This document shows, piece by piece, positions 1-43,907 of a stretch of DNA of 43,907 nt. The position numbers and the translations under genes are program-made. The first letter of the stretch is position 1; each line of letters opens with the position of its first letter. Source of the stretch: Calcarisporiella thermophila CBS 279.70. Taxonomy: Eukaryota; Fungi; Calcarisporiellomycota. The DNA lies in NCBI RefSeq assembly GCF_041956535.1, contig NW_027192212.1:508426-552332 (forward strand), given 5' to 3'. A model generated the notes under the pieces. It ran no database searches, had not been told where the DNA came from, and saw only the letters and a list, made by a program, of their open reading frames with translations.

Positions 1-555
1 TTTTGAGAGTTTTCAATGGCCAATGGCGTGTGAGTACTGAGATTCTCCGCAAAAGGCAAATAATCTACTTGATCGGCCTCTTGAATCTCTGATAAGAGAG
101 TGGGCCAGGCCACCTAATTTAGTAGTACTCAACTCAAGCTTGTTGGATATATCCTGAATACAGTTTGAAGTTATCACATAACACCATAAAAGACGATTTT
201 TAATGAGAGTTTGTGTTAAGCTCTTTCCGAAAAGCAGCGGGCTGAGCCGCCAATAGTTTGCCTGCGGCCAAAATGCGACCAAATGGAGCCACATACACAA
301 GAATAGATTCTAAATCATCCTCCCACCTAGGGCCCCGAATTTCCGCCCCCTCCTGCACCAGTAAAAATCCGTCTATGGGAAATTTGCTACGCCACTCTAT
401 TGACAGGATGATTAATTGTTGGAGTATATATATTTGGTGATTTTTCGCGTCGCATTCAGAAAACGTCAACTCATTTTCTATTCCTTTTTTTTAATATCGC
501 TATCTCTAACCTTTTTAAAGCATATCTCTTTTTCTTCAATCCTCCAAACAACAAG

Positions 556-741
556 ATGCCGAATATCTTTGCCACATGCCCTAAAGGACAGAAAGAAACT
601 AGATACGATTGTAATGGCTACACGGTCTCCGTTTCTAATCAGGTTCAAGTTGTCTTGGCTAAAGTTCGTATTGGTGTGCCAGAAGCGAGCTCCACGGGGG
701 CAAAAAATACCCCAGCAAAAGGACAAAGATCAAAGTCCTGA
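556..741 (+). CDS. 61-aa basic microprotein, 'MPNIF' family copy 1, function unknown
   Basis: Ungapped paralog of 2296-2481 (25/61 identical by manual count) with mostly synonymous codon differences in the conserved blocks. TATATATA at 425-432, pyrimidine-rich leader, CAACAAG-ATG start context, AATAAA at 952-957. Confidence 0.8.
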   Translation: MPNIFATCPKGQKETRYDCNGYTVSVSNQVQVVLAKVRIGVPEASSTGAKNTPAKGQRSKS

Positions 742-1386
742 GTCTTGAGTTCACTTCTTGGCTCTTTCCTCCCCTCACTCACTTAGCTAGCACCTCATTG
801 CATTTTTTTCTCTTCTTCTCTTCTCACCCTTCTCTGCATGGTTGATGGGGTGTTTTTCCTAAGCTTACATTACATTTTGTTCTGTATTTCATATACCTCT
901 TTTTTGCATTTCAGAGATACGATTGTAAAAACTCAACCTTTCTGTTTATCAAATAAAATTAATTCCAGACTTTCTACTCCAGGCTTTTCAAATCCCAGCT
1001 GTTGAGAGCAGTATAAATAACCTTCCAATTCACCTAGCAATTAAACAATGCCCCGTAGCGGCGGCAAGTATTTTCTCTCACATTTATACCTGAATCTATA
1101 ATCTGGAGGTGAAAATAGGCCCAGTAGGAGTCGTTGAATATCAATAATATAACATGCCAACGGGGTACGAAGGATGGTTTTAAACTAACAATTTATTAGA
1201 CGAAAATAAAACAGTTGCTAATTTATTGTGAAAAGCTGAAGCAATTAATTGAAAGTTAAAATACTGAATGAGAACAAATAGATTCAACGAGAAGAAAGCA
1301 AATACATGTACTATATCTGAAACTCAATATAGAAAGGACCAACAATAAATAGAAATAAGTCGAGGTGGGTTGAAACGAGGACACAG

Positions 1387-1545
1387 CTAGATATTCATAC
1401 GAATGAAAACGCAGAGAACCTGCTTAGACTCCTGGTTCCCGGGCGCTTTGTCCTTTCTCTTTGCCTTTTTCTTGGTGATGAGAGGTGTGACGTCGGCCGT
1501 CACCTTATTTGCTCCAGGTTTCTTAAAGGTGAATGGGTTTTTCAT
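1387..1545 (-). CDS. Putative 52-aa Lys-rich microprotein (MKNPFTFKKPG...)
   Basis: ATG at 1545 to TAG at 1387. CCAAT and CACGAAA upstream on the minus strand (about 1640-1660); T-rich 3' region with AATAAA (plus-strand tttatt 1222-1227). No recognised homolog. Confidence 0.35.
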   Translation of the reverse strand: MKNPFTFKKPGANKVTADVTPLITKKKAKRKDKAPGNQESKQVLCVFIRMNI

Positions 1546-2295
1546 AGTCGGATAGCAATTGACAGATGATAACCCCAAACCACCCTCTCCACCAAGTTGC
1601 CCCACTTACATACAACTCTAGGTCAAGTTCTCGACTATTTTTCGTGAGTTTACGATTGGTCCAGTGGGTAGTTCAATTTCGGAAATTGCCTCTTGTTGCC
1701 TCCAAGTGCCGATCCGAATTTGAAATCTCTACCAAACCAATAGCGGGCCTGGGGTGAACCATGAAAACCTTTGTAGAACAACAGACCAGGCGCTTGAGTT
1801 CTGGGAAATAAATTATGATTTATTTTTGAGATGTTTAAGGAGCTTGTTGGGTGCGTTTATATTAGTCACCCCACCTCATAAAATGCCAAATGGGTTTGGC
1901 AACCTTCGCCATACAAGTCAACTCTTCTATGACAGACTTTTTGCGTGAAAGTATTGCGGCCGTATGTCAGATGTTCAGCTGGCCAGTAGGAAGGAAGGTA
2001 GAAAAGAAAGGTTGGCGATTCGTGTCATTGTAAGCCCTATTTAATACTTACAAAGTCGCGAATTCGCTTGATTTGGTGAGCCAGCCAAGATTTTAGGAGC
2101 GCTGGGGGCTGGGCCTTGGTTACCCTCGCCTGGTCAGTATTTTGTTTATAAAAGGACACGAAGTAAACGTTTCATAATCCTCCTAATCCGTTTCCTTCCC
2201 GTTCCATTTTCTTCACTAGTTGCCATATTCATCCCTCCTAAGTTGTCTAACAGAGCCTTCCTTCCTGCCCTCAATTACCCATTCAAATCCAACCA

Positions 2296-2481
2296 ATGCC
2301 CAATATCTTTGTAACGTGGCCTAGCGGAAAAACTCGTGTCAAATATAACTGCAATGGCTATACTGTCTCTGTATCGACTGAGAAACAGGTAACCAGCTTG
2401 ATAGTCGGCGGAGATGAGTTGAACGCCAAAGTCAAGGGAACCAGTAATAATAAAAATGGACACCCAAAAATTAAAAGATAA
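2296..2481 (+). CDS. 61-aa basic microprotein, 'MPNIF' family copy 2, function unknown
   Basis: Paralog of 556-741 with identical length. TATAAAAG at 2147-2154, CT-rich leader, CAACCA-ATG context, AATAAA at 2645-2650. Confidence 0.8.
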   Translation: MPNIFVTWPSGKTRVKYNCNGYTVSVSTEKQVTSLIVGGDELNAKVKGTSNNKNGHPKIKR

Positions 2482-3662
2482 TATTCCCTGGCCGCTACCC
2501 ATTCTTTTCTCAATTTAAATTTTATTATCTGATGCTCGTATATCAATACCCCTTTCAATTACCGTACTTTACTATCTAACTAGTCACTCATACCATATAT
2601 AATCAAACTACAATATTTCTTGTCATCATCTATCTATCTATCTAAATAAATACTTTTATTTTTTGAGGAATGGCCGATCTCATTATTATTGATTTTTCTC
2701 TTTTGCATCAGCATAGCAGCTATACCGTATGTGTGGAAATTGACATGGCTTTAATATAATCCTTTGTCGTATGTTGAACCTTTATAGCCAATATAAGGCC
2801 TCAGATCAAGCGCTTGCTTCCAAACCATTTTACTTGATTCAAATCCCTTTCTATTCCAGAGGTCATAACGCATTAGGTATATTGTAATAACTAAATTAGT
2901 AATGCTTTTTTTTGGATTTATACTAGTTACCACCTGGAGGGCATAGGGATCTTCTATTCCCTATCTATTGCTGAATTTTAATTGTTTCTTTCTCTCCCCT
3001 CCTACATCAATTTTATTCTTAGTTTAAGCATATTTTGTTTGCAAACTAACTTTGTGTATTCGTTTTTCCAAAAGGGACATAAATAGCAAAGTGCACATGA
3101 GACCTCAATGATAAAATGAAGTCATTCTGAATTGATGTTTCTGATAACAGCTTTTCGACTTTTATGTGAAACGCTCAAATTGAAGAGGTTCTTGGAGTAG
3201 ACTATGTCCTCAAGAAGAACTTAAGAACTCTGGATCAAATTGGCAGTCACGACCAAGAAAACTTCCTGTTGTGTGAAAAATTTTAAACGTTTGCCTTCTA
3301 CTCTGGTAGCATCGAAACAGTGAATTGCCTAGAACAGATGCACAGGCATCTATGATTCTAGTCGCTCCATTGATGTCTTACTCTTAAACTTTTCAAGCAA
3401 GAGGTGATATGCGAAAAGTTTGAAGTTATTCATATAGTTGAAAATTATATTTGAATGGGCTGATAGGCAGGGAAATGCGGGTAAAGGAAATAAAGTGAAA
3501 ATGAAAACAATTATGCCATTAATAAAATCAAATATTGTCCAATGTCACTCAAAAAGTCCTACCTAAATGGAATACAAACAAGAGAGAAATAAAAATAAAG
3601 CGGTTGGGTTGAAAAAGAATAAACAACCGCGCTTGTGCACAACAGTGTAAAAGAAAAGATGA

Positions 3663-4509
3663 CTAAAAAAGGGTTTCGAGCAGTGATTTCCTTCGCCCCT
3701 GCGCCGGAGATGGGGTAAGCTGCTTCACTTTTGTCACTATGACTGGACATGTGCAGTTGCGCACGAGATAGTCGCTGACACTTCCAAGAAGGCGTTTGAA
3801 GGTACCTAACCCTCGAGAGCCAACGATCACAATATCGGCACGGATATCTCGCGACAATTGAAGTAGCTTTTCTCGAGCATCTCCCTTAAGGACGTGTATT
3901 TGGGCTGTGACCTATTGTTTGGGGTTGGGTGAGGGGTTAGAACCTCAGGAGAGGAAGCATTGTACCCAAAAAGAAAATAAAAAAGAAGCAGGAAATTGTA
4001 CTAGCAATCGACCATACATACCCCTTTAGAGTTCAAACGATCTACGACTGGTTTGAGAAGTTCTACAGCCTCCTCACGTTCTTCGACGCTCAGTCTCCTT
4101 CCGTATCCTTGGCGCCCCACAGAAGCCTAAAGGACCGTGGGTGATGCGTTGATAAATGTGTTTAACGGAATAAAATAAACCACAGCGCCTGTCAGCTTAC
4201 CTCCTGTCCAAAATTCACATGCATATAAGTGCTTTCTTGCACGTCCATCACCGTAGCAAGGACTACGTGGTCAGAGTCCGTTAGCACGTTTGCAATGGCC
4301 CACTCGACCATCGAGTTGCAATCAGAGCTGTTGTCCCAGCACACAAGGACTCTTCTTCGCGTGTGTGGCTCTTTCCTGCTTGCGGTTGGAGACTGTGGGG
4401 GCGTGACCGTGGTCACGACGACCTGCTCCTTATCAGAGAGGAGGGCGGCTGGGTTGATTTCGAGCGGATGGACTGGCTGAGGCACCTGCCTTTGATCCTG
4501 AGTATTCAT
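3663..4509 (-). CDS. Universal stress protein (UspA domain), 3 exons (4509-4201, 4126-4022, 3911-3663)
   Basis: RRVLVCWDNS...VEWA N-terminal strand/helix and GDAREKL...ADIVIVGSRGLG...LLGSVSDYLVRNCTCPVIV C-terminal USP motifs; GT-AG introns join in frame. Confidence 0.9.
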
Positions 4510-4657
4510 TGTTGTTCGTGGTGAGTGTGCAGTGCAAATGAAGTTTGAAATGCTGGGTCTTATGAATGATAAAGCTGTCAGAAATATTGTTTATTGTTTG
4601 TTGAATGCAAGCAGAAACTTCCAGAGAAGCGTCCAAGCAAGAGAATCAAGGTGGGAG

Positions 4658-4947
4658 AGGGGCGAGGGGGTTGAAAAGGGGAAAGTTCCAGTGTGGAGGA
4701 GAAGGATTTTATATCCGAGAATGGGCGTTTGGAAAAAAAGAAAAATGTCTTACATCAAAGTATTTCATTATATTGATACATGTGGTTCGAGAACTCTGTG
4801 CTGATTTAGATTAAGCTCTTCAGGGGGCGCCCCTCCTCTTGACCGCTCGCTTCGAATAGGGGCTTGCCCACCTCTGCGTGAACTGAGCGCGATCTCCCAA
4901 GTCACGAGAACAACCACCGTAAAACGTGTATAAATTGAATAGAGGGG
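4658..4947. promoter_or_regulatory. Cluster of STRE-like AGGGG/CCCCT elements upstream of the USP gene
   Basis: AGGGG at 4658, 4665, 4677, 4822, 4858, 4943 and CCCCT at 4830. STRE is the Msn2/4 site in yeasts; function here is inferred. Confidence 0.3.
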
Positions 4948-5551
4948 AGTTATCCCGTTTTTGTGCGGGCCAATCTTGGCTGTGAGAAAAAGCGAGGGAA
5001 TCCGTCAGGCTGTGCCATGGTCCTGAAACCGGGTGGCTTGGGTCTGCCGGCCGACGTGCGCTCGACACCTAGCCGCTGGGCCTCGCCCACGCGAGTTGAA
5101 GATGAATAAAATCGCTCGCACCAAGCACGCTCTTCCAAAAGAGCTTTGTGCCGTACGCCTGGGAATTACACCATCAGGCTGGCCAGCCCCTGCTAACTCC
5201 GCCCACGTGCGGAGAGAAACGACTGCGCCATCGGTTGTTGTAAGATGGCACCAATCAGTGCGCAGAACCGGGTCTCAGATGTTTTCTATTCTTTTCTGTT
5301 CCTGGAGGCCTTCTGCATTCCTTGTTCTCCCTTCCCGTCCTCTCTCGACCCACCAGGGAATACTGCCGTTGGCCTGATTCCATCGCCTGCAATTGTCTCT
5401 AGCTCTCGAAATCGGACAAGCCTTCCTTTCTAGCTTCATAGTTGCGGCCGCCGACAGCATTATTGGACGAGTTCGCTATAACGCTACTCATTCTTGAAAC
5501 ACAAATTCGACTTAAGTACAGCTTGGAATGGTGATAGCGTAAACAATACCC

Positions 5552-6074
5552 ATGGCGCCTACCGTATGGAAAGTGCTTAGCACGAGACGTAAAAAGAAGC
5601 AGCAAGATCCAAAGGTAACTTAGTGCCCTTCCCCCCCTGTTGTGCTCTACCTTAAGGATTCTAACGCTTAAATCGGGCTTGTAGTATCTTGAGAAATCCT
5701 CTTCATCGCCCAATCTTCATAGTCTTTCTTCACCCTCTGAACCTCTCACGCCCCCGCCAACCCCCACCATCACAAACATAAGATCGCTAGCCTCCACAAA
5801 GGATTCTTGGGATGCCTACATGGCCTGCTTAAGCCCCCCAAGCCCCCCAACCTCCCCCTCACCTTCTCCCGCGCTACGGTTTTTCACCCTATCGCATAGG
5901 CGAAAAGTCAGACACACGGATTGTGTCAAGGATTTGATGGAAGTCAAGTTTGTTCTCCCCCCTCCTTCGACCATTGGGGATGGTATGGACGTGTGGGAAA
6001 AGGTGCAGTTTGGTGTGGGATTTGAAAATGTAATGGAGAGCGAGGTGGCGAGCACCCTCTATCCATCGTCGTAA
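5552..6074 (+). CDS. Hypothetical 150-aa Ser/Pro-rich protein, 2 exons (5552-5614, 5685-6074)
   Basis: CCC-ATG-G start; exon 1 MAPTVWKVLSTRRKKKQQDPK; 70-nt intron GTAACT...CTAAC...GTAG splices in frame into the 5820-6074 ORF; pyrimidine-rich 3' region. Confidence 0.7.
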
Positions 6075-7255
6075 CTATAAAAGTATTTTCTGTAATTTAC
6101 ACTTGATATATATCTTCCACCTAGATCTGGACACTATATACCCCCTTTTCTCTTTTCTTCTCTGAAGCCTTTCTTTTTCTTTTTTCTTCTTTTACTTTTC
6201 AACCTCTTTCCCTTCCACCCTCTGTCGCCACCTTTTTATCTAAAATTCCTCTATTTATTTCTTCATTTTTCTTTTCCATAGAATGTATTATATATAAGCT
6301 TTTTATTCTTTGTTAGCAAAGTTGGAAATATATCTCTTGAAAGAGCAGTCACCCTGTTCTCTTTGAAATTTTCTCGTATTTCCACCCCACCTGTGCTCTG
6401 ATTTGTTTACATTCTGTGGCTTTTCTTACGCCGCTTATCACCTCATTTAATTTTCGAGTTCAAGTAGTACTGCGTGGTGCGAAGAAAAACGGATCAGCTA
6501 GTGTTGGCCAACACTGGAACGCTTAGAGCGTTCATAAACGGTGCTAATGTATCTCCACTGGAACAAAGGATAACTGCCGACTGTTAGAGCGATATGTTAA
6601 AGTAGACCTTGGGGGAGGGGGGGGCACATAAATGGTAGTGACAGGGTTTTGCCAGAAAAGTGATAGCTCATAAGGTCTTCACCTGTACCTTTCCAAAGCT
6701 CGCTAGGCCATGGGCAGCGGTTGATACTTTCATCCAGCCAGCACAACCATGCTTACAAGCTCCCAAGCTTTGCACCATTTTATCCGCTTTCACGTCAAAA
6801 AAATATTCCTTGGCCCTTTTCCCGAGTCAAGTATCAGAGCAAAAGAAACAATCTGAAATCTATACGGAGGGGTTCCGGGTTGGCAGCCTCTCAAATTTTG
6901 GACCGTTTGTACACCAATGAACCGAAAGGCGATCGCTAATTGCCCATGTCTTTTATTATTTTTCTCGGACAGCATCTTTTATCCATATCTTTTTAATAAA
7001 TAATTTCTGTTTTAAGCTTACTTTCTTCAACTGCTTTGTCCATTTGTTTTCTTTTCCCAAATTCACCATAGACTCTTTTCCTCCTCCTCTAATAATACCG
7101 TTCCCACTACTTCACCGCCATTCCCTCCATCTTATCCACCGTCTGGTCCTACCCCCTCCTTCCCTTTCATCCCCTCCTATCTAGATATTTCCTCATTAAT
7201 ATTTATTAGAGTGAAACAATCCTTGGTCCATATTCCATTGACCTAATATTGGAAG

Positions 7256-10200
7256 ATGAACCCAAGCGATCGCTCACCCGATGAACATGCCCTCGATACC
7301 AACGATCATGATCTTGAGGCCTCAACTGGCAGAGGTGCAATAGGAGCTAGGCGCCAGCGTTCATTAACCCGGCCGGAACGGCAACGTGTTGACTCGACAA
7401 ACCCTCGTTTTCACTACATCAATCGAACCATGCACCTCGATGGTAATCCCATCCACGACGGGACAAGCCCAATAGGCGTGGCGCGGAACGGGCCACCTAT
7501 AAAACGAGGCAAAAGTGTGCTGGGGCGGGAACGCAGTGTGCGAAGAACACAGCGAAAGCGGAAGGACAGCGTAGGCGCTGTGGGCAAACATGCAGGGGGA
7601 GAGCGGGCATGCTCCCTCTGGAAAGTGTTCTATTATGCCGTTACATTTTACGCTCCTCCCTTTCTACTCTCGGCATGCGGCAAAAGAACGCCGCCTGTTC
7701 AGCGTGCATGGCGTGAGAAAATGGGTCTTATTACCATCATTTTGCTGCTGAGTGCTGCGGTCGGCTTTTTGTCTTTCGGATTCACACAGACGGCATGTAC
7801 GCATTCAAATCGTGTGCATGCTAGCAAGGTTGGACCTGGAATGATTGTGATTAATGGTGATGCGTATCAACTTGACTCCTTCCAGCATCCCATTACCCCT
7901 GAGCTCAATGCCGACACAAACCCATTCCCATTTGCTAACGCAAGTGGCAAGGATATCTCGTTTCTCTTCCAAAATGTCAACAATCATTGCCTGGGTGTGC
8001 TCAAGGTTAAACAAGGCGTGCAGTGGAACCAAGACGCAAATGGGAGGGTGCCAAACTATTTTCCCTGTGTGTATTTTGATCGCGAAAACCCTCCAGAGCC
8101 AGATCCGCAGGCAAATCCTGAAAGGATCGGATGTCATACCTCTTTCGATGCTCGGATGGCATACTACAAACTGAAGCCGATAGGAGAGCTCTTCTATAGG
8201 TGGGAGGAATTGGAAACCCACCGCAAGAATTTCATTGTGTATAACAAGTAAGGCTCTATTTTCCTGTTTATGGCGGGTCACGCATCCTTTCTAGTTGCTT
8301 ATACACTAATGTTTTACTTTTCTTCAACTTACTCCTCCATCCTCTCCAGTGATGTTCTGAATCTTGACCTGCTGAAGTGGCTCCCACAGGAGATCTTCGA
8401 CATTCCCCAATTCATGCTTAATCTCACGAATCCTCAACAGACGAGTGTCATGATCGGCAAAGATTCCACTCTCTCCTTCCTCAACTCGAATCAGCGCCAG
8501 ATCGCCGATTGCTTAAGCGATATCATTCGCGTTGGCGTTATTGAGGCGAAGACAATGGGCTGCCTTGCTTCAGACGTCGTCCTGTATCTCATGTTGGTGG
8601 TGATCTTGGGCGTGGTCGTTTCAAAGTTCGTGTTAGCGGTAAGTCTGAGTGTTGATTGTTGTATGAGTTCTCAGAGTGAGATAGGCTTACGGTTTTTTGG
8701 ACCTTATTTTTTTGTGCATCGGCCCCTAGGTAATCTTTGGATGGTTCCTTTCGTGGCGTCTTGGTTCCTTCAAAAAGGGCTCTCGTGAGGAGCGCCGCAG
8801 GCGTGAGGAGGAGATTGAGCAATGGTCGCGCTCCATCAATGACCCTGCAGCCCAAATCCGTCCAAGCAGTCGCGTGGGAAGTACCATTGTGCCCAAATCA
8901 TCCCGTTATAGCTCGTATGGAATGCGGATGTACGGAGAGAGTATGTCCTCCTTTAAGCCGAATTCGTCGTCCATCGGTTTTGGCGGTGGAAACGCGAGTA
9001 GATCGAATAGCTTTTATCTTGGGGGAGAAAGTCCGTGTGCTAGCCCGAGAATGAGTGGGATCTGGGACAACCCCACGAGTCGAGGAAGTACCCCGCCTCA
9101 AACACCCCACATGCGTGCGAAAGATAAACTTATAACCTCGCACGATCTCGAAGCAAGCGGCACCCCACCTTCTTCCTCGTGTCCCTTCCCACTCTCCCCT
9201 CATGTAGTCCCGCAGCCGCCCCCCGATTTTCAACCACACGGATTCCCGCTGCTGCACACAATGTGTCTCGTGACATGTTACTCGGAGGGTGAAGAGGGCA
9301 TACGCACCACGCTTGACTCTCTCGCCACCACAGACTACCCTAACAGTCATAAATTGCTCGTAGTCATTGCGGATGGCATGGTGAAGGGTGCAGGAAATGA
9401 CCTCGCGACGCCCGACATCGTACTTTCCATGATGGAGGACTTGCTCACCCCTGCCGACCAAATTCAAGCCGAGTCTTATGTTGCCATTGCGGATGGAGCA
9501 AAGCGCCACAACATGGCCAAGGTGTTTGCCGGGTTCTACAAGTATGACAAACATACGGTTCGCAAATCCAAGCAGCAGCGGGTTCCAATGGTGCTGATTG
9601 CAAAATGCGGGACCCCTGAGGAGCAAGATCAAGCTAAACCCGGCAATCGAGGAAAGCGGGACAGTCAGGTGATGCTGATGAACTTTTTACAAAAAGTCAT
9701 GTTCGATGAACGCATGACGCGGTTTGAATATGAGCTGTTCAATGCCGTCTGGCAAATAGCGGGGGTCAGCGCAGATCACTATGAGATTTTGTTGATGGTG
9801 AGTATGGAGCATTTTTGACCTTACAATGTTCAATTTTCATAATCTTGCTCTACCCTTTCCTCTCCTCCAATTTCCACCGTTATAGGTCGACGCTGACACC
9901 AAAGTTTTCCCTGATTCCCTGTCACGCATGGTGTCGTGTATGGAGCGAGATCATGAAGTGATGGGATTGTGTGGTGAGACTAAGATCGGAAATAAGACAA
10001 GTAGTTGGGTGACCATGATTCAAGGTAAATCAACAAGGGAATAGATCCTACTGAGTGTATGTGTGATAGCTCACGGTATCTCTTCTTATTTTCCTCTTCA
10101 CGCAGTCTTTGAGTATTATATCTCGCACCATCTCTCCAAGGCCTTCGAATCTGTTTTCGGTGGTGTCACTTGTCTTCCTGGCTGTTTCAGTATGTATCGT

Positions 10201-11769
10201 ATCAAGGCCCCAAAGGGGCCGGATGGTTACTGGGTCCCGATTCTCTCGAACCCGGATATCATCGTCAAATATTCAGAAAATGTCGTCGACACGTTGCATA
10301 AAAAGAATTTGCTCCTTCTCGGGGAGGATCGATACCTGACAACACTGATGCTGAGCACTTTTCCAAAGAGGAAGATGATATTCGTGCCGCAGGCCGTGTG
10401 CAAAACGGTGGTTCCCGATGAGTTCATGGTGTTGCTCTCGCAGCGGAGAAGATGGATCAATTCCACGGTACACAATTTGATGGAGCTGGTGCTTGTTCGG
10501 GATTTGTGCGGCACCTTTTGCTTTTCCATGCAGTTCATCGTGTTCATGGAGTTGATGGGAACCATTGTGTTGCCAGCAGCGATCTGCTTCACACTCTACC
10601 TGATCATTGCCACCATCATCAGTCCCCAGTCGATCATTTCCTTGGTTCTCTTAGCGCTGGTGTTGGGTCTACCTGCGGTGCTGATCGTGATGACTTCACG
10701 AAAGATCGTCTATGTTGTAAGTATTTCTTGAAATATTCACCGTGTCTCTCAATATCTCATAAGATAAAATCTTTTTTTTTTTCGTTTTTCTTTTCCAAAG
10801 GGCTGGATGCTTATTTACCTGATCTCTCTCCCGATTTGGAATTTCGTACTACCTGTCTACGCATTCTGGCATTTCGACGATTTTTCCTGGGGTCAAACCC
10901 GCATGGTAGAGGGGGAAAAGAAGGGGGCTGGTCATGGCGAAGGCGAAGGCGAATTCGACTCGAGTAGGATCGTGATGAAGCGATGGGTGGAGTTTGAGCG
11001 AGAGCGGCGGGGGTTAAGTGTGGCTGGCGGCGTCATGGGGGTTGGAAACTCATCTAGCGGCACTTCGACACCTGTGCCACCGTCACACCGAATGTTTGGC
11101 ACCGAGAGGATGGGGAGTTCGATGTCTCTACCGCAATATCATCAGCACCATGTTCTGAGGCGTTCCTTCATTGGGACTGACGAATTCCCGGATTTGCGGG
11201 AGGAGCCTTTCAAGCCAGAGATTGGCGGCATTGGTGAGGAGCAGGAGTGGGGTGGCCACTCAATGCAAGGCCAAGCTCACTCCTTGAGCGAGGAAGGAGG
11301 AGAGGAGATGCCGATGCTCGAGCTTCCGCCCGCCCCTCCCCCTCACGCTTATTTGGAATCAGGACAGCTGCAGCCGACACCGCAAGAGCTTAAGGCGAGT
11401 TCAACCAGCCCATCGCTTAAAACGCATGTAACGGGTACTGAAGGGGAATGCTCTGATGCCGGAACTGCCCACGCAGACAGCGAAACACTTTTATCCGAAT
11501 CATGGGACTACTCCACTTCGGCACCACCTTCATCACATGTAGCCGCCACGGAAGCGGACATTCCACAGCCTCCCCCCCACATGTATCCATTGCCGCGCCA
11601 GGAACACCAGGAATCTCCACCCGGGCTCGCTATTCCAACTGAAATGGATGCAGCGCGCGAGAGACACCATTTGCACTTATTCAATACCCCTCGACCGAAT
11701 TCGACAAGAATGTCGAGTCAGACTAGCCTCGATCGAGTTAGCGAAGGCACACACCCTTCTCAGCCTTAA
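7256..11769 (+). CDS. CHS3: Chitin synthase, class IV (Chs3-like), 6 exons (7256-8247, 8350-8638, 8730-9797, 9886-10024, 10106-10716, 10801-11769)
   Basis: AWREK, cytochrome-b5-like region (GKDISFLFQ), [52 protein letters not shown] and [12 protein letters not shown] motifs. Confidence 0.95.
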
Positions 11770-12510
11770 TTTCATCCCCGCATTTAATTTACTCATGCAT
11801 CAGTTTATATATATTTATTGATCATTTCTAGTTTCCTTCACTACCACGAGCCATCTTGATTCACCCTCAGGCATACACTTTATTTTTCACTATTCACATC
11901 TAGATATACAAAAATTTTTGCTTGTCTGCTTTTTCTTTATTTTTATTTTAGACGGTTTACTCTTTTTTCCATTGCTTAAAATATTTCTATTTCCAAGGCA
12001 CTGTTATCACAACACTTCCTAGTTAAATCCACTTTGACCCAGTAAATAATATACACTTCAATTAGACAAGCTAGTTGCCTACCAACCTTATGCGGAGCCG
12101 AATGAGAAAAATTGGCCTCTGCGCAGGTGAAGCATGAAGAGCCAGGATTGAGGGGCGGATGTCAAGCATGCAGGCACAGAAAGGCAGTGGTATCCCTAGG
12201 AAATATCATTTGGTGATGCCTAAATCGCCTCTCTGTAGGATATAACAAACCATGACATGCTTTTGGGAACAAACATTCTGAACAACCCACTGATAACTTA
12301 CAGTTATAATGATGTATCTTTACCTTCGAGTCCAAATTAGGGAGAATCACTGTGGGATATCTATTAGTACTCAAATCACTCTTCCTCCTACCAAAGGAAA
12401 TTTGCAACCTTTTCCTGGGCAAGTTTTCCACTTATGGAGGACTGCGCCACATCCACGCGTTTCTCCTACATCTAGGCCACTTTGATAATCATTTACAATC
12501 ATACTTCATC

Positions 12511-13528
12511 ATGGACCATATCAAGAGCGCTTGGCCTTCGCCGCCGGATTACTACAAGCGCTACACAAATGACGCGATACTTTTGCTCCGCTCTTCCTCT
12601 CCATCCGCCTCTCGCTCTTCTCCCACCTCAGAATCCTCCGCAAAGGCATCTGCCATCGATCTCGACTCCTTACGACCTCCTCCGCCGCCTCCCCCCACTG
12701 GAAGCTACCAGCTCTTCGGAGCAACATGGCCGGTTGAAGATAAAATATTAGGTCTAAAGGATATGAACGTAAAACAGCTTTACCCAGACGGAGCAATAGG
12801 TAATAATGCATTGATTCTTTAGATTTCTTTTAATTCAATTTTCATAGGAAAAATTAGATTGACTTTATGTGCTGTACGTCTTCTGTAGATCGTGTCAAGG
12901 AATTAAAAAAGCTCAATCATTCTCTCCTGCTCTGTTTTTTGGAGTTGGTAGATATTTTAATAATGTCCCCTAGCCAGGTAAATGGAAATATTATCTACTG
13001 TAGGAGAGAATGTATCTCAACATAGGATTTTTTTTTTGCGCATCTTAGCACAAAGAAAAGATCGATAACATGAATTTGATTCTGATTAACATGTACCATT
13101 TATTAAATGAATACCGTCCGCACCAGGCAAGTGGCCTATCTACTTTCCCTGCAATTTAGTGGCCCTAATCTTCTTGGATTGGATGGATAGGCGAGGGAGA
13201 CGCTCCGAATGATGTTGGAAGACCAGGTGGAGAAAAAGAGAAAGGCCACTGAGGAGGTGAATAGATTGTGCGATGATATTGAGACGACATTGGCTAAAAT
13301 TACTAGCTCACTACGTGGTGATGACGGAGAAAGTGTAAGCAAAAACCAAGGGCTATATATCCGATGTGATTATTGACTTCTCTACCATTTCCGTAATTTA
13401 TTTAATATAATTCAAAATAGTCGGTGGAGGAGAAGACTCCCGCAGAGGATGCGATGGTGGTGGAGGCCATGGTCACAGAGGATGAGGGAAAGAAACGGTT
13501 GCTAGAGCTAGTGGACCAAATCACATAA
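12511..13528 (+). CDS. MED7: Mediator complex subunit 7, 5 exons, one GC-AG intron
   Basis: SAWPSPPDYYKRYT, QLYP, ELKKLNHSLLLCFLELV and INMYHLLNEYRPHQARETL are Med7 signature motifs. Confidence 0.92.
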
Positions 13529-13702
13529 AGTTTTTAGATTATTCATTTCCAAGCGTATATTAATGCATACTTAATAATTTTGTAATAAAAAAAAAAGTTA
13601 AAAACAGCATGATACAGTTCGGAAGATATCTAATATTACTTGTGATGAGAGCATTCTATTAAATAGTAAGAGAATTCGTATAGTTCTCGGGTGACACCTC
13701 CA

Positions 13703-14692
13703 CTAGAAATCGACGAGCAACGGCTCCAATCCTTGTTTTGTATACTCGGCAAGCTCTTCCTCATGATTACCATTTATCATTCGCACCACTTGCTTCCCTA
13801 GCGCAATTGCTTCCAAGACCCAACGAACATTGGATGAAAGAATTTCCCCCTTGGCAGGTGCAATTCGAAGCTCCCCAGTTGCTATCGGGAAGAGTATCGG
13901 GTTGGTGCTCCGATCAGCGACCACCAGATCTGCTTCTTCAATATGTTTTTTAGCCTTGGATGATACTTCGTTGCTTGCTGTATTCACTAATATAATTTTC
14001 CCCAGCACTTTTTCCCCTGTTACCCTCTTGTTAAGAATGGAGCTGGCAGAGGGGATTTCGTCCCGTTGAAAATATTCCATAAGCTGCTCAATAGTTTCCT
14101 CATTCAATTCTCTCAACTCCTCTAGAGTCCAAGACTCGCAAAACTTCGACATCCAGCCCATCCGTTTAGACACTGATTCGTGCGATCCGTCTGTCTCTCG
14201 CACCCGGGCCCTCAACTGTCCTACTTTGGTGATAGCGTCGCCAAGTCCTAAAGGAAGAGAGGAAGCAATTCGCCGGCGAATAAGCGACGCGAGTTTTGGG
14301 CCTTGCCCATCGGTGCTAACTGCTATTTGAAGTGGTCCATCTCGATGAATAGAAGCAAAATAAAAGTCGCACATTGGCGGGATATCAGCGACGTTAACTG
14401 GTATTTTCTTTTCCCGACACAAATCGCAGATTCGCTGAGACTCAACGTGGTCATCTATAGCTGTTAAGCACATATCCATGCCGTCTAGATCCGAGTCTTG
14501 GAAGGGCCGATCTCGGTAGGTGACTTGCTGTGATGTTATGTAAGCACGCACTTGTTCGTTGAGACCGGACGACGGACAGACAACGGTAATCCTCGCTCCA
14601 GCATGAAGTGAATTGGCAATGCGGAGGGAGGCCACTTCGCCACCGCCAACAATGAGGACATTGCGATCTTTAAGGCGCCAAGAAATTAGCAT
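13703..14692 (-). CDS. MET8: Siroheme synthase, Met8-type precorrin-2 dehydrogenase/ferrochelatase, with a degenerate C-terminal methyltransferase remnant; intronless
   Basis: VLIVGGGEVA NAD-binding motif, IPVNVADIPPMCDFYF, GPLQIAVSTDGQGPKLASLIR, RMGWMSKFCESWTL. Confidence 0.9.
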   Translation of the reverse strand: MLISWRLKDRNVLIVGGGEVASLRIANSLHAGARITVVCPSSGLNEQVRAYITSQQVTYRDRPFQDSDLDGMDMCLTAIDDHVESQRICDLCREKKIPVNVADIPPMCDFYFASIHRDGPLQIAVSTDGQGPKLASLIRRRIASSLPLGLGDAITKVGQLRARVRETDGSHESVSKRMGWMSKFCESWTLEELRELNEETIEQLMEYFQRDEIPSASSILNKRVTGEKVLGKIILVNTASNEVSSKAKKHIEEADLVVADRSTNPILFPIATGELRIAPAKGEILSSNVRWVLEAIALGKQVVRMINGNHEEELAEYTKQGLEPLLVDF

Positions 14693-14921
14693 TTACGGTG
14701 AGAATTTCTTTTGGCGATCGATTTTTCTTTAGGCCCAAGATAACGTGTGTTTTCGGGAGATAAAGTATGGATGTTGTGGCGGAGTGCCTGATTTTTCTAG
14801 AAGACAAGAAAAAGGGGAGAGCCACTAATCGATATTTCCAACTCAGACTGCGCAACCGCTTCATAAAGTTTGCTTATTTTCCTGTGTTTCTCCTCCGTAG
14901 TAGGTTTATTATACACATAAC

Positions 14922-17900
14922 ATGGCGGACATGCAATCGCGTTTTATGGAGAATGTCGGCCATAGACACGCACCGATCGACCAGCGTTCCCTTTACGACT
15001 ATGCACTTCGATGCGCCATTCTTACATCATGGGAAGAAATTAAAGCCCCAATCCCAACAGTCGCAGACACTTCTGCATCAACACCGGCAGGGCCAGAAAA
15101 CAAACATCGCTTCAGCTCACAACTTGGGCTCGACCAAATTCAACGTCTCAGCATGAACTTAACACAACTCGATTTCAACCTCGCCGAGAACAAGGATGTC
15201 ACTCTAACACGCGATCTGATTAGGGGATTACTACGTCGTATTCAGGCCATCGTCAAGGGAAGAGAAGCATCAATGAACTACAAGGATCCAATTTTTAAAA
15301 CAGCGCTTTCTCTGTACGAAGAGCCGCTCCGAATGCTCAAACACAATCGAATTCCGCAGTCAGTCGAAGAATTAATTCTTGGTTTCGCTCGTATATCCAA
15401 GGTTGAACTTCAAAAAGCCAGTCCCACGGCAATGCAGCAAGGACGAAGAGTTGAAACCTGGCAAGAGAGGTTAAATGAACATACCGCTTTATTTGCAGGG
15501 CTCGTGCGGGAAGTACTGACAACAGAATGCCCGAAGGCCTCTGAAGAAATTGTTGGTAGAGTTAACTCATTCATCAGAGCTGGATCGACAAGAAGCCGCC
15601 CGCACTCTGCCCTTGGAACTGTTTCAGCATCAGGGAATGGGAGTGGGGTAGCTGCGGGAGTAGGGGATAGAGCCAAAGAGCTGATAGATGTTCCACTCAT
15701 TAAACATGTGCAATCGCTATTCCAGGTGCCCAACAGAGAACATTCTGAAAAAGTGCGGAAACTAAGTCTCATATGTTCCGAAAAGGTAGAGAAACCTTTA
15801 GACTGGTTGAATTCATGTTAATTAAACGCTTTTTTACCTTTTGCTCTTTAGGCAGCACTCGACGACATTATGAGGTGTATTGACTATTTTCAACAGGGGG
15901 GCTCGTTTCCTTACACGCGCCGAGATTTCGTCAATGAATCGGCGTACAAAACGTGGCGAAACCGCGAAATGCAGCAGCTAAATGGTCTTTCCAAGGCCCT
16001 CCAGCTTAAGCAGCTCAATTCCATAAAATCCCCGCAAGATCTTCAGCTCGCCGTTGCCAACCAATCTCAATCTACTTCGCCTCCATCAGGGTCGGCATTC
16101 ACTTTTGTTCCCTCCGACCCAAGGGGGTATTTCCGCTTCCTTGTCAATTTTTGCCTCGAATATGAGCTACAGATGCGCGGACCAGAGGATCTCATTAAGG
16201 GAAAAGTATTTTCTCCACTGAATGATACGCTGATGCGGGAATGTGTTGTGCGATGGAGGCTGTCTCCTTATTATCGAACGGTCTTGCTCTTGGAACTGAT
16301 TATAAGTAGATATAACGGGGGGCAGTTGGCATTCGATCATGTTAAGGATGCATTCACAGGACTCCTCAGAGTTTTAAAGGAAATAGAAGTGACTGAGTGG
16401 GCAGTCAATGATGTATGTTACACTTTCTTTAAGCTATTATATTCCTTAGCTCACAGTATATTAAATATTTCTCATCGTTAGAGGGGCCACCTATTACGGG
16501 TGCTCGAAACCCTGAACAGATCCCTGGTTGAACAACTAGGACATGCATTGAGCGAGTATTATGCAATCAATCCGGAGTGGATACATGAACTTGATCGATT
16601 TATTGAACGTGTGTACGAAATACCTATTTTCCAAGCCGAGTATTCTGATCCGTCCATTTTCTTCAATAACGAGTTGCTATCGAACCTTGAAGTATTTACA
16701 TGTCTCGCTTACTGATGTTGTGCTTTTTAAGTTGACTTTTACTTTTTTTTTTGGATAGGCCGCTGCCGTAAAAAGATATCACGATATCAATGCAAAAATC
16801 GCAAAAGCGGGATGTGGGAATGAGATTGAGGAACTGGAGCTGCTCTCGGACCGCTTGACAAACGAATACCAGATATTGGCAAAACGTTTCCCTCAGCCGA
16901 TCACGCATGGGTATGTTTGCCAGCATAGTCGTGTTTTGGTTTCTACGTACTGACGTTGTTTTGTTTTCAAAGAAATATATCAATCCCAAGTATCGTAATG
17001 GGACGGCAAATGGTGTTATTTATATTACAGATGGAAAATTTGGCGCATTTGTCCGGAGAGGATATTCCAACAGACCTGGTGTTTGACCTCTACCAGAAAG
17101 TACTATTACTTAGAGACATATATCAAGCGAATTGTCCCGGGTAAGCTGAAGAACTTTTAAGGCAGGTTTTTTACACTACTTGTGCTGACATTTTGCTTGA
17201 TATTCAAGTATGGAAGGAGCACAATTCAAGCTTGAACCCTGGTTTTATCCTTATGTGAAGCAATATCTACTGACCACGGACGAAAAAACTAAGGAATGGG
17301 TGCAGAATGCTATAAATCAGGACAACGTCAGTTTGACTATTGTTTCGTAATTTGATTATTATATATTGACTTTATATATTAGTTCAAGCCGGTGAGCGAA
17401 AACGTGGACCATTCATCGTCTGTCGTGGACCTTTTCGACTCATTCAATCAGGCGGTGGACTTTATTCAGAGGCTACAATGGCCGAATGAATTGCAGCTCG
17501 CGCGATTTATGACCCAACTTTCAAAGGTATATAGTTAGACTGCTTTCATGCGCCGTAAAGTTTGTAGTATTAAACGAACAATGCATTAGACAATATGCCG
17601 CTCCATCGATCGATATTGTGAGAGCATGGAGCATCTCTTCTTCGAGGAGATGATGCAATATCCCGCAGACAAGGTGGAAAAGCGGCGCGGGTCGAGCCAA
17701 GGACTGTGGTTTACACGCGCAAAGAATAAAAATGGATCAGGGGGTCGTACGGGCGACGCATTTAATTTTACTTTAGAGGTATGGCCAGAGGGCAATATTA
17801 TGTGCTGAAACTAAAATATTAATACAGGAACTCTTTGATTTTAGTCCTGTGTCAAGCTCAACAATATAGAAGCCACCCGTATCCGACTTGATCAACTCTA

Positions 17901-19374
17901 TCAGCTCATGGATGTGGATTCTGTCGCCTCGCTTCTACAATCAAATGGGCCCCCTGTCCCATCCAAAGATACGGTCTCACCTATGGGACGTCATCTTTTT
18001 TCAATTAAAATTGTCGCCGCAGAAGATATCAAACCTATGGACAAAAATGGTCTATCAGATCCTTATGTTGTTCTCCGCATCAATGACAGCGTAGTTGCGC
18101 GAACCCGTACTATCTATGAAACTCTCAATCCAAGATGGGATCAGACCTTCGATTTGTCCGTGGATGGGGTGGGCAATTTGATAGTTGAAGTGTGGGATGA
18201 GGATATTGTTGGAAAGAATGAGATTGCAGGCAAAGGGCTCCTTGTATTGGGACCGGATAATCGGTTTAGCGATTTTCAGGTGCACGAAATTAGCCTGCCG
18301 CTAGATACGCAGGGCAAAATTTTGTTGAGGGTTAGCATGGAGGGGGAGAGGGACGAGATATTGTTTTGGTTTGGCAAGGCGTTCAGGAGGTTGAAGCGGA
18401 CCGAGACTGATATGGCTTCTTACATTGTCGAAAAGGTTCCATATCTCTAAATGGACTTGGTGTTAATTCGATATTCTAACTTTTAACTGATCTTCCCTTT
18501 TGTCTTTTACTAGATGTCCAGTGTTATCAACTCGTGTCTCTCGCGCTCTACCATTTCGAAGCTGGTCAAGCCCGAGAAGCGTCTCTCCATCTTTTCCTCC
18601 AAAAACTCCGCCTCCTCCGCCTCCTTTTCCTCATCCCTTGCAGACATATCCATTGCAGAATGCGAGGCTGCACTCAACCCTCTTGTTGAATATTTCGAGC
18701 GAAACCTTAAGACTCTAAACGATTCGCTCTCGATGAACATGATGACGCTTGTGCTAATCAGACTTTGGAAAGAGGTACTTGCGCGACTAGAAGGATTACT
18801 TATCCCGCCTCTTGCAGATACTTCTTCGGGAATGCGCCTCTTAGGAGACACCGAGGTTGTGGTTGTAATCAAATGGTTAGAACTATTGAAGTTGTACTTC
18901 AATGGTGGAGAGGAAGGAAATGCAGTCCCTATTGAGCGACTTGAAACCACGAAGTATCGAGATCTAATCCAAATCCCTCAGTACTATGATCGTGACCCGG
19001 AAACGTTGATGACCGACTATATACGATTAACACAGGTGCAAGGGGGGCGGAGACAGGCTATTCAGCGCCAGAAATCCGTCGCAATGAGCCACAATCTGGG
19101 CTCAATAAGAAAAAGAAAAATGGAACGCCGACATATAGCGGAGGAAGCAGGAATGAACCCCGAGGTTGTGCTGAGGATTTTGAGAATGCATGCGAGTGGG
19201 AACAAGCGGGTGAAGGAGTTTTTGAGGGAGCAGATGGCACTGAGAAATAAAAACATGCGTTTGGAGGGCGAAAGCATGGTCGCGCTGCCAACGGAGGATA
19301 TGGGTATAGGGCCTACTTCAGCGGGACGCCGAGACTTACCACCTCTTCCAACTAGCATGGCAGTAAGTTATTGA
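14922..19374 (+). CDS. Fungal C2 + MUN (Munc13-homology) domain protein, multi-exon
   Basis: HSSSVVDLF and CVKLNNIE MHD1 motifs; C2 domain (IKIVAAEDIKPMDKNGLSDPYVVL...TLNPRWDQTF...VWDED); MHD2 (PLVEYFERNLKTL...LWKEVL). All introns splice in frame. Confidence 0.85.
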
Positions 19375-19689
19375 CAACTCATTTCATTTGTGTTCTCCTC
19401 TTTTATAATGGACTTTATGCATTCAATCATTTTTACCACACTATTGTTTAATATATCTCTCCCTTAGTATTTATTTAACCGTGCCGTTTGTTATTTTCTT
19501 CTGTTTCCCCCCCAAATTATATTCTTTCATTGAAATTCGAGCTTGTATGCAAAAATTAGTGCTACCAAAAATTGGTGAAATCAGCGTGAGATTCAGAATT
19601 CAGATCAAATCCAAGACTCCAATTCTCTTATTGTTCTTAGCATTTCTTTTAAGATCTACCGACCAAAGCCAAATAAGCTAAAATCGGGC

Positions 19690-22106
19690 ATGGCGTCAAT
19701 GACATCTTTGTCATCCATGCTCTTTATATTCATTGCACTCCTTTTTGGAGTAATACCAAGCGTAAATGCCTTTTATCTACCTGGGATGAAGCCCACAGAT
19801 TACCAAAGAGGCGATCCTGTAGAGTTAATGGTGAACGCGCTCACACCAATGACTGGCTCACAAGATCAATATCTCTCCAGCGTTATTTCTTATGATTACT
19901 ACCACGAGCAATTTCATTTTTGTAAACCAGAGGGGGGGCCGGTGCAGCAACCCGAAAGTCTTGGAAGTATTTTATTTGGGGATAGAATTTTCAATTCACC
20001 TTTCAAGGTATGTACTTGGCAGTTGATACATTTTTAAGGAGAATCTAGATTTGGAAGATGTGAAAGCAAGCAATTTTTTTTTGGGGGGGGAGGGGGGGAG
20101 GAAATGTGAGGGGAAAGACATCTGTCGAGAAAATTTTAATTGATTATCTTAACTTATGATGCATTTAATAGCTAAACATGCTTGAAGACCGTGTGTGTCA
20201 AATTCTTTGCACAGAAAAGATTGACAAGTATGATGCCCAATTTATCAACGATCGGATTCGTGAAAACTATAATCTCAATTGGCTTGTTGATGGGCTACCT
20301 GCTGGACAGCTATATAAAGACAAGACTACCGATGCGGATTTCTACAGTATTGGATTTAAACTCGGTGAAATCCAAGATCAGCACGGCAAGAGGGTACCGC
20401 AATTTTCCAACCATTATGATATTACCATCCAGTACCACACAAAGGATAAGCACAACTATCGAGTGGTGGGAGTGTTGGTTTATCCAAGGTCCTTCGATAA
20501 TAAAGGTTCGCCTCGACCCACCTGTAGCAAGGAGCCGCCTTTGATATTGGATGAAAATGCAGAGAATACTGTCACATACACTTACAGCATCAAATGGGAG
20601 GTAAGCTTGTGAAATTTTCTTCTTCCCGCCTTTTCATTTAAACTAGATGTCACCTTTATATTCAATTTTTAGGAGACCGATATTCCTTGGGCCACCCGCT
20701 GGGATAATTATCTGTACATTTCCGACTCCAAAATTCATTGGTTCTCCTTGGTGAACTCGATACTTGTTGTCTTGTTCCTTACGGGCATGGTCGCAATGAT
20801 CCTTTTGCGTGCACTTCATAAAGATATCGCGAGATATAATTCTGAAGAGGTGCACGAAGATGTGCAAGAAGATTTCGGATGGAAGTTGGTTCATGGAGAT
20901 GTATTCCGCCCACCACAACGGGTTATGCTACTCTCCGTGCTCTTAGGAACTGGAGCACAACTATTTTGCATGACGACTGTTACTTTGGGTAGGCAGTATA
21001 TACTTGTTTTAAATTTTTTTTTTTGGAATACTGGACACATATTCATTTTAGTGCTTGCCGCCCTTGGTTTCCTCTCACCTTCCAACCGTGGTCTGCTCAC
21101 CACGATAATGATCATCCTATATCTTTTCTTGTCAATAGTCGCAGGTTATGTCTCTGCAGTGATCTATAAGATGTTAGGAGGTGAGAAGTGGCGCCAAAAT
21201 GTAATCCTCACATCCACACTCTTCCCAGGGTAAATTTGATAACTCGAATCAATATGCTGAGCATAAATTGCTAATTGTTCCCATTATTGACATGCATATA
21301 TAGAACGGTATTTGGAATCATGATTCTGCTGAACTTTTTCCTCATGTATGTCAAATCTTCGGGTGCAGTGCCTTTCGGAACGATGATTGCAGTCATCGGG
21401 CTGTGGTTCTTGATTGCAATGCCCCTATGTTTAGTCGGAGCATATCTTGGTTTTAAGCGAAAGGTACGAATCCTGTTTAATGAGCAATTTAACGCTGAAA
21501 GCAAATATTCACGCTCTGTGTTTTTGTTAGCGAATTGAGCAACCCGTCCGCACTAATCAAATCCCTCGTCAAATTCCTGACCAAGTATGTCGGGGTTTTT
21601 TTTTTTGACCTTGATATTGGGGAGTTTCTAACTGCTTAATTTTTTAATCCAACTAGGTTGCTTATCTACGCCCTATCCCTTCGATGCTAATGGGCGGTGT
21701 CCTTCCATTCGGTGCCATTTTTATTGAGCTCTACTTTATTCTCAATAGCATCTGGTTCCATCGAATTTATTACGTGTTCGGCTTCCTCTTCATTGTGTTT
21801 GGCATCTTAATCTTAACGTGCTCTGAAGTGACTGTGCTTTTGTGCTACTTCCACCTCTGCGCGGAGGACTACAGGTGGTGGTGGCGCGCATTCCTTACCA
21901 GCGGCGCAAGTGCCATCTACGTAATGCTCTATGCGACCCTATACTACTTCAGCAAGTTGAGCATCGACTCTTTCTCCAGCACCGTGCTCTACTTTGGATG
22001 GAGTTTCATCATGAGCCTTTTCTTCTTTGTTCTAACCGGAACAATCGGGTTCTTTGCATGCTTCGGGTTTGTTAGAAAGATCTACTCGAGCATCAAGATC
22101 GACTAA
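19690..22106 (+). CDS. EMP70: Nonaspanin / transmembrane 9 superfamily protein (EMP70/TM9SF2-4)
   Basis: Signal peptide then FYLPG; ESLGSILFGDRIFNSP, LVDGLP, IHWFSLVNS, GWKLVHGDVFRPP, PVRTNQIPRQIP and C-terminal KIYSSIKID. Confidence 0.95.
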
Positions 22107-22346
22107 AATTGCTATTTTTAAATTGTTATTTGGATGTGAAGTTTCTAGTAAATTTCTCTTTTTCCTTTTTTCCAAAAAGCTCCTTATTGAAATAGGAATA
22201 AATGGTTGCCATTCTAGCTGGCTACTTATTTTACAGCTTTTTATCCTGATCAAAAGGGTGGATATTGTCGACAAAGCCGATTCATGCTCACGAAAATAAA
22301 TAGATATATATATTACAGAATTGAGAAAATGGAAAAAAATTCGGAT

Positions 22347-24899
22347 TTAATATCCGTATTTATCATTCAGAGCCGTCTTCCCATCTCCTTTTTGCCCTTT
22401 AGGCGGTTCCCACGTCGCATCTACAACCTCCTCATCCAAAACGGACTGTGGTAGCTTCGAAAGTTCTTCGCGCTCCTGTCGTTCCCGTTCCTCATATTCC
22501 TCAAGCGATAACTTGACCCGTTTTTTTGGAGCAGGCTCTGTAGACTCCTGGGGAGGTTGGGGATACTGGGATTGGGAAGGTTTGGCTGCTGGGCGTTTCT
22601 TGTTTGTCGATATGGGCTCAGAAGGTGAAGATGAAGGAGGAGCAAGGTTTGGAGCTGGGGCAGGACCATGTTTTTCTTCGACCATAAGCTTTGTCTCTCG
22701 CGGTAATTGCTCTTCTTTGAGTTTGTTTTCCGTTGCTTGTAGGGCAGGGGCTGGTGATTTTGAAGTGCTTGACGTTAAAGCTTTTGAAATGGGTTGTTTC
22801 TCATCCCCTACTTTTGTGGCTACATGTTTATTTCCCGAGTCCTTCACCGAAGTGGCTTCTGATATGGACCCCATGGCAGGCATATTCACTGGTTTAGCAA
22901 TTTCGATCAATTTATCCAGTCTTTTTGCTTCCTATGAGTTCGAATGATTTAAATTCATCCATGAATTAGAAAGATATAAAATGTATCCTGTTTACCTTGG
23001 TTAGTCCTTGAAGTTCCCGCTGTAAAGAAAATTTGGATGCGCGGGTTTTTTCTTTGTCGAGATGCTGGAAATAGGAGTCGAGATCGTCTTCTTTGTAACT
23101 TGGTACAGTCTCTTCTGTAGTAATATGGGTAAGCATGGCTAATAGTAAGTCAATAGAATGTATTTTTACCCTCTTCTTCTATCGCTTTGATCCGAGCCTT
23201 TAGCTCTTCCATTTTTTGTGTGAGCTCTTCCCGTTTTTCTGTAAGAGTTTCAAACGTCTCCACTGTACTGGTCTTATTCTCCGCCTTCTTCGCTCTTGCT
23301 TTCTCGGCTAGATAAAATAATTCAAATTTAGCGATTGAGTAGGAATGTTAGTATGAAGTAACGAATATAAAACCTTTCTCAGTGCGATCATAAAAACTAT
23401 CGTTTTCCTCATCCTCATCCTCGTCATCCATGAGACGTTTCATCCGATTTTTTGCTTTGATAAAAGAAGAGTGAAAATTTGTTCATCATTCCATGTATTA
23501 CAATGAAAGAAATTACCTGATTCCGAAACGGTATTTCTTAATAACCCTCGACTATCCAATTTAATGCACGCGTCCAATGCAGCTGCTCTCTCAGCATCCC
23601 TAGAGCATACAGCTTAAGTCTTATTAGAAGTATACAATCTGACTTCATATCAATATACCTTTTTTTATCGCTCTGACCTGTGGCAATTATAGGTCCGTAA
23701 TGATCTTCAGTCGGTAGTTGGATTCTAATAATACACCCAAACTTAGGTATACGGGGAGAAGCATAGAGAGAAAATAAGTTGAATCAAACCTTGCAGTGTA
23801 AGTTCGTGATACACCTTGCTTTTCCTCTTCATACTCAAACTCCAAGTCATATCCCCGATTTTCCAGCCAGTGCTTCAAAGCCTTCTTCGGGTCTTTGTGA
23901 TAATAAGCATTTTCATCTACCTTCATATCTTCTGGAAGTTCTCCAAAATCAGGTTCCTCTACCGCATCCTCTTGCATTCCCCAGGTCACACCATCACTTT
24001 CTCTTACAGGCGCTTCCATTCGAGCTCGTGCAAGCATTTCTTCTCGCTCAGCAACCTCAGCAGCTTCGGCCTCGGGAGATTGAAGAATATAGAGACGTGT
24101 ACTCTCACCAAAACGAAGTTGATCCCCTACGCGAAGTCGAATATAATTACGAGGTTGAACAGGCCTTTTGTTGATATATGTCCCATGACTGCTCTGAAGA
24201 TCATACAGAAAGACCTTTCCTAAAATAAGATAGTTAACAATAAGGTTTTGGCAGCTTTAACGATGAAGAGTAAACAGTGTACCCTCTTTCGAAAACTGTA
24301 TAATGGCATGATATCGAGACACGGACTATAAGATTGAAATTATTGGTATTAATATTGAAATAGCCTGATTCAAATTGGATCTTACTGGATGCTCCATTGG
24401 TATGTCACAAATTGGTAACCTCCCGACAATAAGAAACTCCTTACTTAATAAATCAAGTTCTTCAATAACAATTCCTCCCTTGAGTATTTCGAAACTGTAA
24501 TGCGAAATGGGTTGGGCACTCCAGTCAGGCTTTACATAATCAAGAGGGGGAATGGCAGGCACCTTGTGTTGAACTGCAATTGATTCTGAAATTATTGCCA
24601 CCAAAGATTAGGTTAATAATTTACCAAGAAAATAGCAAAAGCAGCACAAGGGGGAAAAGAAAAGAGTTTAAATAGATATAATTCAAGGTATCTGGCAAAT
24701 TAGTGTGAAGACTTATATTACCTTGTTCGAAGCTGTTCTCAGCTACAATCGGAGGATTCTGTTGCGATTTCGAATCTGATTCTGAAAGATCGGAGCGTGA
24801 ATCGTGAACAAGGGAAGTAATTCTGTCTCTCTCTGCATTTGGAAGAGATGCCGGCCCCTCAGGCGCTTTTTTCTTGGGAGCTGGAACGGCGAATGTCAT
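22347..24899 (-). CDS. SLC4A1AP: Kanadaptin (SLC4A1AP)-like FHA and dsRBD-like protein, multi-exon
   Basis: FHA motifs (VGRLPICDIPMEHP|SVSRYHAIIQF, DLQSSHGTYIN, LRFGESTRLY), DPKKALKHWLE, DSFYDRT and C-terminal WEPPKGQKGDGKTALNDKYGY. Confidence 0.88.
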
Positions 24900-25003
24900 T
24901 ATTAAATTGCTGCCGATTTTGTGTGCTTAGAAACGCGAACTTGGAATTAATCAAGTATCGAGGGCGCAGCTCTGTGACGTTTGCATAAGTTTCTGAATTT
25001 CTG

Positions 25004-25013
25004 AAATTTTTCA
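25004..25013. promoter_or_regulatory. RRPE-like element (AAATTTTTCA) in the kanadaptin/RPL40 divergent promoter
   Basis: Matches the reverse complement of TGAAAAATTT, the ribosome-biogenesis RRPE motif of yeasts. Confidence 0.3.
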
Positions 25014-25084
25014 ATGAGCAAAAAATAAGTGCATCTCCGTAGGAATCTTGTTCTTTCTCTTCGCAACTGGGCCTACTTGAGAAG

Positions 25085-25305
25085 GTAAGGAAGGCATATT
25101 TTGATACAAAAAGCCTGGGGCACATTGAAAATCAGGATGGATGGAATAAAGAATAATGGATGGGGAAAGATAGCTTTGGTTAGATGGATAGTTGCAAGGG
25201 GAGTGGGAAGGGAGGAGAATCTTTACCATCCATTGTGCTTCGCGCAAAACTCTTTTTTACATTGAATTTATTTTTACTAATTCCCTCCCTTCCTCTTTTA
25301 TCCAG
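25085..25305 (+). other. 5'UTR intron of the ubiquitin-eL40 gene
   Basis: AG|GTAAGG donor at 25085, TACTAAT branch at 25275-25281, polypyrimidine tract, CAG (or tandem TAG) acceptor just upstream of the ATG. Confidence 0.75.
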
Positions 25306-25308
25306 TAG

Positions 25309-25766
<458 letters not shown>

Positions 25767-26130
25767 TTGAATCTCTCTCTTGTATTTTCCTTGGGGTTGA
25801 AAATAAACATATCTTTTATACTAATTGTTCGCAAACTTATATACTTGACTCTACATGGAACAAAGCCGTGTCAATTTCCTGCATTATTCCGGGATACATT
25901 CGAGCTCATAGAGCATAGATCAGATGTCTTTTTAACCCTCTGAACAGTTAGGGTTCCTGATTTTCCTAGCCAAGCACTTTTTAATTTTCAATTTGAAAAA
26001 ATTTTAGATGTGACCAGTTTTATCTGCTACTTAGTAGAAGCAAGCTCTCCTTTAATTCCATTCTTTTCACCTAGAGATATAGGAGTTGGATCTCCCCTCC
26101 TCTCCCACTAGGTGCATTTCCCTAAATGTC

Positions 26131-26910
26131 ATGACGACGGTCGAAACAGCAAAACAAATACCCAATACGGATACCCAAATTCAGGAGAGCAGGACTTCAT
26201 CGGAATTCGTTCCATCCATCTCGCATCCGCTAGCCCATCCACCAGATGGACTATCGCAGACGCCTATTCCAACGCGTGTATATGCTCTCTCTGAACGTTC
26301 TCTGGAAGTGTCTGAGGGAGATGCGCAGTTTATAGGCCGCATGAGTGATACTGCCTCGCTGGCTGGAGCCAGTGAAGGCACAATACCGATGCAAGAGAAG
26401 CCCGTTTTTTTTAGAACTGGAAGAAGAAGCTTTGTGCGAGTAGAAAGGGATTATTCACGCGGGGATGTAACCCAATTTTCCATCGCTTTCCCTGTTGAAC
26501 TTGCCGGACGCGTAAGAATATAAATATCTAGAATTAACCTTGGACACACATTTGATAATTCTTGTGCATTAAGCAGCTGCCAAAAGAACAGTTCGAACGT
26601 ACCATCACCATAATTAACCAAAAATTAGAAATTGCTGAACGCCCATTATTTAACTTCATCGACGCATTACTAGGCTGTATGACTGCCACATTGTCAGCTT
26701 ATCTATTTTCAACCCATTATCGGCGTGTAGGTGGGAGTTCTCCTGTTTGTTAAAGACCACCTCTGACTACCTATTTTATATTCTTAGACTGTCAGAGAAA
26801 TACGCAAATTTATTGAGACCGAAAATGACGTTCACTATCACCCACTTTGTCTCAATATAATCGACCCAACACGCACGGCCTTTTTGTTCCTTGAAATCGA
26901 AATTTACTAA
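26131..26910 (+). CDS. ERF4: Golgin subfamily A member 7 / ERF4 (Ras palmitoyltransferase accessory subunit), 3 exons
   Basis: VRVERDYSRGDVTQFSIAFPVELAGR|LPKEQFERTITIINQKLEIAE...IIDPTRTAFLFLEIEIY matches the Erf4 domain pattern. Confidence 0.85.
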
Positions 26911-27069
26911 CATGTTGATTCAGCGTATATATTTCTCCATCTTTTCTGTTCTTCTGTTTTTTTTTCTTTGCATATCCTTTATTATTCCAACATTTCGCGT
27001 ACTTGTAATAATTTGCGTTAACTCTTATATATCATTAATTTACTGATAAATACATTTTATAATTTCTAT

Positions 27070-28361
27070 TTAGAGCTTAACTTCGTGCAAAAGCTCTTTA
27101 TCCAAAACCCCCGCAATCACGTTCTCCACAGCCACTCTGCCCATTTCGTTACGCGTTTCAAGGGTCGCACTCCCAATGTGAGGCAATAGGGTGCAATTAG
27201 GTAGAGAGAGTAGAGAACTATTGGGCGGGAGTGGTTCAGGGGTGCACACGTCAAGACCAGCCGCAAAGATAATGTTTTCGCGTAGAGCGCGTTCTTATTA
27301 TAGAACGAATGAAGAAATTAGTGGTGATGATGAAGGTATTCTTTATGGCTCTTACCTAGATCGTCTTGGACCACAATTCCTCCCCTAGAGGTATTCACAA
27401 AAATCGCCTCTCGTTTCATCTTCTTGAATCGTTCATAATTGAAATACCCAGATGTTTTTTCATTTAGCGAACATGTCACGCACACTACATCGCTCTCTTT
27501 CAACAGCTCGTCTTCACTAACGTATTTGGCATCGATCGCGGCGGCCAGATCCGGTTTCGGGCGGGGACCACAATATATGATCTTTTTTATTCCAAATGCG
27601 CGCAAACGAATGCCAACAGCGTGACCAATACGACCAAGACCAAAAATACCGAGAGTTTTGCCGGTAAACTGCAAGCCAAGTAGCCAAGTTGGTGTCCAGT
27701 TGCCCCACTTTAAAGTAGTTATAATCGTATCAAATACAAGCAAAACGTAGAAAACATAGAAAAATTACCTCTCCACTGACGATTGCTTGCATGCTTTCTT
27801 TCATCCGTCTTCCGGCAGCAAGGGCAAGCATAGCTGTAATATCTGCGGTGGCATCAGTGAGCACATCCGGGGTGTACCCAAGTTTAATGTTCCGGTCGGC
27901 CAAATCTTGTAGGCAGACATGATCATAGCCTACACTCATCGTGGAGATGACTTTCAATTGAGGGCCTAATTAGCAAATCGAATATCAGTTAATATTTATG
28001 ATGGGGGAGGGTGAGAAGGGAACATTTAGCTCTACCCGCAGCATCGCAAAGTTCCTTGTCAATTTTATCGGTTAGCATGCAAAGAATGCCATCCACCCCT
28101 GTTTATGAACTAGGATTAGATTTCATCTGCAGCTAGGACGCGTTTGGAAATTGCTTGCAAGTGCAAACCTCTGACTTTTTCCAAAAGAATTTCCCTCGGA
28201 ATTCTTTTAGCATCTTTCCATTGCTCAATGTGTACATTATGCTGCTCTTCAAGTAGCTTTTGTGCTCCTGGTGGTATAATTCGGGTAACAAACACTTTCG
28301 GTTTCGAGTGGGTCATTGCTGCGCGTTTGGTAATGCTCGAGAATTGGCGAGCTAGAAACAT
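27070..28361 (-). CDS. GRHPR: Glyoxylate/hydroxypyruvate reductase (D-2-hydroxyacid dehydrogenase family), 5 exons
   Basis: PKVFVTR, LKVISTMSVGYDH, GYTPDVLTDATAD, GIFGLGRIG, FVNTSRG, AAGLDV..PEP, LPHIGSATLETR. Confidence 0.92.
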
Positions 28362-28478
28362 AAGAAGATAACGAAAATTCTTCTCCGCAAGATGTGACTT
28401 CTCAGTTACCACGAATTTTTTTTACTTTTTACCGTTCGTGCCACGTCGCAATCAGAATATATATTGGATGCAGCGGCA

Positions 28479-31400
28479 ATGAGACACACTATCCAAGAGC
28501 AAAGGTAATGACGGAGATCATACTGATGCCATTTTTCTATTATAAGGACTTCATTCTAATTTTTTTGGACGGAAAACCCCGCATTCTTTCGCCTCTGTAG
28601 GGAGAAATTCGATGTTATATTCAAAGATCCTATACTTTCGCTCTCCAGCCTTCGCGAAAAAACATTACACAATGATGTGTGCTCTAAAACGCTCCGATCC
28701 GTATGTTGGAAGGTAATATATAAATTCAATTTCGCCATTTAGTTTACTTCTCCATCATGTCTTTACCTCGCCCCTTATAGCTATTTCTATCATACTTGCC
28801 AAGCTTGGAAATAAGAGCATGGCCTCTCATTCTGAAAAATGAAAGAGAACATTATGAGTCCTTACGCAAGAAATATATCCGAATGCCAACAACTGAGAAA
28901 GCTGAAGATCTAGAGGTGAATCATCCGCTCTCTCTAAAACAGGATGTACGTAGTTGAAATATTGAATGCTTTATCACTCTTAGTCTTTAATTGTCTACCA
29001 TATTATATAATAGAATCCTTGGCAGCAATATTTTATGGACTCTGAACTACGAAAAGTTATCCGCCAAGATGTCGAACGAACGTAATTGACTTACTATTTC
29101 TTAAGCAATTGCGTATACGTTTAACATTCTTCGATATTAGCTTCCCGGAAATTGAATACTTCCGAAGCCAAGAAATACAGGACCGACTTGTCGATATACT
29201 CTTTGTTTACTGCAAGATGAACCAAGATGTTTCCTATCGACAAGGAATGCATGAGTTGTTAGCACCAATCCTTTGGGTGCTAGACACTGAGGCTGTAGAG
29301 AAGCGGATAGATATACCCCATGATGAGGAGTAAGTGTCCAAATCTATAATTTGTAAAAAAACTAAAAAGGCTCAATATTGGATGTTTTTGGATCTGTCTA
29401 TAGCGAAATAACACAGGCGTTAGAGACAACTTTGGATGCTAAATTCGCAGAGCATGATGCTTATGGATTATTTACTCAACTTATGAAATCAGCCAAAACT
29501 TGGTATGAGCATAATGATGAGGTGACGCCCAGATTACGGAAATCATCAAAGGTTATTTGATTTTTATTTTTTAAATAATTGGACATTCTGCTTATTATAA
29601 TTGTTTTTTTTTTGTGATATTTACTATGGTAGGGAGTGGACCGAAGTGATGCAATTGATGTGAGTCGCTCGATATCCGACTTTTCAAAAGCTTGTTTCGA
29701 GACTTATATTTTAAAATCAATTTTAGCCGGAAACACGCCTCACTCCTGTCTTAGCTGAAATGCATAAGATTTTCCACAAGCAGCTTAAGCGAGTTGATCC
29801 AGAACTTTACACCCACCTATGGGAATTGGGCATTGAACCCCAGCTTTACGGAATGTAAGAGCGTAATATGCTATATTCTGTATATACAAACTTATCAATT
29901 GCAATTTCCGAATATAGACGATGGCTACGGCTTCTGTTTGGGCGAGAATTCCCGTTTGAAACCTTGGTGCAGTTATGGGACGGTTTATTTGCGGAGGACC
30001 CTACGCTTCGCCTAACTAACTATATTGCCTTGATTATGTTGATGAGAATACGTGACCAATGTACCCTTCTGCAATTTCATTTATACCTACTTTATGCTAA
30101 TTCAATTTCGAAATATTAGTACTCCATTCAGATTATACAGGTTGTCTTCACCTTCTAATGCGCTACCCTCCAACCCCAGATATATCATCCTATATTGAGC
30201 AGGCGATTTTTCTACGCGATCACTTTTCACTTGAGGGAGGTGCTTCCATAATTCAACAGATTAATCTTAAAGCTGGGCGAGTAACTCGACTTCCGCAACC
30301 ACACGATGCAGCGGTAAAACTCCCCCACTCACCAAAAATCTCTTCGCGACAATCCTCTGGCCTAGAGAGTGGAGGCAGAGTTTCGGGGGCAAGAGCCGCC
30401 GGGGTGAATTTGGGTAGTGGAATTAGCGGGAGTTTGGGAGAAAACCTGCCTTCATTATCACAAGTAGTTGGGCCAAGAAATGCCACTGCTATCAATCGAG
30501 CTATCCAGTCCACTATTGCGGATATGAAAAAGAACGTCACAATGATCGGAGAGCATGTCATTCGTCCAATTATCGAGTCCCCTCCCGCGCAGCATGCTGG
30601 GGTGCGGCGAGGTGGACGAGGAAGATTAGACGAAGGGGATTTTCCACCTAATTTGGAAAATGCGCTGATACATCATGCTGCATCACAAGCGGCACTAAGC
30701 CAAACTACCAAGCTGACACAATTAAGGGAGCAGAACAAAAAGATGGGAGAGGCCATGGATCGGGGAATCCGTTTGCTTGAACAAGAGCTCTTTCCACAAA
30801 CTTCAAGTAAAGAGAATGGGAAAAGCACTGACACGAGTACCGAAAGGTCAAAACTTAATAATGAAATCGGGGTGCTTGTCGTACTTACGGGGTTAAAACA
30901 CATCCGAGATATCCTCCTTAACGACTCGATTGAATTTAATCCTCACATTATGGACATTGAAGAACCCCAGGATAAGAGCATTGAAGCGGAAAGAGTTAGT
31001 GAAGAAAGGCCGAGTGGCGAGTGGGAGGTTGTAACTGCCGAAGATAAATGTGAAGCGCTTTTGCCCACTCCAACTCTGCCAACAACAGCAGAACTTTCGA
31101 CAACAGATTTGCCTGTCGAGAAGCTGCAGAACGAGATAAGAATGGAGAAAAACAAGCCGTTAGAGATTTACTCTTCACAAGCTCATCCCGCCACCATTCC
31201 TACCACACACTCCGTGTCCACTGCAGCCTCTTCAAGTAATAGCAATGCATCCAATTTGACTACAAACTTATCCAAGTCTGCCTTACCATCCCTTGCCTCT
31301 GGTTCTAAACCTGAAACTCAACCGCATAAGTCCCCTCCAACTTCTCCTTCCCAAAAAAGAACATCTTTTTTGTTGGATGAGCTCCTCGATACAGGCGAGG

Positions 31401-31663
31401 ATCATGGTGCAAATAGCAGCCATCGCGAGTCGCTCACGCGCGGAAGATACAGTTGGATGTTGGGCGAACCGAACAATGCAAACAATTTGAATGGCAAGAG
31501 CCAAGATGTATGGAGATTGCCCTCTTCAACTAGACGACCATCGAGAAGAAACTACTCTAGCGCGTTAGGTGCAGATAATTTATCACCCAGTTCAGAGAAT
31601 AGTGAACCAAGACTTACTCAGAGTTTAATAGAAGAGAGCAAGAGCACATCTGACTCTCTTTGA
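28479..31663 (+). CDS. TBC-domain Rab GTPase-activating protein (TBC1D5-like), multi-exon
   Basis: LRSVCWK, HPLS, IRQDVERT|FPE, YRQGMHELLAP, EHDAYGLF, RWLRLLFGREF...LWDGLFA motifs; introns splice in frame. Confidence 0.9.
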
Positions 31664-32287
31664 GCAACGGGAGAGACCTGAGTCGATGATACATATATTC
31701 TCTTTTTATATTTGTAAATCACACCCATTTAATTTGTATGTTTTTTTTAGATATCTATTATTATTTTGCTTTTTTTTTTTCGTAACTATATTGTTATTTG
31801 CACTACAGTAGCCTTATTCATCCTTTACCTCTTCCTCTTTCTCTGCCTTGTTGGGTGCGAACACGTTCTACTAGAATGCTCCCTCTGTTGTTCGAATGCT
31901 ACTAATGAATAACTTTAGGGCCTTAAATCCATATCAGAGCCTTATACCAGTTTACTAAATTGATTGTTTGAACAAGGAACTTTTCGTATAAAACACCTCC
32001 AAACTTTTTTTTTCTTCACCTTTGTGAACAAGACGGATACCTTCGCACTCATCAGCATCAGAGCCCTTAAAATAATATATTCAATTTGAGCTTCCATTTC
32101 GTTTTCTATTCCAATGAAATATTGTAGAGTTTAGAGTTTGAATTAAGTTGATGCAAATGTGCTCTCGATCTATTGTATCTATTTCGGAATCAAATTATAT
32201 TACATTGATGCTGCGCCTTTTGAGCTTAATTCTTTTTGAGTCAGGTTTAGAAAATGCAATTATACTCGCAATAAATAAAATATCGAC

Positions 32288-33397
32288 ATGCCAACACGCT
32301 TCCGCCCTTGCATTGATCTTCATCAGAATCAGGTCAAACAAATTATTGGTGGAACTCTTAGTGAGTCCGATGCTACACTCAAAACCAACTTCATATCGCC
32401 ACATCCACCGGCTTACTTTGCGGAGCTGTACAGGAGAAATGAATTGAATGGAGCACACGTAATTATGCTAGGTGGGGGGAATGAGAGCGGCGCACGAGAA
32501 GCGTTGAGTGCTTGGCCTGGTAGTGATTCAACACTCAAGTTTGGCTGAATACAACTAACTATGGATCCGATGTAGGAGGACTGCAAGTCGGAGGTGGCAT
32601 TACTCTAGAAAACGCGAAGAAATGGCTCGATGCTGGTGCCGAAAAAGTAAGCCCTACTCTAGCAACAAAGACCCTGTTTTTTGTCCTAACCTTTCTATTT
32701 TTGTTGTGGAGTTTAGTTGATTGTTACGAGTTTTCTGTTTCCAGATGCAAAATTTTCACTTGAAAGATTAAGGGCAATTTCGCAGCTAGTTGGAAAAGAT
32801 AAGTTGGTGGTGGACTTGAGTTGTCGCAAACGGGATGACAAATGGATTGTTGCCATGAACAAATGGCAGACTTTGACGGATATGCAAGTGAATAAAGGTT
32901 TGGATTACTTTCGTTACTTAATTGTGGAACTCTTACTGATAACTTCTCACCCATATGTTCAGCATCTCTTGACATGTTATCAGAATATTGCAGGTATTGA
33001 TCGTGTAATCATTTTATAGTCCAACTTGCACTAACTAGTACTTTAGTGAATTTTTAATACATGCCGCTGATGTTGAAGGCCTGTGCCAGGGAATTGATCG
33101 GGAGCTTGTTCAGAGTAAAGATTGAAAGAATTCTCCTTTTGGTTCTCCGTATTAAATGGAATTTTTCAACCTCTAGGACTGGGGGAATGGGCCACCATCC
33201 CAGTCACCTATGCGGGTGGTGCCAATGCGATCGAAGATCTGGCCCTTGTCGACAAGCTTTCTGGAGGAAAAGTCGATTTGACTTTTGGAAGCGCTCTTGA
33301 TATTTTCGGTGGTACAAGTGTCAAGTTTGATGATTGTTTGGCATGGAATAAGAAGGGGTCGACAACGGATCGAGCACAAGCATTCCATCAAAAATAG
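32288..33397 (+). CDS. HIS6: ProFAR isomerase (histidine biosynthesis), 6 exons
   Basis: [78 protein letters not shown]. Confidence 0.95.
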
Positions 33398-33540
33398 AAC
33401 TTTTGCATCCAATTGCAAATCCGCGTATCTCTTTGCTTTATCACCTCATTTGAGGGAGACTATTGTCAATTTCAACCGAGGACATTTTCATGGAATTTGT
33501 TTTAAAATAAAATCAAAATTTATTTCTATATTAACACAGT

Positions 33541-35460
33541 TCATGCAGATGGATAATGTCTCAATCGATAAAGCAACACCCGTCCTTTATCATTGCCAAT
33601 TCCTAGGTATCCACTGTTGGGTGAAAACTCGAAACAATTCACATAGGAGAGCGGGGTGCCGCTTGTTGGCCAATTTGAAAAGACTGTAAGTGACGGCAGG
33701 TGTACGAGGCGGAACTGGTCCTTCCGAGCTCGCGATGCCATTCCGAGGATCTGGCCATCATGATTGAATTTCAGATCGTGGATACGTGTTGTCAGATTCA
33801 TAATGGATTTGAGGGCTTTTGGATGCGAGGAGCCGAGACTGTTTTTGTCGTATACGTTCACTATACCCGATTTTGACCTAGTAATTGAGAGAGTTAAATA
33901 TAAAAATATTTAGGGAGGGGCATTTCTCAAGGAAAGATACCCAATGGCCAAATTCCGGTCGTTGCGACTTAATGCTAAACACGAAGGCCGATAACCGCCC
34001 ATATCCCACCAACGCTGCTCGCACTTCATTGTCTTCAAATCCCATCGATACACCTCCGCCTCCTGCGACACGCTATAGAGTTCCTCTCCATCAGATCTCC
34101 AGTCTAGCCCGCTTAGGGCAGCATTCATTTTCAGATTCCCGATCCACTGCTTGGTTCGCTGACATGCCAACACCACCGTGCCGTCTCGTCCATAGAAAGC
34201 AATATATCGCCCGCAAGGAGAGAGACTGAAGCGCTCAAGCGACTTTTCTTCTCGCCCATAGAGTCCATGTGAACGTTCAACTCGACCGGCTTCGACATCA
34301 AAAATATAGAAGTATTTTCGACGGCCTGTCGCAATGATTTCGGTGCCAGAGGGAGTGAAGGCTGCCTTATGAATAGGCATATCCTTGAAATATACTGATT
34401 GAATCTTGGGATTAATTTTGCCGTCAATCTAAATCCCCCATAAAAAAATAAAGCAGATGGTTAGGATATTCCCTTTCCTTGCGTATAAGTATCATCAACT
34501 AGAGGGTCTATATTCACCTGGAAGAGTCGTAGAGTTTTATCCAAACCTGAGGTCATTAGCACCTGTCCACTCGGATGGAAGGACAAGGAAGTCACCACAG
34601 ATTGTGAGTATGCCATCTGGTTGGCATTCTTCATGCGGGTTACTTCAATTTCACCAGCAGGAAGAGTCTTGGGTTTCCGCTTGCTCAACAATCCGTGGGA
34701 TTGCTGGAAAAGTCGCACGTCCTCATCCTCTGCAGTCTCCTCGTCGCCTGAATGCTCCCGTTCTTCATCTGAATAATCGGAATTCTCGTCATTTTGCTGT
34801 TTCTTTCGTGAGAGAACAGCCCAGTTAGGCACAGGATATATTTTTGAGAATTGATGCCGTAGGCGCTGTTCATATTCGAGGCCCGAGATAACGTCCTCTT
34901 CTTCGTTTTCACGCAGCTTCCGCAATTTCTTGTCACTTGCAATGGATATCCGTAGATTTTCGTCATCGGAGTCGTGCCATGCAGGTTTACGTCCAAAGAG
35001 ATCAAGGACTGGTTTTTTGCGAGGTGGCTCATCATCGTCTTCTGCTTCAGAATCACCATATTCATCATCATTTTCTTCGTCCTCTTCGGGCTCACTCTCC
35101 CCTGATCCCGATTTGTCTTCTTCTCTGCCTTGACTGGCAATTGAAGAATCACCGCCGCCACCGGTGTCAACATAGAAAAGCTAGAAGCCATGCCAAAGAT
35201 GAGAACGTCAATTAATAATAAACAAACATGATGATATATACACTCACATTATCATCTTCTACTGTTTCCTCTTCGCTCCCTTCTGATTCCTCTTCGATAT
35301 TATTAGCATCCTCGATTTCTCGCCCCGTTTGTTCCCACACGCGCTCTATTACTTCATCGTTGTCTCCACCAAAAACCAAGGCCTCTAGCTCGAGCTCAGT
35401 ATGATCTTTTGGTTTGAAGGAGACTGTATCCTCTTCATTGCGTGTTCGTTTTCTCGACAT
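33541..35460 (-). CDS. UTP18: U3 snoRNA-associated WD40 protein Utp18, 4 exons
   Basis: ELEALVFGG, PAWHDSDDE, YEQRLRHQF, FQ|IDGKINPKIQS, LVHLPSLTVFSNWP, FSPNSGYLGIGNDKGRVLLYRLRHY. Confidence 0.93.
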
Positions 35461-36026
35461 TATCGAGACAGTATGAATTGAAAGGATTAGACTATAGCAA
35501 TTTGAATTTAGAAGAGTAAACAAGCAAATCGGTTTAGCAGTCACTTATTTGTATATCTTAATAGAGTCCGAGTATTCCAAACTATCTTCAAATTCTGACG
35601 AGACACACAGTAATAAAGCATACCAAAGTAGAGCTCAACTTAGGTATAAATCTAAATAATATGCCCTAATGATCGGATCTATTATTATTTTGAAGAAATT
35701 GCAATACTTGCTTGAGCAATAGAACCAAATTCAACTGAAATATTTAGTGTGGAATTAGATAAGTGTATTGATTGTCCACTGACTCCAACAAACTGGTTGC
35801 CTCATAAAGCAACAATATTAATGAAGTTTTTAAGGTCGGTTGTTGAAATAAGACCACCTAAATGTATTAAGGCCCTAAGCCGTGTCTGTTTATAAGCTAT
35901 TTCGTTGTAGATTAATTGGAAAATGAGATAAACCACCATAGGGGTAAGAGCACCTTTGCAAGATCTTCAAAAATATTAAGTGTATTTTATTTCTTCTTAC
36001 ATGCAATAAATTACTAATCCAGAGTT

Positions 36027-36704
36027 TTACTTCTTCTTCCCTTCTTTCTTCTTAATCGTCTCGTCGCCAACAAATATACCCTTCTGGTTATAGGGCTCCG
36101 GTGGCCGCCACCTCCGAATGCGAGCAGCAAACTCTTTCACCTGCTGCAAGTCTACCCCTTGCAGTACAATTCTATTGGGTTGTGGTACTGTACAGGTGAC
36201 TCCCTCCGGCACGGGTAGCTCGATAGGATGGGCATATCCAAGTTTTAAGGAAATTTTGTTAGCACCTTCCATAGTAGCACGGTATCCGACACCGACGAGA
36301 CGAAGAGCGACACGATGACCCTGCGTGACGCCTACTACAGAGTTGTGAATAAGGGCACGTGTAGTTCCCCACATGGCGCGCTGTTCCTTGATGGAAGGAT
36401 CTTGAACCCTAACTTGGAGTTTGTTACTTCCGCTCTCTTCCCCGCATTCATCGCCAAAGGCCAGCTGGACGAATGGCTTTATGGGGACGGTGTGTTTGCC
36501 GAGAGGACCTTCAATGTGTAATTGAGTGCAATTCCGCAGGCCCTGAGCTGATGGATTCAAGAGCGGCGTAGGATCATGGAGGATACGAACTTCAGATGGA
36601 TACGAAATTACTCGCCGTCCAATGTGCGATTGTGTGAAGGGAGTTGTGGAGAAGGGACGGGCCGATGTCGGTAGGCGGAAAAATTGCCGTAAATGTAATG
36701 CCAT
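36027..36704 (-). CDS. MRPL6: Mitochondrial ribosomal protein uL6m, intronless
   Basis: Arg/Ser-rich presequence, SHIGRR, GPLG, AMWGTTRALI, LRLVGVGYRA, LGYAHP, WRPPEPYNQKGI. Confidence 0.95.
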   Translation of the reverse strand: MALHLRQFFRLPTSARPFSTTPFTQSHIGRRVISYPSEVRILHDPTPLLNPSAQGLRNCTQLHIEGPLGKHTVPIKPFVQLAFGDECGEESGSNKLQVRVQDPSIKEQRAMWGTTRALIHNSVVGVTQGHRVALRLVGVGYRATMEGANKISLKLGYAHPIELPVPEGVTCTVPQPNRIVLQGVDLQQVKEFAARIRRWRPPEPYNQKGIFVGDETIKKKEGKKK

Positions 36705-36884
36705 GTGTGATGTATACTTGGAATAGGCCTCCTTCGTACCTCTCTAAATTAAGAGCTTTCGGTGGGCTCGAGAGTAAACAAAATTATAGAGGAGATTCAT
36801 AAGCCACTGGCAAAAGTAACAAAATTTTGGCTTCGCTCACTTTTTTAACCCTTAGATCACATAAAGAACGATTTAAACCACACC

Positions 36885-37266
36885 ATGTCGAAAACATCAA
36901 CCCCCGAATTGAAGAAGTAGGCGATCGCGAATCATGTTTACTCCTTCGATCCACACATATTACGCATACTAACCACTTAATTTTTCACAGATATATGGAT
37001 AAGCGCCTGTTTATCCAACTCAATGGATCGCGAAAAGTAACGGGGGTGCTCCGCGGTTATGACCCCTTCATGAACTTGGTGCTTGATGAATGTGTAGAAG
37101 AGACTTCGGAGGAAAAGCACAATATTGGAATGGTGGTGAGTAGAATTACATGTGTTAGAGATTTGCGGAATAAGGAACATAATCGGTTGATATATTCTAT
37201 CTCTCTCAATATTAGGTTATTCGCGGTAATAGCATCGTTATCATGGAGGCATTAGAGAGAATATAA
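36885..37266 (+). CDS. SMX2: Small nuclear ribonucleoprotein G (SmG), 3 exons
   Basis: [11 protein letters not shown]|[33 protein letters not shown]...IGMV|[16 protein letters not shown]. Confidence 0.95.
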
Positions 37267-37625
37267 TATGATCCGCTCTTTTATTAACATACTTTCTTCT
37301 TTTATCCTTTTCTTCTCCTTGTTTTTGTGCAAATAATAATGGAAACATTTTCTCCGCATATTGGCCTTGCTCCCATGAACCGTAAAAATTGACATGATTG
37401 TTAGGATTTCCAGGAATCCTATTCCAATTTTTTTTTTTCATTTTGCCAACACGCTTGAAGCAACTACTTGGCACTATGCTGGTTAGAACGAATTCTCCAA
37501 ATATTCAGAATAGTTGACTATAATGAAAAGAGTTGAATTGGATAGCCAAGCCACATGACCTATTTTTGCGGGGACTACGTCCATTGTTCGGATCCCCCCT
37601 CCATCTTAGAGCAACATACACAACC

Positions 37626-38286
37626 ATGTCCCGATCAGTAAGGTAGGCTAATACCAGATCGACTTTTTAAATGCTTTTATGCTGAGGGGCCTAAATTTTA
37701 TAACAGGCAGTCTCATTACAATCAAAATCTCAATCATCGCACTGCCCTTTTTGGAGAATCATCAACATCGGATCTAGGTGGCCGTCTTTCTCCTGCACCG
37801 CCATCAGGAGGCCGATATTCCCCCGCTCGACATGAAAGCCGTATTAATGACCGAGAACTTGACACATTGGAGAGTCAGAATGAAGAAAGAATCAAAGGGC
37901 TGCATGATAAAGTCAGCACACTTAAAAGTGTAGGTTAATGAAGGTTGGAAATGAGTCTCCATGTAGATGTACTAATAGATTAATGCCTATAATTTAGCTT
38001 ACTAGTTTGATAGGTGAAGAGATACGTGAGAGCAATAAGTTTCTTGATACGATGGTAATTTCCGTGATTATGTTTATTTCACCACTAGAGTAGCAGCACC
38101 TTTCCCTAATCTTCTTCATTCCTGTAATAGGGTGAGCAATTTCAAAATACGGGCACCATATTGAGTAGCACTATGACTCGCTTTAAGCGGATGGCTGCCC
38201 AGCAGAGTGGGTTCACTTTGTGCTATTTAATTCTCTTCCTTGTTTTTTCAATTATGTTCATGTACTATTTCTTCTTCAGGTGGTGA
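37626..38286 (+). CDS. BET1: Qc-SNARE Bet1-like tail-anchored protein, 4 exons (absent from the ORF track)
   Basis: Spliced product contains HRTALFG, LESQNEERIKGLHDKVSTLKS|LTSLIGEEIRESNKFLDTM|GEQFQNTGTILSSTMTRFKRMA and a C-terminal TM helix. Confidence 0.9.
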
Positions 38287-38499
38287 TGAGGGATGAATCT
38301 TTGTTTCTACTGTTGGATATAATGAGGGCCTTTTTTTTCTTCTTATAACTCCTCGTCAAACTCTCAAACCCTCAAGTACAAATGCTCCAGACGAAGCATC
38401 GCCTGTCTTCGAGAATCCAAGCCACATGAGTGGCAAACACTGGAAAATACAAATACGATTATTCTAGTTTCGTGACCTTCACGAATAAAGCAGAGTAAA

Positions 38500-40530
38500 A
38501 TGTTCAAGAAGCCGCCCTCCACGCTTAAAACCTTTAGCGTTCTCCGGTCATCCGAACAGCGCCGCTTTAGAGACGAACTTTCCAAAATTTACGCTGATCC
38601 TCCGCCTTTGTCAGAACAGTTGAAATCGGCCAAATTTTCAACCTACAATAATACACATGGAATCCTCTATACAACGACAGAAGGACACCCTGTGTGGGCA
38701 CGCATGAGAATAGACGAGAGAGATTATCTTGTTCCTACTGTGTATACACTATGGCAGGCACCAGTAATGTTGCCTCGAATCACAACTTGGCGACCGGTGC
38801 TAGGAAAGATGGAAGGAGGAGCCGATCTAATGATTCCAGGAGTTATTAGAGCAGAGTTGCCAGAGGTGGCTCAAGGGGATATGGTTGCCATCGCAATTAG
38901 GGGGAGCAGGTGATATCAACCTCTCATGTGTATTTGAGGAAATTTACGTGTAAGAATGCTATTAACTTTGGAACCTAATCTTAGATTCCCGATGGGTGTG
39001 GGTATTATGGTTGCATCATCAGTAGACATCCTACGAGGAGTGCGAGGAAAAGCTGTAAAAGTCATTCATGTATATAATGATCATTTGTGGGCTATGGGCG
39101 ACAAGTCGAAGCCGCCAGCGGAAGATCCCGTGGAGGAGAGCGGTGGAGGAGAAGAGTATAGGGAAGAGGAGGAGGGGGATGAGGAAGCTGACGAGGAACT
39201 AGCCGACGTGGAAGATGAGGGCGACAACTCTTCGGCTGCGATTGCGCAGATGCAAGGCGATGAGCCAACGAAGCCCTCCAAAACTACCGAGGAGATTGAC
39301 CGCCTTCTGCGCGAAGCATTTTACCAGGCGCTTCTTTTCAAGCTAACTCCCGAGAACGCCACAGAGCTTCTCCCTATGCCCGCATCCACCCTCTACTCCG
39401 CCTACATCCTGCCCTCTCGCTCGGATCAGGAGGTTGATGTGAAGCGGTCTAGCTATAAGAAGATGGCCAAGTTCTTAAAGGCGATGGATAAGAGCGGAGT
39501 AGTGAAGGTGAAGGAGCAGAGGGGTGAATCCTATTTGATGTCCGTCCACTGGAAACATGCCGAGTAAATCTTTGAATTACTGATAAAGCCGTTTGGCTGC
39601 GTTTGCTAACAAAAAGTATGTTTTCTTTTCTTTGACTCGATTAGCCTGGCGAATTTCACGCCGCATACCACGATTGAAGAACAGGCCACCACGCTGAGCC
39701 TGCCTCAGCACCAGCATGAAACCCACACCACAAAAGATGTGCTCCAACTCGTGGACCTCTATAAGCCCCACGGGTCAGCCGTCACGCTGATATTTGAGGA
39801 CCAGCAAAAAGAAAAGGATGCCCTGTACACGCACGCTGAGGCACGCTTGGTTTTGATGGGGTACGTGCAGAAACACGGATTAGCAGACCCCAAAAACCCA
39901 AGGTAATCCCCTCTGCGCCACTAGCCTATTTTTCTCGATGGATGTTGCTAATCTTGGTGAGGCCCCGATCTGGCGCCCGATAGATTCGTGTGCTTAGATG
40001 CATTGCTGCGCGAGGCACTCTTGAAAAAAGATGAGCTAAAGGGAGAGATTACGATTGATCGCCTGCCACGAGACCAGCTTATCCAAAGGTAACCCCTTGT
40101 CGAGGCTGAAACTGCCTCCTAGCCGTCTCACCAATACCATAACCCTTCTAGATTAGTTGACAAGATGCAGAACTGGCATCGGCTTATCGCGCCCAACAAG
40201 GAGCCCATTACTCGAAAGGGGTCCGCGCGTCCTGTACAAATTGCCGTACGCTTGCGACAGGGGCGCAAAACCGTGACGGAAATACGTGGAGTTGAGACGT
40301 TTGATCTATCCGTTAGCGAGCTCGCAGAGGACTTGAAGAAGATGTGCGCTAGTAGCGTGACGGTTCAGCCGGTGGCCAATGTGAGCCAAAAGGCCGGCGG
40401 GGCTGATAGGGGGGCGATGGAGGTGATGGTCCAGGGTCCTCAAACGAAGGCCGCGGTGGAGTGGTTAAGCGGGCGAGGCGTTCCTAAAAAATACATAGAA
40501 ATCAGCGATGCGAAGTCGAAAAAGAAATGA
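38500..40530 (+). CDS. TMA64: eIF2D / Tma64 / ligatin (PUA, SWIB, SUI1 domains), 5 exons
   Basis: MFKKP...LRSSEQRR, VPTVYTLW, GGADLMIPG, RGKAV...DHLW, DVKRSSYKKMAKFLK, RQGRKTVT...LAEDLKKMCASSVT...VMVQG. Confidence 0.92.
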
Positions 40531-40933
40531 TCCAGGATACCGTGAATCTCGGATTCCCTCTCCCTCTGACATCTGATCTTCTCGATATCTCTCGGTGATG
40601 TGCAGGCCATCCCCATCCATAATAAAAACACGGGCTTTTTCCCAAGTATAGAGCACATGCAGAGGGGGATTGCGTGCCCGAATTCGGGGCCAATCTTTTT
40701 TTAGCTTTGTGGTGTTCCTGGATTTCTAAAAAAAAAAAATGCATGTTGAAGCCTAGACAAGAGCTTACACAGAGAGAAACATGATGACACAAAGGAGGCC
40801 CCAATGGCCTGGTGGCCGCAGCAGCTGGCGGGCTGTGCAAAGGAGATCGGGAGCATTGTCGAGCAGGTTTCATCAGACTCTGCACCGCGCAATGATGTAA
40901 AAGCTCATAAAAGCTGTACTCGGAATTGATGGC

Positions 40934-41004
40934 TTAAAAATAGCTAAGGCTTCGAGACTTAATAAAGCTTATAGCTCCACCCGGCCAATCACCGCGCGCG
41001 AAAA
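40934..41004 (+). promoter_or_regulatory. Putative promoter module: MEF2/Rlm1-like site, CCAAT box, E2F/SCB-like CGCGAAA
   Basis: TTAAAAATAG at 40934-40943, CCAAT at 40985-40989, GCGCGAAAA at 40996-41004, upstream of a long pyrimidine-rich leader. Confidence 0.35.
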
Positions 41005-41392
41005 CTCAGCCGTTGAGCACAACTTTAATTCTGTGCAGAAGAAAGTCGCCTTCGGGCAATCCGGTTGCGTCTGCCCTTATTTTGCTTTCTCCCTCACCGG
41101 CGGCCGCTCTCCCTCTTCCTCCTCGCTCATCTCTCTCCCCCAATCTCTAGCAAAGCGGCGCTTTTCGCTTTCCCTTTCTCCCTCTCCCTCATAATCTCGC
41201 CTTACGGTCTTTACCCTCTCTCATCTAATCATATATCCTTACGCGTCTTTCTAGTATTCATCCGTCTGGCACGGCTCTAGTAGTTTCCATCATCCCTCTG
41301 ACCAACAATCATCCTCCTAATTCTCCTTGATACCAATCTCCATCTTTAATTCCCTGCCTAATTTACTTAAGCTACCAAAGTAATCCGTTAAA

Positions 41393-42754
41393 ATGCCTTA
41401 TGTTCCGTGGATCAACCTGAACAAGCGCATCGCATACGATGAGCAGATTCATGAATTCGCGGTCCTGGATGTGGAAGGCGCGCACCCTAAGAAACAGCAT
41501 GGCAAAAAGCATCATCACAAGGCTGAGCACAAGAAGCCACACCACAACGGGAACACGCATCACTCCAAAAAGCCCAGCCACCCCAACAGACACGTGTTTT
41601 CGATTGATGGCGAAGACCATCTCGGATTAGCGATTAAGCCCAAGAATTACGACAAGATAAAGCACGCGAAGAAGCATCCTAAGAAGCACAGCAAGGAGCA
41701 CAAGAAGCAGGCCAAAGGCGATGCACCTGCTGCGGCCAAACCCCCCAAGCAATCCCAGGTCGCGCCGTCTGCAGAGCCCGATTTTGTCGTTGAGAAGGAG
41801 GCGGACTCGAGCGGGCCGGCCCCCGCTGCCCAGGTCACCGAGCAGCAGCAGTCCGTGGTCGTGGCTCCTCCCCCCGCGCCCAGCAATGCCCAAGAGCTCA
41901 CCCCGCAACTCCCGGTGGCTAACCTGGGCTCCCCCCTCAACCCCGCCGTCCCCACCATCTCGTCCGCCCCATTCAGCGACCCCGCCACGCTCCCCACCGC
42001 TCAAGTGCAGTCCACGAGCAACACCGGAGCAATTGCCGGAGGCGTGTGCGCTGCCCTGGTTGTTGCCGGCGTGGCCGCCCTCTTCATCACCAAGAAGCTG
42101 CGCCGCACGTTCGGAGCCCGCGAAAACGAGGAGGACTTCACGCCAAAACAGCAGCCCCCTAAACCCTCGATGGCGAACGAGCGCCCCATGAACAAGAGCT
42201 TCGACATGCCCGCTCTGCGCGAGGTGCAGCCGTGGGACAATGCCTATGTGGACACCTCCATGATGGTGGCCCCGGCGGCCCCCGCCTCGGCTCTGGCCGA
42301 CTTGAGGAAGCAGGCCTACTCGGGCTACTTCGAGCCGGAAACGCGCGCCATCAGCATGTGGGGCAACGCGGCCCAGGAGAAGGAGGAAATCCCACCCCTG
42401 CCCGAGTTCCCGTTCGTGGAGAAGGAGCAGCAGCCCGAGGTGTACACCGTTGCCGTGCCTAAGCCGAGCATCAATGCCCCCGCGCCCCCTCCGCCTGCCC
42501 ACGCCACCACACCCACCCCCTCCGCCCTCCGAAGCCTGAACGGCGACCAGCTCACCCCTCAACTTCCCGAGGTGCGCGCCCCATCCTTTGTGTTCCCGAC
42601 GGAGGTGCTCTACAACACCTACTCCAGCGAAGAGATCGAACCCGAAAAACCCGCCTCCCCCACCCACGTCGAACCCGCACCCACTCCCGTCGTGATCATC
42701 ACGACCACAACAGCTGAGCAGAGTCGCTGGGAAACCGTCAGCCCGTCACATTAA
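41393..42754 (+). CDS. 453-aa single-pass membrane protein with His/Lys-rich N-terminus and Pro-rich regions, intronless
   Basis: Long ORF with strong G/C third-position bias; one TM helix AIAGGVCAALVVAGVAALFIT followed by KKLRR. Confidence 0.8.
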   Translation: MPYVPWINLNKRIAYDEQIHEFAVLDVEGAHPKKQHGKKHHHKAEHKKPHHNGNTHHSKKPSHPNRHVFSIDGEDHLGLAIKPKNYDKIKHAKKHPKKHSKEHKKQAKGDAPAAAKPPKQSQVAPSAEPDFVVEKEADSSGPAPAAQVTEQQQSVVVAPPPAPSNAQELTPQLPVANLGSPLNPAVPTISSAPFSDPATLPTAQVQSTSNTGAIAGGVCAALVVAGVAALFITKKLRRTFGARENEEDFTPKQQPPKPSMANERPMNKSFDMPALREVQPWDNAYVDTSMMVAPAAPASALADLRKQAYSGYFEPETRAISMWGNAAQEKEEIPPLPEFPFVEKEQQPEVYTVAVPKPSINAPAPPPPAHATTPTPSALRSLNGDQLTPQLPEVRAPSFVFPTEVLYNTYSSEEIEPEKPASPTHVEPAPTPVVIITTTTAEQSRWETVSPSH

Positions 42755-43365
42755 ACTGCGCCCCCTGACTCTTCCTCTTAATTCTCTCGATATCCCAAAA
42801 TTTTTAATCTAACATGATGACTATTTCTCCCCCTATCCATTCCTTTCTTGTTGGTCGTTCCTTTACTTTCCCGTGTTGTACGATGTTCTGCCCACTTGCC
42901 CCATTCCTCTCCTTTATTTCTTAATGTTCAAAGAAGTGTCCGCTTCAGATATTTTATTTTCAAACGTCGTTTTGATTGAAACTCTGCTAAAAGCAAGCAA
43001 ACTTGAGTTTACGTAGTATTTATCCCATATTTATTATATTAGTGTTCCCGTTTTTTTTTTTCTTTTTTTCTCTTCAGTAGAATAAACTAATAAATCCCTT
43101 TACTTGTTGATCGAGTAAAGACTTGCAGTTTGACATCTCCAGCGGAACATGATCTATTAAACCATAATGGCTGTGGAGTCAACGCCTGGCTTAGGATGGC
43201 TTTTAGATGTTAGAGGAGGGGTCACGGCTATTTAAGCTTATTGTATGTCTCTCTCTGCGTCGCTAAATGAGCTCTGTCCTCCAGTACCTTAACAATTGAT
43301 AAGGAGCAAATGAAAAAAACAGGTGAAGGATTTCTTGTAGCATGGTTTGAAAACATGCAATCATA

Positions 43366-43907
43366 TCACCACCACTCCATAGCTTCGTACTGATCAGTTA
43401 GGGGGGTTTGGGTGAACTTTCAACTGAATAAGGGAATTCATTGCTTACTTACTACGTCCCCGATGGCTTGTTCTACCATTTCGATGTCTTGGGGGGATAG
43501 GCGCCTGCGGAAGTCTCCCGAGATAACCGCGTCTTCCAGGCCCGGGTGGCTGAGGCGATGTTCTTCTCTCAGCTCGGCAGTTGGGAAGGGTTTGGCACAT
43601 CCTTCACAGAAGAATTTATCTGCCGTATCGTTCGGGATGTCCTGTTCCTCTGGGTCTGGGGCGCTACACTGTCTCTTGTGTGCTGTCATATTTGACGACT
43701 GGCACGTTTCGAATGGGCACGTCGGTCGAGGGCAGCAGAATATAGGCCGAAGTTTGACCGAGTGTTTCGTCGATACGTGGCGGACTAGGCTCTGCAAATC
43801 TGCCAAGGTGTCGGAGTAGTGGCTCACAAATGGGCATGGGAGCCGGGCCTTGGTGGGGTGTACTCGATAGTCGAGGGACTTTCCCCCTGCTGGGATGCTG
43901 TTTCCCG
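43366..43907 (-). CDS. Zinc-finger protein (C2H2/C2HC), 5'-partial; probable last intron 43452-43390 and terminal exon YEAMEWW
   Basis: Frame is open to the window edge; CPRPTC...HKRQC and CEGC...HRLSH fingers; GTAAGT...CTAAC...CAG intron precedes a short final exon. Confidence 0.65.

Follow-up and report, generated by a model that had tools for sequence, protein, structure and literature searches.

Two short open reading frames near the start of a contig segment from Calcarisporiella thermophila raise the question of whether small, unannotated frames of this kind can be accepted as genes and, if so, what sort of protein they might encode. C. thermophila, a soil fungus, is a thermophilic member of the Mucoromycota (PMC11393059). 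The window, by which we mean the whole stretch of 43,907 nucleotides analyzed here (G000:C22:508426-552332), belongs to a genome of 28 Mb. No ORF of 120 aa or longer was found within its first 4 kb, and the first recognizable gene after the pair is a spliced universal stress protein (USP) gene on the minus strand. Besides the USP gene, the neighbor genes encode chitin synthase, Med7, siroheme synthase, Ras, a 242-aa alpha/beta hydrolase, and a GH92 protein. The 4 kb from the window start to the USP gene probably holds three genes from two undescribed families.

The window also contains a 453-aa intronless ORF (41393-42754) whose N-terminal part is rich in His and Lys and which also has one transmembrane-like segment and Pro-rich tails. 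It is an NCBI singleton with no Pfam match.

Two paralogous reading frames and the constraint on them

The preliminary description of this DNA reported two ORFs of 61 codons each, 1,740 nt apart, and both were found as described (Table 1). It further gave a gap-free alignment with 25/61 residues identical, 18/27 in the N-terminal part. These counts hold, but the alignment can be trusted only as far as about codon 32; across codons 33-61, the similarity falls within the shuffle range (p=0.14 ungapped, 0.76 local) and MAFFT inserts a 3-residue gap. The protein alignment of the pair scored 112, compared with a maximum of 50 in 5,000 shuffles.

Table 1. Positions of the features discussed, in window coordinates
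Feature	Position	Strand	Remarks
Gene 1	556..741	+	61-aa intronless ORF, pI 9.8; base composition shifts at 742, the stop
Gene 1 constrained module, codons 1-32	556..651	+	MPxxF start, TxP, Y, predicted hairpin around an Asn-Gly turn
TATA box, gene 1	425..431	+	131 nt 5' of ATG; basis is a consensus match only
AATAAA downstream of gene 1	952..957	+	Same signal in 28% of comparable background windows, weak alone
14-nt exact repeat of 601-614	915..928	+	3' flank of gene 1; a U-rich tract and CAG immediately precede it
52-aa lysine-rich ORF between the pair	1387..1545	-	Reciprocal best match to a 54-aa ORF
Gene 2	2296..2481	+	61-aa intronless ORF, pI 10.0; composition change-point 2494 (range 2460-2504)
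Gene 2 constrained module, codons 1-32	2296..2391	+	
TATA box, gene 2	2147..2153	+	149 nt 5' of ATG
AATAAA downstream of gene 2	2645..2650	+	

Of codons 1-27, 23 agree at the first position, 21 at the second, and 10 at the third. Nei-Gojobori counts between gene 1 and gene 2 gave a pS of 0.80 versus a pN of 0.24 for codons 2-32 (Fisher p=1e-5), with a pN of 0.04 over codons 17-27; the block of nine codons singled out earlier (codons 19-27) does contain six synonymous and no replacement changes. For codons 33-61, pS was 0.61 and pN was 0.62. The purifying selection that had been proposed for the pair is thus clear for codons 2-32, but does not extend to codons 33-61. Of the six frames, the plus frame alone is open and at the same time best conserved. 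Stops interrupt the antisense frame sharing third codon positions in both copies; therefore, the constraint acts on the plus frame.

These are ORFs of fewer than 100 codons with protein-level constraint, as expected of protein-coding sORFs, and the TATA box, the clean leader, and the composition switch at the stop point to stand-alone genes. A search of 1.84 billion representatives turned up no annotated protein with the module. A Markov coding model trained on the genome, with impure training sets, placed the three family ORFs (the third is described below) between the coding and non-coding means (0, -8, and 0 bits), and the flanks scored below the ORFs. The earlier reading of the ORFs as real coding genes has strong support at the level of sequence, and we consider it very probable that they are translated.

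The surroundings and general character of the two genes also agree with the initial account. Each copy has its own TATA box and AATAAA (Table 1), and the flanking DNA is not alignable (36/150 upstream and 50/150 downstream). No ATG occurs between the TATA box and the start in either gene. The proteins are basic, with a pI of ~10 and a positive net charge in both halves, and they are leaderless, in that no hydrophobic signal peptide can be read from their sequences. We found no RNA structure (z=+0.66) and no matching Rfam family. Inspection of the three forward frames of 2760-3600 revealed only short, stop-ridden fragments and no further family copy.

A third member and a candidate second family

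Profile searches of the genome returned the pair alone. When three mismatches were allowed, a degenerate pattern of the core codons hit three further genome sites, the same number as its control, and led to an ATG-initiated 81-aa intronless ORF on another contig (G000:C8:645530-645775; L044:1429-1674). This third member keeps the M-P-x-x-F-V start, T-x-P, Y, and NGYTVxV and comes into register after a 7-residue insertion, which stands before TxP. The alignment of all three members has 13 invariant columns. The anchored score of the third member, 102, compares with a maximum of 53 among 2,084 real ATG ORFs and of 73 among 10^6 shuffled ORFs, the genome as a whole offering ~2.3e5 candidate ORFs; with the selected motif held fixed, 0/20,000 shuffles reached its score. 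A Gumbel extrapolation had indicated ~3 chance ORFs as good as this one, which direct simulation contradicted, and we relied on the simulation. Like the pair, the third member is preceded by a TATA box, here at 83 nt, with no upstream ATG, and is followed by AATAAA. A TATA box together with the absence of an upstream ATG was seen in 3/576 background ORFs of 50 to 90 aa versus 3/3 family members. Together with saturated synonymous sites in the pair, the more distant third member bears out the proposal of an old duplicated family.

The alignment is also informative about chemistry. Where the pair shares a Cys, the third member has Gly, a difference that disfavors a disulfide or metal site, and no Cys, His, or acidic residue is common to all three members. 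No catalytic or metal site is therefore apparent in the three-member alignment.

Other sites with related motifs were considered as well. The gapped pattern MP...GYT[VIM] has 12 sites in the genome, where, judged by length, only the three family members are in frame, and none of eight other MPNIF-encoding sites continues into the module. An HMM match in L038 (E=0.005) lies off-frame within an FG-nucleoporin-like exon and was set aside as chance background. Three near-identical copies of a repeated element (L013, L015, and L017; G000:C25, C33, and C54) encode MPNIF in a 15-codon frame, and the L015 copy also has a transposase-like frame; this element is unrelated to the family. In its own surroundings, the third member lies ~1 kb upstream of a mitochondrial carrier gene, and the ATG of a 66-codon ORF without a Pfam match (L044:1674-1874) overlaps its stop codon.

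Between the two genes of the pair, on the opposite strand, lies a lysine-rich ORF of 52 aa (Table 1) whose counterpart is a TATA-driven 54-aa ORF 74 kb away (G000:C22:433967-434131, minus strand; L023:3967-4131). The two are reciprocal best matches among 1,712 ATG ORFs, with 11 of the first 20 residues identical and 7/10 conserved non-Met codons differing synonymously. Only 3/50,000 shuffles reached the score of this match, which was spotted by eye among three background matches. Shared motifs are an N-terminal M-x-N-x-F-x-F-K-K-x-x-A-N-K and a C-terminal R-x-x-I. These features suggest that the two ORFs probably constitute a second small microprotein family. Their likeness to the MPNIF module was not significant (p 0.03-0.16).

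The C-terminal tails

Similarity within the pair fades where both genes carry CAG/GT, and acceptor-like sites follow ~300 nt further 3'. It is conceivable, therefore, that the ORFs are first exons, the splice falling after codon 29 or 31 and adding a short exon from further 3', to give the main or an alternative product. The donor in gene 2 resembles the one called for a Ras-gene intron on the same contig, the acceptor-like sites are at 914 and 2711, and a 14-nt copy of the gene 1 core stands directly after 914. Against this, the signals of composition and codon phase persist to the stop codons. The sequence becomes T-rich (43-46% T) at the stops and not at the donors, with the best change-points at 742 and 2494 and not, in gene 2, at its internal CAG/GT (2388); the log-likelihood gain of a change-point is 17.4 and 16.3 at the stops versus 3.2 and 2.6 at the internal donors. 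Purines occupy codon position 1 in 49/62 tail codons versus 67/124 at the other positions (p=6e-4), and the chance of two random non-coding sequences each lacking a stop over 29 or more codons and then ending at the same codon is ~0.001. The supposed introns would measure 272 and 323 nt, compared with ~60-110 nt for plausible intron calls in a noisy list for which 45-160 nt was searched. The echo after gene 2 is at chance level in DNA (p=0.30) and lies 3' of AATAAA, and no comparable echo was found for the third member. With each part of the spliced models examined on its own, splicing at these donors seems quite unlikely. The composition switch at the stops, the codon-phase purines, and the open-frame odds together argue that the tails are translated exon, apparently under loose, compositional constraint.

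The 14-nt repeat 3' of gene 1 is itself unusual, with no exact 14-mer in 20,000 background segments and p ~0.01 under a gapped-alignment null against non-coding DNA. The simplest guess is a templated micro-duplication. From the copy, the original frame would continue for 13 codons. After the acceptor-like site downstream of gene 2, a 15-codon frame (2712-2759) bears a loose likeness to the conserved core (p=0.30 in DNA), and we rejected it as a real copy at that chance level.

Relatives, proposed role, and known systems

Searches outside this genome returned no true homologue of the family. Both the pair and the third member were put through a word-index protein search, HMMER was run over 1.84 billion representatives, and contigs of metagenomic, viral, and bacterial origin were covered as well; in the ESM Atlas, recognition was low (1475, 1513). 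Two HMMER matches, to a tandem-repeat ORF and an Ig-repeat protein, were rejected as repeat-summed artifacts. No true family match was found in Pfam, PHROGs, NCBIfam, or PDB sequences, and fold searches with Foldseek and VIA-align gave nothing meaningful (best E 3.9, best Z 2.2). Gene 1 matches gene 2 with only 38 bits and the third member matches the pair profile with 13 bits; relatives that distant would therefore be invisible in libraries of 10^9 sequences. These searches had low sensitivity and covered protein collections that lack the unannotated small genes of other fungi.

Standard annotation was expected to miss such genes, and this was indeed the case, as 0/3 are present in a collection of 15 billion proteins that does include neighbor genes from the contig. 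The gene finder SnowyOwl scores zero for single-exon models of <150 aa without a BLAST homologue (PMC4084796), and it is named for newly sequenced genomes in PMC11393059. We infer that it was used for the C. thermophila genome; the absence of the three proteins from the records fits this zero-score rule.

As to structure, the proteins had been described as beta-rich. Two AlphaFold runs with a two-row alignment placed strands at residues 14-19 and 22-27 around Asn20-Gly21 and left the tail unfolded, at low confidence (mean pLDDT 54 and 46). The description would thus apply to the N-terminal half, in the form of this low-confidence hairpin, but not to the C-terminal tail. We propose that a small family of at least three intronless, TATA-driven genes encodes intracellular basic microproteins of 61 to 81 aa. 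The module of ~32 residues may fold, alone or on a partner, into a short beta-sheet built on the Asn-Gly hairpin and would act as a small adaptor or inhibitor by binding a single conserved protein partner, a role suggested by the small size, the conservation pattern, and the lack of catalytic residues. The basic tail, drifting freely, could provide non-specific affinity for nucleic acid or membranes or allow nuclear entry. In fungi, canonical TATA boxes usually mark regulated genes, and the strong TATA boxes here could direct condition-specific expression during stress or development. Under the general aminopeptidase rules, Met1 would be removed, and the mature proteins would then begin with Pro. 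Taken as a whole, this scheme, in which TATA boxes drive genes for basic intracellular microproteins that bind a partner through the beta-hairpin module and carry a free basic tail, is, in our judgment, evenly balanced between right and wrong. It would be a speculative and rather unlikely extension to regard the module as a hitherto unknown, independent binding domain of 32 residues, widespread in Mucoromycota or other early-diverging fungi though unannotated there, that acts in a regulatory system induced by stress or sporulation, possibly alongside the second microprotein family.

The same charge and hairpin could also fit peptides that leave the cell without a signal peptide, either as cationic beta-hairpin defense peptides or as self-assembling, amyloid-like ones, since the pI is ~10 with net positive charge in both halves, hydrophobic residues alternate in the hairpin, and the gene family is small and diverging, with variable tails. 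A likeness to HET-s amyloid repeats, considered in this connection, finds no support in Pfam and was set aside. However, the conserved part is under purifying selection, there is neither a signal peptide nor a shared disulfide (the third member has no Cys), and no Pfam antimicrobial or amyloid-signaling family matched at E<=1, which makes this reading unlikely. That the genes were formerly functional and are now silent or decaying would agree with the unconstrained tails and a possible decayed fragment at 915; yet none of the three frames is broken between ATG and stop, and each gene has kept its TATA box, a clean leader, and AATAAA despite saturated synonymous divergence, so we think decay highly improbable.

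Descent from a larger domain, as a detached fragment or deep homologue of tautomerase, a ubiquitin-like beta-grasp protein, or the Ackermannviridae family phrog_6516, appears very unlikely too. The tautomerase family (4-oxalocrotonate, PF01361) is alike in its ~60 aa and in a Met-Pro start giving Pro-1, and all three members here begin with Met-Pro as well. It differs in that neither model here has a helix and the hairpin has no tautomerase counterpart. Tested with real family sequences, it was rejected at unfiltered HMM scores of -0.1, -1.7, and -1.7 bits and an hhalign probability of 0.3%; no beta-alpha-beta unit with profile similarity was seen, and PF01361 has no family match in the C. thermophila genome. 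A global alignment of gene 1 with tautomerase gave z=2.6, not significant after three post hoc tries. A ubiquitin-like beta-grasp was likewise rejected, at an hhalign probability of 0.2% against the window's own ubiquitin (25330-25557) with no Pfam match, and the combination of profile similarity, a central helix, and a C-terminal Gly-Gly was absent. The control in this test is ubiquitin fused, beyond those coordinates, to a ribosomal protein L40-type sequence. As for phrog_6516, gene 2 and the phage Vi01 protein Vi01_146c (L081:361-798) share 19/38 residues over the hairpin, where GKT...GFTVS parallels GKT...NGYTVS of gene 2. Yet this match has E=0.5 in its database, PHROGs gave no match to phrog_6516 at E<=1, and the five-member phrog_6516 profile scores 10 bits for gene 2 and ~2 bits for each of the other two members. 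The phage proteins are longer (105 to 154 aa), genes 1 and 3 resemble them weakly, and neither the invariant MPxxF nor TxP has a counterpart. Most likely this is a convergent beta-hairpin, which we keep as a weak lead. An N-terminal hairpin of biotin carboxyl carrier protein, taken as a shape from the ESM Atlas, also overlays model residues 1-31, with TM-scores of 0.35-0.38 on a low-confidence model; we see in it a generic hairpin and claim no homology.

Peptide precursors offer another comparison. MSDIN precursors of the amatoxin class have a 10-residue leader that starts with MSDIN and ends in Pro, and the core is freed by a second cut after Pro; borosins have a fused methyltransferase, and dikaritins have repeated Kex2-cut cores with a DUF3328 oxidase nearby (PMC9233826). 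The ORFs might be MSDIN-like precursors of cyclic peptides, with leader, variable core, and follower, in that they are short paralogous ORFs in which five variable residues lie between conserved codons 1-11 and 17-27, and they have a conserved Pro. But they are longer than MSDIN precursors and lack the MSDIN leader, no second Pro ends the variable stretch, and no full-length prolyl oligopeptidase, DUF3328 protein, or methyltransferase was present among the neighboring ORFs scanned. Moreover, the third member's insertion precedes TxP, with TxP and Tyr staying in register as in a folded domain. This origin is therefore barely credible. The microproteins have no repeats and no signal peptide, and borosin and dikaritin features were not found in them or among the neighboring ORFs scanned.

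Taken together, and judged by sequence, a microprotein family of at least three genes is real and undescribed, and it would belong to a kind already known, namely lineage-restricted fungal microproteins. The third member and the probable second small family at the same locus are new relative to the first reading. The genome evidently holds old, selected microprotein families that annotation has dropped and that can be seen from sequence alone, and the three-member alignment defines key residues with which searches of other fungal genomes and functional tests become possible. No model of fungal biology is changed as yet, as orphan microproteins are to be expected, especially in a phylogenetically isolated fungus. 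The closest parallel is with fungal sORF microproteins and orphan genes (PMC11413187), such as yeast Nrs1, which are likewise <100 aa, unannotated, and probably regulatory; the absence of a detected homologue outside the genome is a further point of likeness. The family described here is unrelated to them in sequence and differs in being a three-gene family with saturated synonymous divergence in the Mucoromycota.
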